64,000 nucleotides of DNA. Source: Promethearchaeota archaeon (lineage in GTDB: Archaea; Asgardarchaeota; Lokiarchaeia; Sigyniarchaeales; SOKP01). The stretch covers positions 12,933-76,932 of the forward strand of contig JBHLNT010000006.1 of assembly GCA_048941265.1 (NCBI GenBank). The letters are read 5' to 3'. The translations under genes were made by a program, and so were the position numbers. Position 1 is the stretch's first letter. Every line of letters begins with the position of its first letter. Shown here piece after piece: positions 1 to 64,000 of this stretch. The notes below the pieces were generated by a model. The model saw nothing but the letters and a program-made list of their open reading frames with translations, searched no databases and was not told where the DNA came from.

Positions 1-1
1 C

Positions 2-646
2 TTTTCATTCGAAGATCTTTTTTACGGAAAAGAATTAAATGAGGATGAAATAAGTTTATTGAAAGAATTATTAGAAAATCTAATAAAGGAGAGGAAATTA
101 AAAGGTACTTTTGATATTAAAACAAATACATTTTCAAGCGAAGAACTATTGTTTGAATTTGATTATAATACTGTAATAGATGATTTTAGAAAAGTCGTGA
201 ATAAACACATAAAAAAATTTACCATAGAATTTCAGAAAATTAAGCAAATATTGTCTAAACAAGATGAGACAATATTCCCTCAAGAAATAAAAATCATTCA
301 AGATACAATTGATAGAATTAACTTAAATTATGTAAAATGGAGGGCTCAACTAAATGCTTATGTAATTGAAGCTAATAAAAAATTGCTCCAAAACCAAGGA
401 TTTAGTTTTAAGAGATATCAAAACCTACCAGCTGAAAAAAAAAATGACGTGAAGATCTTTAAAGAGGATCCAGATGTTTATGAGTTATTAGATAAATTTG
501 AACAATGGGTAAAAGTATTTAACGAAATTGAACAAAATTATGGAAAAATAATTTTTCTTCAAAAACGATTGATAAATAACCCAGAAGATAAAGAAGCTAA
601 AAATAACCTTAATGAGCTGCTGGTAAATTTAAGTTTAAATTCTTAA
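2..646 (+). CDS. C-terminal part of a probable PCI/winged-helix-containing helical protein (5'-truncated by window edge)
   Basis: Frame is open from position 2 into ORF 59..646; 'NLIKERKLKGTFDIKTNTF' resembles the C-terminal motif of PCI/winged-helix domains; remainder is helical or coiled-coil. Confidence 0.5.
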   Translation, partial: FSFEDLFYGKELNEDEISLLKELLENLIKERKLKGTFDIKTNTFSSEELLFEFDYNTVIDDFRKVVNKHIKKFTIEFQKIKQILSKQDETIFPQEIKIIQDTIDRINLNYVKWRAQLNAYVIEANKKLLQNQGFSFKRYQNLPAEKKNDVKIFKEDPDVYELLDKFEQWVKVFNEIEQNYGKIIFLQKRLINNPEDKEAKNNLNELLVNLSLNS

Positions 647-658
647 ACGTTTTTTTGT

Positions 659-943
659 CTATTTTTTATCTTTATCAATTTGATTGATAAACTTATCGAC
701 ATCAATTTTATTTTCTACTTTAATTTTATACGTTTTTGGCTTCAATATACCATTTTCTTCAAGAATACCTTCCTTAGCAAGAAAATCAAGCGAACGCCAA
801 ATAAAATTAATTTTAGACCGGTTCGAAGATTTAATATTATAACATCTTCTAATCCTTTTAGTATTAACAATACAAACATTATTATCCATTAATTTATTAA
901 TAGCCTCAAGCGTCTCTTTAACGTTTTTCAAAAAAAAATCCAT
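659..943 (-). CDS. small basic hypothetical protein, possibly winged-helix DNA-binding
   Basis: 94 aa ORF; 'IWRSLDFLAKEGILE...PKTYKI' fits a wHTH recognition helix plus wing pattern. Confidence 0.5.
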   Translation of the reverse strand: MDFFLKNVKETLEAINKLMDNNVCIVNTKRIRRCYNIKSSNRSKINFIWRSLDFLAKEGILEENGILKPKTYKIKVENKIDVDKFINQIDKDKK

Positions 944-1252
944 TTAAGCTGAGTACCTCGTAAAAGCTCTAAATTGAGATGTATAATAATTTTAATTAGT
1001 TAAATTATTCAAGTAAAAAATTGGGTTTAAAAGTGTGATTGATTATTATAGTATATAAATTTATATTTTTAGGAGTTTATATAGTTTTTTTCTTTAAAAA
1101 GGATTCTTTTTAATTAATGAAGCTTATTAAGATTTTAATTTTAATAACATAAATCATGGAAAATCTGGAAGAATTCTAGATAAATGGCTCTGCATTTTGA
1201 AGATAATTTCTTTTTATAAAGGGAATTATGATATAAAAAACTAAAATATTAT

Positions 1253-2881
1253 TTAATGGCGAAATACTCTCTTTCCACAAAAGATTAGGGCACAACCTAG
1301 CTCATCAGCTCGTTTAATAATCATATCATCTCTTATAGAACCTCCGGGATTAATTATTGCTTTTGCCCCTGCTTCTATTGCTGCTTCTAGACCATCCGGG
1401 AAGGGGAAAAACGAATCTGTTCCCATTAAGGAATTTTTAAGCTCTTCTTTATGCCCAAATTCTATGGCTTTTTGTATAGCTAATTTCACAACATGGACAC
1501 GACTTTGCTGACCGGCACCAATTCCAATGGAATAAACTCCTGTATCATAAACTTGAGCAAAACAGGCGGAATTTGATTTGGCCCACTTAGATACTTTATA
1601 CGCAAAAATTAAGGCTTCTTTTTCATTTTCATCAACCTGTTTTTTACTGACTACATTCCATTCTTTAATGACAGGTTTAAAGTCATATTCTTGAACTAGA
1701 ACACCTCCCAAGGTGGAACGAATTTCAAAATTTTTATAAATCTCTTCCCTTTTATCAAGTAGATCTCCGTACTCTAAAATTCTCATATTTTCTCTCGTTT
1801 TTAATATATCTAGAGCCTCAGGATCAAATGAGGGAGCAATAAGAACTTCTACAAATATTTTTTCTTTATTTACAATAAAATCAGCAATTTCTCTGGTTAA
1901 TTTTTGATTTACACCCCAAATTCCTCCAAATGCGGATAAGGGGTCGCAACTAAAAGCCATTTGAACGGATTTTAATTGGTCTTTTCTATCAATTGCTATC
2001 CCATTTGGAGAAGTATGCTTTAAAATAGCTGTTACGTAATGTTCCTTCCCAAAATCTAGAAGCATCTGTAAACAAGCGTCAATATCCAAGTAATTATTAA
2101 AAGAAATTTCTTTTCCACTTAATTGCTTTAAATTATGAAGCCCATATTTAGCAGATAAATCTCTATAATATGCTGCTGCTTGATCCCAATTTTCTCCGTA
2201 TCTACAATCTTGGACTTTTTCATAAATTTTATATAATCTGGCTCCCATTTTCACTTCGGGATTATAATAGTGCTGTAGATAATTAGCTATCGTAAAATTA
2301 TAATCAGCCATAATCGCAAACACTTCTTGAGCTAAAGCAGCTCGAGTTTTTTCTGTTATTGCCCCTCTATTTTTTCTCATCTCGTTAATTATTTCATCAT
2401 AATATTCGGGACTTGGAACCACAATAACATCCGGAAAATTCTTTGCAGCAGATCTAATCATCGTCGGACCTCCTATGTCAATCATCTCTAATGCTTCTTC
2501 TAAAGTGATATCTGGTTTCTCAATAGCTTCTTTAAACTGATATAAATTGCACACCACCATATCAATTGGGCGGATATGAAATCTTTCTGCTTCATCTATA
2601 TCTTTTTGAATATCTCGACGAAGTAAGATTCCTCCTTCTATCTTTGGGTGTAAAGTCTTAACTCTGCCATCAAACATTTCAGGAGACTGAGTATAATCCG
2701 AAATTTTTATATATTTTATTCCATTTTGTTCTAATAGTTTACCAGTGCCTCCAGTTGATAAAATTTCAACTTTAAATTCATTAATCAATACTTTTACAAA
2801 TTCTAATAATTTGTTTTTATCAAATACACTTATAATTGCGCGTTCAATTTTTTTCATGGAAACCAAACCTAATATAATCAA
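1253..2881 (-). CDS. purH: bifunctional AICAR transformylase / IMP cyclohydrolase
   Basis: Motifs AIISVFDK, STGGT, GRVKTLHP, IDIGGPTMIRSAAKN, RYGEN, GAGQQSRV, DSFFPFPDG, PGGSIRD, RVFRH. True start is probably the ATG of MKKIERA near 2857. Confidence 0.96.
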   Translation of the reverse strand: MIILGLVSMKKIERAIISVFDKNKLLEFVKVLINEFKVEILSTGGTGKLLEQNGIKYIKISDYTQSPEMFDGRVKTLHPKIEGGILLRRDIQKDIDEAERFHIRPIDMVVCNLYQFKEAIEKPDITLEEALEMIDIGGPTMIRSAAKNFPDVIVVPSPEYYDEIINEMRKNRGAITEKTRAALAQEVFAIMADYNFTIANYLQHYYNPEVKMGARLYKIYEKVQDCRYGENWDQAAAYYRDLSAKYGLHNLKQLSGKEISFNNYLDIDACLQMLLDFGKEHYVTAILKHTSPNGIAIDRKDQLKSVQMAFSCDPLSAFGGIWGVNQKLTREIADFIVNKEKIFVEVLIAPSFDPEALDILKTRENMRILEYGDLLDKREEIYKNFEIRSTLGGVLVQEYDFKPVIKEWNVVSKKQVDENEKEALIFAYKVSKWAKSNSACFAQVYDTGVYSIGIGAGQQSRVHVVKLAIQKAIEFGHKEELKNSLMGTDSFFPFPDGLEAAIEAGAKAIINPGGSIRDDMIIKRADELGCALIFCGKRVFRH

Positions 2882-3006
2882 TTGAAATTATAATAACATT
2901 TTAGATTAATATTCGATGGGGTTAAAACTTAATTAATTAGAGGTAAATAAAAAAAATGCTTAGAGCTTTGAATTTTAGAATGTTTTTATTAATTAAAATC
3001 TCTATT

Positions 3007-4104
3007 TTATTTTAGGTTGGGTAAATCTCTAATCACATCTTTTCCATGCTCGACCAATTCCGGATTTTTGAGCAAATTTACACCACATTCTGTTAATATT
3101 GCTTTTTTCTCTTCTTCATTAAATATATTTGCTTCAAATCTTTGAAATTTGATATATTCTATGGCCAAATTTGCTTTTAATAATTCATGAAAAATTAATC
3201 GTATATCCATATTACACCCTGCAATTAATAATTCATCAGTTTTGCGTTTAATGGCATTTTTGATAATCGATCCGATTGTAGCGCTGATCCGAGGGATTAC
3301 ATATTGCATAATTGAGGTTGTAGCTACTATAGCGACTTTTTGTAAAATATTTATCCACCGATTATTATCAACATTATAAATAACCCAATCCACCTCAAAT
3401 CCAAATTTTTTATCTGCTTCAATAAATTCTAGGTATTCAATTTCTTCAATTTCATTATTAGCCTTGAATGCGAGACTAATTTCCCTTAATTCATCTATAT
3501 ATAGAATTTCTCCGTCTTGATTGGTATACTCTTTAATATTTTCTTTTGAAATTTGAAAAAGTTCAAAACACATAAGTATAGCAGTTTTGACTATACTTGA
3601 AGGATTTTTTATAGTTGATTTGAGGGTCTCAAGGGATTTTCTAGCCATTCTCATGTATTCTAAGAGTTCATCTTGATTTTTAATATTAATTTTTGCCGCA
3701 AGTGCTTTAGGATCTTTATCGATAAATTCTAAAAATAAGCCTAAATTTTGTACTTGAGTCTGCTCGATTATATGATTTACATCCTTTTCTGATAAGCCTT
3801 TTTTAACTAAAAAGATTTTCAAAGGCCCTTCTCTTTCAGCTAATTTTACCTTCTTTTCTTCAACTTTTTCACGCAATTTTTTAACTGCTTTTATAACTCT
3901 TCTGTCTTTTTGATTATCAAGCTCATCAATATTAATTAATTTTTCTTCTTGAAAACCTGGAAAAAATCTATCATCTAATTTTAAATTTTTAGGATCAAAT
4001 TCTTCATTGGGGCTGAAAATTGTAGAAAATGCGAAACGCAAACTGCCTCTTACGTCAACCATACTTAATTCCCATTCATGTAGAAAATTTAATAAATAAT
4101 ACAA
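3007..4104 (-). CDS. hypothetical protein
   Basis: Long ORF co-directional with guaB and purH; no recognisable motif; start may be the internal ATG (MVDVRG). Confidence 0.7.
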   Translation of the reverse strand: MYYLLNFLHEWELSMVDVRGSLRFAFSTIFSPNEEFDPKNLKLDDRFFPGFQEEKLINIDELDNQKDRRVIKAVKKLREKVEEKKVKLAEREGPLKIFLVKKGLSEKDVNHIIEQTQVQNLGLFLEFIDKDPKALAAKINIKNQDELLEYMRMARKSLETLKSTIKNPSSIVKTAILMCFELFQISKENIKEYTNQDGEILYIDELREISLAFKANNEIEEIEYLEFIEADKKFGFEVDWVIYNVDNNRWINILQKVAIVATTSIMQYVIPRISATIGSIIKNAIKRKTDELLIAGCNMDIRLIFHELLKANLAIEYIKFQRFEANIFNEEEKKAILTECGVNLLKNPELVEHGKDVIRDLPNLK

Positions 4105-4204
4105 GAATTTGCTTATAATATTTTGTAAAATCTTTCTATTAAGTTTTAATTTAAAATAAAAGTCAACTTTAACTGAGAATTAGTATAAATAAGGATTTGA
4201 TAAG

Positions 4205-5671
4205 TTAATATTTACCTAATAAATCATGTGGTCTTGCCTCTGTTTGTCCTATGGCAGAAATTACTCCCATTTTAGCATTTCTCATTTTTCGGAGATTTTG
4301 AGCTCCTGCATATATCATTCCATTAGCTAAACCTTCTTTTAGTGTTTCTAACATGCTTTCCAAAGGTCCCGTAAAGGGTACATGATCAGAAACACCCTCA
4401 GGAAGCATTTTTGCTTCTATGCTATATCTATCTAATACATAATTAGTAGTTCGCGCTTCTTTCGAACCCATACCTCTATAAATCTTTACTTTTCTTCCTT
4501 GTATTGTGTCTAAGTACCCAGGGCTTTCAGTCGTACCTGCAAAGAAATGTCCTGACATAATCATATCGGCTCCAACTGCGAAAGCTTTTGGTAGATCTCC
4601 TGGATTTTTGAAGCCTCCATCTGCAATTAAACCCATCTCTGGGTTATAATCGGCTATAGCATCTGCAACTTCAGCAGTAGCAAATAATGTAGGAGCTCCT
4701 ACACCAGTTTGGATAGAAGTTGTACATATAGATCCAGAGCCCATTCCAGCTTTCAATGCGATAACCTTATCAGGATAATCACATTTAGTTAAAATATATT
4801 CGGCCGCTTCATAGGTTCCAATATTACCGATCACGAAATCAGCTTCCAATAAATCCATTAATTTTCTTGTTCCTTCAATATCATCTTTTTTATAAAAATC
4901 TGCTACATCTATAAAAAATAGATCCGTAAATTGGTCAATTTCCTTAAGTTTTGAGATAGCCTCATGAGTGGTGGGACATTTAGGGCTAATTGCCAACGCA
5001 CATAACAAACGTCCCTCTTCGTCGATTGAAGCTAAAGGAAATTCTGGTTTTAAATCCTTTTTAGTAATTAATCCTTTTAAACTCCCATTATCTATAATTG
5101 GTAATTTTTCAATTCTATGCCTAAAGAGCATTTCTAAAGCCTCTTCACGGGACGCTCCCGGTTTGATTGAAACCACATCTTTAGTCATAAAATCTTTTAC
5201 GAGTCCCTTTTTGATTTCATCTTCTGAAAAAGGGATATCTCTTTTTGTAAAAATTCCACATACTTTATTTCCGTCATCAACCACTACAAGCCCATTTATA
5301 CTGTAAGTTTCCATAAAATTTTTTGCTTTATAGACAGATTCTTCAGGTGAAATCGTCGCAACATCTTCTATAACAAAAGATCGTGCTCTTTTTACATGGC
5401 GCACCATTTTTAATTGCTTTTCATAAGAACAGTTTCGATGTAAAACGCCTAGACCTCCAAACAAGGCCATTTTAATTGCCATTTCTTCTTCTGTGACGGT
5501 GTCCATTGCTGCTGACATTATAGGTAAATTAAATTTATATTTATCTCCCAAAATTGTGGAAATATCAACTTGGTTTGGCTCAAAGTTTGTATATCCCGGG
5601 AGGATAAGAACATCATCAAAAGTCGTTATTAACTCGTTTGTATGGGCTTTTTTACGAAAGTGATCTGTCAT
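4205..5671 (-). CDS. guaB: IMP dehydrogenase (IMPDH/GMPR family) with CBS pair
   Basis: TFDDVLILP, SAAMDTVTE, GGLGVLHRN, CBS pair, catalytic loop GMGSGSICTT, IADGG, YRGMGS, PEGV. Confidence 0.9.
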   Translation of the reverse strand: MTDHFRKKAHTNELITTFDDVLILPGYTNFEPNQVDISTILGDKYKFNLPIMSAAMDTVTEEEMAIKMALFGGLGVLHRNCSYEKQLKMVRHVKRARSFVIEDVATISPEESVYKAKNFMETYSINGLVVVDDGNKVCGIFTKRDIPFSEDEIKKGLVKDFMTKDVVSIKPGASREEALEMLFRHRIEKLPIIDNGSLKGLITKKDLKPEFPLASIDEEGRLLCALAISPKCPTTHEAISKLKEIDQFTDLFFIDVADFYKKDDIEGTRKLMDLLEADFVIGNIGTYEAAEYILTKCDYPDKVIALKAGMGSGSICTTSIQTGVGAPTLFATAEVADAIADYNPEMGLIADGGFKNPGDLPKAFAVGADMIMSGHFFAGTTESPGYLDTIQGRKVKIYRGMGSKEARTTNYVLDRYSIEAKMLPEGVSDHVPFTGPLESMLETLKEGLANGMIYAGAQNLRKMRNAKMGVISAIGQTEARPHDLLGKY

Positions 5672-5859
5672 TTTTAATTCACTAATTTGTAATATAATCT
5701 TGAGTATTAATTATAAAGATAATGCTAGGTTATAAATCTTTATCACTAAATAGAATATAAAAAGGAGAACTCTCATCATAATTTTCTCATTTTTATTAAT
5801 ATTTTGATAAAATTTAATTAGAGAAAATGAGAGCTTAATCTTCTTAGTCGATCAAAAGT

Positions 5860-7023
5860 CTACATAATTCTTGTAGTGATTTCAATCCCTCTTTTTGCTA
5901 ATTCCTCAATAAAGTAATCTCCAGGTATGGCTAATTCTACTGGGATAGCTCCCTTTTGGATTTTTCCTTGAGCCATCATAATTGCAACAATTGAGGCATC
6001 CCAGCCAGTAGTTCTTTCCATGGCAGTAAATCCTGTGCTCTCATCGTAATAATCAATTAATTCTAAAAGTACTTCTGCATCCTTTCCATCTTTTTTTCCT
6101 AAGCATTTTATTCTAATAACTACTAAATCTTTATTTCCAGGCACTACGACTTTAGGTTCTAAGAGAGTATGGAGTATCTTTCGGGGTATAACCTCTTGAT
6201 CATCAATTAATAGAGGATTTAAATCAAATAAACCTAGATCATACCAGGCTCTTAATTGTGCAAAATGCCCCGGATATCGAACTGTCTTATTTTGGTATGT
6301 GATAAGCTTTCCCTCAAATGTCCAGGGTGCTGTTGAAGTGCCTCCTCCTGTTGTAAAAGCTTCTAAGCGACCTATAGGAGGAGTAAAATCTATTGTTTCT
6401 AATTCTTCTAATGGTTGAATCTCAATAAGCTTGCCATCTCTTAAAAATATTGTGGGTTCTGCATACTCATTTGTCAAGCCCTCGATATTAAATGTCAAAA
6501 GATAATTAAAAGGAGGACGAGGATTCTGAGGTAAGCCTCCATCCCATATAAAAACCTCTCGTGGTTTATCTAATAGACTCATCGCATACACACATAATGT
6601 AGTTCCCATACCAGGTACTTGTCCACAGTCAGGAACAATGCTTATACCAACTTCTTTAGCATAAGTATTGAGTTTTAATTGTTCTTTAACCAAGTCTGTA
6701 TTGCCTCCAAGGTCACACATATTTGCTTTTGCTTCTATTGCTGCTTTCGCAATATCCAAATTATAATAGTAAGGGACAGAACTTAGAAATGAATCTACTC
6801 CAGTTAAAAAATCGACTAAAGAGGAATGATCTTTTACATCAATTTGCTTGGCTTTCGCTATTTTTTTATTGAGAATGCTATTAACTCTATTAGCGGCTTT
6901 TTCCGAATTTACAATAGAAATATCACCAATTAGAACCTTTTCCGCATTTCCCCGTTTCGCCATATCGTAAGCGGCAGCCGTTCCTTGCCTGCCAGCACCA
7001 ATAACTGCATAAATATAACCCAT
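5860..7023 (-). CDS. saccharopine dehydrogenase / lysine 6-dehydrogenase family oxidoreductase
   Basis: Rossmann motif GAGRQG, DLGG, PDCGQVPG, GGLPQNP..P.NY, NKTVRYPGH, TAMERTTG. Confidence 0.88.
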   Translation of the reverse strand: MGYIYAVIGAGRQGTAAAYDMAKRGNAEKVLIGDISIVNSEKAANRVNSILNKKIAKAKQIDVKDHSSLVDFLTGVDSFLSSVPYYYNLDIAKAAIEAKANMCDLGGNTDLVKEQLKLNTYAKEVGISIVPDCGQVPGMGTTLCVYAMSLLDKPREVFIWDGGLPQNPRPPFNYLLTFNIEGLTNEYAEPTIFLRDGKLIEIQPLEELETIDFTPPIGRLEAFTTGGGTSTAPWTFEGKLITYQNKTVRYPGHFAQLRAWYDLGLFDLNPLLIDDQEVIPRKILHTLLEPKVVVPGNKDLVVIRIKCLGKKDGKDAEVLLELIDYYDESTGFTAMERTTGWDASIVAIMMAQGKIQKGAIPVELAIPGDYFIEELAKRGIEITTRIM

Positions 7024-7096
7024 ATCTTATCCCAACTTAATAAATTTAATTAATATATGTTATTTAAATTATGCTTTAATTTTAAGGAATTAAAAA

Positions 7097-8008
7097 TCAC
7101 ATTCGGGTTAAATTTTTTCTTGACATGTTCTGAATTCTTGGATTATTAATGAATGCATCCAAGGTTTTAATGAATTTCTCTCTATCTTCTTTAATATTAG
7201 ATGATTCTATAGCACAATAGTTAGACACGTGATCGTTAAAAACCTGCGAAGTGACATTATTTCCTAACTTTGCAATAATCTCTCTTTCTTCTTTTAGATT
7301 ATCCACTGGTCTTAATAATTCAAATTCACCAGCCTTCCATTCTTTCCATAAAGGTGTATTAGGCATAATATTTAGAGTTCGGAATCGAAAGATAGTTGGA
7401 TTAATCTCCGTCAGGACTCTTGCCGTCTCTTTGACATGCTCTTCAGAAAATTTGTAACTACCAAGACCGAGAATAATATATAAACTTAATTTAATTCCAG
7501 CATTTAGTATTTTTTTGCCTGCTTTTATCATGGATTCCGCATTTGTACCTTTTTTCATAATTCTTAAAATTTTACTAGAACCGCTTTCTAAACCCATGTA
7601 AACTATATCTAAACCAGCGTCGGCTAAGTTTTTTAATTCTTCCTTTGTTTTTCTTAAAATATCTAAAGCTTTAGCATAACAACTAATTCGAGGTACATTT
7701 CTAAGTTTAATCCTCACATATTTAATAATTTGAATTAAATAATCTGTCGGTGCTGATGTCGGGTTTCCTCCCGCTAAAAAAACCGGAAATCCATGATAAT
7801 TCATGTCAGCATATCTATCAATATCACTCAATACATCTTCTAAAGGTCTTATAGCATAATCTTGGCCTCCACCATAAATACCCTTATAAGTTCCGCAAAA
7901 TCTACATTGGTTCCATGAACAGCCACCTGTAACCGCAATTAAAACTGAATAGGCTTCGACCGGTGGTCGAATAATTATTTGTTCTGGAGGGAGTTTATTG
8001 CTTATCAA
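7097..8008 (-). CDS. radical SAM protein
   Basis: CxxxCxxC motif (CSWNQCRFC), N-terminal IRPP.EA.S, YMGLESG, C-terminal DHVSNY; paralog of 16263..17180. Confidence 0.9.
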   Translation of the reverse strand: MISNKLPPEQIIIRPPVEAYSVLIAVTGGCSWNQCRFCGTYKGIYGGGQDYAIRPLEDVLSDIDRYADMNYHGFPVFLAGGNPTSAPTDYLIQIIKYVRIKLRNVPRISCYAKALDILRKTKEELKNLADAGLDIVYMGLESGSSKILRIMKKGTNAESMIKAGKKILNAGIKLSLYIILGLGSYKFSEEHVKETARVLTEINPTIFRFRTLNIMPNTPLWKEWKAGEFELLRPVDNLKEEREIIAKLGNNVTSQVFNDHVSNYCAIESSNIKEDREKFIKTLDAFINNPRIQNMSRKNLTRM

Positions 8009-8204
8009 TTTCTACTCAAACTTTTATTATTAATAAAATAAAATCAAAAAAAGTGCTTTTATCTATAATATTTAATATAATTCCCTAATTTAGATTTTTA
8101 CCTTATAAAATAATATCGTTTTCGATTATTTTTTTTGTCAAGCACAATTTATATTTTTATAAAAAAAATTTTTACCTCGAGTATTATTTAGGTCTTATGT
8201 AAGT

Positions 8205-8798
8205 ATGATTATTCCGGAAGAAAATATTAGTTATGCTTTTAAGATTGTGTTAATAGGCGCTCCGGGAGTAGGAAAAACTTGTTTATTTAACAGGTATTGT
8301 TTTAATTCATTTGATCTGAATACTAAAATGACTTTGGGAATAAGTTTTCATTCTACCTACTTAAGGATCAAGTTTCTAAAAATTCAAAGTAAAAATGAAT
8401 TATATGCAGTTAATTCTATTTTCGACTTTGGAGGTCAAGAACGTTTTAGACCCATGATACCAAAATTTTTAGAGGGTGCGAACGGGGCATTACTTGTTTT
8501 TGATTTAGTTAATTTTTCGTCATTTCAGCAATTAGAATATTGGTATAATATGCTAATTAGCCATACTGGAAGCTTAAATATACCAATTTTATTAATTGGG
8601 AGTAAAAGTGATTTATTGGATAAAACACCTGAAGCAGAATTAATTAGTGATGAACATATAATGGATTTTGTCAAATCGAAAGAATTGGATGGATATTACA
8701 AAACAAGTGCGTTAGAGAATTATAATATTTTAGAAGTATTTAAAACCTTAACTAATTTAATGTTAAAAATTCATAATTCTGGGGCAGTTGTAATATAA
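8205..8798 (+). CDS. Rab/Ras-like small GTPase
   Basis: G1 GAPGVGKT, G3 DFGGQERF, G4 variant GSKSD, G5 TSA. Confidence 0.9.
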   Translation: MIIPEENISYAFKIVLIGAPGVGKTCLFNRYCFNSFDLNTKMTLGISFHSTYLRIKFLKIQSKNELYAVNSIFDFGGQERFRPMIPKFLEGANGALLVFDLVNFSSFQQLEYWYNMLISHTGSLNIPILLIGSKSDLLDKTPEAELISDEHIMDFVKSKELDGYYKTSALENYNILEVFKTLTNLMLKIHNSGAVVI

Positions 8799-8819
8799 AA
8801 AGATTAAGAGGTCTTTTCC

Positions 8820-9899
8820 TCAAACCCCACGTAAATAGATGAAATCGCTGAATTCATTAAAAAATTCCTTTTGCTCTCTATTAAGGTCGGGATAAATATC
8901 TCGTAAAAATTCTTTGGCTTCCTGTACTAAATTTTTACTAAAATGCTCTGCTATTATAATAGCATTGGTTTCAGCAAAAATTTTCATAACTTCATTAAGA
9001 TCGCTTTTGGTTAGTTCCGGTTTTCTATATATTTCATTTAAGATTCTTGATTGGTCCTCATCTGTATTTTGTACAGCTAAAATATAGATAAATTTTTTCT
9101 TTCTGTCTTTTATATCATTCTCTATATCGAGAATATCATCACGTATAGCATGAGCCTGACCTATTCTTAACATGGCTTCAGATAAAGGTTTTATCTGGTA
9201 ATGTATATTTCCTCTTGCTAAAATAGCTCCAATTTTAGTAGATTTTTCTAAAACTCTTGCCCTTTGCATTTCAGCAATGGACAGATATTGTTCTAAAGTC
9301 ATTGTAATATTATGATATTCCATATATTCTTCAATAATCATACCTTTCATTAAATAATCCATTGCTTCAGAATACTCATTTATTGCTAATAGTTTTTGTT
9401 GATCCGGGAATTTAGAAGATCGAATTATGTCCAATCCAGTAATATAACCAAGAGAGCCTCCAAGAATACTTAAATCCCGTCCATATAGTTTAGTTAGTTT
9501 TTCCTTATCAGACATATCAAATGCTTTATAGACTTTATTAATTTCATTCTGCAATTGTTTATGGAAAGCTGGTTCTCCCCTTCTCATATCATCATTATCT
9601 ATTAAATCATCATGAATTAAATGCCCGCTGTGAAGAAACTCTACTGCTATAGCCACTTTTCTTATTTCCCTTACATTTTCTTCTAAATACATTGGATTAA
9701 TAATGCCATTAAACGCAGCAACTAAAAGAATAGGATGGATACGTTTAGCTTTGCTTTTTTCTGGTATAATGAAATTTTTCATTTGATTATTGAAATCGGC
9801 AAAAAGGAGCTCTTTTTCTTTTTTATTAAGTTTATCAAAAAATTTTTCTAATTCTAAATTAATCGCTTCTCTTTCAGAGTTAAAGAATTCTTCAATCAT
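8820..9899 (-). CDS. polyprenyl diphosphate synthase (GGPP synthase family)
   Basis: KRIHP, first Asp-rich motif LIHDDLIDNDDMRRG, second motif IRDDILD. Confidence 0.88.
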   Translation of the reverse strand: MIEEFFNSEREAINLELEKFFDKLNKKEKELLFADFNNQMKNFIIPEKSKAKRIHPILLVAAFNGIINPMYLEENVREIRKVAIAVEFLHSGHLIHDDLIDNDDMRRGEPAFHKQLQNEINKVYKAFDMSDKEKLTKLYGRDLSILGGSLGYITGLDIIRSSKFPDQQKLLAINEYSEAMDYLMKGMIIEEYMEYHNITMTLEQYLSIAEMQRARVLEKSTKIGAILARGNIHYQIKPLSEAMLRIGQAHAIRDDILDIENDIKDRKKKFIYILAVQNTDEDQSRILNEIYRKPELTKSDLNEVMKIFAETNAIIIAEHFSKNLVQEAKEFLRDIYPDLNREQKEFFNEFSDFIYLRGV

Positions 9900-10027
9900 C
9901 TAAAACCATCCAGTTTTGTTAAAACCAATAATTTAATTAAATAAATATTATAATTATTTATCTTTTTTTTGTAAAAGTAAATTTTAATTATTGAACCATC
10001 TTAATCTAATTCATTAAAATAAAAATA

Positions 10028-10546
10028 ATGATTAAAAAAATGAAGTTAGCAGTTATTTCAGACACACACGATCATAAGGACAATATTTTAAAAGCAGTTT
10101 CCATAATGAACGAAAGAAATGTTGATGCTTTAATACACTGTGGCGATTATGTAGCCCCTTTTGTAAAGAGATGGTTTGATGGATTAAAAACCAACATAAA
10201 AAAGAATTTTTATGGAGTTTGGGGCAATAATGATGGAGAAAGAGTGTTTTTAATGCAAAATCTTGGACAGATCTGCAATATAGTAGGGATGGAAATTAAT
10301 AATGATTTTGATGGCAGAAGAGTTTTTGCAGCTCATATGCCAACACAGGAAACTATAGACGCTTTAGCAAATTCCAAGAAATATGACATAATATTATCAG
10401 GTCATACCCATGCTGTAGTAAATAAAAAGTATGAAAACGGAGTTTTAGTCATAAATCCCGGAGAAGCATGTGGATATTTATCTGGAAAGGCAACTTTTGC
10501 TATTATCGATACAGATAAAATGATAGCTGAAATAATAGAACTATAA
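10028..10546 (+). CDS. YfcE/MJ0936-family metallophosphoesterase
   Basis: SDTHD, HCGD, GNND, SGHTH, INPGE motifs. Confidence 0.92.
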   Translation: MIKKMKLAVISDTHDHKDNILKAVSIMNERNVDALIHCGDYVAPFVKRWFDGLKTNIKKNFYGVWGNNDGERVFLMQNLGQICNIVGMEINNDFDGRRVFAAHMPTQETIDALANSKKYDIILSGHTHAVVNKKYENGVLVINPGEACGYLSGKATFAIIDTDKMIAEIIEL

Positions 10547-10600
10547 GAATTTTTTTTATAACATCTTTTTTTTATTTTTTTAAATTTATAAAAATTCTTT

Positions 10601-10756
10601 AGACCACTGTTAGGTAACATCAGTGATTATTCAAGTGGTAAAATATTTTGTGAAAAAACATAAGCATTGGCAATGAAATTGAAATTGGAAGAAGATATTC
10701 AAGTCCAACAAGAAAATCTAGAATATATCAATCGAAAATTAGACAAACAGGCTTAG
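10601..10756 (+). pseudogene. possible decayed gene fragment (TPR-like C-terminus)
   Basis: Intergenic frame reads ...LGNISDYSSGKIFCEKT*ALAMKLKLEEDIQVQQENLEYINRKLDKQA*, protein-like with one internal TAA and no start codon. Confidence 0.3.
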
Positions 10757-10817
10757 TTTATTGAATTAAAAACATATAAATAAAAATCTTTATTTTTAGC
10801 ATTTTATTCTAATTATT

Positions 10818-12035
10818 ATGAGTTTACCATTAGAGAATATTACAGTTTTAGATCTAACAAGAATGCTACCAGGACCTTATTGTACAATGATTTTAGGAGA
10901 TTTAGGAGCAAATATCATCCGCGTAGAAGATCCTAAATATCCATATGCAAATCCTCCTCCTTTCTTTCAAAAAGGAAGATATCGCGAGAGCGCATTCAAT
11001 TCTATCATTATGAGAAACAAAAAATCTATAACTCTTAATCTAAAAAAAGAGAAAGCTAGAGAAATTTTCTACGAATTGGTAAAACAAGCGGATGTAGTTT
11101 TAGATACATTTCGTCCAAAAGTTACAAATAAATTAAAAATAGATTATGATACTCTTTCTTCAATAAATCCATCAATTATTTGTTGTTCTTTGACCGGATA
11201 TGGTCAAAATGGCCCCTATGAACAAATAGCGGGACATGATTTAAATTATATTGGAATTTGTGGAATTCTGGATTTAAATAGAGAAAGAACCAAATTTGGT
11301 ATGGAAAATCAAGAAAGACCACCAATAGTTCCAGGCATTCAAGCGGCAGATATTGGAGGAGGATTAGTTACAACAATTGGTATTCTTGGTGCGCTTATGG
11401 AAAGGGAGAAAAATCCCGAAAAAAGAGGGCAATATTTAGACATTTCAATGACAGATTGTGTTTTTTCTTTTATGCCAATGGCAGCAGCATTTCATATTAG
11501 TAAAAATTTAAATGATGGAGATATAAAACCTTTAAACCCCTTACATGGTGAGCTTCCACTATATTCCGTTTTTAAAACAAAAGATAATAAATATTTATCT
11601 GTCGGAGCAATAGAATTAAAGTTTCGGCGTGAAGTATTTAAGGGTATAGGGCGCGATGATTTAATTCCTAAAGGAAATCCTATAGATGAGGAGAAGGAGT
11701 ATGTATATCAGGAAATGCAGAAAGAATTTCTAAAGAAAACTCAAGAAGAATGGATGAAGATTTTCATAAATTTAGATGCATGTGTTATGCCAATTCATTC
11801 TTTTGAAAAGGCATGTGAAGATCCTCAAATTAAGGCACGTAACATGGTTGTTAAAATAAAACATCCAAAATTCGGTGAAGTTCAAAATATAGCTTCTCCT
11901 ATTAAAATGTCGAGAACACCACTTACAATTAGAACTTTAGCTCCAAAAGTAGGACAACACACTAAGGAAATTTTAGCAAATCTCAACTATTCTGCAGAAG
12001 ATTACAGAGATTTTAGAAGAAAGGGGATAATTTAA
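10818..12035 (+). CDS. CaiB/BaiF family (class III) CoA-transferase
   Basis: LDLTRMLPGPYCTMILGDLGA, RNKKSITLNLK, GYGQNGPY, GHDLNY, ADIGGG, C-terminal APKVGQHT. Confidence 0.94.
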   Translation: MSLPLENITVLDLTRMLPGPYCTMILGDLGANIIRVEDPKYPYANPPPFFQKGRYRESAFNSIIMRNKKSITLNLKKEKAREIFYELVKQADVVLDTFRPKVTNKLKIDYDTLSSINPSIICCSLTGYGQNGPYEQIAGHDLNYIGICGILDLNRERTKFGMENQERPPIVPGIQAADIGGGLVTTIGILGALMEREKNPEKRGQYLDISMTDCVFSFMPMAAAFHISKNLNDGDIKPLNPLHGELPLYSVFKTKDNKYLSVGAIELKFRREVFKGIGRDDLIPKGNPIDEEKEYVYQEMQKEFLKKTQEEWMKIFINLDACVMPIHSFEKACEDPQIKARNMVVKIKHPKFGEVQNIASPIKMSRTPLTIRTLAPKVGQHTKEILANLNYSAEDYRDFRRKGII

Positions 12036-12063
12036 AATAAAGATACATCTTAGCAAATAAAAA

Positions 12064-13212
12064 ATGAATAATATAGTAGGAATAATAAAATCAACTATTG
12101 AAGAATGTTCTTTTATAAAAATAAAGGAACTTCTTGAAATAATCAATTATAAACCTAAAAAGAATAAATTATTTTTAAAGCCAAATCTTGTAACAGATGA
12201 ATCTGGTGAATCCGGTGTAATTACTCATCCAAAAGTTATTGAGTCAGTTTGCGATTATTTTTTAAATTTAGGTTATGATAATATCGTTATAGGAGAAGGT
12301 TCGGCGTTTTTTTATAAACCTCATCATTGGGAATATATACTAAAATCATGCAATTATGAGTATTTAAAAAAAAAGCCAGAAATAAAAATATTAAACTTAG
12401 AAGAAAAAAATATCGAAAGAGAAAATTATCATTGGAAATATGGAAAATTAAAACTTCCAAAAATTATCAAGACGCATGAATATATAAACATCCCAACAAT
12501 GAAAACTCATTATCAAACCCAGGTTTCACTAGGATGTAAAAATCAAAAGGGATTATTATTAATAAAAGATAAAAGAATGTTCCATAAAAAAAATCTAAAT
12601 GATTATATTTTAGAACTAAATAAAATATTGAGACCTGACTTAACAATTATGGATGCTATATATTGTATTGAAGGTAATGGACCAGCAAAAAATCCTATGA
12701 GTTATAGTTTAGAACTGAACTTATTATTAGCATCCACGAATACTATTGCACTAGATAATGCTTGCTGTGAAATAATGGGTTTTGATATTGAAAAAATTCC
12801 TTATATTCCAAAAGTTAAGTTTCGATCCAAAGGAGTTGCAATTGAAAAGGTTAAAAGAAGTTTTAAGCAACCTACTTGGATAACTTATTTTGATAATATC
12901 GGCCGATATATGGCAGAAAAAGCATGTTCTGGTTGTCAGATTGCACATTCTCAGATGATGCGAAAAATTAATTTTAACGAAGAATTAAATAAGAAATTGG
13001 ATAATTTAAAGAATAGGTATCAAAATATTTATTTAGTTTATGGCGAAAATCCAGATCTGAACGAAATCTCTCTAGTTGATGATATTAAAATCATGTGTCT
13101 TGGAAATTGCGTTAAAAAATTTGCAAAAAAGAATAATTTTCCGTGGATAGCAGGATGTCCACCAGATTATCATAAAATGATAGCATTTCTTTTAGAAGAA
13201 GTAATGCAATAA
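12064..13212 (+). CDS. DUF362 domain protein with C-terminal Cys cluster (probable Fe-S)
   Basis: LKPNLV, THPKV, PTMKTH, SLGCKNQKG, EGNGP; C-terminal CSGC, GNC and GCPP. Confidence 0.85.
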   Translation: MNNIVGIIKSTIEECSFIKIKELLEIINYKPKKNKLFLKPNLVTDESGESGVITHPKVIESVCDYFLNLGYDNIVIGEGSAFFYKPHHWEYILKSCNYEYLKKKPEIKILNLEEKNIERENYHWKYGKLKLPKIIKTHEYINIPTMKTHYQTQVSLGCKNQKGLLLIKDKRMFHKKNLNDYILELNKILRPDLTIMDAIYCIEGNGPAKNPMSYSLELNLLLASTNTIALDNACCEIMGFDIEKIPYIPKVKFRSKGVAIEKVKRSFKQPTWITYFDNIGRYMAEKACSGCQIAHSQMMRKINFNEELNKKLDNLKNRYQNIYLVYGENPDLNEISLVDDIKIMCLGNCVKKFAKKNNFPWIAGCPPDYHKMIAFLLEEVMQ

Positions 13213-13237
13213 CAAATTAATTTTATTTTTAGGGATA

Positions 13238-13774
13238 ATGGGAGTGATATTATTTTCAATGGAGAATGAAATCAAAAAATTAAAGGAAATAGTCGAATCT
13301 AATCCAAATAATATTAATGCTTGGATTAATCTGGCTCAAGTCTATTATAATAATGGTGATATAGATAAATCTATAGATTCTTTTAAAGTAGCTCTTGAAA
13401 TTGAACCTAAAAATGCTCTTATAATGCAAAATCTTGGTTATCTATACAACGAAAAAGGTGAATATGTTGAAGCGATATTAATTTTGAAAAAAGCTTTGGA
13501 AATTGACCCAAATTTATCTATTGCATCAACAGAACTTAGTTTCTCTTATCTTGAAATAGGTGATTTTGAAAACACTATAAAAACTTGTAAAAATGCTTTG
13601 AAAATTAATCCTAAAGATGAAGTGGCATGGACAAATTTAGGATCTGCTTACTATAATCAGAAAAATTATGATAAAGCAATCGAAGCATTGAAAAAAGCTT
13701 TAAATATTATTCCTAATTTAGAGTTTGCACAAAAGGTTTTAGACTTAGCAGAAAAAGCTAAAAAAGAAAATTAG
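13238..13774 (+). CDS. tetratricopeptide repeat protein
   Basis: About four 34-aa repeats (AWINLAQVYY...ALEIEP; AWTNLGSAYY...ALNIIP). Confidence 0.92.
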   Translation: MGVILFSMENEIKKLKEIVESNPNNINAWINLAQVYYNNGDIDKSIDSFKVALEIEPKNALIMQNLGYLYNEKGEYVEAILILKKALEIDPNLSIASTELSFSYLEIGDFENTIKTCKNALKINPKDEVAWTNLGSAYYNQKNYDKAIEALKKALNIIPNLEFAQKVLDLAEKAKKEN

Positions 13775-13871
13775 AGATTGTAAGTTTAAAAACATTTATT
13801 TAAGAATTCTATTATATAATTCTAAATAACACTAAATTTTCTAATTAAAAATATTATTCCATTTTTTTAAG

Positions 13872-15425
13872 ATGTCAGAAGAATTTAAAAATAAGAATAT
13901 TAATGAGAGAAATGATGATAATAATCAAGAATCGCAGAACTTAGAGAACCATGCCAAACAAATTAATAAAGAAGAAATAACAGATAAATCCGTTATAGTT
14001 AAAGCCGAAGCTTATAAAACTATAATTTTATATGCAAGTCGATATGCTAATAAAGTAATTCCCCCTAAAGATTGGAGAGAAATATATGGAATCTTAATTG
14101 GGTATGCTGACGACAATTTTGTATATGTAGAAAAAGCTGAAGCTTTAACATATGGTCATTCCACAGATGTTCAATTAGATGAAAAGCATTATGGTTTTAT
14201 TGAACAAATTCAAGAAAAATTAGAAAGAAATGAGGCAACAAAAGGATACTATATGATTGGATGGTTTCATTCACATCCGGGTTTAGGACTCTTTTTCTCA
14301 TATATTGATCTTATTAATCAACTAGGTTTTCAAGCGAGGAATGATGATTTTTGTGGATTAGTCTTTGATCACACTCTTTTAGGAAAAAAAAAGGAAGAAA
14401 TCTTAGAAGGTACTAAACATAAAATTACGAAATATGATACCGGATTTGAAATTTATAGAATAACTGATGTAAATATGGATATCAATGAATCTCAATTTGA
14501 TAATAATTATCATAAAGTAGAATATATTGTAGATGGATTGAATAAATTCTTTTTTGCTAATGTTTTATCAGAACTTTCAGCGTTAGTTTCTGCTGGAAAA
14601 CCATTACAATCTGCTTACGGTGAACATTATGAGCTTAACTCTTACGATGAGAAAGTTGAAATCAAAAAAGAAGATTTAGTTAAGATACCCATTTCAGATG
14701 ATATTGAGTTTGATGTTGATGATTTTTTTTATGGTGAAATTAGTAAAAAAGGTAAGAAGATAACTCAAATAAAGGAGGAAGCTGAACAATTTATTTTTGA
14801 AGGAAATCAAGCTTTTGAAGAAAAAAATACGTTTATGGGTGTGGAAAAATACCAACAAGGAATAAAAATATTTAAAGAAATTAAAGATTTTGATCGTGTT
14901 TTCGCATTACTAAGGAATTTATCAGAGTATTGCATATCCTCTTATCATCACGTTTTAGCTAAGAATTTTGCAACAGAATTATATAGTTTATCCGAGAAAT
15001 TTAATAACTTATTTTATCGAGCAGAAGCAAATTATTTAATCGGATATATTGCTCTGAAAGAAGGAGAAGCTGAAAATTTGGAATCAGCATTAAAAAAAAT
15101 CCAAAAAGCCTCAATTGATTATGAAAAAGCGGGTGATTTTGCAGGTGCAGGAAAATGTTATCATAGAATTGGTACAATTTATCATACTCGCTTAAATAAA
15201 CTTTTTAATGCTTCTCTTTTTTATGAACAAGCAATTAGAAGCTTTAATGAAGCTTTACTTAAAGCTCATCCTTTGCGTACTTCAATATGGAGCAAATCAG
15301 AACTACTTTCTGAGAAAATAATAGAATTAAGAGATATCGTTGAAGAATTAATACCTAAAATCGAAGATCCGAAAGAGAGAAGGAAAATAAAAGAGGATCT
15401 AAGTTCAATTCGTTTGAATTTCTAG
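13872..15425 (+). CDS. JAB1/MPN+ (JAMM) metalloprotease domain fused to a TPR/SNAP-like helical domain
   Basis: EIYGILIG and GWFHSHPGLGLFFSYID give an intact E...HxH-x7-S-x2-D motif; the C-terminal half has TPR-like helices. Confidence 0.85.
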   Translation: MSEEFKNKNINERNDDNNQESQNLENHAKQINKEEITDKSVIVKAEAYKTIILYASRYANKVIPPKDWREIYGILIGYADDNFVYVEKAEALTYGHSTDVQLDEKHYGFIEQIQEKLERNEATKGYYMIGWFHSHPGLGLFFSYIDLINQLGFQARNDDFCGLVFDHTLLGKKKEEILEGTKHKITKYDTGFEIYRITDVNMDINESQFDNNYHKVEYIVDGLNKFFFANVLSELSALVSAGKPLQSAYGEHYELNSYDEKVEIKKEDLVKIPISDDIEFDVDDFFYGEISKKGKKITQIKEEAEQFIFEGNQAFEEKNTFMGVEKYQQGIKIFKEIKDFDRVFALLRNLSEYCISSYHHVLAKNFATELYSLSEKFNNLFYRAEANYLIGYIALKEGEAENLESALKKIQKASIDYEKAGDFAGAGKCYHRIGTIYHTRLNKLFNASLFYEQAIRSFNEALLKAHPLRTSIWSKSELLSEKIIELRDIVEELIPKIEDPKERRKIKEDLSSIRLNF

Positions 15426-15509
15426 ATCTTTCTTGGACTAATCTTAAATCGTAAAAAATAAATGTTAAGGGAAATTATATAACTTACTCTTTTTAGTGGT
15501 GAGTATACA

Positions 15510-16235
15510 ATACCTAGACGAAAACAAAAAGTTAAGTATTCTCGTAAACTTGCGTGTCAACATCTTAAACCTAAAGGTGATATCTCTAACAGTTTACAAC
15601 CTTTATGTTATTGCCCTGAGAGGGATTTGGTACTTGGAACCAGAGCATATGTTTGCCAAGTGTGTTTTCTATATAATCCTCGATCAAATGTTTCGATATC
15701 AGAAATTTATGCTGAAAGCAAAAAAACTGCGGAAAAACAAATTAAAGAGAAAAAATTGGAATTAGCAGAAATTGAAGATATAGAATTAGAAGAAGACGTA
15801 GATTTATCAATCGATGAATTCGAGGAAGAAGAAGAAATTCAAGAAAAATTCGAAAAAAGAAAGGCCGGGAAAGCTGATGTAGAAGATGGTGAAGATGAAT
15901 TTGCTGAAGTTGAATGTCCTTTCTGTGGTGAATTATTTGATGATCTCGCATCACATCTTCGGGAATGTGAATTCGCACCAGAAGATGTTAGTATAGATGA
16001 ATATTTACCTTCGAAACCAAAAAAACGAAAAAAGAAAAAAGGCAGTGGTACAGAAAAAAGTGAAAAACCGGAAAAAGTAAGTGAGAAAGAATCTAAAGAT
16101 AAGAAAATTTGTCCATACTGCGGAAAAGAATTTGTTAGGCTTGGTCGTCACTTGAAAGCTTGTTCAAAAAGACCAGATGATGCTGATGATGAGAAAGAAG
16201 CAAAATTCTTGAGTGGAGAACTTGATTCTATTTAA
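15510..16235 (+). CDS. multi zinc-finger protein with acidic linker and Lys-rich tract; start extended to ATA at 15510
   Basis: Frame of ORF 15627 is open back to a TAA at 15480 with no ATG/GTG/TTG; ATA-CCT-AGA (MPRRKQK) follows GGTGAG. N-terminal Cys cluster (C..H, CYC, CQVC) and two C-x2-C-x9-H-x3-C fingers. Confidence 0.75.
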   Translation: MPRRKQKVKYSRKLACQHLKPKGDISNSLQPLCYCPERDLVLGTRAYVCQVCFLYNPRSNVSISEIYAESKKTAEKQIKEKKLELAEIEDIELEEDVDLSIDEFEEEEEIQEKFEKRKAGKADVEDGEDEFAEVECPFCGELFDDLASHLRECEFAPEDVSIDEYLPSKPKKRKKKKGSGTEKSEKPEKVSEKESKDKKICPYCGKEFVRLGRHLKACSKRPDDADDEKEAKFLSGELDSI

Positions 16236-16262
16236 AACTCATTTATTCTTTAAATATAGGTT

Positions 16263-17180
16263 ATGAGAGAAAAAATATATTATTGTGAGCCAGTATTTAG
16301 ACCACCCTCAGAAGCCTATTCATTACTTATCCAACTAACTGAAGGATGCACTTTTAAATGTGATTTTTGCATGTCAAATCTTCGAAAACGATTTCTCGTT
16401 AGAGAAGTTGAAGAAGTTAAAATAGATCTTAATATTGCTAAAAAAATATATGGTCATAGAGTAAAAAAGATTTTCTTTCTTGATGGCAATGCAATGGTAA
16501 CTCCTGCAGAAAAATTACTTGAAGTCACAAAATACGCTAAAAAGTTATTTCCTAATCTTGAAAGATGTGCTGTTTATGCTCATGCCAAAGATATTCTTAA
16601 AAAATCAGATGAGCAGTTAAGAGAATTATCTGATGCGGGACTAAAAATGGCTTATGTAGGATTTGAATCAGGATATAATAAGCTTTTAAAAGCTGTAAAT
16701 AAGCATGCAACCAAAGAGGATTATATAGATGCTTCTAAAAAGCTCTTCAACGCAGATATTACCCTTTCTGCAACATTAATTAACGGGCTTGGAGGTGCTG
16801 AAAATCCAATACTATCAGAAATGCATGCGAAAGAATCTGCTGATCTAATCAATACGATATGCCCTTCTGACGATAGAAAATGGTATATAGCCTTTCTTAC
16901 ATTAATGATACCTCAAGGAACCGAAATTTACAGGAAAAAAGCGAAGGGATCGTTCAAAGAAATGAACCAATTTGATATATTGTTGGAATTAAAAATATTC
17001 ATGCAAAATATCGGATTTGAAAATAAAACTGCAAACTGTATTTTTCGCTCGAATCATGCTTCAAATTATTTACCTATTAAAGGAATTTTAGATAGAGATA
17101 AAGATAAAATTATATCTACCCTCAATTATGGATTAACTCATCCCGAAGTAATGAGGCCAGAATTTTATAGAGGATTATAG
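16263..17180 (+). CDS. radical SAM protein
   Basis: FRPPSEAYS, CTFKCDFC, YVGFESG, FRSNHASNYL. Confidence 0.9.
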   Translation: MREKIYYCEPVFRPPSEAYSLLIQLTEGCTFKCDFCMSNLRKRFLVREVEEVKIDLNIAKKIYGHRVKKIFFLDGNAMVTPAEKLLEVTKYAKKLFPNLERCAVYAHAKDILKKSDEQLRELSDAGLKMAYVGFESGYNKLLKAVNKHATKEDYIDASKKLFNADITLSATLINGLGGAENPILSEMHAKESADLINTICPSDDRKWYIAFLTLMIPQGTEIYRKKAKGSFKEMNQFDILLELKIFMQNIGFENKTANCIFRSNHASNYLPIKGILDRDKDKIISTLNYGLTHPEVMRPEFYRGL

Positions 17181-17259
17181 GAAAATTATTATTAAATGTT
17201 TCAAGGTTGAGTATCTTATTTTAAAACTTAGAAAATTTTAATATATTTAAATATTAATA

Positions 17260-17892
17260 TTGATCATGAGCTCTATAATAACCTTAATTGTTGGCTCTCC
17301 AAGAAAAAATAGGAGTTGCAATTATTTAATTGACAAAGCAATTGAAGGGATAAAGTCAATAAGCGGGGAATTTGAAATAAAAAAGGTCCAAATTGCGGAT
17401 TATCATATATCTCCTTGTAATGGTTGCGATCAATGTTTAAGACCTCCTAACGATTGTCCTTTGTCAGAATACGACGATACAAAAAAATTAGAAGAACAAA
17501 TATTAGGATCGTCAGCTCTGTTAATAGCTGCCCCAAATTACTTTGGTTCAGTTAGTTCCCAAATAAAAGTACTGATTGATCGTTCAAGACCATGGAAAAT
17601 GAAAAATTATTTATTAAAAGATATGATTTTTGCACCAATGGCTTCTACAGGTCTTAGAAATGGGGGAGAAGGAGTGATTTCTGATTTAATCAATTTTGCT
17701 CTTATTCAAGGGATGATAATTGTAGGAAATGCACTCGGAAGCCCAGTTCTTGAAGGTAATATCCCGATTACTAGTCTTCAGAAATATAATATAAAAGAGT
17801 TTATAGGAAAAGGAGAAGTAGACGAATTAGCGGGAAAAATTGCTTTTGACCTAGGTAAAAGAATTGCTGAGCTACTAAAAAAAATGAAATAG
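17260..17892 (+). CDS. iron-sulfur flavoprotein (flavodoxin-like fold)
   Basis: GSPRK, C-x2-C-x2-C-x6-C (CNGCDQC...DC), APNYFGSVS, IDRS. Confidence 0.9.
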   Translation: MIMSSIITLIVGSPRKNRSCNYLIDKAIEGIKSISGEFEIKKVQIADYHISPCNGCDQCLRPPNDCPLSEYDDTKKLEEQILGSSALLIAAPNYFGSVSSQIKVLIDRSRPWKMKNYLLKDMIFAPMASTGLRNGGEGVISDLINFALIQGMIIVGNALGSPVLEGNIPITSLQKYNIKEFIGKGEVDELAGKIAFDLGKRIAELLKKMK

Positions 17893-17947
17893 TGAAAATT
17901 AAAAAGAAAAAATATTTTTAAATAAATTTTTTAATTTTATTTATCCT

Positions 17948-18265
17948 TTACTCATTATCATGGAAATCTATGCTACTCTTTGATTCTTCAGTATCTCTCT
18001 CTGATCCTTCTTTGGTGTATACCCCAATATATTTCTCTCCGGGCCATTTTGTATTTACAATAATGCCAGATATAACTAAAATAGCAAAGATCACAAAATA
18101 TGGAATTAAACTACCAGTAGGAAAAAATGACAAAAGAACGTCGACCCAAGATACCATCCAAGCACCAATAGGTGTAACAAAAGGTTGTAATACTCTTAAT
18201 ATTAATCCAATAATATCTGCTATAATTTGTAAAAATTCAATCCTCTCATATTCTTGGAACCACAT
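17948..18265 (-). CDS. small membrane protein
   Basis: Hydrophobic segments; last gene of a tightly spaced three-gene minus-strand unit. Confidence 0.65.
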   Translation of the reverse strand: MWFQEYERIEFLQIIADIIGLILRVLQPFVTPIGAWMVSWVDVLLSFFPTGSLIPYFVIFAILVISGIIVNTKWPGEKYIGVYTKEGSERDTEESKSSIDFHDNE

Positions 18266-18280
18266 TTAAATACCCTCCTT

Positions 18281-18799
18281 TTATTTTTTCCCTCTCTCAT
18301 ATTTAATTTTTTCTCGATTTACAACAAAATCAACAAGATCATATGCTTTTAAAATCACCGTTAAAAAGTAAATCCCCATATAAAGTAATATCATTTGCTG
18401 CAGATTTACTGTGATAATACCTAAATCCACTAATTCGAATTCTATTTCTAACGCTCCAGAAAATTTATAACTCCAAAGATATAAACAGTTTAAGATAATC
18501 TGGATTAATGCAAATACGCCCCGTCTTACGGATTGTTTGGGGGCAGAATATGCAAAAAACGCCGTCCCAGAGATGATAAGCCCAAAAGCCCAAACATAAA
18601 ACAATATTAGATTGACTTGATGTTTATAAGCCTGTAATTCAACCCCCTCAACATGAATCGTTTTTATCCAAGAAAAAGTCCAAAAAGGGATAAGTACAGT
18701 ACTAGTGAAATATATCGCAGCTATTAAGGTTCCTCTAATAATATTTTTAATTTTAGCATTCTCTAATTGCTTAATAACTCTATCCTTAGTAAAACTCAT
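18281..18799 (-). CDS. four-helix membrane protein
   Basis: Four hydrophobic segments; 3 nt from the upstream gene's stop. Confidence 0.75.
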   Translation of the reverse strand: MSFTKDRVIKQLENAKIKNIIRGTLIAAIYFTSTVLIPFWTFSWIKTIHVEGVELQAYKHQVNLILFYVWAFGLIISGTAFFAYSAPKQSVRRGVFALIQIILNCLYLWSYKFSGALEIEFELVDLGIITVNLQQMILLYMGIYFLTVILKAYDLVDFVVNREKIKYERGKK

Positions 18800-18802
18800 C
18801 TT

Positions 18803-19369
18803 TTATGTCACCTTCTCCTCAAATCCTCCTAAATCCATATCCTCTATATGTGCTTCAAATGAAATTAATCCCATGGAGTATTTAGCTGAGATATTTAATT
18901 CTTTTGCTTCAAAATCAAAAACGGGATCCCTTGTCAGATCTGCATTCAGAGCAATATCGGTAAAATTTATATATTCTATATCATCTTTATCGATGGAAAT
19001 TTTAAATTTTTTGCTCTCTCCAGCGGGGATGGTTGCAAACGACTTCTTATCTTCATAGAGTTTCACTCCGGTTGAAACATTTCCGCTAGCTGTAACTCGA
19101 TCATACACCAAATTTAATATTAACTCGACTTTTAGATCTTCCAAGTCAAAATACCCCAAATTATTAATTTCAAATTCAACGTTAATCTCAAACGTATTAG
19201 GATCAAGAAATGGATTTCCCTCGTAATCCACATCAACATTAATATTTTTTTCATTGGTTAATATGAGTGCCGCAGAATAGCCTCCTAAAAATGATACAAA
19301 TGACATTGATGAAGCTAATATAAAGAGGAAGATTCGAACAATTAATCGAAAGATTCTTTCTGGTCTCAT
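18803..19369 (-). CDS. membrane-anchored beta-sandwich (LEA_2-like) protein
   Basis: N-terminal TM helix then beta-rich domain with 'FEINNLGYFDLEDL' and 'TIPAGESK'. Confidence 0.65.
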   Translation of the reverse strand: MRPERIFRLIVRIFLFILASSMSFVSFLGGYSAALILTNEKNINVDVDYEGNPFLDPNTFEINVEFEINNLGYFDLEDLKVELILNLVYDRVTASGNVSTGVKLYEDKKSFATIPAGESKKFKISIDKDDIEYINFTDIALNADLTRDPVFDFEAKELNISAKYSMGLISFEAHIEDMDLGGFEEKVT

Positions 19370-19577
19370 AATTGTTCTCCTAAATTCTTTTTATAATTTT
19401 CATTTATTTTTATAAAATTTTATAGGTAAATATGATTAACACAATTATAGACTTTCATCTATTAAAATTTATATTTTTTCTAATTATTATAGAATGAATA
19501 TTTTGATGTTTATACCCAAATGATTTCGGTTAAAATATAATAGTAAATAATAAAAAAAATGGTGTTAAATAAAAAGA

Positions 19578-19632
19578 AAACGGACGCAACCGCAAATCAC
19601 TAATCTTCTAAAATTTATCAAGAATAGTTCAT
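19578..19632 (-). promoter_or_regulatory. SECIS-like element 1 (eukaryote-type core) plus conserved 3' mini-hairpin
   Basis: RNA: AUGA-A-CUAUUCUU-GAUAAAUUUUAG-AAGAUUAG-U-GAU-UU-GCGG-UUGCGU-CCGU-UU; begins 14 nt after the stop of the UGA-containing gene 19647..20009. Confidence 0.8.
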
Positions 19633-19646
19633 TTTTTTAAAAAAAT

Positions 19647-20009
19647 TTATGATTTTTCTATTTCCAATAAAAATGAGCCTTTATATTTGCCAAATAGTTT
19701 CCACGTTCTCGCGTTGATTTTAATATTGTTTGAATTGATTTCTAATTCATTTTTCAGATTTTTATCAATATACACTTCAAAACTATTAGTTCCAACATCG
19801 ATTTGTTTCCACTTTTCAAAATGCGAATTCTTAGCAATTTTAGGTTTCTCAATTAATTGAACGATATCACTGCAGAAAGTTCCAGATCAAGATCTCGTAA
19901 AATACCTATAAATAACAAGTACTAACTCATCTAATCCATCTTTTTTAAGATATTTATTTTGTTTTTCCTGCAGTAAATTAAAGGCTTCTTCTGAAATTTC
20001 TAAATTTAT
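19647..20009 (-). CDS. putative selenoprotein, HesB/IscA-like (U-x4-C), paralog A; absent from ORF track
   Basis: ATA start after GGGTGA; 120 aa: (M)NLEISEEAFNLLQEKQNKYLKKDGLDELVLVIYRYFTRS-U-SGTFCSDIVQLIEKPK...FEVYIDKNL...LLEIEKS. Single in-frame TGA at 19887-19889 aligns with Cys35 of 20132..20476. Confidence 0.8.
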
Positions 20010-20131
20010 AAATAATCACCCGTTCTTTATTCTATTATTGATTTGAATTGTTTTTTATATATAAATAAAGGAGAGTACTAAAAAAAATATGGTTTATATT
20101 TTAAAATTTCGAAAAAAAATTTATTTATAAT

Positions 20132-20476
20132 TTATCTTTTTTGCTCCTTTAAAATAAGAGAAACATATTCCTCATGAAATTTCTTAGTTATTTGTATATC
20201 TATCAAAATTTCTGCTTTTTCTGGAAAATCACTTAATATTCTCTTTTCAATATAAATAGGAACAATAATACCATAACCATCATCGACTTCTCCATATTTT
20301 TCATAGGATGATGGGTCAATTTTTTCTTCTTTAAAATTCAACTCAAGAAAATAATCTGAATATGAACCCGCACAAGCTTGTTTGCTAATTTGGTAAATAA
20401 TGATCACAGGTTTTTCATTCTTAACCTTAATATTTTCACGAAGATAATCAATTGCTTCTTTTGTTAAAGAAAACAT
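20132..20476 (-). CDS. Cys-containing HesB/IscA-like paralog B
   Basis: MFSLTKEAIDYL...IIIYQISKQA-C-AGSYSD...VPIYIEKRI; TGT at 20372-20374 occupies the UGA column of paralogs A and C; no AUGA core in its 3' UTR. Confidence 0.8.
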   Translation of the reverse strand: MFSLTKEAIDYLRENIKVKNEKPVIIIYQISKQACAGSYSDYFLELNFKEEKIDPSSYEKYGEVDDGYGIIVPIYIEKRILSDFPEKAEILIDIQITKKFHEEYVSLILKEQKR

Positions 20477-20531
20477 CTTAAAATTCTTTTATTTAAATTT
20501 ATTATATCTTTTTTTTTTTTGTTAATATATG

Positions 20532-20585
20532 AAACGGTCGCTTCCGCAAATCGTTTTTCTTCTACCATTTTAAAGAAAAACTCAT
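20532..20585 (-). promoter_or_regulatory. SECIS-like element 2 (eukaryote-type core) plus conserved 3' mini-hairpin
   Basis: RNA: AUGA-G-UUUUUCUU-UAAAAUGGUAG-AAGAAAAA-C-GAU-UU-GCGG-AAGCGA-CCGU-UU; begins 3 nt after the stop of 20589..20969; perfect 9-bp stem. Confidence 0.82.
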
Positions 20586-20588
20586 ATT

Positions 20589-20969
20589 TTAACCATATAC
20601 ATCTTTTTGTTTCTTTATAAATAATAAACCAATTTGTTCACCGTTCAATTCCCCAATTGCAATATCGATAAATACTACTTTTTTTTCCTTGAATTCTGAG
20701 ATCAAATCGTTTTCTATGTAAATTTCAATATCAGGGTTATCTTCAATCTCTTTCCATTGAAAAAAATTTTCCTTCTCATCAAGAACTTTATGCTTTTCCA
20801 CCAATTCGATGACATTACCACAGAATGCCATCGTTCAATTTCCTCCAGAATAGTAAAAAATTGCTAGGACAAATTTATCTACCTGGTTCAATAACTCATT
20901 CTCTTCAAATGGTTTATTTTTATTGTTTATATAATCCAATGCTTTTTTTGAGATTTGTATCTTAAACAA
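20589..20969 (-). CDS. putative selenoprotein, HesB/IscA-like (U-x4-C), paralog C; ORF track shows only the post-UGA part
   Basis: TTG start after AGGTGG; 126 aa: MFKIQISKKALDYINNKNKPFEENELLNQVDKFVLAIFYYSGGN-U-TMAFCGNVIELVEK...IEIYIENDL...; in-frame TGA at 20835-20837. Confidence 0.82.
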
Positions 20970-21194
20970 AAACCACCTATTATAATACTTGAATAATTTA
21001 TACTAGTGAAATTAATAGATAAATTTTTTCAAAAAGCTTTGGAATTCTCAATCTTTAAACATTAACTTCAAAAGCCAGAAGGATTTTTTTATGATCAATA
21101 ATTACCAATACCATTAAGTAGAAATATCATTAGTTCTACATTTTTTTTAAAGATTTAACAATAAACTGTTAAGTAAAAATTTAATTAAATTAGA

Positions 21195-24062
21195 GTGGAA
21201 ATAATGGATATAAACGCATATTCATTGGAAGTTCAAGATGTAGTTAACAAAATGGATACTTCATTGGAAACAGGATTATCGGAAAAAGAAGTAAATAGAA
21301 GAATTGAAGAATATGGTTTTAATGAGTTAAGAGAAACTAAAAAAATTTCAGCATGGGAAATCTTTTTGAGTCAGTTTAAAGATTTTCTGGTTTACTTATT
21401 ATTGTTTGCAATTGCTATATCCCTTATTGTTGGATTTTATGCACTCTCTGTTGGGGACGAACCTACTGAGTTCTTAGATGCTTTAGTAATTTTCATAATA
21501 TTAATTGTCAATGCGGTTTTAGGATTTTATCAAGAGTATAAAGCTGAAAAAGCATTAGAAAGCTTAAAAAGGATGGCCCCCCATAATGCTAAAGTTAAAA
21601 GAAATGGGATCATAAAAGAAATCGAGGTAAAAAATGTAGTGCCCGGAGATATCTTGCAATTGGATGAGGGCGATAAATTACCTGCTGATGCAAGGTTGAC
21701 AAAAGCATATTCGTTATATATTGACGAAGCGATTCTTACTGGTGAATCTCAACCTGTTGGAAAAAATCTTAAATTAATTGAAGAAAAAACAATTCTCGCA
21801 GAACGTAAGAATATGGTATATAGTAATACAATAATTACTCGAGGTAACGGAGAAGCAATTGCTGTAGCAACCGGAATGCAGACAGAGATTGGAAAAATTG
21901 CTGAAAAAATTCAAGCAGAAGAACCTCAACCAAGCCCATTTCAAATTGAAGTTGACCGTTTTGGAAAAACATTAGGAAAATTTATAATGATCATATGTTT
22001 TTTGGTTTTTTTAATAGAATTCTTTATAATCATATTAACTGAGGGTTTAGAATTTGGAAGGGAAGAAATTGATCATATAGTTGCCGCTTTAACGATAGCA
22101 ATAAGTCTTGCAGTTTCTGCTGTACCAGAAGGATTAGTAGTTGTAATAACAGTAGTTATGAGTATTGGAATGAGAAAGATGGCAGATAGAAATGCATTGG
22201 TGAAGACTCTTACTGCTGTTGAAACTTTAGGACGGGTAAATATAATATGCTCAGATAAAACAGGTACACTCACTAAAAATGAGATGACTATCGTAAAACT
22301 ATTTCTCGGAGGAAATGAATATAATGTAGAGGGCGTGGGTTATAATATTGAGGGAAAAATTTTAAATGAATCTGGAAATACTGTGTCATTGGACTTACCC
22401 TATTTAAAGAGATTTTTAGAAGTAGGGAATTTTTGTAATAATTCAAATGTAATTGTTAATGAGGATGGAGTAAATACAGATGTTGTGGGAGACCCGACTG
22501 AGATCTGCTTTAAAATTTTAGCATTGAAAATGGGTCTTGATACAAAAGCTGAGAAGCTTAATGAAATCCCCTTTAGCTCTGATAGAAAAATGATGTCTGT
22601 TGCAATAAAAATCGATAATAAAATATATTCTTTTCTTAAAGGAGCACCCGATGTTTTATTAAAAAATGCAACAAAAGGACTTTATAATGGTGAAGAAAAA
22701 CCAATTAAAGAGCTTATTGACACATTTCTTAAAAAAAATGAAGAGTATGGTAAGAATGCTTTAAGAGTATTAGGATTGGCATATAAACCGCTTAATGAAG
22801 TTTTTAATGAAGAAGATATGGAAAAAGATTATATATATCTCGGACTTGTAGGCATTATTGATCCCGCTCGAGATGAGGTTAAAAAATCAATAGTTCAAGC
22901 AAGAATGGCAGGAATTCGAACTATTATGATCACAGGAGATCATAAAATTACCGCAATTGCGATTGCTAAAGAGATTGGTTTAACTGATTCCGATGATGCT
23001 ATAACAGGTGCGGAGTTAGAGGAGATGTCGGATGAAAATTTAGCAAATCAGCTTCAAAATGTTGATGTATTTGCAAGAGTAACATCGGAGCATAAATTAC
23101 GTATCCTTAAAGTCTTAAAGACTCAAGAAAATGTAGTTTCGATGACAGGTGATGGAGTTAACGATGCCCCCGCGGTAAAAGGAGCAAACGTTGGAGTTGC
23201 AATGGGCTTAAAGGGAACCGAAGTCACCCAAGAAGCGTCGGATATGATCCTTATTGATGATAATTATGCTACCATTGTAAATGCGATCGAAGAAGGAAGG
23301 GGTATTTTTGAAACTACTAAAAGTTTCTTTAGATATATGTTAAGCGCGAATTTTGATGAAATAATCCTAATCTTAACAGCATGGATTCTTATGAAGCTTT
23401 TTGTTAATATTTATCTCGCGATACCCCTTGAACCTATACAAATATTATGGTTAAATATTGCCACTGATGGTATTCCCGCGATGGTCTTGGGTTTAACTCC
23501 TACTGATCCTGATGTAATGAATTTTAAACCACGTAAAGGTTTTAATATGATTGCTGATATCAAGAAAGCTATTATATTTGTGGCTGTTTTTGCAGCTATT
23601 ACTGATGTGGTATTATATGTTGTTTGTTGGTCAATTTTAATTCCTGCTTGGAGTGATCCAAATTCACCGTGGTATGATCCTCGTTTAGTCAATGGAACTA
23701 CGATTTGGGGCGTGAAATATACAGCAGAGGAGTATCAAATTGGTGTAGTACAAACGATTGTTTTTACTAATGTAGTCTTTTTCGAATTATTTTTTGTATT
23801 TTCATGTACTTCTGAATATAAACCAATGTGGGATTTCCCAAACAAACATTTATTCTGGGCCACAGCAATATCATTTGGATTACAAATTGCAATTTTATTT
23901 ACACCACTTTGCATCGCATTCCACGCAGTACCGATGGATCGATGGTTTCACTGGTTAGCAATTTTTTTAGGTTCAATTTTTATTCTACCTGCGGAAGAAA
24001 CAAGAAAATACTTTAAGAGAAGAAATCTTCAGAAAAGTCCACAAAATTTTGAGATCTCATAA
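21195..24062 (+). CDS. P-type (P2A, Ca2+-like) cation-transporting ATPase, copy 1
   Basis: TGES, PEGL, CSDKTGT, KGAPD, MITGD, MTGDGVNDAPA; M5 SANFDE, M6 LWLNIATDG, M8 FFELF. Confidence 0.95.
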   Translation: MEIMDINAYSLEVQDVVNKMDTSLETGLSEKEVNRRIEEYGFNELRETKKISAWEIFLSQFKDFLVYLLLFAIAISLIVGFYALSVGDEPTEFLDALVIFIILIVNAVLGFYQEYKAEKALESLKRMAPHNAKVKRNGIIKEIEVKNVVPGDILQLDEGDKLPADARLTKAYSLYIDEAILTGESQPVGKNLKLIEEKTILAERKNMVYSNTIITRGNGEAIAVATGMQTEIGKIAEKIQAEEPQPSPFQIEVDRFGKTLGKFIMIICFLVFLIEFFIIILTEGLEFGREEIDHIVAALTIAISLAVSAVPEGLVVVITVVMSIGMRKMADRNALVKTLTAVETLGRVNIICSDKTGTLTKNEMTIVKLFLGGNEYNVEGVGYNIEGKILNESGNTVSLDLPYLKRFLEVGNFCNNSNVIVNEDGVNTDVVGDPTEICFKILALKMGLDTKAEKLNEIPFSSDRKMMSVAIKIDNKIYSFLKGAPDVLLKNATKGLYNGEEKPIKELIDTFLKKNEEYGKNALRVLGLAYKPLNEVFNEEDMEKDYIYLGLVGIIDPARDEVKKSIVQARMAGIRTIMITGDHKITAIAIAKEIGLTDSDDAITGAELEEMSDENLANQLQNVDVFARVTSEHKLRILKVLKTQENVVSMTGDGVNDAPAVKGANVGVAMGLKGTEVTQEASDMILIDDNYATIVNAIEEGRGIFETTKSFFRYMLSANFDEIILILTAWILMKLFVNIYLAIPLEPIQILWLNIATDGIPAMVLGLTPTDPDVMNFKPRKGFNMIADIKKAIIFVAVFAAITDVVLYVVCWSILIPAWSDPNSPWYDPRLVNGTTIWGVKYTAEEYQIGVVQTIVFTNVVFFELFFVFSCTSEYKPMWDFPNKHLFWATAISFGLQIAILFTPLCIAFHAVPMDRWFHWLAIFLGSIFILPAEETRKYFKRRNLQKSPQNFEIS

Positions 24063-24120
24063 AAAGCGATCAGATTAAACAAGTTTAAACCTTTTTTTTT
24101 ATGTTCTGTATACATCTAAG

Positions 24121-24159
24121 TATTTTAAAAATTTAAACTAAATATTTTAAAAATTTAAA
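24121..24159. repeat. 17-bp direct repeat (TATTTTAAAAATTTAAA x2, period 22)
   Basis: Copies at 24121-24137 and 24143-24159 in the spacer between the two ATPase genes; very AT-rich. Confidence 0.4.
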
Positions 24160-24277
24160 AATCCAAATTTATGACTATGACACTTTATTCCTTTAGGTTA
24201 TCTTTTTAAATCTTATTTATTTTTTAATTTCATGTCATCTTTATTTTTTAATTATTTATTGAAATTGCGGATCAATT

Positions 24278-27136
24278 ATGACGATTAAAGAAGTATATCC
24301 TCATGCGATGGATATTAATGAAGTCGCAAAATCATTGGACACATTATTAAGCACGGGAATATCAGACCAAGAAGCTGAGAAACGATTAGATGAATATGGT
24401 TTAAATGAATTAATCCAAAGAAAAAAAATCTCTCCGCTTGCTATTTTTATTGAGCAGTTTAAAGATTTTCTCGTTTATTTGCTATTTTTTGCAATCGGCA
24501 TTTCGATAATTGTGGGCTTTTATGAACTTTCCAAGGGTGGATTTCCCTCAGAATTCTTAGATGCCTTAGTTATTTTCATTATTTTAATTTTAAATGCAAT
24601 TTTGGGATTTTATCAGGAATTTAAGGCGGAAAAATCCTTAGAAAGCTTGAAAAAATTAGCCCCTCATTACGCTAAGGTCAAGAGAGGGGGAAAAATTAAA
24701 CAAATCAGTGTTAAAGAAGTGGTGCCCGGAGATGTCATTCAACTAGACGAGGGTGAAAAAATACCTGCCGACGCTCGATTAACAAAGGCTTTCTCGTTAT
24801 ATGTAGATGAAGCTATTCTTACTGGAGAGTCAAAACCAGTTCATAAAAATTTAGATTTAGTGGACAAAAAAACGATATTGGCAGATAGAAAGAATAGTAT
24901 CTACAGCAACACTATAATAACAAGGGGAAACGGAGAGGCAATTGTTATCGCTACAGGGATGCAAACTGAAGTTGGAAAAATTGCCGAAAAAATTCAAGAA
25001 GAAGAGCCAGAACCAAGTCCTTTTCAGCAAGAAGTTGATCGATTCGGAAGATTTCTTGGAAAAATGATTATGCTTGTATGTTTTCTCGTATTTGCTATAG
25101 AATTAGTAATTATTATAACCTTTGAGGGACTTAGATTTCAGGCAGAAGAAATAGAAGAGATTATAAATGCGTTAACAGTTGCGATAAGCCTTGCAGTTTC
25201 TGCCGTACCAGAAGGGTTGGTAGTAGTTATTACGGTTGTAATGAGTTTAGGAATGAGACGAATGGCCGATAAAAATGCATTAGTAAAAACTCTTACTGCT
25301 GTTGAGACGTTAGGACGTGTAAACGTCATATGCTCAGATAAAACAGGAACATTGACTAAAAACGAAATGACGGTCGTACGGATTTTTATCAATGATGAGG
25401 TCTATAAAGTTGATGGAGTAGGATATAATATAATTGGGAAAATCCTTGATGAAAATAATAATGTAATACAAATGAATCTTAATCTGATGCGTTTTTTAGA
25501 AGTTAGTATGTTTTGCAATAATTCTAGTGTAAATATCATGAATGATGATGGTGATACGGAAGTTGTGGGCGATCCTACAGAAATTTCGTTAAAAGTTTTG
25601 GCAATGAAAATGAATATAGCAACGAAAATAGAAAAAATCGATGAGATACCTTTTAACTCAGATAGAAAAATGATGACTGTTATCGCAAGAATTAATGGGG
25701 AATTATTTGCACTAATTAAAGGAGCACCAGATGTCTTATTGAAAAAAGCAAGTAAAATTTTATACCAGGATCAGGATGTACCAATAGAGAAAGCTGAAAA
25801 AATGATTTTGGAGCAAAATGAATATTTTGCAAAAGAAGCTTTACGAGTATTAGGAATAGCTTATAAACCTCTAATTGAAGGATATAATGAAGAAGAGGTT
25901 GAAAAAGATTTTATTTTCTTAGGTTTAGTTGGGATCATCGATCCTGCTAGAGATGAAGTAAAAGGGTCTATAGAAGAAGCAAGAAATGCGGGCATCAGAA
26001 CTATAATGATTACAGGAGATCATAAAATTACTGCAATTGCGATAGCTAGACAAATTGGATTAACAGATAATGATGAGGCGATTACTGGGGCTGAATTGGA
26101 AGAAATGTCCGATGCTGAATTAGCGCATAGAGTTAAAAATACCGATGTTTTTGCAAGAGTAACTTCCGAACATAAACTTCGCATTTTAAACGCACTAAAA
26201 GCTGAACAAGATATTGTTTCCATGACAGGAGATGGAGTAAATGATGCCCCCGCCGTAAAAGGTGCAAATGTTGGAGTCGCGATGGGGCTTAAAGGAACAG
26301 AAGTTACCCAAGAAGCGGCAGATATGATCCTAATTGATGATAATTACACTACGATCGTTAATGCTATTGAGGAAGGGAGAGGAATATTCGAAACTACTAA
26401 GAGTTTTTTTAGATACATGCTAAGTTGTAATTTTGACGAAATCATAATGATTTTAGTAGCATGGATTTTGATGAAAATTTATGTTAATGTTTATCTAGCT
26501 CAACCACTAGAAGCTATACAAATTTTATGGTTAAATGTTGCAACAGATGGAATTCCAGCAATGGTATTAGGATTAACTCCAACAGAACCTAATGTTATGG
26601 AACATAAGCCACGTAAAGGCTTTAATATGATTTCAGATATAAAAAAGGCAATCATCTTTGCTGCAGTCTTTGCTGCAATAACAGATGTAGGATTATATGT
26701 AATAGTATGGTGGTTAATTAGAGGTCCTACAGGAGATGGGGGGATTTGGATGAATATGGACCCCCGGCTAGTAAATGGAGCGACTTTCTGGGGAATTAAA
26801 TATTCTGCAGAAGAATATCAAATAGCAGTGGCACAATCTATTGTTTTTACAAATGTCGTATTTTTTGAATTATTTTTTGTATTTTCATGCACCTCTGAAA
26901 GTAGACCTGTATGGGAATTTCGAAATAAGCACTTATTTTGGGCCACTGGAATTTCATTCGCCTTACACTTATGTATTCTATTTACACCATTAGCTATTGC
27001 TTTCCATACAGTCCCAATGGATAGATGGTATCACTGGGCAGCTATCTTTTTAGGCTCAGTCTTTATAATTCCAGCTGAAGAAATGAGAAAATACTTAGTT
27101 AGACGAAAAAAAAAAGCAATGGAAATAATTTATTGA
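24278..27136 (+). CDS. P-type (P2A, Ca2+-like) cation-transporting ATPase, copy 2
   Basis: Same motif set; colinear tandem paralog of 21195..24062. Confidence 0.95.
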   Translation: MTIKEVYPHAMDINEVAKSLDTLLSTGISDQEAEKRLDEYGLNELIQRKKISPLAIFIEQFKDFLVYLLFFAIGISIIVGFYELSKGGFPSEFLDALVIFIILILNAILGFYQEFKAEKSLESLKKLAPHYAKVKRGGKIKQISVKEVVPGDVIQLDEGEKIPADARLTKAFSLYVDEAILTGESKPVHKNLDLVDKKTILADRKNSIYSNTIITRGNGEAIVIATGMQTEVGKIAEKIQEEEPEPSPFQQEVDRFGRFLGKMIMLVCFLVFAIELVIIITFEGLRFQAEEIEEIINALTVAISLAVSAVPEGLVVVITVVMSLGMRRMADKNALVKTLTAVETLGRVNVICSDKTGTLTKNEMTVVRIFINDEVYKVDGVGYNIIGKILDENNNVIQMNLNLMRFLEVSMFCNNSSVNIMNDDGDTEVVGDPTEISLKVLAMKMNIATKIEKIDEIPFNSDRKMMTVIARINGELFALIKGAPDVLLKKASKILYQDQDVPIEKAEKMILEQNEYFAKEALRVLGIAYKPLIEGYNEEEVEKDFIFLGLVGIIDPARDEVKGSIEEARNAGIRTIMITGDHKITAIAIARQIGLTDNDEAITGAELEEMSDAELAHRVKNTDVFARVTSEHKLRILNALKAEQDIVSMTGDGVNDAPAVKGANVGVAMGLKGTEVTQEAADMILIDDNYTTIVNAIEEGRGIFETTKSFFRYMLSCNFDEIIMILVAWILMKIYVNVYLAQPLEAIQILWLNVATDGIPAMVLGLTPTEPNVMEHKPRKGFNMISDIKKAIIFAAVFAAITDVGLYVIVWWLIRGPTGDGGIWMNMDPRLVNGATFWGIKYSAEEYQIAVAQSIVFTNVVFFELFFVFSCTSESRPVWEFRNKHLFWATGISFALHLCILFTPLAIAFHTVPMDRWYHWAAIFLGSVFIIPAEEMRKYLVRRKKKAMEIIY

Positions 27137-27405
27137 TTTCCTTTTTTTCTTTCATTTTTAAAGTTGTTTTTTTCTTAGAAAGTAAAATTATATTTAGTTA
27201 AATTTCAATATTCTATATTTTGAATCTTCGGTGAAAATTCATTATTTTATTAAAGTGTATTAAGCTGATACATTTTCTCTCAAGTCTAAAATCTTAGTTA
27301 TAATTATATTTATCATTATTTTTAGGGCTATTTTTTATTAAAATAATTCTTGGATTATTCATATTTGGAAATTGATGATAATTTAACTAAAGTTTTTTAG
27401 CAAAA

Positions 27406-28479
27406 GTGACTTCACTAAATTTAATAAATAATTATTCAAAATTAAAAATAAGAGTTGAAATCATATTGAGTGTAGATATAACCGAAGGTATTGGAAGTGG
27501 GAAAGTTACAATTAAAGTTATTACAACAAACACAGTAAGCATTACGGTATTGACTGAAAAAAAATTTGGGGGAAAAGTCATACAACCTGAAGCTAAAGCT
27601 AATAGAGCAGTAGGAGAACATGGATTATCAATGAGTATTGAAATAGAAGGAGAGGGAAGTTCTCATCTTTTCTTATTCGATACAGGAGGACTCTCACAAG
27701 CGATAATTGAGAATGGTAAACAACTAGGATTAAAACTGAATGATGTTGAAAAACTAATTATTAGTCATGGACATTTTGATCATTGGGGAGGTTTAACTGC
27801 TGTTATCCCATTGCTTAAAGAGGGAACAGAAATTATTTTAAATCCTAAATGTTTTGAGCAAAATTATGCAGCAATCAGTAAAACTGGCGAAGAGATTCCT
27901 GCTGAAGAATTAAGTGCAAATCTTAAACAATTGGAAAAAGAAGGAAAACTTAGAATGAGCAGAAAATTACCTCTATTTAATAAGAATATGGTAAATGATT
28001 TAGCAGATAAACATAACCTAAAACTTATAGAAACTAACACACCTACTAAACTATATAATGGAATAACTACAAGTGGCGAAATAGAACTATTTGATGATGA
28101 TGAGGTGACAAAGAATTTATATATTCAAAAAAGTAGAAAAGAATTTGAAAAGCATCTATTCAGAGATGAAACTTCTATTTATATAAATATAAAAGATAAA
28201 GGTTTAGTTGTTTTAACTGGTTGTGGGCACTGTGGTATATTAAATACAATTAAGCATGCTCAAAAATTAACTGGCATTGACAAAATTTATGCTGTTATAG
28301 GAGGTTTCCATGAAGAATGGAACCCAATTGAGAAAATAGAGAAGAAAGTGAAATATTTTGAAGAACTTAATCCGGAAATAATCTGTGGCATGCATTGTAC
28401 CGGTTTTGAATTTAATAAATTAATGTCCCGACACCCCTCCCACACACTTGGAGTTTCAGGAACTGAGTTTCATCTCTAA
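27406..28479 (+). CDS. MBL-fold metallo-hydrolase (MJ0448/COG1237-like)
   Basis: GEHGLS, FDTG, ISHGHFDHWGGL, TGCGHCG, GGFH, HCTG; start may be TTG at 27466. Confidence 0.88.
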   Translation: MTSLNLINNYSKLKIRVEIILSVDITEGIGSGKVTIKVITTNTVSITVLTEKKFGGKVIQPEAKANRAVGEHGLSMSIEIEGEGSSHLFLFDTGGLSQAIIENGKQLGLKLNDVEKLIISHGHFDHWGGLTAVIPLLKEGTEIILNPKCFEQNYAAISKTGEEIPAEELSANLKQLEKEGKLRMSRKLPLFNKNMVNDLADKHNLKLIETNTPTKLYNGITTSGEIELFDDDEVTKNLYIQKSRKEFEKHLFRDETSIYINIKDKGLVVLTGCGHCGILNTIKHAQKLTGIDKIYAVIGGFHEEWNPIEKIEKKVKYFEELNPEIICGMHCTGFEFNKLMSRHPSHTLGVSGTEFHL

Positions 28480-28508
28480 TCTAAAACTTATTTTTTTTAT
28501 TTTTCTTC

Positions 28509-29588
28509 TTAAATCTCTTCAAATGTTTTAAAAAATAAGCCAATTCCTATAATTTTAAAAGTATCTTGTATATTTATATTATTTAAGGCAGAGGTTTCTA
28601 TGAAAAAACAGCCTAATTCTTCGGATTTTTTCAGACCCTCTTCTTTAGAAACTTGTCTTTGGTCTTCTAAATCTATTTTATTTCCTATAAGAACAAAAGG
28701 TACGTTTCCTAATTCTTTACGAGCATCTTTATACCAGATATCTATAGCCTCCTCAAATGTCTTTCTTCGAGTGATATCATAAACCAAAAAAACACATTTC
28801 GCTCCAATATAATATTTATGCCTAATTAACTTAAAATATTCTTGACCTGCAATATCATATATCAAGAATTTAATAAGTTCATTCTCAAAACCTTGAATAT
28901 AATATTGTTGACTGGAAATTGAGATTCCTAAAGTGGGTCTATAATCTGAACTTTGCTTTTTCTGAAGAAAATTATTAACTAAGGTTGTTTTTCCAACCGC
29001 AGCAGAACCTAATACGATTAGTTTAAAAGCATGCCTTCTTGGTTTTTCGCTACTTATGCGATGTGTTAATTTAGCACTCATATTTAATGATTTTGACGGA
29101 TCGACAGCATGACGATTCAATTCTAGGGAAAATTCACCGCTAATGTTTAAATCTGGAATTTTTAAACTATTATATTTAGGATCAAAACTATTTTCTAAAA
29201 TTTGAGCAATTTTCTCCACGACTAGATATGCAATTGGAAAAAATTTATTTAAATCTATATCAAGATTACAAACACATAATAAAATAGCTTCAGGACCAGA
29301 CTCAAGATAAACAATTCGATTATTAGGAGTTTCAAATGAACCTGTGCCAAATTGACCAATTTGATATTCTAATGATATCTTATTTAATAATTCTTCAATG
29401 GTTGCTGAAATTGGAGAATGAATCTCTTTTGATTTGATATCATTAATTTTATTATTTAGTTTCAATTCGCCATATTTTGCGATTAATAGCCCTTGTCGTG
29501 AATAGAGAAAGACAATCTCGATATCGTTTCGTGCATCAATAAAATTCTTTAATAATTGAGAAATTCTTTCTTGCTTTATAATTACCAT
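28509..29588 (-). CDS. roadblock/LC7-like domain fused to a Rab-like small GTPase
   Basis: N-terminal 'IEIVFLYSRQGLLIAK...IVYLESGPEAILLCV'; C-terminal GSAAVGKT, PTLG, DIAGQE, GNKID, ETSA. Confidence 0.88.
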   Translation of the reverse strand: MVIIKQERISQLLKNFIDARNDIEIVFLYSRQGLLIAKYGELKLNNKINDIKSKEIHSPISATIEELLNKISLEYQIGQFGTGSFETPNNRIVYLESGPEAILLCVCNLDIDLNKFFPIAYLVVEKIAQILENSFDPKYNSLKIPDLNISGEFSLELNRHAVDPSKSLNMSAKLTHRISSEKPRRHAFKLIVLGSAAVGKTTLVNNFLQKKQSSDYRPTLGISISSQQYYIQGFENELIKFLIYDIAGQEYFKLIRHKYYIGAKCVFLVYDITRRKTFEEAIDIWYKDARKELGNVPFVLIGNKIDLEDQRQVSKEEGLKKSEELGCFFIETSALNNINIQDTFKIIGIGLFFKTFEEI

Positions 29589-29752
29589 TTATCTTTCTAA
29601 TACTGGATTAGTTTATAGATATAAATTCTACTATCGTATTTCAGTCTGAAAATTAAATGTTTTCAATAATTTTAAATCTTTTTTAAAATTTACTTTATTA
29701 ATAATTTAGACATATTAAAAGATAATTCTATATAATTAACGAGAGAATAAGA

Positions 29753-30442
29753 ATGAATATTGTTGAAGTTTTAAAGAAAAAAATCGAAAACGGTCAAAAT
29801 GTTCTTACTGAATTCGAATCCAAAGAGCTTCTTAAGGAAATTGGCATTCCAATCCCTGCTCAGAATCTTACTAAAACTAAAGATGAAACTTTAGCTGCTG
29901 CTGAAAAGATAGGATTTCCAGTAGTTATGAAGCTTATGGCAGAAGATGTCGTCCATAAATCGGATACTGGAGCAGTAAAGCTAAATATTAAAAATAAGGA
30001 AGAAGTAGGAAACGCTTACGATGAATTAATGAAAATACCATCACAATCAGAAAAGCAAATATCAGTTCAAAAAATGGCTGATGAACCCATAACTGAGCTT
30101 ATAATTGGTATGACTACAGATGCCCAATTCGGCCCAGCTTTAATGTTTGGAATAGGGGGTATTTTAGTTGAACTTCTGGAAGATGTAAGTTTTAGAATTG
30201 CCCCCATTACGGAATACGATGCGAAAGAGATGATCCATGAAATTAAGGGATTTCCCATTCTAGATGGGTATAGAGGCAAACCTAAAGCGGATATTGATGC
30301 TATCGTTGATGCTTTACTAAAAATATCTGATCTCGTCGTAAAAAACGAGGAGATTTATGAAATGGATTTAAATCCCGTTTTTATTTACGGAAAAGGATTA
30401 ATCTGCGTTGATGCCAGGATTATCCTAAAAATGAAAGAATAA
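29753..30442 (+). CDS. acyl/acetate-CoA ligase (ADP-forming) beta subunit, ATP-grasp
   Basis: LTEFESKELL, GFPVVMK, HKSDTGAV, FGPALMFGIGGILVE, EMDLNP, VDARI. Confidence 0.92.
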   Translation: MNIVEVLKKKIENGQNVLTEFESKELLKEIGIPIPAQNLTKTKDETLAAAEKIGFPVVMKLMAEDVVHKSDTGAVKLNIKNKEEVGNAYDELMKIPSQSEKQISVQKMADEPITELIIGMTTDAQFGPALMFGIGGILVELLEDVSFRIAPITEYDAKEMIHEIKGFPILDGYRGKPKADIDAIVDALLKISDLVVKNEEIYEMDLNPVFIYGKGLICVDARIILKMKE

Positions 30443-30447
30443 ACCAA

Positions 30448-31353
30448 TTATATTTTTCTTCTATTTTTTAAAAATAATAAATCTAAAATCTCTTTATAGC
30501 GTTTACATAACGAAATATTCGTAATTTGTGCTACTTTGGCAACCTCTTTTTGGCTAATGGTTATATTTATCATTTTACAAACCAAATATAGTGCACTTGC
30601 TGCAATAACTCTTGGATCCTTGCCTGTTGAGCAAGATCTTGAGGTAAATGATCTAATTATTTTTATTGTAGGAGATTCCACCTTAAAATCTAATTTCAAT
30701 TCCGAAATAAATCTTGGAACGAATAAAATGGGATCTGGAGGAGGAGTTTTTAAATTTAATTCTTTTATTAGCGTCTTGTAGCAATTATATATTTCTTTTG
30801 AATTTTCATGCTTTAAATTTGCTTTATTTGAAATTTCTTTTAATGATCTTGAGATTTGTTTGACTCTACAAACGTAAAATATACAAGCAGCTACCATTCC
30901 ATTAATACTTCTCCCGCTTAGCATATTATCTTTAAGATATCTTTTGTATAATGTCATTGCCATGTCTTTAACATAGCGGGGCAATCTCAAACTTGCCGTA
31001 ATTCGTTTTATTTCATTACCAGAAATAAGAAGATTTTTTTCGTTCCATTCAATTAATTTGTCCTTTTTTGCAGCTCTTTTTAAATCTGGATTTCTAATAT
31101 GATTAATTTTTATAATTGTACTTTGATTAAGATTGGAAAAGATAGTTTGAGGGGGACCTGTTGTAAGTTTTTTTTCTATTTCTTCTGAAGTAAAAAATCT
31201 TAGACCAATGTTGAAATTATCAATATTTCTTTCACTTATTATTAATCCACAATTATTACAGATAATTTCCCCTTTTTCTTGTATAAATGTGTCTTTGCCA
31301 CCACATTCGAGGCATGTCATTTTCTCAATTGACGGAGAAGAGTCTGCTTCCAT
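30448..31353 (-). CDS. tfb: transcription initiation factor IIB (TFB) paralog
   Basis: Zn ribbon CLECG...GEIICNNCG and two cyclin repeats (GRSINGMVAACIFYVCR; GKDPRVIAASALYLVC, SQKEVAKVA); B-reader region is divergent. Confidence 0.88.
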   Translation of the reverse strand: MEADSSPSIEKMTCLECGGKDTFIQEKGEIICNNCGLIISERNIDNFNIGLRFFTSEEIEKKLTTGPPQTIFSNLNQSTIIKINHIRNPDLKRAAKKDKLIEWNEKNLLISGNEIKRITASLRLPRYVKDMAMTLYKRYLKDNMLSGRSINGMVAACIFYVCRVKQISRSLKEISNKANLKHENSKEIYNCYKTLIKELNLKTPPPDPILFVPRFISELKLDFKVESPTIKIIRSFTSRSCSTGKDPRVIAASALYLVCKMINITISQKEVAKVAQITNISLCKRYKEILDLLFLKNRRKI

Positions 31354-31691
31354 ACAAAATGCCTTTTTTTATGATTTTATAAAAAGAATTGCAGTAAATT
31401 AATAAGATATGTCTATAATGTATATGAAAAATGTTATATTTAAACTCACTTTAGTAATTAATAAAAAATATTTCTGTTAAATCCATAATACAAAATATTT
31501 TATTATTATCACAAATAATTATTGATAATTTTATTTAGGGGAATTAAACATTTAAATAGACAAATTTTAAAATAATATTTATACCTATAGTTTGTAATAA
31601 ACATTTAATCTTTAAAAAAAGATAAAAACAAATAGGTAATCTTAATAAAAAATAAATTTAAAATTAGAAACCTTCGGGGATTAAAATTTAT

Positions 31692-34600
31692 ATATACAAT
31701 ACAAAAAAAAATAAAAGAAGACTGATAATCTTATTTTTACTCCTCGGATTAGCTAATGCAAACTTTTCTGCGATTAATTTTATTTCTTTCACAGGTGTAC
31801 CAACAACTAAAAACGGTTCAAATGAGAATAATCCTCCATTAAATGATAACACTCTCGAACTTGCAGCATATTCAGACACAACCGAACAAACTGGAAACAA
31901 TATTGCGATTACTCAGCATCAATCAATTAATAATACAGGTAATCCTTTATATGAAATTACCGATTTTAACAGCCTTGAGAACCGTACATTTGAAATTGAT
32001 TGCCCTACTGATACTGATTTTAAATCTTCATACACCGAAATAAAAGTCAATGATATTTATGCTCCAAATATAACACTCGTAGTTGATAATGATATTTCAA
32101 ATACAGCACCAATTGGTTACAATTATACTGTATCGGGCAGCGTTTATGCATCATTTCGAACTAACGGAGGTGTGGGTTATTTAGATAATTTTACTTTTTA
32201 TGCTGCAAAAGGAGGAGCTACTGGTTGTACGTTCAATATTTATCTATACACTGCAAAATTGCTATCAGGATTTCCTGCTCCTGACACTATGATAACTGGT
32301 AGTAGTATAGGTTCAGGTTCTCTTACATCAGAAATACAAAATTGGGTCACAATCACAGGTTTACATACTTTATTTAATTCTTCCTCCTTAGAAACTTATG
32401 ACAATACATTCTTTATAAGAATACAGATTACTGGTGCAGAGAATATAATTTGGAATGGTAATTATGATCGATCTGCTCTTTTTGATGGAAAAGACGAAAC
32501 ACAAGTATATGATAATCCTACAACAAGAACTTATATCCCACCATTTATTGATAGTTATGTAGATCTAAACTTTAAAGTCGGCCTAGGTTTCCCTGATAAT
32601 ACACCTGCACCAAAAGATTTAGCGATGACAATAAATAATACGGAAGTGAGCAATGGAGTTGACAATTCTGGAACATGGACAAATAATACTGTCTTACCCA
32701 GATCAAATAATCAATTAAATTTTACTATTGATTCTGATTGGTGGAACGTGACCTGCACCATAACCAAAATACAGGTCAACTATACCAAGACCAGTGTATA
32801 CGGAATTGCTAACTTTACAGCATCGACAATTGATGATACAATATATTGGAATGTTACAATGAGTGATTTAATCAATGACTTTGAAGGAAAATTCGAAAAT
32901 CCCTATATAAATTTCACAGTACCGTCTCACTGGCAAAATGTTAAAGTTTGGAATGGAGGTACGCAAATGGCGATAAGTACAACAAGGCTGTTGGGGACTG
33001 GATATAACGAATTACAAATCCTTAATGCTAATAATGGAAACTTCTGGTTCTTGAACGCTACGACTACAAATATGATAGAAGGAACAGATGGTATAAAGAC
33101 TTATGATGATTTGGGTGTCAATGTGAATCAGATTAATTATACAAATACGATGGAAATTAATGCAACTTTAATACAAGACATAGCTTCGAATAATGGATAT
33201 CTGAATTTAACGATATATAATGGGATTCCGCCATATTATGTGAATTATTCAAGCAATCCGACGACATTTGAGGGAATTCGAGAAATTACCGTCGATGACT
33301 GGGATATGACTACTGTAGATGAGTATGGAAACTATAGAATACAAGTATTGTGGCAAAATGGTACTGATGTTGGATTTCGAGAAAAGATGATTAGAGTAGT
33401 AGGTGAAACAGATATGATTCTGACTACTCCCGCAGTGAACACGTTCAATGCTGATCAGGTCTTTAACATTACTGTGTTTAATAATGATACGGGAAAAGAT
33501 AAAGGATATATACCAACATTATTTACATATACGCTTGATAATGGTGCACATTGGAGGTCTGGAACTGATAATATCACTGCAACCTCAACTCCAGGTGAAT
33601 ATAACATCACTATTCATTGTAATGACACTCAATTTAACGGATACGGCCCGAAAACTATACGAATCAATGCTAATAGGGAATCCTACTATAATCAATCCAA
33701 AACATTCGATATAAATATTTTAGCAGTGACATCTTACTCATTAATAGGAAGTGGTGGAAAATCTGATTTTAATTCAAATGAAGTTTTTAATATTACAATT
33801 GAATATTGGGATGATGAATTAGATGAGGGAATTGATACCAATGAGATAGAGTATAGACTAAATAATACAGCAGATTTTCAATCAAGTAATATTCAAAACA
33901 TAGGGAATGGTCAATATAATATTACAGTTTATTGTAATGATATTTCTTTTGGGGCATATGGTCCACAGTCCATCCTAATTAATATTAATAAGACATACTA
34001 TCATAACCATACTCGAACTGTTGGTTTTAATATTACAGGAGTAACTAATATAAATATCGATTATCCTAATCCAAATACTCAATTCCTAACATCAAAGATA
34101 TTTAATATTACAGTAAATTTCCAAGATACTTCAAGAACTCAAGGGGATATAGCAGATGCATACATTTATTATAAGCTTAATGATACTGAAAATTATAGAG
34201 ATATTCCAAGTGATTGGAAATATATTGGCAATGGACAATATAATATAACCATTGACGGGAGTGATATAGCATTTAATGGAAATCCATATGGTTTATACAC
34301 AATAACAGTAAATGCGAGTAAACAATATTATGAAAACAAAAGTAGATCAATTAATATAATAATCATAGGAGATACTTCATTAGCAGCAATAAGTCCGTCT
34401 CAAGGGGGATATTATAGTCCAGGCGGGGATCCTTTCAATATCACAGTAGAATATAAAGATGCCATAAGATCCCAGGACATAATTGGCGCAAATATCGTAT
34501 GTAGGCTTAATGATACTGGTGCTCTCTTCCGTTCGGATATTGTCAAGTATATCGGCAATGATCAATATAATATTACAATAAATCCAGACGATGTAGATAT

Positions 34601-36848
34601 AAGAAATATATATGGACCTATTAATGTTGTGATAAACGCCTCTAATACATTCTATAGAAATAGATCAATCACTTTTAATTTCAATAGAGTGATTACTACG
34701 CAGATTACATCTCCTGATAATCCTCCAAATCCTAACAATGTTAATCTCGGTTGGATTTTCAGAGAACAAAATGTTTCATATGTGTTTTATTATAATACTA
34801 CACTTGGAGATCCAATAAATAGTGCTGATAGGGAAGTTTTAGAAAATGATGGAGGCTTTATTTATTCTATTCTTGATTTAGGAAATGGTAAATACAACGT
34901 CAGTTTGGATTCGACTGGTATGAAAGCCCAAGTAATTCCGTATACATTTAAGTTTAGAATTTCAGCAACAGGAAATCAATCTCAGGAAATTACCTTGACA
35001 ATACAAGTCTTACTACCAAATACAAAGATTGATATGAAAACTGATATTTCCGATTTTCAAGTTCCAGTTGGATTCAATATAACTTTGGAATTTAACTTTA
35101 CAGACGACTATCATGGGGGAAGAATAGAGTCCATTACATCTGAGAATGTGACTGTTGAATATTATGATGGTATTGGTTGGGTTGATTACAATATTACTTA
35201 TGGAGGTAATCCTAATTTTCCTAATGGAGCATGGGAATTATACAATCTCACTAAAGGACAATATCGCTTAAATATTACAACGTGGAAATTAGGTAATGGT
35301 AATAGATATACCATACGGATAAAAATTTCGTATATTTCTTCGAATCCTGGACGATATAATGATAGTATAATCGAAATTAACAACTTTTTATATGGTACCT
35401 CTTCAATTATTCCACCTGATGGTGGAGGTGGTGGAGGTGGCGGTGGAGGTGGGGGCACAACTGTAACAGGAATTGCTCCTGAAACACTTATGCTCTACAT
35501 TATAATCATAGCTGCCGTAGTTGGGCTTGTAGCTGCTATTGTAGGTGTACAAAAAGGTGTAATAGCGCCTAAAAAGCGAGAAAAAGAGAGAGTACTAAGA
35601 GAAGTAACAACGGTCTTTGATGATGCCATAAATTTAGAGCATTTACTCGTCATTTTTAAGGGTACTGGAACGTGTATATTCTTTAAATCGTATGGAATGG
35701 AGGAAATTGACCCTGAATTAATTAGTGGATTTTTAACTGCTGTATCTTCTTTCGGAAGAGAAATGGATTCCCAAGAAGCACTAAATGAAATCAAATACGG
35801 TGATAAAATGCTTTTGTTAGCCGATGGGGAATATATTAGAGTTGCTTTAGTCTTAGAAAAAAGTGCTTCAATCATATTACGTCAACACTTAAAAGATTTC
35901 ATTGATGCTTTTGAAGTAGCATATGCTAATGCCTTACCAAAGTGGAGGGGACAAATAAATGTCTTCAAAGATGCGGGAGATTTAGTTGATGAGAAGTTAC
36001 ATACGTCGATTATTTTGCCTCATGAAATTAAATATGATTTAGGAAAAGTTAAAGCTCTGAAAAATCCTCACTCTAAGGATGTTTTGAAAATCGCAAACGG
36101 TTTAGTGGCAGAATCAGATCGTAAATTCTTCTTTATAGCAACTCTATTAATTGAAGCTGTCGATAAAACAGGAAAAGATAAGGCAGAGATCTTTATGGGT
36201 ATTAAGGAACTAAGAGATTCCGGTTTATTATCACCAATTCAAATAACAACCATTGAAGAGCAACCAATTTCTCAACAAGAAATGAATCTTATAAGACAAA
36301 AACTTCAATCAATACCAGGACTAACAGATCAAGAACGCCAAAAGTTGGTAACCGATGTTGCAAAAATGAGCCCTGCAGAGAGAGAAGCTTATATTACAAG
36401 TTTGGCTGAGAAAAAGGAAATCGTATCTGCTCCTATTATATCGAAAGCTGGAGCTGTAGTAATAGATAATATCAAATCTGCAAAGAGGGAAGTTTCAAAT
36501 CTCAGAAAGAAAGCCAAATCAGAAGTTAAAAGGAAAAATATTGAAAAAGGCATTGGAATTTATCGAGAAGCCGCGGTTATCGCAACGAATTGGGATTTAA
36601 CAAAAGAATTTGAAGTTATTGAAGATGAAATTAGAATAATCACAATCAGCGATTTAAAATCAAAAATGAAAGTCTTAGAAGCGGAAGCTAAATTAGCAGC
36701 CAAAGCAGGTGATTATGCCGAAGCTGCTGAAAAATATAGTATTGCATCGGAGGCTGCATCAGAGATTTTCAAGCTAGGAATTACAGAAATGACTAAAGAA
36801 GTAAAACGACTAACAAATAAATCTAAAGAATTTGAAAGACTAAGTTAA
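31692..36848 (+). CDS. large single-pass surface protein: signal peptide, Ig-like repeats, poly-Gly linker, TM helix, cytoplasmic longin/roadblock-like and helical domains
   Basis: Frame of ORF 32172 is open upstream to a TAG at 31665 and encodes a signal peptide (KKNKRRLIILFLLLGLANA) with no ATG/GTG/TTG; probable ATA (31692) or ATT (31686) start after GGGGA, about 1718 aa. Many N-x-S/T sequons; TM LMLYIIIIAAVVGLVAAIVGV; cytoplasmic DPELISGFLTAVSSFGRE. Confidence 0.85.
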   Translation: MYNTKKNKRRLIILFLLLGLANANFSAINFISFTGVPTTKNGSNENNPPLNDNTLELAAYSDTTEQTGNNIAITQHQSINNTGNPLYEITDFNSLENRTFEIDCPTDTDFKSSYTEIKVNDIYAPNITLVVDNDISNTAPIGYNYTVSGSVYASFRTNGGVGYLDNFTFYAAKGGATGCTFNIYLYTAKLLSGFPAPDTMITGSSIGSGSLTSEIQNWVTITGLHTLFNSSSLETYDNTFFIRIQITGAENIIWNGNYDRSALFDGKDETQVYDNPTTRTYIPPFIDSYVDLNFKVGLGFPDNTPAPKDLAMTINNTEVSNGVDNSGTWTNNTVLPRSNNQLNFTIDSDWWNVTCTITKIQVNYTKTSVYGIANFTASTIDDTIYWNVTMSDLINDFEGKFENPYINFTVPSHWQNVKVWNGGTQMAISTTRLLGTGYNELQILNANNGNFWFLNATTTNMIEGTDGIKTYDDLGVNVNQINYTNTMEINATLIQDIASNNGYLNLTIYNGIPPYYVNYSSNPTTFEGIREITVDDWDMTTVDEYGNYRIQVLWQNGTDVGFREKMIRVVGETDMILTTPAVNTFNADQVFNITVFNNDTGKDKGYIPTLFTYTLDNGAHWRSGTDNITATSTPGEYNITIHCNDTQFNGYGPKTIRINANRESYYNQSKTFDINILAVTSYSLIGSGGKSDFNSNEVFNITIEYWDDELDEGIDTNEIEYRLNNTADFQSSNIQNIGNGQYNITVYCNDISFGAYGPQSILININKTYYHNHTRTVGFNITGVTNINIDYPNPNTQFLTSKIFNITVNFQDTSRTQGDIADAYIYYKLNDTENYRDIPSDWKYIGNGQYNITIDGSDIAFNGNPYGLYTITVNASKQYYENKSRSINIIIIGDTSLAAISPSQGGYYSPGGDPFNITVEYKDAIRSQDIIGANIVCRLNDTGALFRSDIVKYIGNDQYNITINPDDVDIRNIYGPINVVINASNTFYRNRSITFNFNRVITTQITSPDNPPNPNNVNLGWIFREQNVSYVFYYNTTLGDPINSADREVLENDGGFIYSILDLGNGKYNVSLDSTGMKAQVIPYTFKFRISATGNQSQEITLTIQVLLPNTKIDMKTDISDFQVPVGFNITLEFNFTDDYHGGRIESITSENVTVEYYDGIGWVDYNITYGGNPNFPNGAWELYNLTKGQYRLNITTWKLGNGNRYTIRIKISYISSNPGRYNDSIIEINNFLYGTSSIIPPDGGGGGGGGGGGGTTVTGIAPETLMLYIIIIAAVVGLVAAIVGVQKGVIAPKKREKERVLREVTTVFDDAINLEHLLVIFKGTGTCIFFKSYGMEEIDPELISGFLTAVSSFGREMDSQEALNEIKYGDKMLLLADGEYIRVALVLEKSASIILRQHLKDFIDAFEVAYANALPKWRGQINVFKDAGDLVDEKLHTSIILPHEIKYDLGKVKALKNPHSKDVLKIANGLVAESDRKFFFIATLLIEAVDKTGKDKAEIFMGIKELRDSGLLSPIQITTIEEQPISQQEMNLIRQKLQSIPGLTDQERQKLVTDVAKMSPAEREAYITSLAEKKEIVSAPIISKAGAVVIDNIKSAKREVSNLRKKAKSEVKRKNIEKGIGIYREAAVIATNWDLTKEFEVIEDEIRIITISDLKSKMKVLEAEAKLAAKAGDYAEAAEKYSIASEAASEIFKLGITEMTKEVKRLTNKSKEFERLS
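33400..34700 (+). repeat. about four internal ~105-aa repeats in the surface protein
   Basis: Recurrent FNITV...Y.LN.T...IGNGQYNITI...YGP..I.INA...YY.N units; boundaries approximate. Confidence 0.8.
35421..35456 (+). repeat. Gly12 linker (GGN x12) before the TM helix
   Basis: ggtggaggtggtggaggtggcggtggaggtgggggc. Confidence 0.9.
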
Positions 36849-37039
36849 TTTTTTTTTAAAATTATTTTTTTTTATTTTCTTTTTACTTATTTTTTTTATT
36901 ATCCAGTCTAACTCGTTTTAGGTTTTTATTGATATCTGATTTCTATGTAAATTCTTTTTAATTTTAATTTATATTGTAATTTTAAATACTATAATTGATT
37001 ATGAGAACGTAATAAAATCTTTTTTTTAAGGGAGAAAAA

Positions 37040-37273
37040 TTGGAAATTCCAGCTGATGCTGTTGAAAACATTGAACGAATTGTGTTGAGAATTCTTTATG
37101 ATGAAAAAGCGGTAAAATCAACGAATTTATTAGTTGAACGAGTGTTAGCGATAACTTTTGAAGAAAAAATTGCCATATCAGAAAAAAATATAAAATTAAT
37201 AATTAATAAAATGGACCAAGAGGACAAAATACAATTTAGCCAATCTAAAGGAGGTTGGAAAATTAAAATTTAA
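37040..37273 (+). CDS. small winged-helix-like protein
   Basis: 77 aa, TTG start after GGGAG; helix-helix-helix then 'KIQFSQSKGGWKI' hairpin. Confidence 0.6.
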   Translation: MEIPADAVENIERIVLRILYDEKAVKSTNLLVERVLAITFEEKIAISEKNIKLIINKMDQEDKIQFSQSKGGWKIKI

Positions 37274-37296
37274 TTTTTTTTTATGGAGAAATCAGA

Positions 37297-38607
37297 TTAA
37301 GGTTCCCCAATTCCCCCTTCAGTAATAGTAAACACTGCTTCACTTTCGGGTAAATGTGGAGCATCAACAATTTTAGCTATTCTCTGTTCTCCTTTCCCTT
37401 TTCTCAAGTAAATCCTAATTGTAGTTCCATGAGCAACAACATGGCCTCCTGTATGAGTAGTAGGATTTCCATAGAAAACATCTGGTTTAGAAGATACTTG
37501 ATTTGAAACAACTACTGCAAGGTCATTATGAATATCACATAATCTGAGAAGATCATGAATGTGCTGATTAATAAGTTGTTGTCGGTTGGCTAATGTGCCT
37601 CTTCCAACATATTCCGATCTAAAATGTCCGATGAGAGAATCAACAATAATTAATTTAATATTCTTTTCTTTGATAAGATTAGCGCTATCCTTAACCAAGA
37701 GTATCTGATGATCACTATTATAAGCACGACCAAAGACAATATTTTTTAAAATTTTCTTATAATCTAAATCTAAAGTTTCTGCCATCTGAATTATTCTTTC
37801 GGGTCTAAATGTCCCTTCAGTATCAATATAAAGCGCGTTTCCTTCTAATCCTCCTTGGTCTTTTGGCAATTGTACATTAACACAAAGCTGATGCATAATC
37901 TGAGTCTTTCCTGTCCTAAATTCACCAAAAAATTCAGTAATACTGCCTGTTTCTATACCACCACCTAATAGATCGTCAAATTCTTTATTATTTGTTGTGA
38001 TTCGTGCTATGTTTTTCCTATGCTCCCAAATTTCTTCTCCTGATTTGAATCCAATCCCTAACTTTTCCATGCTTGCTTTAATTAACTTAGCCGTAGACTT
38101 TTCACCAAGACCACTATCCTCTTGAATTATTCTTGGGGGTGTATATGCTATTGATTCCAAGGAGTTGAAACCAGCTTTTATCAGTTTATTTAATGTGGCC
38201 TCCCCTACACCAGGTAAAGATTTCACAGCTTTTATGCAATCATCAAGACCATTTACTGATGAATCTTCAATACTTTCATCTTCTAAATCTTCACTTTCGG
38301 AATCATCCTCATTATCCTCATCAACAAAAACATCCTCAAAATCAGAATCTTCAATGTTATCTTCATATTCTAATTCATTAAATGCTTCAATTAATTCTTT
38401 TTCATCATCATAATCTTCAACTTCAGAATCTGAATTTGCTTTAGGGGCTTCAGTTTCGGAATTCCCATTCTCTTTTAGCAATTTTATGATATCTTTTTTG
38501 CGAGTCTTCGAAGGAACATCAATATCCCTCTCAACAGCATAATTTTTTAAATCTTTAATAGTCATAGAATCAAAATCTATAGTTTCTGCTTTAGCCATAA
38601 TTATCAC
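37297..38607 (-). CDS. radA: DNA repair and recombination protein RadA with N-terminal HeH/Rho-N-like domain and acidic linker
   Basis: HhH (LPGVGEAT), FKSG polymerisation motif, Walker A GEFRTGKTQ, YIDTEGTFRPER, Walker B LIIVDS, GRGTLANRQQ. Confidence 0.95.
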   Translation of the reverse strand: MIIMAKAETIDFDSMTIKDLKNYAVERDIDVPSKTRKKDIIKLLKENGNSETEAPKANSDSEVEDYDDEKELIEAFNELEYEDNIEDSDFEDVFVDEDNEDDSESEDLEDESIEDSSVNGLDDCIKAVKSLPGVGEATLNKLIKAGFNSLESIAYTPPRIIQEDSGLGEKSTAKLIKASMEKLGIGFKSGEEIWEHRKNIARITTNNKEFDDLLGGGIETGSITEFFGEFRTGKTQIMHQLCVNVQLPKDQGGLEGNALYIDTEGTFRPERIIQMAETLDLDYKKILKNIVFGRAYNSDHQILLVKDSANLIKEKNIKLIIVDSLIGHFRSEYVGRGTLANRQQLINQHIHDLLRLCDIHNDLAVVVSNQVSSKPDVFYGNPTTHTGGHVVAHGTTIRIYLRKGKGEQRIAKIVDAPHLPESEAVFTITEGGIGEP

Positions 38608-38791
38608 ATTTTAAAAATATTTTTAAGTAGTTTTTATACTTGTTCTTAATTATGATATATCTATAAACATGGATATTTTAAAGAGAGAAGACCATTAATT
38701 TTCAAATTTTTATTGAAAATATATAATCTTAAAAAAGTCTTAAAAAATGATCTGATAAATATTGCGTTTTTGTTAAGTGGAAAAAGAATTT

Positions 38792-39154
38792 CTATGTGAT
38801 ATTTTTAATAGCTTCTGCTGTTTTTCTAAGCTCTATAAATGCTGTATCCATGCGTGCATCGACATCTAAACAAACAGCAACTATTAGCTCTTCATTACAG
38901 GCCATAACAATGAAATTCCCCTGATTTCCTTGAAGTATACATAAATCCAGAACTCCAGATCTTAATTCAAGGAGAACCCGCTCTGCAACACTCAATATAG
39001 TAGCTGTCATTGCTGCTAATTTGATATCGGATATTCCCTCTTCTAAAATTGACTGAACGATGAGTCCTTCAGCAGAAACTACTGCAGAAGATTTAATACC
39101 ATCGATATTTTCATGTAAGGTCTGAAGCAAGAAAAGGAGTTGTTCGTCACTCAT
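38792..39154 (-). CDS. roadblock/LC7 domain protein
   Basis: GIKSSAVVSAEGLIVQS...LAAMTATILSVAER pattern; 120 aa. Confidence 0.92.
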   Translation of the reverse strand: MSDEQLLFLLQTLHENIDGIKSSAVVSAEGLIVQSILEEGISDIKLAAMTATILSVAERVLLELRSGVLDLCILQGNQGNFIVMACNEELIVAVCLDVDARMDTAFIELRKTAEAIKNIT

Positions 39155-39335
39155 CTGTTGAAATAAGTTTGTAAATTAAGTTAATTAATTATTTATAAAA
39201 TTATAATATTATTCTAATTTTAATGTTTTTATTTGGAAATTTTCATATCTTAACATTTATATTAATAATAAAAAGAAACATTATAAAAATATAGCTAAAT
39301 CGAAAAAAAAGATATCTTCTAATTGTGAGATTCGT

Positions 39336-40580
39336 ATGAGTTTAGAAATAAAATGTGAATATTATCCAAGGATTCCTCATGAAATTCTTGAAAATGGGTT
39401 ACAATTAGTTAAAAAAAATAAAGAAAAATGGGATGAACCCTTTTTTACTGATCTAAATGCTTACTTGAATTTAGAGCAGATAAAGCGAGTTTCAGATCAA
39501 TTTTTAACCAAAAAATTGAAAAATATTATTGTTTTAGGAACAGGGGGATCAATACAAACATTATTGGCACTGAGGCATTTATCCCAGAGAATTATTCATC
39601 CAATTACAAATTCACGGGCGGTAGAACTAAAAAAATGTTTAGATAATACAAATGTAGAAGATTCTATAGTTATCCCAATATCAAGAGAGGGCGAAACTTT
39701 AGATGTTAACTCTATTATCGGAACATTTGTAAAAAAAGGTTATAAATTTTTGGGATTATCTTCTAAAGGAACCATGAATGAGATTTTAAAAAAATTGGAT
39801 TGCATAATTATGGATGTTCCTGATCTTTCTGGACGATTCGCGGGTTCCATGTCAAATGTTGGAATGGTTCCAGCATATTTATCTGGAATTAAAATAGAAG
39901 AGTTTTTAAATGGATTGGACCAAGGTTATAAGATTTTTATGAATTTTGATATTAATCCCGCATTGGAATTTTCGATTTTTCTTTATGAACTATATAAACA
40001 AGGATATAAAATAGTTTTTTCTATGCCTTACTCTTTAAATCTTGAGGGTAGCGTTGGATTATTTGTACAAGAAATTTCAGAAAGTTCTGGGAAGGAAGGA
40101 AAAGGTTTAATGGGAGCTTATCAATCCGCACCGATATGTCAGCATTCTGTTTTGGAATACTTGTTGGGAGGAACTAAAGGTGCAGTTATACCTTTTCTAT
40201 GGACTCTCGAAAATGAAAATCCAGACTTAAGACTTGAGTCATCAATTGAATATATAAATGGACAATATGCTCAAAACATCATAAATTATCAAGCAGAAGC
40301 TACTTTTCAGGCATTACTTGAGCAAGGAGTTCCATCTGCGAAAATTTTGATCAATAATCCGAGAGAGACAAATATTGGACAATTAATCTCATTTATTCAG
40401 TCAACAATCTATTACCTATGTTTGTTATTAGATGTGAATTGGTCTTCTAATCCAAAAGTTGTCATTGGAAAGGAGATTTGTAATGAGGCTTTAAAGAATA
40501 AAGCTTCAGTGGAACAAAGAATTAGAACACGAGAAAAAGTAGCAGATTGGGAGTTTAAAGATTTTTTTAATAAAAAATAA
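39336..40580 (+). CDS. glucose-6-phosphate isomerase-like SIS-domain protein
   Basis: LGTGGS, ISREGETLD, LSGRF, QEISESSGKEGKG, QHS, NPKVVIGK. Confidence 0.75.
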   Translation: MSLEIKCEYYPRIPHEILENGLQLVKKNKEKWDEPFFTDLNAYLNLEQIKRVSDQFLTKKLKNIIVLGTGGSIQTLLALRHLSQRIIHPITNSRAVELKKCLDNTNVEDSIVIPISREGETLDVNSIIGTFVKKGYKFLGLSSKGTMNEILKKLDCIIMDVPDLSGRFAGSMSNVGMVPAYLSGIKIEEFLNGLDQGYKIFMNFDINPALEFSIFLYELYKQGYKIVFSMPYSLNLEGSVGLFVQEISESSGKEGKGLMGAYQSAPICQHSVLEYLLGGTKGAVIPFLWTLENENPDLRLESSIEYINGQYAQNIINYQAEATFQALLEQGVPSAKILINNPRETNIGQLISFIQSTIYYLCLLLDVNWSSNPKVVIGKEICNEALKNKASVEQRIRTREKVADWEFKDFFNKK

Positions 40581-42026
40581 CTAATCTTGATTTATGAACG
40601 CGTCATATAAAACATTGACTGCATTCATACAATCCTTTCTTTCAATAATAATGGTTATATTTAACTCAGAAGATCCTTGAGCGATAGCTCTTACATTAAT
40701 ATTATTGTTACCAAGAGTAGTAAATACTTTTCCCGCGATACCTGGTGTGTGAAGCATACCAGCTCCAATTACAGCAATCAAGGAAATTTCATGGTCAATT
40801 TTTATGTTAAACCATTGTTTTCCGAATAAATCTGAATTTCTCAATAAAAAACTTACATTCATAGCATCTTCGATATCGATTCCAAAAGTTATATTATTTT
40901 CTGAAGAACTCTGAGATATAAATCTGATTGTAATGTTATTATCACCTAGTAATGAAAATAATTTAGAAACTGTCCCAGGAAGGGATATCATCGTGCCACT
41001 TTCGATGGTTACCATAGAAAGTCTTTCTATTGATGTTATAGCTTTAATTATTTTTTCATCTTTAATTACTTCTTTTGTAATAGTTGTAAATTCCTCCGAT
41101 TCAGGATTTTTGAAAGGTCTAATTTCCGATGGAATACTTCCTTTTTCATTTACATCGAGACAAACTGGATGAAGTACTTTAGAGCCAAAAAAAGCAAGTT
41201 CTTTGGCTTCTACATATGAAATATTTTTTAATAAAGCTGTTTTTTTTGATATTCTAGGGTCAGCATTTAAAAATCCATTGACATCTTTCCAATATATCAC
41301 TTTGGTATTAAATTTGGGCTTTAAACAATATGCTACAATTGCAGCAGTTAAATCTGTCCCACCTCTCCCTAGTGTAGTAATTTTTTTATCCTTCGTTGAA
41401 CCATAAAATCCAGTTATACAGATTAAATCCACCTTTTCGGATTGTAGAATAGGAATTACATTTGTATTAAATGATTCTTCAGTCTCATCTAATAAAGGAA
41501 GTGCTCTTCCAAAATTATCATCTGTTATAATTACTTCATCAGAGGAGATAAATTGAGATTGTATACCTATATCTTGAGAATTTATATATTGGGAAATGAT
41601 AAAAGTGCTTAATTTTTCTCCATAAGATACAATAATATCTTGAATATCCATACTTGGCCTAAGTAATCTCACAATTCTCCCTAATTGGCTCAATTCTTCA
41701 ATATTTTCATCTAAAAAATTCAAAGTATCATTATATTCGGGTTTATTTTCATTAAAGATCTCATCTATTAGGTTCTTATGAATATTGTAAATATTTTCAA
41801 TTATATAATCACATTCAGAAGCTTCTTCACAGGATTTTTTATAGAAATCTATAAGTTTATCGGTTATACCTTTTAGAGCAGAGGTAACAACTACGAGCTT
41901 ATAATTTTTGTTAGAATTTTTAATTATATTAGTTAATTGATTGAATGACTCAGCATTCTGGAGGCATGAGCCCCCAAATTTCATTACAATTAAATTTTCC
42001 TTATTTTTAATCAAGTTCATCATCAA
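40581..42026 (-). CDS. lysC: aspartate kinase with two ACT domains
   Basis: VMKFGGS, SYGEKLS, TTLGRGGTD, KDVNG...ADPR, EAKELAFFGSKVLHP, SQSSSE, AQGSSE. Confidence 0.93.
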   Translation of the reverse strand: MMMNLIKNKENLIVMKFGGSCLQNAESFNQLTNIIKNSNKNYKLVVVTSALKGITDKLIDFYKKSCEEASECDYIIENIYNIHKNLIDEIFNENKPEYNDTLNFLDENIEELSQLGRIVRLLRPSMDIQDIIVSYGEKLSTFIISQYINSQDIGIQSQFISSDEVIITDDNFGRALPLLDETEESFNTNVIPILQSEKVDLICITGFYGSTKDKKITTLGRGGTDLTAAIVAYCLKPKFNTKVIYWKDVNGFLNADPRISKKTALLKNISYVEAKELAFFGSKVLHPVCLDVNEKGSIPSEIRPFKNPESEEFTTITKEVIKDEKIIKAITSIERLSMVTIESGTMISLPGTVSKLFSLLGDNNITIRFISQSSSENNITFGIDIEDAMNVSFLLRNSDLFGKQWFNIKIDHEISLIAVIGAGMLHTPGIAGKVFTTLGNNNINVRAIAQGSSELNITIIIERKDCMNAVNVLYDAFINQD

Positions 42027-42316
42027 ATTAATTTTTCTAACATTCTCTAAAAATTATTATTCATTAAAATTAATAGATTTTATCCTATGTATTTATTAGA
42101 TTTATAAATGCCTATTCTCTTTGCTTTTTTTATAATAATAAAATGTTTTTTTAAAAAATCGAGCGAAACTTAAACTTAAATGTATAATTAGAATATTATA
42201 TTATTCGATATATTATTAAATATAAAATAAAAATTGAATTATTGTTTGGATTTTAAACGATAAAACAATTTTGATTCTACTGATAGTATTTCACCTTTAA
42301 AAAGGAGTTTTTTATT

Positions 42317-43036
42317 TTGTTTGATGGAAATCGGATAATCTGCATAGCTCCCTGCTATAACGAATTGAATAAGATTGATAAAGTAGTGGCAAAAATTGAT
42401 AAATCCGTTGTTGATGAAATTCTTGTAGTAGACGATGGATCGACGGATGGGTCGCCAGAAACGGCAAAAAAAAAGGGGGCAAGGGTGATTAGTCTTAATA
42501 AAAGAAATGGAGTAGGGTTTACGATCCGTGAGGGTATTGAATATGCAATAAAAAAAAAGTTCGATATAATCGTAATTATCGCCGGTAATAATAAGGACGA
42601 TCCAAATGAGATTGTGAGACTATTAAAACCAATTACAAAAAATGGATATGATTTTGTTCAAGGTTCACGGTTTAAAAAAGGTGGATACTATGGAAATATG
42701 CCATTATATAGATTATTAGCCACAAAAATTCATCCTTTACTCTTTTCACTTATCTCCAGAAAGTATGTAACTGAAAGCACTAATGGTTTTCGGGCGTTTA
42801 AAACTTCAATTTTTTTAAATAGAAATCTTAATATTTGGCAAAAATGGCTCGATAAATATGAATTGGAACCTTACTTATACTATAAAGTAATTAAGCTAGG
42901 ATATAAAACAAAGGAAGTACCTGTTACTAAAATATATCCCACTAAAGAATTAGGTTATACGAAAATGAACGCTTTCTCTGGTTGGTGGAGCATTTTTCGA
43001 CCTTTATTCTTACTTGCGTTTAAAATACGAAAATAG
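42317..43036 (+). CDS. GT2 glycosyltransferase (polyprenol-phosphate glycosyltransferase-like)
   Basis: PCYNE, VVDDGSTDGS, VQGSRF, TESTNGFRAF, EVPV; the DxD position reads AGNNKD. Confidence 0.88.
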   Translation: MFDGNRIICIAPCYNELNKIDKVVAKIDKSVVDEILVVDDGSTDGSPETAKKKGARVISLNKRNGVGFTIREGIEYAIKKKFDIIVIIAGNNKDDPNEIVRLLKPITKNGYDFVQGSRFKKGGYYGNMPLYRLLATKIHPLLFSLISRKYVTESTNGFRAFKTSIFLNRNLNIWQKWLDKYELEPYLYYKVIKLGYKTKEVPVTKIYPTKELGYTKMNAFSGWWSIFRPLFLLAFKIRK

Positions 43037-43052
43037 CGCTCAAAAAAAACTA

Positions 43053-44093
43053 TTAATGAACAAATAGAATAAAGATGTATGCTAAAAAGACTCCGAATAT
43101 TGATAAAATATACGTTAATACGTGATTGTCTACTATAAATTCTTTTTTTTTATTAAATATATTTAAATTAAAAGTATAAATTTCTTTTTCTTTTAAAATA
43201 CCATAATAAATTAAGGTTTGAAACCATCTCAAAAAAGGGTAACTAAAAATCATGAATGAAGCAGTAGCCATAATAGAAATAATCGAAATTTCGAAAGAAT
43301 CTGCATTTTTCAGTCTTAAAAAGGTATATACTAAAAATATGCTGCAAATGGGGATTAATCTTAAATATAATGGTAAAGAATTAATAGAAGACCACCGAAA
43401 TATCTCCCGATAAAACCATTCAAAGTATAGTAATGGAAAAACTAAAAAAACTATTAATAGAGGGATTATACAGATTAAAAAAATTTTCAATTCTCTCCAA
43501 TTCTTTTCATATATATATTTTACAAAAAAAAATCCAGAAGCAGGTAAGGTATAGTATTTTATACACATTGATAAACCCAAGAATATATAAAACAAGTATT
43601 TCGCATACAATTCCTTTTTGGGATAGAAAATAAATGCCATTAATAAAAAGAATAAAAAAAAAGCATCTGTAATATGGTAACCGCAATTTTCTAGGCTAAA
43701 TGAATTGGTTAAAAAATAGAAAGGATTGATTAAAAATAGACCAAAAACATAATTTTTATTTTTAATTTGAAAATTTTTTAAAACAAAGTAAATCATCAAA
43801 GATGTTATCAAATCCCAAAAAAAGCCCCAGAATATAAAAATTTCAATTTTCCCAAAGGAAAGGAACCTAAAAATCTCTAATAAAATAATTGTCAATGGTG
43901 GACTTGTTAAATTAGCTTTATAATAATTCCCAATATCGCCCCATGACTTTTGAGGATCCACTGAATGAGTATAATAATAATAAATTAGCATGAATATTCT
44001 GGCTGTTATCCCAGCCATGATAAAAAGATTAGCTTTAATTTTCAAGGTATTATAAGTTTTATTTTTTTTTTCAATACTATTTTCGTTGTTCAT
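43053..44093 (-). CDS. polytopic membrane protein, probable GT-C-fold glycosyltransferase
   Basis: About 10 TM segments; 'WGD...Y...SPPL', 'FLINP', 'HITD', 'IKYY' resemble GT87/PIG-M-like patterns; glycosylation neighbourhood. Confidence 0.55.
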   Translation of the reverse strand: MNNENSIEKKNKTYNTLKIKANLFIMAGITARIFMLIYYYYTHSVDPQKSWGDIGNYYKANLTSPPLTIILLEIFRFLSFGKIEIFIFWGFFWDLITSLMIYFVLKNFQIKNKNYVFGLFLINPFYFLTNSFSLENCGYHITDAFFLFFLLMAFIFYPKKELYAKYLFYIFLGLSMCIKYYTLPASGFFFVKYIYEKNWRELKIFLICIIPLLIVFLVFPLLYFEWFYREIFRWSSINSLPLYLRLIPICSIFLVYTFLRLKNADSFEISIISIMATASFMIFSYPFLRWFQTLIYYGILKEKEIYTFNLNIFNKKKEFIVDNHVLTYILSIFGVFLAYIFILFVH

Positions 44094-44149
44094 TCCAATT
44101 TCCTAATTAATTTAATAAATTATTTATGAGTTAGAATTTATTTAGATAA

Positions 44150-45196
44150 TTATAATTTTATATCCCGTGTTTCTTTTAATTTGAAATTGTAGTGAAAAAT
44201 TGAATATCCCCCATAAAACAGAATATATGCGCTCCTAAATAAATGATCAATAATAAATATAGCTAATATTTCTATAAATGGAATTTGAGGATAAAAAACA
44301 AATATAAACAGAGCTCCAATGTTTTCTGAAATTCCCCACCCTCCAGGAGTTATCGGAAAAGTTTTGCTAAAAAAAACGAGTATCACTGCTAAAAGCAAAA
44401 CAATTATATTTATTTTATAACCTAAATAATAAAAAAAAATAACAATTATAAGTGCATCAATTAGCCACGTAATAAATCCCAATAATAAAACATATATAAG
44501 TTCTTTTTGATTTTTTTTGAATGTTTTCATACCATCTTTAAAATTATAAATAAATTTACCTAATAGATCAGCTAATTTAATCCAGAACTTTCCAATGATT
44601 TTTAATAATACATCTGTTTTAGAAATTAATAAAAATAAGACCATTAAAATTGTTGTAATAATAATTGCTCCTAATGCCAGATATAGTTGTAAATTCTGAC
44701 CTAATATAATCATAGCTGAATTCTCATTGTATGAATTAATGTATAAGTAAAAAAATGCTAAGCAGCTTATAATAAACAATAATACTAAATCCAAAACTCT
44801 TTCAATTGTAATTCCGCATACAGATTCACTTAAATGTAATTTTTCTTGATCTCTTATAACTACTATTTTTGCTAATTCACCAAATTTTCCAGGAGTTATA
44901 TCATTTACAATGAAGCAAATCCCAGTAGTAAAATACGCAGTTTGAAACATAATCTTGTGTTTCAAACCTTTAAAAATTAATTTTAATTTGGCAGATCTAA
45001 ATAAAAATGCTGACGTGTATGCTATAATAAATAATAAAGTTCCATTAATCCCAATTAGGCTAATTTTTAAAAGTAAACTACGAAAGTCCACAATCAAAAT
45101 CATAAATACTATTACGATAATTGTAAAAAAAAAAACAAGAATTCTATTTCTTTTTTCCAACCAAAGTTTCAATTTATTATTTTTTATCATATTCAT
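44150..45196 (-). CDS. LPG-synthase TM / AglD2-like flippase-domain protein
   Basis: NDITPGKFGELAK, ERVLDL, PITPGGWGISE, DHLFR. Confidence 0.88.
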   Translation of the reverse strand: MNMIKNNKLKLWLEKRNRILVFFFTIIVIVFMILIVDFRSLLLKISLIGINGTLLFIIAYTSAFLFRSAKLKLIFKGLKHKIMFQTAYFTTGICFIVNDITPGKFGELAKIVVIRDQEKLHLSESVCGITIERVLDLVLLFIISCLAFFYLYINSYNENSAMIILGQNLQLYLALGAIIITTILMVLFLLISKTDVLLKIIGKFWIKLADLLGKFIYNFKDGMKTFKKNQKELIYVLLLGFITWLIDALIIVIFFYYLGYKINIIVLLLAVILVFFSKTFPITPGGWGISENIGALFIFVFYPQIPFIEILAIFIIDHLFRSAYILFYGGYSIFHYNFKLKETRDIKL

Positions 45197-45491
45197 GATT
45201 TAAAGTTCAAAATTTTTGCTATATCTTAAATTTTTTTTAGAATTTTTTAATTTAAAAAAAATCTATATTTATACTTTCATATTATAACGGAGATAACCCT
45301 AAATATTTAATTTAAGGTAAATTTAATATTAAAATATTTAATAGAAAAAAAAAAAAATCTTAATATCGATTGCAGAATTTGCCAGAGTATTTTTTAAATA
45401 TATTTTATAACGTTAACCATAATATTTATACTATTAAACATTGAGTTATTTATTAAGGGTATAGAAAAAATTTTCAGAATTGGGTTAATTA

Positions 45492-45929
45492 TTGACAGTT
45501 AAAGATTGTATACTTGGCGAGAATGTAAATATTATTGAACCAGTCAATTTATATGGCTGTGTTTTAGGAGATAATTGTTTCATAGGTCCATTCGTAGAAA
45601 TTCAAAAAAATGTTATAATTGGGAATAACACTCGAATACAGAGTCATTCTTTTGTATGCGAAGGGGTAGAAATTGGAAATAAGTGTTTTATTAGTCACGG
45701 AACAATTTTCACGAATGATAAATTTGATTCCCCAAAAATTAAAACATGGATAATGAGAAAGACAATAATAGGTGATAATGTCCGGATCGGTTCAAATACT
45801 ACTATATTACCTGTCAAAATTGGAGATAACTCAATTATAGGAGCCGGCGCAGTTGTTACAAAAGATATTCCCGCTAATTGTATTGTAGCTGGTAATCCAG
45901 CAAGGATATTAAGAAAATTAGATCTATAA
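45492..45929 (+). CDS. hexapeptide-repeat sugar N-acetyltransferase (WbpD/QdtC-like)
   Basis: NLYGC, IGPFVEIQK, IQSHSFVCEGV, FTND, GAGAVVTKD, VAGNPAR. Confidence 0.9.
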   Translation: MTVKDCILGENVNIIEPVNLYGCVLGDNCFIGPFVEIQKNVIIGNNTRIQSHSFVCEGVEIGNKCFISHGTIFTNDKFDSPKIKTWIMRKTIIGDNVRIGSNTTILPVKIGDNSIIGAGAVVTKDIPANCIVAGNPARILRKLDL

Positions 45930-45930
45930 A

Positions 45931-46821
45931 ATGAGAGTTGCAATAATAGGATTGGGCTATTGGGGTAATATTATCCTAAGAAATTTAGAGAATTTAGGAA
46001 TCGAGGATATTATAATCTGTGATAGCTCTATTAAAAATACGAGAGAATATCAGAGATATCCCACAGTTAACAAATATCAGGATTTAGATTGCGATTCTGT
46101 ATTCATAATAACCCCAACATCAACTCATTATGAAATAAGCAAGCATTTTCTTGAGAGAGAAGTCAATACTTTCTGTGAAAAACCTCTAACTACCTCATCT
46201 TTGGAGGCAGAAAAGTTATATAAAATCGCTTTTGAAAAAAGAGTGATTTTGTTTACAAATTGGATTTTTACGTTCAATTCACATATTGAAACAATAAAAA
46301 GAGATTATGAAAGTAGAAAATTAGGAAAAATTAATAGTATTTTCATGAACAGACTAAATTTAGGGCCAGAAAGACACGATGTTAATGCACGATGGGACTT
46401 AGCTTCTCATGATGTTTCAATAATTCAATATCTTTTCTCAGAAATACCAAAAAACGTAAGATGGACTGATTATAAAAGGGACAATAATTCAGATCAAGAA
46501 GATAGCTCTTTAGGACTATTAGAGTACAATGATTTTGTAGCCAGTATTAATGTTAGTTGGCATTACAGAAAAAAAGTTAGAGAATGTGTTTTTGAATTTG
46601 ATAAATTTTTCGTAGTTTGGGATGATTATAAAAGAGTATTAGAATATGAGAATTCTCAAAATTTAAGTTATCCTATTTATTCAGGTAATCTGAGTTATCC
46701 CTGTGCTTATTATCAAGAACCATTAAAAAATGCTATAAAATCATTTTTCTCTTTTTCTATTGAAGATATGAAGCTACAAAAAAAATTGACGATAGATACC
46801 ATAAATATTTTGGAGAAATAA
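45931..46821 (+). CDS. Gfo/Idh/MocA family oxidoreductase (NDP-sugar 3-dehydrogenase-like)
   Basis: GLGYWG, TPTSTH, CEKPL, WDLASHD. Confidence 0.88.
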   Translation: MRVAIIGLGYWGNIILRNLENLGIEDIIICDSSIKNTREYQRYPTVNKYQDLDCDSVFIITPTSTHYEISKHFLEREVNTFCEKPLTTSSLEAEKLYKIAFEKRVILFTNWIFTFNSHIETIKRDYESRKLGKINSIFMNRLNLGPERHDVNARWDLASHDVSIIQYLFSEIPKNVRWTDYKRDNNSDQEDSSLGLLEYNDFVASINVSWHYRKKVRECVFEFDKFFVVWDDYKRVLEYENSQNLSYPIYSGNLSYPCAYYQEPLKNAIKSFFSFSIEDMKLQKKLTIDTINILEK

Positions 46822-46825
46822 TATA

Positions 46826-47956
46826 ATGAAAATAATGTTTAATGATTTATCAAAGCAATGGAGCATCATAAAGGAAAATACTATGCCAAAACTACAATCT
46901 CTTTTCGAAAATTCTAATTACATTGGTGGTAGAGCCATTAAAGAATTCGAAGATAATTTTGCAGCTTATTGTGGCACTGAATATGCAATAGGTGTTTCCA
47001 ACGGAACAGATGCATTAAAATTATGCTTAGCAGCATTTCAATTAGAATCTCCTTGCGGCATTTTAATTCCTGCTAATACCTTTATTGCCACTGCATTAGC
47101 TGTTACTTACGTACCTGACTTGAATTATGAAATGATATTAGTGGATTGCGATAATTATTATCAAATTGATGTAAAGTTATTAGAGTCATATTTAACAAAA
47201 AATAGGAAAAATTGGAAGACATGTGTTATAATTCCAGTTCATTTGTACGGTCATCCATCAGATATGAAAAGTATACTTCAAATTGCAGAGAAATTCAATT
47301 GTTACATTTTAGAAGATTCGTCACAGGCCCATGGAGCAATGGTAATAAATAATAAAGTGGGAAGTCTAGGAGATATTTCAGCATTTTCCCTATATCCAGG
47401 TAAAAATTTAGGAGCTGCTGGAGATGCTGGTATTATAACAACAAATAGTGAAGTCTTAAATAATCGATTATTATCTTTAAGAAATTATGGTTCTAGTAAA
47501 AAATATTATTATGATATGAAAGGTTGGAATAATAGGTTAGATACGATCCAAGCAATTATTTTAAACGAAAAATTAAAACATTTAGATAAATGGAATGATA
47601 TGAGGATTAAAGTTGCGAAAAGATATGATGAATTATTCGAAAATAATGAGCAAGTTATTACCCCCAAGACGGCGCCTTACATTAATAAACAAGTTTATCA
47701 CATTTATGCTATTCGAATAAAACAAAGAGAAGATTTTCAAAAATATTTACTTAAAAACAATATACCCACAATAATTCATTATCCTATTCCTATTCAAAAA
47801 ACTAATCCATTTAAACATCTTGATATTTTTGATAATGAAAAAACCTTAAAATTTTCTAATGAATTAATTAGTCTACCAATGCATCCTTTCTTAAGGGAAG
47901 AAGAAATTAATTACATCACTCAAAAAATAAACGATTATTTTAAAAGGCAATTGTGA
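46826..47956 (+). CDS. DegT/DnrJ/EryC1/StrS family aminotransferase
   Basis: SNGTDAL, PVHLYG, EDSSQAHGA, SLYPGKNLGAAGDAG, NNRLDTIQA, HYPIP. Confidence 0.94.
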   Translation: MKIMFNDLSKQWSIIKENTMPKLQSLFENSNYIGGRAIKEFEDNFAAYCGTEYAIGVSNGTDALKLCLAAFQLESPCGILIPANTFIATALAVTYVPDLNYEMILVDCDNYYQIDVKLLESYLTKNRKNWKTCVIIPVHLYGHPSDMKSILQIAEKFNCYILEDSSQAHGAMVINNKVGSLGDISAFSLYPGKNLGAAGDAGIITTNSEVLNNRLLSLRNYGSSKKYYYDMKGWNNRLDTIQAIILNEKLKHLDKWNDMRIKVAKRYDELFENNEQVITPKTAPYINKQVYHIYAIRIKQREDFQKYLLKNNIPTIIHYPIPIQKTNPFKHLDIFDNEKTLKFSNELISLPMHPFLREEEINYITQKINDYFKRQL

Positions 47957-48017
47957 TGTTATCATCTCAACTTTAAATTTAAAAGTTTAGAAAAAGTTAA
48001 TAAAAAAAAATAATATA

Positions 48018-48420
48018 TTGAAGAGAGTAGAATTATTAGCACCTGCAAGAAATTTTAAAGCAATTAAAGGGGCATCAAATTACGCAGATTCTATCTATTT
48101 CAGAATAAAAAAATTTAATATGAGATCTTATACAGAAAATTTTAATTTAGGAGAACTCATAAAAGTTGTATATTATTGCAAAAAAAAGAATTAAAGACTT
48201 ATTTAACAACAAACATCTTATGATACGACAATGAACTTACTGAGAATCGTACGATTATTGAGGAGGCAAAAAATTCAGGGATTGATGCTAAAATCCTTCA
48301 TGATCTAGCATCTCGGGGAACAAAACTAATAGTATTATTATAGAATTGGAGATTGAAGATTTTGTTATTGGTGATGGAAAGGATAAATTATATATCTTCA
48401 CAGATAAAACTTACAAGAAA
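48018..48420 (+). pseudogene. decayed U32 peptidase family gene
   Basis: MKRVELLAPARNFKAIKGASNYADSIYFRIKKFNMRSYTENFNLGEL...; frameshift in the poly-A run near 48180, then KTYLTTNIL*YDNEL...SGIDAKILHDLA; most of the gene is missing. Confidence 0.8.
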
Positions 48421-48475
48421 AACTCTTATTCATTATAAAAATCAATTAATTAAATTCAAATAAGAAAAAAAAATA

Positions 48476-50311
48476 TTAGAGTTTAACTAGACCTAAATTT
48501 TTCAATTTTTCTTGACTAGGTAAACCAGTTTCGGGATCAAATGTTCTGTATTTATAATAAGCGTCTTTTAATTTCTGAAAATTGGGTGTTTTTCCAGCTG
48601 AACCACCCTCATTAAGTGGCTTTAGTAATATTTGAGGTAATCTATCGTCAGCAGGCGTAATTCCCATTTTTAGATTAAACAATCTCTTCATCATATAAAT
48701 TCTTTCAGCTAAAACTTTTAATTTTTCAACATCACATTCTATTCCTAATGCCCCTTGGATTAATTCCGCGGTCATCGAAGGAGGGGGATTACAAAATCCA
48801 CATAATATTAAAGAATTATTTAATGCTCGATAATCTTGAGCAAGAGCACTTATGATTGCCATATCTTCACCATCTGAGTACCAATCAATCAGTTCAATTC
48901 CAAGCTCTTCAAATGGTAGTCCTAATAAAATTAGAAAGACATCACACGAACAATGACATGGACCACGGGGGGTAGCTACTCCGTAACCGATAGCCATTCC
49001 AAAACAACGTCTTAAATCATGATAGGGTACTTCCATTCCATAGACTGTTGCGATTTCATCCTGAGGAATCTTAAATTTTTTCCCTAATGCATCGGATCCT
49101 TCCGCCATAATATCGCCAATTCCTTCTCTTAGCGAAATTTTTTTTATTAATTCCAAAGCCGGTTTTACATCACCCCACACTGGTGTTAAACCATCAATGT
49201 CCTGGGATTTTATTTTACCATTATTGAATAAGTAATATACAAATGCAATTGTACTGCTACCGCTAATAGTATCTATTCCGTAATCATTGCACAACTCATT
49301 TGCTCTAACTATTGCTTCAAGATTATCATTTAAAATTAATGATCCAAATCCAACAACAGCTTCATATTCAGGTGCTTCTACTTGGCCTTCGGTTTTATAT
49401 TCTCCCTCGGTTACTTCTGCCTTTTTGGCACATCCAATTGAACAAGCAAAACAAGGATAATTCGCTTTAAAAATTTTTTCTGAAGCTGTTGCTCCTGAAA
49501 TATTAAAAGCACCATCCCAACTACCTAAAGTCCAATATTTTATTGGTAATTCTCCTTCAGAATTGTATTTATCAAGAGCCCCCGAAGTACCGAGAATACT
49601 AAGCATTTGAGATGCGAATGAAGATGATACGTTTTCTCTGATTTTTTCTGCAGCAATTTTAAAGCTATCAGGATCAGCAGGTTCATATGCTCTTTTTTTG
49701 CCTCTTACTGTAATAGCTTTTAACTTTTTAGATCCCATAACTGCTCCCATTCCTGTTCTTCCTGCTGCTTTCTCTTCCGATGCAACAGTTGCAAATCTTA
49801 CTAAATTTTCTCCGGCTTGACCTATACACGCGATTCTAGTAAGGTCTGAACCCGATAGTTCTTTAAGAATTTTTGAAGTCTCAAATATACCTTTACCCCA
49901 TAATGAAGATGCATCTTTTAATTCGGCACTGTTCTCCGTAATTGCTAGATACACAGGATTATCCGATGCTCCTTTAATAATTATTCCATCATATCCAGTC
50001 TTTTTTAATTCAGGTCCAAAAAATCCACCACAAATAGCCTCTCCCCAAATACCGGTTAATGGTGATTTAGCGCACACTGCAAATCTACCACTTGTGAGTG
50101 TATTTGAACCACATAAGAATCCAGGCATAAACATTAATATGTTATCTGAAGATAATGGATCTGTATCTTTATCTATATGATCATATAAATAACGACAAGC
50201 ATAACCGGTACCACCAAGAAAATTGTTTGCGATCTCCTCATTAATTGGTTCTTCAATTATTTCTTTGGTACTTAGATCAACTTTTAAGAGTTTTCCAATA
50301 AAACCATTCAT
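48476..50311 (-). CDS. tungsten-containing aldehyde:ferredoxin oxidoreductase family protein
   Basis: KLLKVDLS, KSPLTG, GFFGPELK, AGENLV, AGRTGMGAVMGSKKLKA, CFACSIGC, DYGIDTIS, RGPCH, DDRLP. Confidence 0.94.
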   Translation of the reverse strand: MNGFIGKLLKVDLSTKEIIEEPINEEIANNFLGGTGYACRYLYDHIDKDTDPLSSDNILMFMPGFLCGSNTLTSGRFAVCAKSPLTGIWGEAICGGFFGPELKKTGYDGIIIKGASDNPVYLAITENSAELKDASSLWGKGIFETSKILKELSGSDLTRIACIGQAGENLVRFATVASEEKAAGRTGMGAVMGSKKLKAITVRGKKRAYEPADPDSFKIAAEKIRENVSSSFASQMLSILGTSGALDKYNSEGELPIKYWTLGSWDGAFNISGATASEKIFKANYPCFACSIGCAKKAEVTEGEYKTEGQVEAPEYEAVVGFGSLILNDNLEAIVRANELCNDYGIDTISGSSTIAFVYYLFNNGKIKSQDIDGLTPVWGDVKPALELIKKISLREGIGDIMAEGSDALGKKFKIPQDEIATVYGMEVPYHDLRRCFGMAIGYGVATPRGPCHCSCDVFLILLGLPFEELGIELIDWYSDGEDMAIISALAQDYRALNNSLILCGFCNPPPSMTAELIQGALGIECDVEKLKVLAERIYMMKRLFNLKMGITPADDRLPQILLKPLNEGGSAGKTPNFQKLKDAYYKYRTFDPETGLPSQEKLKNLGLVKL

Positions 50312-50465
50312 TTTTTTCGCTCCTTATTTTCTTTTTTTGTAACATTAATTTTTTACATATAATTATTTTTATTTCAATTTAAAATATATTTTCTTTTTGA
50401 TTTTAAAACGGAATTTTAGAAAAATACTGGAGAGAATAAAAAATATATTAGGAAAATTAGACCGA

Positions 50466-52205
50466 TTATTTGTAGATCTTCACACCACGCTTTTCTAAAT
50501 CTGTCAAAGAATCCGAAAATTCCTTGAATTTATTTTTTTCTAAATTCAAATATTTAAGTTTTTTAATTAACTTGAGTGTGTAAATTGGTTCTATGTTAGT
50601 CAATTGATTGCTTCTTAGAAATAAATATTTAAGTGATTTTAGCTTTCCAACGGATTTAGGAATATTCTTTATTTTATTATTTCCTAAATATAAGTATTTT
50701 AAAGATGAAAGCTTACCAATAGATTCCGGAATATCTTTAAGTTCATTATAATATAAATATAAGTATTTCAACGATTTTAAAGAACCTATTGAATCAGGAA
50801 TCTCTATTAAAATATTTTTACCTAAATCTAGTACTTCTAATTTAGAAAGTAAACCGATGGATTGAGGTATTGTTTTTAATCTATTAAATCCTAAAATCAA
50901 ATTTTGTATCAATAATATATTTCCAATAGTTTCAGGCAGAGATGTTAATTTGTTATTTGATAAATCCAATTCTTTAAGTGAAGACAATTTACCCAATGAC
51001 TTTGGTAAAATTTTAATATTGTTTTTACTCAAGTCTAATATTTCAAGTGAAGTCAGAAAACCTATTGAATCAGGTAAATTCTCTAACATATTATCATACA
51101 AATCTAATTCTTTTAATGATGTTAAAGACCTAATTGTCTCTGGTAAAGATTGCAATTTATTGCGAGAAATTTTTAAACTTTCCAGTTTTTTTAATTTTCC
51201 AATTGATTCAGGAAGATCAGTCAAAAAATTTCGGTCTAGACGTAAAATCCTTAGATTTGAGAGCTCACCAAATGATTCTGGAAGATTTTTTAATTTATTA
51301 TCACGAATAGTAAGTCTCATGAGTGATTTTAAAGAACTTAATGAAATAGGGAGTTTTTTTAAATTATTAGAGGATATACTTAGATTTTCTAAGGATAAAA
51401 GTGAACCTATATTCTCGGGCAGAGAATTTAAATTGTTTTCTTTTAATCCTAAATATCTAAGATTTTTGAGATTTTCAATAGAATCAGGCAAAAACTCTAA
51501 CGTATTTCCTTTTAAAAATAGGGAATTTAAGGCTCTTAATTCTCCTATTGAATCTGCTAATGATAATAATTTGTTATTTCTCAAATTTAATCTTTTAAGA
51601 GATGAAAATGAACCAATCGATTCGGGCAAAGTTGTTAGATTATTATTTCCTAAATATAAGATTTCTAAAGATGAGAGTGAATTTAATTTCTCATTGAAAG
51701 AACTCAGTTGATTTCCACTTAAATCAAGGGTTTTTAAGTTTTTCAAATTATTTAAGGAATCAGGTAATTCTTTTAAATTATTTTCACTTAAGTCGAGGAA
51801 TTCTAAATTTTTAAAAGAGCCGATTGATTCTGGTAAAATTTCTAAATTATTTGATTCTAAATACAATTCTTTGAGTGAATTGAGACGATTAATTGAATCA
51901 GGCAGGTTTTTTAATTTATTTTCACTTAGATCTAATATTTCAATATTGGAAAGGGTGCAAAACTGATCTGAAATTTTATTTAAACGATTACCTCTTAAAT
52001 AGATTCTTTTAAGATTTTTTAATGATGTTATAAAATCTGGAATAGAGGTTAAACCACATGAAAATAGACCTAATCCAGTTATATGTTCGTTTTTCACCAT
52101 ATAACCGAACACATAATATTCAAGTTCTTTAACTTCTGGTATTGGACCACCAATTTCTCTTTCAAGGTTTTCTAAAACCCTCAGTTCTTCTTTTAGAATT
52201 CCCAT
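50466..52205 (-). CDS. leucine-rich repeat protein (about 22 x 23-aa repeats)
   Basis: Regular LxxLxLxxNxLxxLPxSIGxLxx repeats along nearly the whole length; no signal peptide or TM. Confidence 0.95.
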   Translation of the reverse strand: MGILKEELRVLENLEREIGGPIPEVKELEYYVFGYMVKNEHITGLGLFSCGLTSIPDFITSLKNLKRIYLRGNRLNKISDQFCTLSNIEILDLSENKLKNLPDSINRLNSLKELYLESNNLEILPESIGSFKNLEFLDLSENNLKELPDSLNNLKNLKTLDLSGNQLSSFNEKLNSLSSLEILYLGNNNLTTLPESIGSFSSLKRLNLRNNKLLSLADSIGELRALNSLFLKGNTLEFLPDSIENLKNLRYLGLKENNLNSLPENIGSLLSLENLSISSNNLKKLPISLSSLKSLMRLTIRDNKLKNLPESFGELSNLRILRLDRNFLTDLPESIGKLKKLESLKISRNKLQSLPETIRSLTSLKELDLYDNMLENLPDSIGFLTSLEILDLSKNNIKILPKSLGKLSSLKELDLSNNKLTSLPETIGNILLIQNLILGFNRLKTIPQSIGLLSKLEVLDLGKNILIEIPDSIGSLKSLKYLYLYYNELKDIPESIGKLSSLKYLYLGNNKIKNIPKSVGKLKSLKYLFLRSNQLTNIEPIYTLKLIKKLKYLNLEKNKFKEFSDSLTDLEKRGVKIYK

Positions 52206-52369
52206 CAGATCAATTTCGATGTATTATATTATTTACCAAATAATTTCATAACACTATTAAAAAATAATAAAATAGGGTAATATTTATTTTTAACATAAAA
52301 AAACGCAGAAATTGAAATAAAATTCTATATTATGAAATTAAAAAAAAAGGAAGAGAAAAAGAATTAATA

Positions 52370-53569
52370 TTAAAAGTCAATATCTTTCCCTTCATAAGCG
52401 TAAGTAAAAATTTTATTATAGGCCTCTGCATTTGGAGACCTTGGACTCATCACACTGCTAGAGCTTTGAAAACAGAGATTCACTAACATCTTCAAATTAT
52501 TATCAAAATCTTCTCGAGAAATTCCTAATTCTTTAAGACTAAATGGGAAATCAACTTCTTTCATTAAATTTTTAAGTTTATCGATAATGATATATGCTGC
52601 TTTACGATTATCATCAGACCAGTCCGCCCATCCTAATTTTTTTGCACTTCTGCCTAAAATTTCAGTGGATACATCATTTTCATCTGGATTATTAAGACAA
52701 TATTGTGTTACATACGGAAGAAACAGACCAACAGCCCTTCCATGAGGAGTATGAAAAACCGCGCCCCAACTATGACCCATGGAATGACCCAAATGAGCTT
52801 GTCCATTACCAAATCCTAATCCTGCGATAGTTGCAGCTTGATGTAAGAAATCTCTCGCCTCCATATTATTACCATCTTTATAAGCAACAGGTAAATATTT
52901 AAATACGAGTTCGATGGCTTTTATACATAAAGCATCGCTAAATTCATTTCTCCAAACAGAAACTAGCCCTTCAACAGAATGGGCAAGTGTATCGAATGCG
53001 GTATCTCGAGTTAATTCGGGAGGCATTCCTGATGGAAAAATTGGATCCACAATCGCATATGTAGGGATTAATCCTTTATGTGCTTGTTCTAACTTTTTCC
53101 ACACATCCTCTTCATATCTAGAAATAACTACTGCCCAAGTTGTTTCTGCACCCGTCCCTGACGTTGTTGGTATAGCAACCATCTTTGCTTTCTTCCCTAA
53201 ATTATACAATTCCATGTTAAAAGGATGTAAATCATCGACACCAAATTCAGGATATTCATATAATGCCCAACCTGCTTTAGCTGTATCCATTACTGAACCA
53301 CCTCCCAATGCAATTATTATCTCTGGTCCATAAGAGATTAAAAGTTCTTTAGCCTTAAGAACACCTTCTTCAGTTGGATCAGGTCTTACATCTGTAAAGA
53401 CTTGATAAGATTTTCCATAACTTTCTAATTTATCAGTAAGGATTTTTAAATAGCCAAGCTCTTCCAAAACTTTGTCAGTAATAATAAAACATTTCTGCCC
53501 GGTTATATTTTGCAAAAAATCAATTGCATCTTCTCCATAGATTATACCAGGGCTAAAAAAATACCACAT
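52370..53569 (-). CDS. iron-containing alcohol dehydrogenase
   Basis: ALGGGSVMDTAK, IPTTSGTGAE, DTLAHSVEG, GHSMGH, HGRA. Confidence 0.93.
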   Translation of the reverse strand: MWYFFSPGIIYGEDAIDFLQNITGQKCFIITDKVLEELGYLKILTDKLESYGKSYQVFTDVRPDPTEEGVLKAKELLISYGPEIIIALGGGSVMDTAKAGWALYEYPEFGVDDLHPFNMELYNLGKKAKMVAIPTTSGTGAETTWAVVISRYEEDVWKKLEQAHKGLIPTYAIVDPIFPSGMPPELTRDTAFDTLAHSVEGLVSVWRNEFSDALCIKAIELVFKYLPVAYKDGNNMEARDFLHQAATIAGLGFGNGQAHLGHSMGHSWGAVFHTPHGRAVGLFLPYVTQYCLNNPDENDVSTEILGRSAKKLGWADWSDDNRKAAYIIIDKLKNLMKEVDFPFSLKELGISREDFDNNLKMLVNLCFQSSSSVMSPRSPNAEAYNKIFTYAYEGKDIDF

Positions 53570-53728
53570 ATATGGTTTTCACCTAAGTTTTTTTTAAGGA
53601 TTTATTTTTTAAATATTTTAAATTTAAACTTTAAAGCTTACATTCTAAATTACATTGATTTATAATTAAAATTTTCGGTAACATATTTCATGGTAATCTT
53701 TAAATAAATTTAATTCGAGGAATGATTT

Positions 53729-54154
53729 ATGAAAAAGTCTGAAAAAGAGAATTTGTATTTAACATTCAAAGGAGCCATTGCAAGTATAATCGAAGATAAA
53801 TTAAGAAATCCCAAAAATGTGAAACTAATTAATAAATTTAAAGTAAGATTTAATTTAGGATTACAAATCGAAAAAGATTATTATTTCTGGTTAAATATAA
53901 TTGCTGAAGATGGAAATTATAAGTTAGAAAAGTGAAAATTAGAAGAACATGATTTAGGTGTATTAGTAGAACCTGTAGATTTATTATATTGGCTTAATCG
54001 ACAAAATTCAACAATTCATATGGTAACTTAAAAAAACAAGTTTGGATATAAAAAATTTCGGTTTGAAAAGAGTAGTAATGGAAAGCGTAATGTAGGACTT
54101 CTATTAAAACTCCCGAAAGTTCTTGTTTTGGACAAGATTAAAACAACAAAATAA
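53729..54154 (+). pseudogene. SCP2-like protein gene with two premature stops
   Basis: Frame continues past TGA at 53933 (YKLEK*KLEEHDL) and TAA at 54029 (MVT*KNKFG) to TAA at 54152 with protein-like sequence. Confidence 0.65.
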
Positions 54155-54202
54155 ATTTTAATTATTTAGCTAAATTAAAACAAAAGGAGATTAAATCCAG
54201 AA

Positions 54203-55333
54203 TTATTTCTCAAGTTTTTTTAATCTTAATTCTGAAATAATATCTGTTAAAACTTCTAGCATACCTTCAAGATCTTTGACCGTTATTTCACCCATATGAC
54301 CAATTCTAAAAGTTTTATTTATTAAATTTCCATATCCATTCACGATGCGATAACTTTTCATTAACATTAGTTCAATCATTTCAGAATAATCAATATTAAA
54401 CGTATTTTTTATTGTAGAAACCGTATCTGACTCATAACCCTTTTTCGAAAACATTTCTAAGTTTGCATCGCGTGCCCAAATTCTAGTTCGTATTCCTAGT
54501 TGTTTATGTCTCTGAAATCTTTTTTCTAATCCTTCTTCATTTAAAATATAATCCAATTGAGCCACCAAAGCCCTAATTTGTGGAATAGGGGGAGTGTTTG
54601 GAGTTTGATGTGATTTATTTTTCTTTACTAAACCAATAAAATCAAGATAAATTCCTCTATTTTTAACTTCAGATGATTTTTTAATAGCATCATCTGATAT
54701 TGAACAGACAGCTAAACCAGGGGGTAAAGCGAAGCATTTTTGAACTGACGCTAAACACACATCTATACCTAATCTGTCAACCTCTAATTTAACACCAGCC
54801 ATTGATGAAGTTGCATCAATGCACACTAAAGCTCCCGAATCTTTAATAATTGGAACGATCTCATCAATTGGATTATAAACTCCCGTTGAAGTCTCATTTG
54901 ATTGGAGGCAAACAACGGAGTATTTTTCCTTAGAAAGTACTTCTTCTGCAAATTCAGGCGTTATTGCGTCCCCCCATTCTACTACTTCTTTTACTACATC
55001 TTTTCCATTAGTTAAAGCAGTTTCATACCATCGATCACCAAAAGCTCCTATTGATAAGACTAATGCTTTCTCATCTTGCTTAATAAGATTTCTCATACAA
55101 GCCTCCATAATTCCAGTGGCTGATGTTGAAAAAATTAAGCATTCATTTTTTGTGTATAAGACCTTTTTAAGACCCTCTATCGCAAATTGATGCATCTCTG
55201 AATAGGGCGTAGATCGATGAGTATCATTTGGTTTTGCTAACTCTTTCAATATTCTTTCCGGGACATACACAGGTCCGGGAGTAAACAACTTGAGTTTTGA
55301 GCCTTCTTTCTTGTCAAAATGAACATCGAACAT
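54203..55333 (-). CDS. class V PLP aminotransferase (serine-pyruvate/aspartate aminotransferase-like)
   Basis: LFTPGP, HRS, SATGIME, NETSTGV, DATSS, SVQKCFALPPGL, TPNTP, FRIGHMG. Confidence 0.92.
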   Translation of the reverse strand: MFDVHFDKKEGSKLKLFTPGPVYVPERILKELAKPNDTHRSTPYSEMHQFAIEGLKKVLYTKNECLIFSTSATGIMEACMRNLIKQDEKALVLSIGAFGDRWYETALTNGKDVVKEVVEWGDAITPEFAEEVLSKEKYSVVCLQSNETSTGVYNPIDEIVPIIKDSGALVCIDATSSMAGVKLEVDRLGIDVCLASVQKCFALPPGLAVCSISDDAIKKSSEVKNRGIYLDFIGLVKKNKSHQTPNTPPIPQIRALVAQLDYILNEEGLEKRFQRHKQLGIRTRIWARDANLEMFSKKGYESDTVSTIKNTFNIDYSEMIELMLMKSYRIVNGYGNLINKTFRIGHMGEITVKDLEGMLEVLTDIISELRLKKLEK

Positions 55334-55478
55334 AATATCTCAGAACCTTAAAAGTATTAAAAATTTAAAAGCAACAAATAATAAATAGTTTTTCGATATC
55401 CCATGATTATTTAATATTAAGAAAATTGAAATAAATCAAGAAATTTTCCCTAGTCTATTTCTTTTTTAAAATTAGGAT

Positions 55479-55856
55479 CTATTTAAAATAAACATCTCCA
55501 ACACCCTCAAATAATTTAGAGATTGTATCCAATACTAAAGGTGAAGTTTCATGATGGAGTGCCCATTTCAAAGGTTTTACACCCTTTTTTGGGAACGATA
55601 ATGCGATAATTTTAGCTGCTGTAACACGTACAAATTCATTATCATCTGAAATTAAACAATTTTCAATTAATTTAAAAATTTTATTATTAGTAATATTTAG
55701 TTTCTTAATAAATTCCAAACTTTTAATTCTAATTTTAGCATCAGAGCTCTCTTCCACTAATGAAATTAATTGCGCTAAAGCTTCATTTTTATTAATATTT
55801 TCATTAATTAGATTAGAATAGATCTTCTCAGGTTCTATTATTGGAACACTGCCCAT
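55479..55856 (-). CDS. HEAT-repeat protein (short, possibly truncated)
   Basis: 'LIENCLISDDNEFVRVTAAKII', 'LKWALHHE' HEAT/PBS-like motifs. Confidence 0.65.
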   Translation of the reverse strand: MGSVPIIEPEKIYSNLINENINKNEALAQLISLVEESSDAKIRIKSLEFIKKLNITNNKIFKLIENCLISDDNEFVRVTAAKIIALSFPKKGVKPLKWALHHETSPLVLDTISKLFEGVGDVYFK

Positions 55857-55883
55857 TATTCTCTCTTTTTTTGTAATATTGAT

Positions 55884-56516
55884 TTAATATCTATAATGAA
55901 TAGTGTTTTTTTCAAATATAAAATATGATGTTAATTCATCGAAGTTATTAGATCTTTTTTCTAATTGGAATAAAGTGACGTCAATATTCTTATTTTCCTC
56001 ATTAATCTGAATAGTGATAAATGAGGGAATACCACTAGCGATAAAGGACCATGCTCCAGTAACACTTCCAGGATTTATTAATAAAATTCCATTTTTAGTA
56101 AGAAATACTTCCTCTTTATGGGTATGTCCAGAAATTAAGATATTGAAATTTTTTTCATTTGTTGCTATATATTCTAATTGCGAATGATCACCTCTTGGCT
56201 CAATTTGATGACCATGTGTAAGTCCTATCGATAAAATCTCATTGTCTTTAAGACTTATATTTAAGTTTTGATAAAGTGGTGCATTCCTATTTCCACCATA
56301 ATAATCCATATTTCCAATAACAATAAAGACCTTATTTTTTGTTTTTAATTTTAAAAAATCGATAAAATCAAAAGCAGTTATTAAATCCCCAGTAAAAAAC
56401 GTGTAGTCGAAGACTCTATTATTAGTTAATTCATTCAATTTTTTTATAATTTCATTGGGCACGCTTTTTGCTCTTCTTGGAATATGAGCATCTCCAATTA
56501 TTAAACATCTAACCAT
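55884..56516 (-). CDS. Vps29-like phosphoesterase-fold protein
   Basis: IGDAHIPRRA, TGDL, GNMD, IGLTHGHQIEPRGD, ILISGHTHK, INPGSVTGAW, PSF match the eukaryotic Vps29 pattern. Confidence 0.85.
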   Translation of the reverse strand: MVRCLIIGDAHIPRRAKSVPNEIIKKLNELTNNRVFDYTFFTGDLITAFDFIDFLKLKTKNKVFIVIGNMDYYGGNRNAPLYQNLNISLKDNEILSIGLTHGHQIEPRGDHSQLEYIATNEKNFNILISGHTHKEEVFLTKNGILLINPGSVTGAWSFIASGIPSFITIQINEENKNIDVTLFQLEKRSNNFDELTSYFIFEKNTIHYRY

Positions 56517-56533
56517 AATAAAATTAAGTATTT

Positions 56534-57637
56534 TTACTTTGATTTCATTTTTTTATATTGCTTTTGAACAAATAATGCCAATTCCTTAGCTGTTTTATTC
56601 TTTTCAAAATGTTCTCTTATGGGTTCAAGGAATTGATTTAAACACTTTATAACCGCGGGTTTTAAATCTGGAGGATTCAATTTACCAGCGGCATAGTCTC
56701 TTTCAAGATCTTCGTAAGAGGAATATTCTACATTTCCGCCATATTTTTCAGGTCTTTCAACAGAAAATTTATCGATTCGTTCAAATATGATGTATTTACA
56801 ATATTCTAATATTGGATTTTCCTCAATTTGTCTCGGTGGACAATAAGCTTTAGTTATTTTGCGTTTTATATCTGCAAAAGAGTCTAACATAAATACGGCA
56901 GTATCTGGGTCTGATTTAGACATTTTAAGTTGAATTGACCTTTCTATCCCGTTTAAATCGCTATCAGGCGGTTTTGTTAAGCCCATTAACATATGATGAT
57001 GAACTGCTACCGGTTTTGGTCTATTTATCTTTTTAGCAATTTCTCTTGCCAACATGTTTACCTTTCTTTGATCTAATCCTAATTGACAAATATCCGCAGG
57101 TAAATAAAAAATATCGGCTGCCTGCATCAATGGATACAAAATTTGAGAAGCTGATAACTTATCAGATTCACTTCTTCCCATAATCTGAGTACAACGCTTC
57201 ACTCTTTTTAAAGAGCTATTTATTGCTATATTTAAAACAAGTTCCCAATAAGAAGGGTCTCTTACAATATCAGAAGCATAGATAAATTCAACATTATCTA
57301 AATCCATTCCGCAGACTTTCCAAACTTCGATAAAGAAATCTCCAACCTTTTTAATAATGTTTAAATCTCCACCAAATTTATGATTAGCTGCAGCATGCCA
57401 GTCAGCAACGAGAAATTTGAAAGTAATTCCTGCCTTAGTTAATTTATTTACGTTTGTTGCTCGTAAAAGTCCTTGAGCTATATGAATATTACCAGAAGGT
57501 TCAAATCCATCATAAGCATAAATTTTTTGTTTATGTTCTAGTTTCCAAAGTATCATATCTCGTAATTCATCTACATCTATGATTTCTTCGCCAACTTGTT
57601 TTATTAAATCAATTTTTTCATCTATAGATAATGTCAT
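56534..57637 (-). CDS. tyrS: tyrosine--tRNA ligase (archaeal/eukaryotic type)
   Basis: YDGFEPSG, HIAQ, ADWHA, YPLMQAAD, GLDQRK, KMSKS, KAYCP. Confidence 0.95.
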   Translation of the reverse strand: MTLSIDEKIDLIKQVGEEIIDVDELRDMILWKLEHKQKIYAYDGFEPSGNIHIAQGLLRATNVNKLTKAGITFKFLVADWHAAANHKFGGDLNIIKKVGDFFIEVWKVCGMDLDNVEFIYASDIVRDPSYWELVLNIAINSSLKRVKRCTQIMGRSESDKLSASQILYPLMQAADIFYLPADICQLGLDQRKVNMLAREIAKKINRPKPVAVHHHMLMGLTKPPDSDLNGIERSIQLKMSKSDPDTAVFMLDSFADIKRKITKAYCPPRQIEENPILEYCKYIIFERIDKFSVERPEKYGGNVEYSSYEDLERDYAAGKLNPPDLKPAVIKCLNQFLEPIREHFEKNKTAKELALFVQKQYKKMKSK

Positions 57638-57788
57638 CTAAGCATTCACTCTATTAATTTTAAATAAGTAAATATACTAATTGATAAAATCTTTATGGAT
57701 TTTAAAGACTCTGAATTAGTATTAAGCTTAAAATATGAGTTTGTAATTTTTAAAATTCATATGGGATTTTTTTAGAGGTTTAAGTAGT

Positions 57789-60485
57789 TTATTCAGTATT
57801 GTTTTCCATAATTGCTGCTTGAGCCGCTGCCAATCTGGCAATGGGAATTCTGAATGGAGAACATGACACATAATCTAATCCAATAGAATGAGCAAATCCA
57901 ATAGATTTTGGTTCTCCTCCATGTTCTCCACAAATACCACATTTCAAATCAGATCGAGTTTTTCTACCTAATTCTATGCCCATTTTCATAAGTGTCCCAA
58001 CGCCTTTTTGATCTATTGTTTCAAAGGGATTTTCAACTAATATCTCTTTATTTAAATAGATAGGTAAAAATTTACTTTCAGCATCATCTCTTGAAAAGCC
58101 AAACGTCATTTGAGTTAAATCATTTGTTCCAAATGAAAAAAATTCTGCTTCTTCAGCAATTTCATCCGCAGTAAGTGCTGCCCGAGGTATTTCTATCATA
58201 GTGCCAAATTTATAGTTAAGTTCTACTCCATATCTCTCAATAATTTCTTTTGCAATTTTAACTAAATCCTTTTTGATAAATTTTAATTCTGAAATCATCC
58301 CCACTAAAGGAATCATAACCTCAGGAATTACATCAATACCTTCTCTTTTTAGTTGACAAGCAGCTTCGAATATTGCTTTAACTTGCATTTCAATAATTTC
58401 TGGCCACACTATTCCTAAACGACATCCTCTTAAACCCATCATAGGATTTTCTTCAGATAAAGATCTAATCAAACTAATTACTTTATTTTTAGTAGCAATT
58501 TCTTTATCCAAAGGATTTATATTTAATAGAGATTTTGATAATTCATTTGTCATTTTTAATTCTTGATACTCTAACAAAACAATAGATAGCTCAGGTAAAA
58601 ATTCATGAAGAGGCGGATCTAATAATCGGATTGTAACTGGTTTTCCTTCCATAATTTTAAAGATCTCATAAAAATCACCTTGTTGCATTGGCAAAATTTT
58701 ATTTAAATACTCTTGACGATCTTCTTTCGTTCTTGACATTATCATGGATTGCACAACAGGTAATCTTTCTTGGGCCATAAACATATGTTCAGTTCTGCAG
58801 AGTCCGATCCCCTCTGCACCAAATTCTAGTGCTTTTTGAGCATCTACTGGAGTGTCGGCATTAGCTCGCACTCCCAATTTCCTTACTTCATCGGCCATTT
58901 TTAATAATTCTAAAAATTCACCTTTAATTTCTGGCTCAATGAGAGGGACTTTTCCCTCAATAACTCTTCCTGTTGATCCATCTATTGTAATATAACTACC
59001 CTCTTTGATAATTGTATCCGCAACTGTAAACTCTCTTTTTTCTTCATCAATTTCGATATCCTGTGCTCCCACAACAGCTGGTTTTCCCATACCTCTTGCA
59101 ACTACCGCAGCATGAGAGGTTTTCCCTCCAAATTGAGTTAATACTCCACTTGCAGCGTAAAGTCCATGAACATCATCAGGTTTTGTTTGAGGACGAACTA
59201 ATATTATTTCTTTTTGACCCTCATTTGCTAATTTCTCAGCTGAATCCGCATCAAATATTGCAATTCCAGATACTGCTCCAGGTGATGCGCTAATTCCTTT
59301 CGCTAAAACACGTATAACTCCTTTCTCATCTATACTTTTAAACATTAATTTAGAGATTTTTTTGGGATCGTTTCTCATTATGGCCTCTTCTTTAGAAATT
59401 AACCCCTCATGGTACATATCAACAGCAATTTTAACTCCGGCAGAGGGTGTTCTTTTACCATTTCTTGTCTGAAGTATAAATAATTTCCCGTTTTCAATTG
59501 TAAATTCAATATCTTGCATATCTCTATAGTGATTTTCTAATTTTTCCATGGTATTTATTAATTCGTCATGAATTTCAGGGAATTCATTTTTCATTTCTTC
59601 TATTATTTTTGGAGTTCTTATCCCAGCTACAACATCTTCTCCTTGAGCATTTATTAAATATTCTCCAAATCTTATTCGTTCTCCTGTGGATGGATCTCTT
59701 GAGAATGCTACTCCTGTTGCTGAATTCCATCCTTTATTTCCGAATACCATTGCCTGAATATTTACAGCTGTACCAAAATTAGGAATAGCGTTTATTTTTC
59801 GATATGTTATAGCTCTCTTGTTGTTCCATGATTTAAAAACTGCTTCAATTGCTAAAAATAGCTGATCAAAGGGATCCTGTGGGAAAGGTTCTCCAATTTC
59901 CTTTTCATATAGGACCTTATAATCTGTGATTATCTTTTGAAGATCATTTACTTGTAGATCTGTATCTTGAGCATTTCTACCTATCAATCTTTTATATTTA
60001 TTTAAAAATCTTTCGAAATTTTCATCCCCAATACCCATTACAACGTCGCCGAACATTTGAATAAATCTGCGATAAGAATCATAAGCGAATCGAGGGTTAT
60101 CGGTTAGTGTAGCTAAACCTATGACACTCTGGTCATTTAATCCCAAATTCAGAACAGTATCCATCATTCCGGGCATAGATATAGGGGCACCAGATCTGAC
60201 ACTTATTAATAAAGGATTTTTTTCATCTCCAAACTTCTTACCCGTTATTGCTTCTAATGCCTTGAGCTTCTCTAGTACTTTTGGTCTAATTTTTTGCATT
60301 ACCTTTTCTGGATTTTCAAAATAATCTAAACAGGCTTCGGTAGTGATTGTAAATCCTTGTGGAATGTTTAATCCTAAATTGGTCATCTCTGCAAGATTAG
60401 CTCCTTTACCACCCAAGATATTCTTTAGATCCTTATTCCCCTCTTTAAACTCATAAACTAATTTATGATCGCTATCAATTGTCAT
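57789..60485 (-). CDS. ppdK: pyruvate, phosphate dikinase
   Basis: LGGKGANLAEM, SVRSGA..SMPGMMDTVLNLG, QGEDVVAG, GGKTSHAAVVARG, GIGLCRTEHMF, SFGTNDLTQ, CGEHGG. Confidence 0.97.
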   Translation of the reverse strand: MTIDSDHKLVYEFKEGNKDLKNILGGKGANLAEMTNLGLNIPQGFTITTEACLDYFENPEKVMQKIRPKVLEKLKALEAITGKKFGDEKNPLLISVRSGAPISMPGMMDTVLNLGLNDQSVIGLATLTDNPRFAYDSYRRFIQMFGDVVMGIGDENFERFLNKYKRLIGRNAQDTDLQVNDLQKIITDYKVLYEKEIGEPFPQDPFDQLFLAIEAVFKSWNNKRAITYRKINAIPNFGTAVNIQAMVFGNKGWNSATGVAFSRDPSTGERIRFGEYLINAQGEDVVAGIRTPKIIEEMKNEFPEIHDELINTMEKLENHYRDMQDIEFTIENGKLFILQTRNGKRTPSAGVKIAVDMYHEGLISKEEAIMRNDPKKISKLMFKSIDEKGVIRVLAKGISASPGAVSGIAIFDADSAEKLANEGQKEIILVRPQTKPDDVHGLYAASGVLTQFGGKTSHAAVVARGMGKPAVVGAQDIEIDEEKREFTVADTIIKEGSYITIDGSTGRVIEGKVPLIEPEIKGEFLELLKMADEVRKLGVRANADTPVDAQKALEFGAEGIGLCRTEHMFMAQERLPVVQSMIMSRTKEDRQEYLNKILPMQQGDFYEIFKIMEGKPVTIRLLDPPLHEFLPELSIVLLEYQELKMTNELSKSLLNINPLDKEIATKNKVISLIRSLSEENPMMGLRGCRLGIVWPEIIEMQVKAIFEAACQLKREGIDVIPEVMIPLVGMISELKFIKKDLVKIAKEIIERYGVELNYKFGTMIEIPRAALTADEIAEEAEFFSFGTNDLTQMTFGFSRDDAESKFLPIYLNKEILVENPFETIDQKGVGTLMKMGIELGRKTRSDLKCGICGEHGGEPKSIGFAHSIGLDYVSCSPFRIPIARLAAAQAAIMENNTE

Positions 60486-60731
60486 ACTACTCTAAAAACT
60501 CCATCATCTTCAATTTCTTATTAAAATAAAAACAAAACCGTTAATTTTTATATTTTACGCATATGAGATATATATTTCATTATTCTTTTACTTTTTGTTA
60601 TAAACAAATTTCAAATTAACTTAAAATTATATAATATTACTTAAACTCAATAATAAGAAGTCTTGAATTTAAATTCCTTGAAAAGAAAAAAATTGATAGA
60701 ATAATATTTAAAAAAAAGAGTAATCATTAAA

Positions 60732-61190
60732 TTAATAAAACTCTGTTTCCACTTTGGTCGTACTATTAACTAATTCTTGAGCCGCTTTGGTGGCTCTCAT
60801 TACCTTAGCCATATTTCCAACTAATTTGAATTTACCTGCCATTAAACCTTGAATTGGATCAAGTTCTTTTTTAAGTACTTTTACCCAGTTATCATAAGTT
60901 CCAGAGAAAACGAATTCAGCACCTACTTTTTCTCCCTCTTTTAAGGGTCTAGGAGGTGAGTTTGGAGTTAAAATATCAAACTCCTCTCCCGGAGCTAAGG
61001 TTTTAGTGCCAGTGCAATCACCTTTTAATAGACCTACAAACATTTTTATTTCATGATCCAAATTCCCACTCGGTTCAATCACGAATATAAAATCTCCTTC
61101 CCACCAGGAAGCAGCCTCTCGATAATTTTGATTGGCATTTACTTCTTTGCAAAAAGCTTTAGCCCATTCGTCGGATGCAAATTTTGGCAT
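60732..61190 (-). CDS. SCP2 sterol/lipid-binding domain protein
   Basis: F.SDEW...VNAN..Y...A..WEGD and LDPIQGLMAGKFKLVGNMAKVMR. Confidence 0.88.
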   Translation of the reverse strand: MPKFASDEWAKAFCKEVNANQNYREAASWWEGDFIFVIEPSGNLDHEIKMFVGLLKGDCTGTKTLAPGEEFDILTPNSPPRPLKEGEKVGAEFVFSGTYDNWVKVLKKELDPIQGLMAGKFKLVGNMAKVMRATKAAQELVNSTTKVETEFY

Positions 61191-61412
61191 TATGTTTCGC
61201 CTCTAAACTTTTATTTTTATAAATTTTTTTCTTAATTTTTATATTTTAAATTAAGAAAGGATAGTAAGCAAAGAATTTTAAAATTTTTCTAACATCTTAT
61301 TGAGTTTTAAATGTTAAATCTTATTTTATTAAATCTAGATTAAACAAATAGTATTAAAAAATTGAAATAAAATGATATAAAAAAGATTTAAAAGAAGGAA
61401 ATTTTCTCTACT

Positions 61413-62564
61413 CTACACACCAATTCCTATTGTATTTCCAATACCAGCGACAATAACTTTAGTGTTCTTTTCGGTTCTCTTTCTAATTGCCATTTTAATT
61501 TTCTCGACTATTAATGGAACAGATTGAGTAATTGTACGCTTCATAGTAGTGATAGCATCCTCTAGAGATTGTTTACATATTAAAGCATCAATAGGAATGG
61601 TCTTTCCTGTAGAAGAATCTTCAATATAATATTTCTCAACACCAATACCTCCTATAGCTGCTCCAACACCTATTGCTATTGAACCAGTTTTGTCTCCTGA
61701 AAGTTTTAAGCCAGCATCTATCATGATTATCCGTGAAATTGCATCAGGGTTTTCTTCAACTAATTTTTTAATTGCTTTTCCAGGTTTTCCAACAGTTCCT
61801 CCCGGACCTTTGGCTCGAACTACATAGATTATCCTATCTTCAAAATTTACTTCTTGAACTATTGTATCTTTAGAGATTTCAACTGCTTCAACTTCACCAT
61901 TATTGGATACATCTCTTACAAATCTTCCAGCAACCATCGGACCAAGTGCGTCGCCTATTGGACTTCCCTCCGCAAATGCTTTTGTTGCATAGTAGAAAGA
62001 TTTCGCCATTGCCATAATTAAGGCCATCTGCATTGATATTTGTAAAAGTAGGATCATTGATTTTGATTTTTTACCTAAAATTAGATAGTGTTTAATTAAT
62101 CGATAAATAAAATCTACAGCCATGGAAGCTTCTAATAAATTTTCTAAAGATTGTCTTTTAGAGTCAATTGCATGAGGCGCTAACATTGCCACTTCTTCTT
62201 GAAACCTATAATCTCTCACATCAATAATATGGTCAATCTTAGGAATTATTCCATAAGGATCAAGTGTCACAGGTAAAATAGCAATAAATGTCATGAAATC
62301 TTCGAGTTTTATAGCAAGATCCTTATCAGTTTCTGCTTTTTCTGCATACTTTTTAAATTCATTAAGAAGAATCTCTTTGCATTCGTCATCCCATTTTTTT
62401 AGTTTCTCTAATCCAGCTTGAATCTCTTTTGCAGCTTTCCAGCTCTGAATGCGCTGACCATAAAACATACTTACAAAAATAAGTAAAAAGAACAATAAAT
62501 TTAAGAGTAAGGATAATGGATCTGCTGTTCTATCGGTCCCAAATTGTAAAAAATTATTTAACAT
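61413..62564 (-). CDS. DUF1512 family membrane-anchored protein
   Basis: N-terminal TM; PVTLDPYGI, PIGDALGPMVA, AKGPGGTVGKPG, IDAGLKLSG, GVGAAIGG, GIGNTIGIG. Confidence 0.85.
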   Translation of the reverse strand: MLNNFLQFGTDRTADPLSLLLNLLFFLLIFVSMFYGQRIQSWKAAKEIQAGLEKLKKWDDECKEILLNEFKKYAEKAETDKDLAIKLEDFMTFIAILPVTLDPYGIIPKIDHIIDVRDYRFQEEVAMLAPHAIDSKRQSLENLLEASMAVDFIYRLIKHYLILGKKSKSMILLLQISMQMALIMAMAKSFYYATKAFAEGSPIGDALGPMVAGRFVRDVSNNGEVEAVEISKDTIVQEVNFEDRIIYVVRAKGPGGTVGKPGKAIKKLVEENPDAISRIIMIDAGLKLSGDKTGSIAIGVGAAIGGIGVEKYYIEDSSTGKTIPIDALICKQSLEDAITTMKRTITQSVPLIVEKIKMAIRKRTEKNTKVIVAGIGNTIGIGV

Positions 62565-62695
62565 TTTTTTTAAAATTAAGTATTTTAATTGATTTTTTAT
62601 CTAAATTTGATAATAATAATATTTATTTATGCTTTTCTATTATAAAGCATAGTACAGTTAATTATTAGAAAAAAAAAAAGTTTTGCTGTTTTTTT

Positions 62696-63130
62696 ATGAT
62701 TGATGAAGAAGACGACGATGAGGAGATTTTAAAGAAAGGAATTACATTAAAGAGCGTATTAAAAAATCTTCTTGTGATTTTTTTTATTCTGGCCGGTGCT
62801 ATGTTCATTTATTTCGGATTTGGTCCTGATCAATGGTCAAACTTATTTATTGGATTTTTTCTGATATGCATTGGTACAACTATTATGCAGGTGCAAAAAC
62901 AAACACCAGAACCAATAAGACAAACCTTAACGATCTTAGTATGCGGATTATGTGGCTTAATTAAAGTTAGAAATTATGAACAAGGAGATTTTGTGTTTCA
63001 GAAGATTGATACCTGCAATAAATGCAATAAATCAATGGAAATTAAACAGATTTATTCTGTAAAATTAAAAAGACCAACAGAATCTAAAAAGAAAGAAAGT
63101 TTACAACCAAAACGAGATTCAAAAACTTAA
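62696..63130 (+). CDS. two-TM protein with C-terminal zinc ribbon
   Basis: Two TM helices then CGLC...R.Y..GDFVF...CNKC...I..IY; divergent from the DUF1512 gene. Confidence 0.75.
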   Translation: MIDEEDDDEEILKKGITLKSVLKNLLVIFFILAGAMFIYFGFGPDQWSNLFIGFFLICIGTTIMQVQKQTPEPIRQTLTILVCGLCGLIKVRNYEQGDFVFQKIDTCNKCNKSMEIKQIYSVKLKRPTESKKKESLQPKRDSKT

Positions 63131-63510
63131 GCATTTTTATACTTTTTATCATAAAATTTTTTAGTAATGCTTATTTTAACATATTAAAATCGTAATAATG
63201 CTTGAGTAGAAACAAATATGAATATAGTGTTCAATATTATTAGCTTCACGAACAAGCATGTATACGATTTAAAATTCTTTAATTTCTTTATTTTGCCAAG
63301 AGAGTAGTAGTTCATTTAGTATTCTCTTGGCTGCCGAAAAAATTTATTTTCCAATATTCTAAATAATTAAAATTCACTAGTATTAAACCGAACATCTTCT
63401 AAATAATTTAAGATAGCTCAATTTCAGGCAATTTCTTAGCCAAAAAATTTAAATACATTAAATATTTAGAAAAACTATAACGAAAAGAATAATAAATAGG
63501 ATTTTATAAT

Positions 63511-64000
63511 ATGGGTATTAAGCTAAAAAAGCAAGTTATTGAAATTTTAAATATCCTTAAAGAAAAGAACGCTGACTGTGAAGCTTCAGAGCTCGCAAAG
63601 GAATTAAATATTGATTATATTATTCTTATGTCAGCAATTAATGATTTAATAGATGTAAATTTAGGTAGCTTTAAGGAGGACGAAATATTTCAAATATCTT
63701 TAAATGAGGAGGGTTTATCTTACTTAAGAGATGGTCTACCTGAACGACAATTACTTAATATTTTATTGAAACGCAATATTAAAGAAATTGAAATAGATGA
63801 ATTATTAAAATCTGCTAAATTGGAAAAAAATATTTTTTATATTGGAATTTCCAATATGAAGAAGAATAGATGGATTGCTCAAAGTAAAGCAACTGGAGAG
63901 AATACAATTTTTCTAGTGGCAGAAAAATTTCCTGAAACAGACCTTGAGAAATTTTTAAAAAAATTTCAAAAAAATAATATAATCAATTACTCAGATTTAT
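63511..64000 (+). CDS. pheS: phenylalanine--tRNA ligase alpha subunit, N-terminal part (3'-truncated by window edge)
   Basis: Not in ORF track; open from ATG 63511 to the window end: MGIKLKKQVIEILNILK...SLNEEGLSYLRDGLPERQLL...IGISNMKKNRWI, typical of the archaeal/eukaryotic PheRS-alpha N-terminus. Confidence 0.8.
   Translation, partial: MGIKLKKQVIEILNILKEKNADCEASELAKELNIDYIILMSAINDLIDVNLGSFKEDEIFQISLNEEGLSYLRDGLPERQLLNILLKRNIKEIEIDELLKSAKLEKNIFYIGISNMKKNRWIAQSKATGENTIFLVAEKFPETDLEKFLKKFQKNNIINYSDL

Follow-up and report, generated by a model that had tools for sequence, protein, structure and literature searches.

To our knowledge, no link between the archaeal and eukaryotic modes of selenocysteine (Sec) decoding is known other than lokiSECIS. 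These Sec-insertion sequences (SECIS) are the Asgard elements also termed 'eSECIS-like type I' (Mariotti et al. 2016, PMC4989117; Huang et al. 2024, PMC11227280). As defined in the former survey, a lokiSECIS consists of AUGA, a 9-bp stem, an 11-nt loop whose first five nucleotides are A-rich and whose final G mostly follows an A, and a closing GA or AA (PMC4989117). The type I model of the latter survey accepts a stem of 7–15 bp with at most two mismatches and an apical loop of 8–20 nt (PMC11227280). SPS bears another SECIS form (PMC4989117; PMC11227280). Euryarchaeal SECIS are defined by a GAA_A bulge that separates a G/C-rich stem of 10 bp from a G/C stem of 3 bp (PMC4989117; PMC11227280), and the vhuD SECIS of Methanococcales and Methanopyrus also bears AUGA..GA/AA (PMC4989117). 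Both surveys found SBP2 in no Asgard genome (PMC4989117; PMC11227280).

Here we describe two hairpins, E1 and E2, in a 64,000-nucleotide stretch of Lokiarchaeial DNA (the window). Judged from sequence, both are very probably functional members of the lokiSECIS class, each within the 3′ UTR of a different small gene. This assignment is based on their anatomy, their covarying conservation, their exclusive association with in-frame UGA, their resemblance to the classical SECIS found alongside them, and a Sec machinery in the genome that includes SelD(Sec), SepSecS and EFsec. A preliminary description of the locus had predicted one functional SECIS per UGA gene, a prediction supported by covariance model ranks, covariation and the association with UGA.

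Three paralogous genes and two probable SECIS cores

Three paralogs, genes A, B and C, form a tandem Sec/Cys/Sec arrangement on the minus strand. Gene A (20589..20969), an IscA/HesB-fold selenoprotein candidate, has 126 codons, a TTG start and a single in-frame UGA (20835..20837, minus strand) that is predicted to be read as Sec within the motif U-T-M-A-F-C. Gene C (19647..20012) also contains one in-frame UGA (19887..19889, minus strand), again predicted to encode Sec, in the motif U-S-G-T-F-C. The U of both proteins aligns with the Cys of gene B (20132..20476), a paralog with the motif C-x4-S that has neither an in-frame UGA nor a SECIS behind it. No ATG, GTG or TTG start for gene C was found in the window; TTT occupies the expected start position. 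When contigs from four DNA runs were compared, those of runs X1 and X2 carried A>C at position 20010, which converts TTT to TTG on the minus strand. The gene C UGA showed no variant in the contigs of the four runs.

The core of E2 (20550..20585, minus strand) comprises AUGA, a helix of nine perfect pairs (helix II), an 11-nt loop ending in AG, and GAU. In E1 (19596..19632, minus strand), AUGA is followed by a helix II of eight pairs and one U.U, a 12-nt loop that also ends in AG, and GAU. Four of the first five loop nucleotides are A in E2 and three in E1. The spacer between stop codon and AUGA measures 3 nt behind gene A (E2) and 14 nt behind gene C (E1). Most other SECIS of the genome end in GAC and have a G two bases before AUGA, where E1 and E2 have A or U.

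The preliminary description had drawn both hairpins with an AUGA/GA core and a helix of about 9 bp, located some 250 nt downstream of their UGA. Both points hold on the minus strand, with 249 nt (gene A/E2) and 254 nt (gene C/E1) between UGA and AUGA. The compensatory stem changes it listed are equally real. Three positions differ on both sides between the two elements (A-U to G-C, C-G to U-A and A-U to U-A), and a fourth is U.U in one and U-A in the other. Behind the Cys paralog, the 3′ UTR (20131..20013, minus strand) lacks AUGA, as had been stated, and also gives no match to the nhmmer profile or, on this strand, to the covariance models R1 and R2 described below. When folded as single sequences, E2 exceeded its shuffles in stability (z −3.26), unlike E1 (z 0.18); thermodynamics alone is therefore insufficient to make the case.

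Motif frequency, covariation and association with UGA

Both strands of the 5.01-Mb genome were scanned with a loose pattern composed of ATGA, 9 bp allowing one mismatch, a loop of 9–14 nt, and GA. It matched 110 times, or about 1.4 times per window, so the bare motif on its own is little proof. A stricter pattern returned 27 matches in the genome, 11 of which sit 1–19 nt behind a TAA/TAG-delimited frame that contains an in-frame TGA. Genome-wide, no strict match was found less than 65 nt behind a TGA-free frame of at least 40 aa.

Nine further SECIS of the genome, those behind vhuD (three), vhuU, prxL and four additional UGA genes, were the input for covariance model R1. Run on the window with filters off, R1 placed E2 at rank 1 (30.9 bits, E 1.9e-4) and E1 at rank 2 (21.4 bits, E 0.026) among the 28 matches listed at E up to 10, with the next at 17.2 bits. 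A comparison with selenoprotein UTRs of the same genome had been advised for this locus; set against the vhuD, vhuU and prxL SECIS, the two elements are the best window matches. Both score below the training elements themselves (36–54 bits). When R1 was run on the whole genome at E up to 1, with 150 of about 9000 first-look candidates scored, E1 and E2 were not among the matches listed, and by R1 alone E1 would not be significant genome-wide. Applied to genomes sampled from the taxonomic family of the host, R1 detected lokiSECIS in all 41 of 41. It found no match at the selD locus, which agrees with the different SECIS form published for SPS.

A second model, R2, was built from 60 orthologous 3′ UTR elements, all from other genomes. 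Across the whole 5-Mb genome it singled out just two sites, E2 at 81.3 bits (E 4.7e-15) and E1 at 76.9 bits (E 5.6e-14), with the next-best match at 23 bits (E 0.67). In the alignment of 62 sequences, all nine pairs of helix II covary on both sides and 94.1% of cells are paired. None of 500 shuffles reached the observed values, and slid registers pair at only 40–49%. RNAalifold, unaided, recovers eight of the nine helix II pairs from the homologous UTRs. The covariation anticipated for these UTRs is hence seen at every stem pair, and it spans 13 genera. The AUGA strand itself deviates in five of the 62 aligned elements, as ACGA (one), AUAA (one) or AUGU (three).

Members of the gene family were identified in 57 of 400 genomes across the phylum; within the host's taxonomic family, the figure is 53 of 134. 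Among the 71 homologous frames examined, an in-frame TGA is retained in 68. Three of these 68 frames are cut by a contig end and two are distant homologs that lack the element, leaving 63 assessable. The element follows every one of the 63 (nhmmer E ≤1.2e-8) and none of the three Cys paralogs. Of the 63 elements, 62 were aligned; the other carries a loop insertion of about 45 nt. The three Cys paralogs belong to one genus (the genome studied here, G170 and G175) and effectively represent one event. The preliminary description had reported the hairpins only behind the UGA genes, and this now extends from the locus to the family. Nor is the motif equally frequent behind non-UGA genes, as the strict pattern and the Cys paralogs both attest.

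Client proteins and Sec machinery

An AlphaFold2 model of the gene A product has a mean pLDDT of 89.4, and its chain runs across the UGA. Foldseek matched this model in the PDB to IscA (1r94_A, E 4.7e-4, TM 0.50/0.62) and SufA (2d2a_A, E 5.4e-4), and IscA, SufA or HesB-like proteins make up eight of its ten best matches. On the strength of this model, the client proteins are predicted to adopt the IscA/HesB fold of A-type carriers. Many orthologs have no Met after U, so the second half could not start separately. Read-through of the UGA is needed for the whole predicted domain, as indicated by the alignment of U with Cys, the AlphaFold2 model across the UGA and the IscA/SufA fold.

Existing profiles capture this family poorly. 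Pfam gave nothing significant on the three window proteins, and a family profile had no match among PDB sequences; weak matches to Pfam Fe-S_biosyn were seen in 6 of 46 family members. In whole-genome searches, neither TIGR01911 (HesB-like selenoprotein; cut-off 66.35 bits) nor NF041239 (CC/Se motif family; cut-off 40 bits) matched at the locus, gene A reaching 13.3 bits with the latter. Among family members, TIGR01911 matches 2 of 46 (best E 0.0012), and NF041239 matches 7 of 46 relatives (best E 8.3e-10). The proteins of these two families resemble the client proteins in their small IscA/HesB fold and in a Sec near the first conserved Cys position. However, the client proteins have no C-terminal Cys pair, and their motif is U-x4-C rather than the UxGP listed for TIGR01911 (PMC13188914). 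The client genes are absent from the five families of Mariotti et al. (PMC4989117) and the seven of Huang et al. (PMC11227280) as given in their main texts. To that extent, the U-x4-C family of predicted IscA/HesB fold is not listed in the published Asgard selenoprotein surveys.

The genome encodes a SelD with one TGA (185.4 bits) and an EFsec/SelB (246.2 bits), both above cut-off, along with the C-terminal half of a SepSecS at a contig start (196.5 bits). In the assembly, which is 91% complete, PSTK searches returned only weak P-loop matches (31.9 bits, the cut-off being 290.5), and RF01852 gave three sub-threshold matches that resemble ordinary intron-bearing tRNAs. ARAGORN listed no tRNA-Sec or UCA-anticodon tRNA in this assembly, and Rfam detected no tRNA-Sec in the 14.6 kb around EFsec.

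A mini-hairpin and a lower helix flank the core

Beyond the published core, both elements contain a conserved G/C-rich mini-hairpin ('hairpin 2') that starts 3 nt past GAU. In E2 (20534..20547, minus strand), it has a 4-bp stem that includes one G.U, and a 6-nt loop. In E1 (19580..19593, minus strand), it is followed by a U-rich run (19566-19579). Over the 62 sequences, five of five tested pairs covary and 78.6% of cells are paired. A mini-hairpin also lies 3′ of classical lokiSECIS cores in 29 other genomes, where the region has a mean fold energy of −4.9 kcal/mol versus −1.5 kcal/mol for random 30-mers. Values of −4 kcal/mol or lower are reached by 72% of these regions and by 10% of the random 30-mers.

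In E2, a lower helix (helix I) joins the last codons of gene A (..V-Y-G), which supply its 5′ strand (20593..20600, minus strand), to a 3′ strand immediately past hairpin 2 (20525..20532, minus strand). E2-type elements are 72.8% paired in this register versus 29–54% when it is slid. With this helix and the mini-hairpin beside the core, the whole E2 signal is probably a three-way junction. Neither a 3′ mini-hairpin nor a lower helix made of last codons is described in the main texts of PMC4989117 and PMC11227280.

Two further observations concern the lower helix. The single-sequence fold of E2 puts 20593..20600 in a multi-branch fold, and the helix I pairing comes from counts over aligned sequences. 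For E1-type elements, the candidate lower helix was only an A run opposite a U run and did no better than shuffles; a lower helix is therefore not claimed for E1.

Alternative explanations

The U-rich run past the mini-hairpin, found in E1 and in most C-type orthologs, is terminator-like. It would suit 3′ UTR structures that serve some other role, such as termination or stability, with the UGA either a true stop or read through independently of any SECIS. We consider this very unlikely. No U run accompanies A-type or vhuD-type elements, and the core is common to the SECIS of vhuD, vhuU, prxL and hdrA-vhuD genes. An element that follows all assessable UGA forms and no Cys form is hard to reconcile with an unrelated role, and the predicted protein domain is complete only if the UGA is decoded. 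The Sec signal might also reside in the G/C-rich mini-hairpin, acting as a methanogen-type SECIS in place of the AUGA/GA hairpin. The mini-hairpin is indeed conserved with changes on both sides of all five pairs, is missing behind the Cys paralog, and belongs to the composite that R2 finds only behind genes A and C. Yet it has merely 4–5 bp and a 5–6-nt loop, without the GAA_A bulge between two stems that defines such elements (PMC4989117; PMC11227280). It never stands alone but accompanies classical lokiSECIS cores in the 29 other genomes, whereas the AUGA/GA hairpin on its own matches the independent model R1. These features make a methanogen-type signal extremely unlikely.

Chance hairpins in AT-rich DNA next to decaying or split genes have a practically negligible probability. 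Such an origin could draw on the abundance of the loose motif in the genome, on an E1 fold no more stable than shuffles, and on the missing canonical start of gene C in the window. Genome-wide R2 E-values of about 1e-14, covariation over 13 genera and the joint retention of UGA and SECIS in 63 of 63 cases all contradict chance, and the TTG start variant in contigs of two runs argues against decay of gene C. Functional lokiSECIS behind genes A and C are the reading that we retain.

Proposed mechanism and significance

In the mechanism that we propose for these lokiSECIS, the AUGA and GA strands would form a sheared G.A/A.G, kink-turn-like core beneath the 9-bp helix, with the A-rich loop on top. 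This RNA would bring in the archaeal elongation factor specific for Sec, together with Sec-tRNA(Sec), by direct contact or via an adaptor that binds K-turns. Some 250 nt upstream, the UGA would then be decoded as selenocysteine and not as a stop. Sec would thereby occupy the position of the paralog's Cys in the U-x4-C motif of an IscA/HesB-fold protein. We infer the K-turn fold, its binding factor, Sec insertion itself and any roles of the mini-hairpin and lower helix.

A broader proposal is conceivable, although we regard it as doubtful. The Sec signal of this archaeal family might be a three-way junction in which a kink-turn-like AUGA/GA core is joined by an obligatory G/C-rich mini-hairpin 1–4 nt after GA and by a lower helix; in E2-type genes, this helix would be formed by the final sense codons, and a terminating ribosome would melt it. 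E1 and E2 might then be a distinct GAU subclass that serves an uncatalogued IscA/HesB-fold U-x4-C selenoprotein family, and the tandem Sec/Cys/Sec arrangement might record the gain or loss of a SECIS together with a Sec-to-Cys switch.

The locus adds two well-supported lokiSECIS members and about 60 covarying orthologs, and it widens the accepted sequence space of the class to include a GAU end, a loop of 12 nt and, rarely, cores other than AUGA. It also draws attention to a widespread Lokiarchaeial protein family that gene callers truncate at the Sec codon. The tandem arrangement offers a natural control, since its Cys copy lost, or never possessed, the signal. The mini-hairpin and lower helix provide concrete, mutable features for dissecting Asgard SECIS function.

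Comparison with known SECIS classes

The preliminary description had called the core eukaryote-like rather than bacterial or methanogen-like. The geometry bears this out insofar as it is that of lokiSECIS and has no GAA_A bulge; the eukaryotic label did not carry over to the Rfam eukaryotic SECIS model, which stayed unmatched, and the class is not new. Searches of 19000-21500 with Rfam 15 at E up to 10 found no SECIS (RF00031, SECIS_1) and only chance matches to snoRNA, miRNA and CRISPR families. Compared with eukaryotic SECIS, E1 and E2 carry a hairpin where the 3′ strand of the internal loop would lie. Like the SECIS of Methanococcales and Methanopyrus, they are located in the 3′ UTRs of archaeal selenoprotein genes. 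In contrast to these euryarchaeal elements, their helix is A/U-rich, and the GAA_A bulge is missing from both the main hairpin and the mini-hairpin.

A K-turn can be elaborated into a three-way junction, or 'k-junction'. With a lower helix, a mini-hairpin and an upper helix all in place, the G.A/A.G core would sit at such a junction of three helices, a parallel in which the lower helix is backed for E2-type but not E1-type elements.

The closest likeness is to lokiSECIS. AUGA lies immediately 5′ of the stem and GA immediately 3′ of it in both elements, and the stem length is as defined, with nine of nine pairs in E2 and eight of nine plus one U.U in E1. Both loops fit the class; that of E1, at 12 nt, misses the exact length of Mariotti et al. 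but falls within the model of Huang et al. Both elements are found a few nucleotides past the stop of a gene with an in-frame UGA, and the genome encodes SelD(Sec), EFsec and a SepSecS of which part was recovered. Their R1 scores, although below the training set, identify them with a model made of the genome's own SECIS, most of which differ from them in the GAC end and the G two bases before AUGA. As an RNA class, E1 and E2 are thus already described, lokiSECIS having been known since 2016, and the locus adds members to it.

Two hairpins behind the UGA genes of a tandem array

Three small paralogous genes lie head to tail on the minus strand of the window, which has a G+C content of 30% and belongs to an AT-rich genome (5.01 Mb assembly, 361 contigs, 91% complete). 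Gene A (20969..20589, minus strand) begins with TTG and carries one in-frame UGA (20837..20835, minus strand), gene B (20476..20132, minus strand) has no UGA, and gene C (about 20012..19647, minus strand) carries one in-frame UGA (19889..19887, minus strand). The UGA codons of genes A and C align to a single invariant Cys column of the protein alignment, where gene B encodes Cys. Hairpin E2 (20585..20550, minus strand) begins 3 nt past the stop codon of gene A, and hairpin E1 (19632..19596, minus strand) begins 14 nt past that of gene C. A preliminary description had read these hairpins as SECIS elements, one per UGA gene. The sequences it gave for both are correct, the three two-sided stem changes between them are real, and the spacing it put at about 250 nt measures 249 and 254 nt from UGA to AUGA. 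Its interpretation is supported by the comparative data: judged on sequence evidence, E1 and E2 are very probably functional SECIS elements.

Gene C reads TTT at 20010-20012 (minus strand), where its orthologs show a start codon, and in the window its frame has no ATG, GTG or TTG downstream of the upstream TGA. Contigs of two DNA sequencing runs (X1 and X2) have C in place of A at position 20010, which yields TTG, as at the start of gene A; in run X1, the contig ends only 4 nt away from this variant. The start of gene C would be either polymorphic or a point at which the assembly joined two strains, at 20010.

Conservation and covariation among orthologs

Members of the gene family, sought with a profile made from genes A, B and C, are present in 57 of 400 genomes from the phylum and in 53 of the 134 genomes of the same taxonomic family. 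Nearly all profile matches had exactly one internal TGA. U was present in 68 of the 71 homologous frames examined from fetched loci, nearly always in a U-x4-C motif, and the Cys forms (3 of 71) all came from the window's own genus. Three U frames were truncated by a contig end and two were distant homologs of other families that lack the element. The preliminary description had placed the hairpins behind UGA genes only, and this pattern holds in the assessable frames: all 63 remaining U frames had the element directly downstream (nhmmer E ≤1.2e-8), although only 27 of these are independent finds, the profile having been made from the other 36 as regular-expression matches, whereas none of the three Cys forms had it.

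Covariation was assessed in 62 aligned sequences, leaving out the one element of the 63 with an apical-loop insertion. Two-sided changes occurred at all nine pairs of helix II, with 94.1% of cells paired; none of 500 shuffles reached the observed values, and sliding the partners by 1-3 columns reduced pairing to 40-49%. RNAalifold, given no structure, predicted eight of the nine pairs, each with compensatory changes. Homologous UTRs retain the core together with covariation in its stem. Five of the 62 sequences have ACGA, AUAA or AUGU in place of AUGA, a point against defining the core strictly. AUGU occurs in loci L035, L037 and L048, ACGA in L043 (1564-1643) and AUAA in L058, all in otherwise intact elements; these cores reflect either tolerated variation, decay of the signal or sequencing error. 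A covariance model built from 60 elements of other genomes (R2) identified E2 (81.3 bits, E 4.7e-15) and E1 (76.9 bits, E 5.6e-14) and no other sites in their own genome, where the next match scored 23 bits.

Chance occurrence of the motif

The bare motif is not rare, as a loose pattern has 110 matches in the genome. Requiring the loop to begin A-rich and end in G leaves 27, and 11 of these lie 1-19 nt behind frames with an in-frame TGA: three vhuD-like genes, one vhuU-like gene, prxL (U-x-x-U), four further UGA genes, and genes A and C. No strict match in the genome falls less than 65 nt behind a TGA-free frame of at least 40 aa. By this distribution the motif clusters behind UGA genes, and the alternative that it is equally frequent behind non-UGA genes fails for the strict pattern.

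A second model (R1) was built on an alignment of nine other SECIS elements of the same genome. Run on the 64-kb window with filters off, R1 ranked E2 first (30.9 bits, E 1.9e-4) and E1 second (21.4 bits, E 0.026), followed by a third match at 17.2 bits; its training elements scored 36-54 bits, above both. E1 and E2 were not among the matches listed by R1 for the whole genome, a run in which only 150 of about 9000 first-look candidates were scored. Most other SECIS of the genome end with GAC and have a G two bases ahead of AUGA, whereas E1 and E2 end with GAU and lack that G. R1 detected a previously missed element behind an hdrA (two U)-vhuD (one U) pair, and R1 elements were present in all 41 genomes sampled from the same family.

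A second hairpin and a lower helix

A small G/C-rich hairpin follows 3 nt past the GAU of both E2 (20547..20534, minus strand) and E1 (19593..19580, minus strand). Each of the five pairs tested in this mini-hairpin covaries, and 78.6% of cells are paired. The mini-hairpin also occurs outside this gene family. In 29 other genomes, the 30 nt that follow the core of the best R1 match fold into a mini-hairpin with a mean energy of -4.9 kcal/mol, compared with -1.5 for random 30-mers (290, drawn from the same loci), and energies at or below -4 were found for 72% of these stretches versus 10% of the random ones.

Among the 62 aligned sequences, 39 (34 distinct) have a coding region that ends in Tyr-Gly-stop just ahead of AUGA, and all 39 belong to A-type genes like gene A. 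In these genes the last codons pair with the stretch that immediately follows the mini-hairpin, forming a lower helix (for E2, 20600..20593 with 20532..20525, minus strand). In register, 72.8% of its cells are paired, against 29-54% when slid; permuting the 3′ blocks among sequences gave 69.0 ± 1.1%, and none of 1000 permutations reached the observed value. The synonymous wobble base of the Tyr codon pairs as T:A in 19 cases, C:G in 5 and T:G in 1, with 9 mismatches. E1-type elements have an A run opposite a U run in this place, which does no better than shuffles. About 40% of 39 classical elements show the lower helix clearly. We infer that the whole signal is probably a three-way junction. 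The main texts of PMC4989117 and PMC11227280 do not mention a second hairpin.

In the same archaeal family, nearly all classical vhuD, vhuU and prxL elements (loci L085-L114; contigs C138, C251, C262, C301 and C350 of the window's genome) have a 4-7 bp mini-hairpin 1-4 nt past GAC, and many have an enclosing lower helix of the ACCGAAU/AUUCGGU type. The orthologous SECIS with the insertion (L040, G270:C3, about 1860-1962) keeps both stem arms and the mini-hairpin despite roughly 45 nt added to its apical loop.

Client proteins, Sec machinery and other UGA genes

Pfam gave no match for the three window proteins, and neither curated NCBIfam model (the CC/Se motif family or the HesB-like selenoprotein TIGR01911) matched the window genes. 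Among 46 family members, Pfam Fe-S_biosyn matched six weakly, the CC/Se motif family seven (best E 8.3e-10) and TIGR01911 two; these weak matches all point the same way. For gene A, the AlphaFold2 prediction (pLDDT 89.4) resembles the IscA and SufA crystal structures most closely.

SelD, with one TGA, and EFsec/SelB scored above cut-off in the genome, and SepSecS is represented by its C-terminal half, at the start of a contig. PSTK gave weak matches only and tRNA-Sec was not found in the 91%-complete assembly, gaps that we take as limits of the assembly and the tools. Loki tRNA-Sec is described as having a T-loop intron (PMC4989117).

Elsewhere in the genome, three tandem genes (C159:1370-2811, minus strand) each precede a classical lokiSECIS, the published class of Lokiarchaeia. 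The products of two of them, which are paralogous, measure about 150-170 aa and contain adjacent U-U; the third gene, with four in-frame UGA, encodes a Cys-rich protein of 72 aa. None has a Pfam match, and more selenoprotein families missing from the lists may be represented here. Contig C349 (1730-2075) encodes a predicted membrane-anchored protein of 98 aa with a G-U-G-C motif, weak Pfam matches only, and a lokiSECIS 13 nt past its stop codon. On C251 (9429-11913), tandem hdrA (two in-frame UGA) and vhuD (one UGA) share a single SECIS behind vhuD, an arrangement described in the literature.

Comparison with published SECIS and selenoproteins

The main-text lists of Mariotti et al. 2016 (five Loki selenoprotein families; PMC4989117) and Huang et al. 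2024 (seven Asgard families; PMC11227280) contain no IscA/HesB-like member, nor is such an Asgard selenoprotein given in passages of Sun 2021, Valentin-Alvarado 2024 or a 2026 review (PMC13188914). A literature search covering main texts returned no further report of one. The client genes are apparently a selenoprotein family absent from published lists.

The RNA signal itself is of a known kind. In the main text of Mariotti et al., lokiSECIS consists of AUGA, a 9-bp stem, an 11-nt loop and GA, the loop being A-rich at its start and ending in AG, and is undetected by any standard SECIS tool (PMC4989117); Huang et al. generalised it to 'eSECIS-like type I' (PMC11227280, main text). E1 and E2 fit these definitions, E1 with a loop of 12 nt that departs from the exact length of Mariotti et al. 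but suits the Huang et al. model, and they are two new members of this class.
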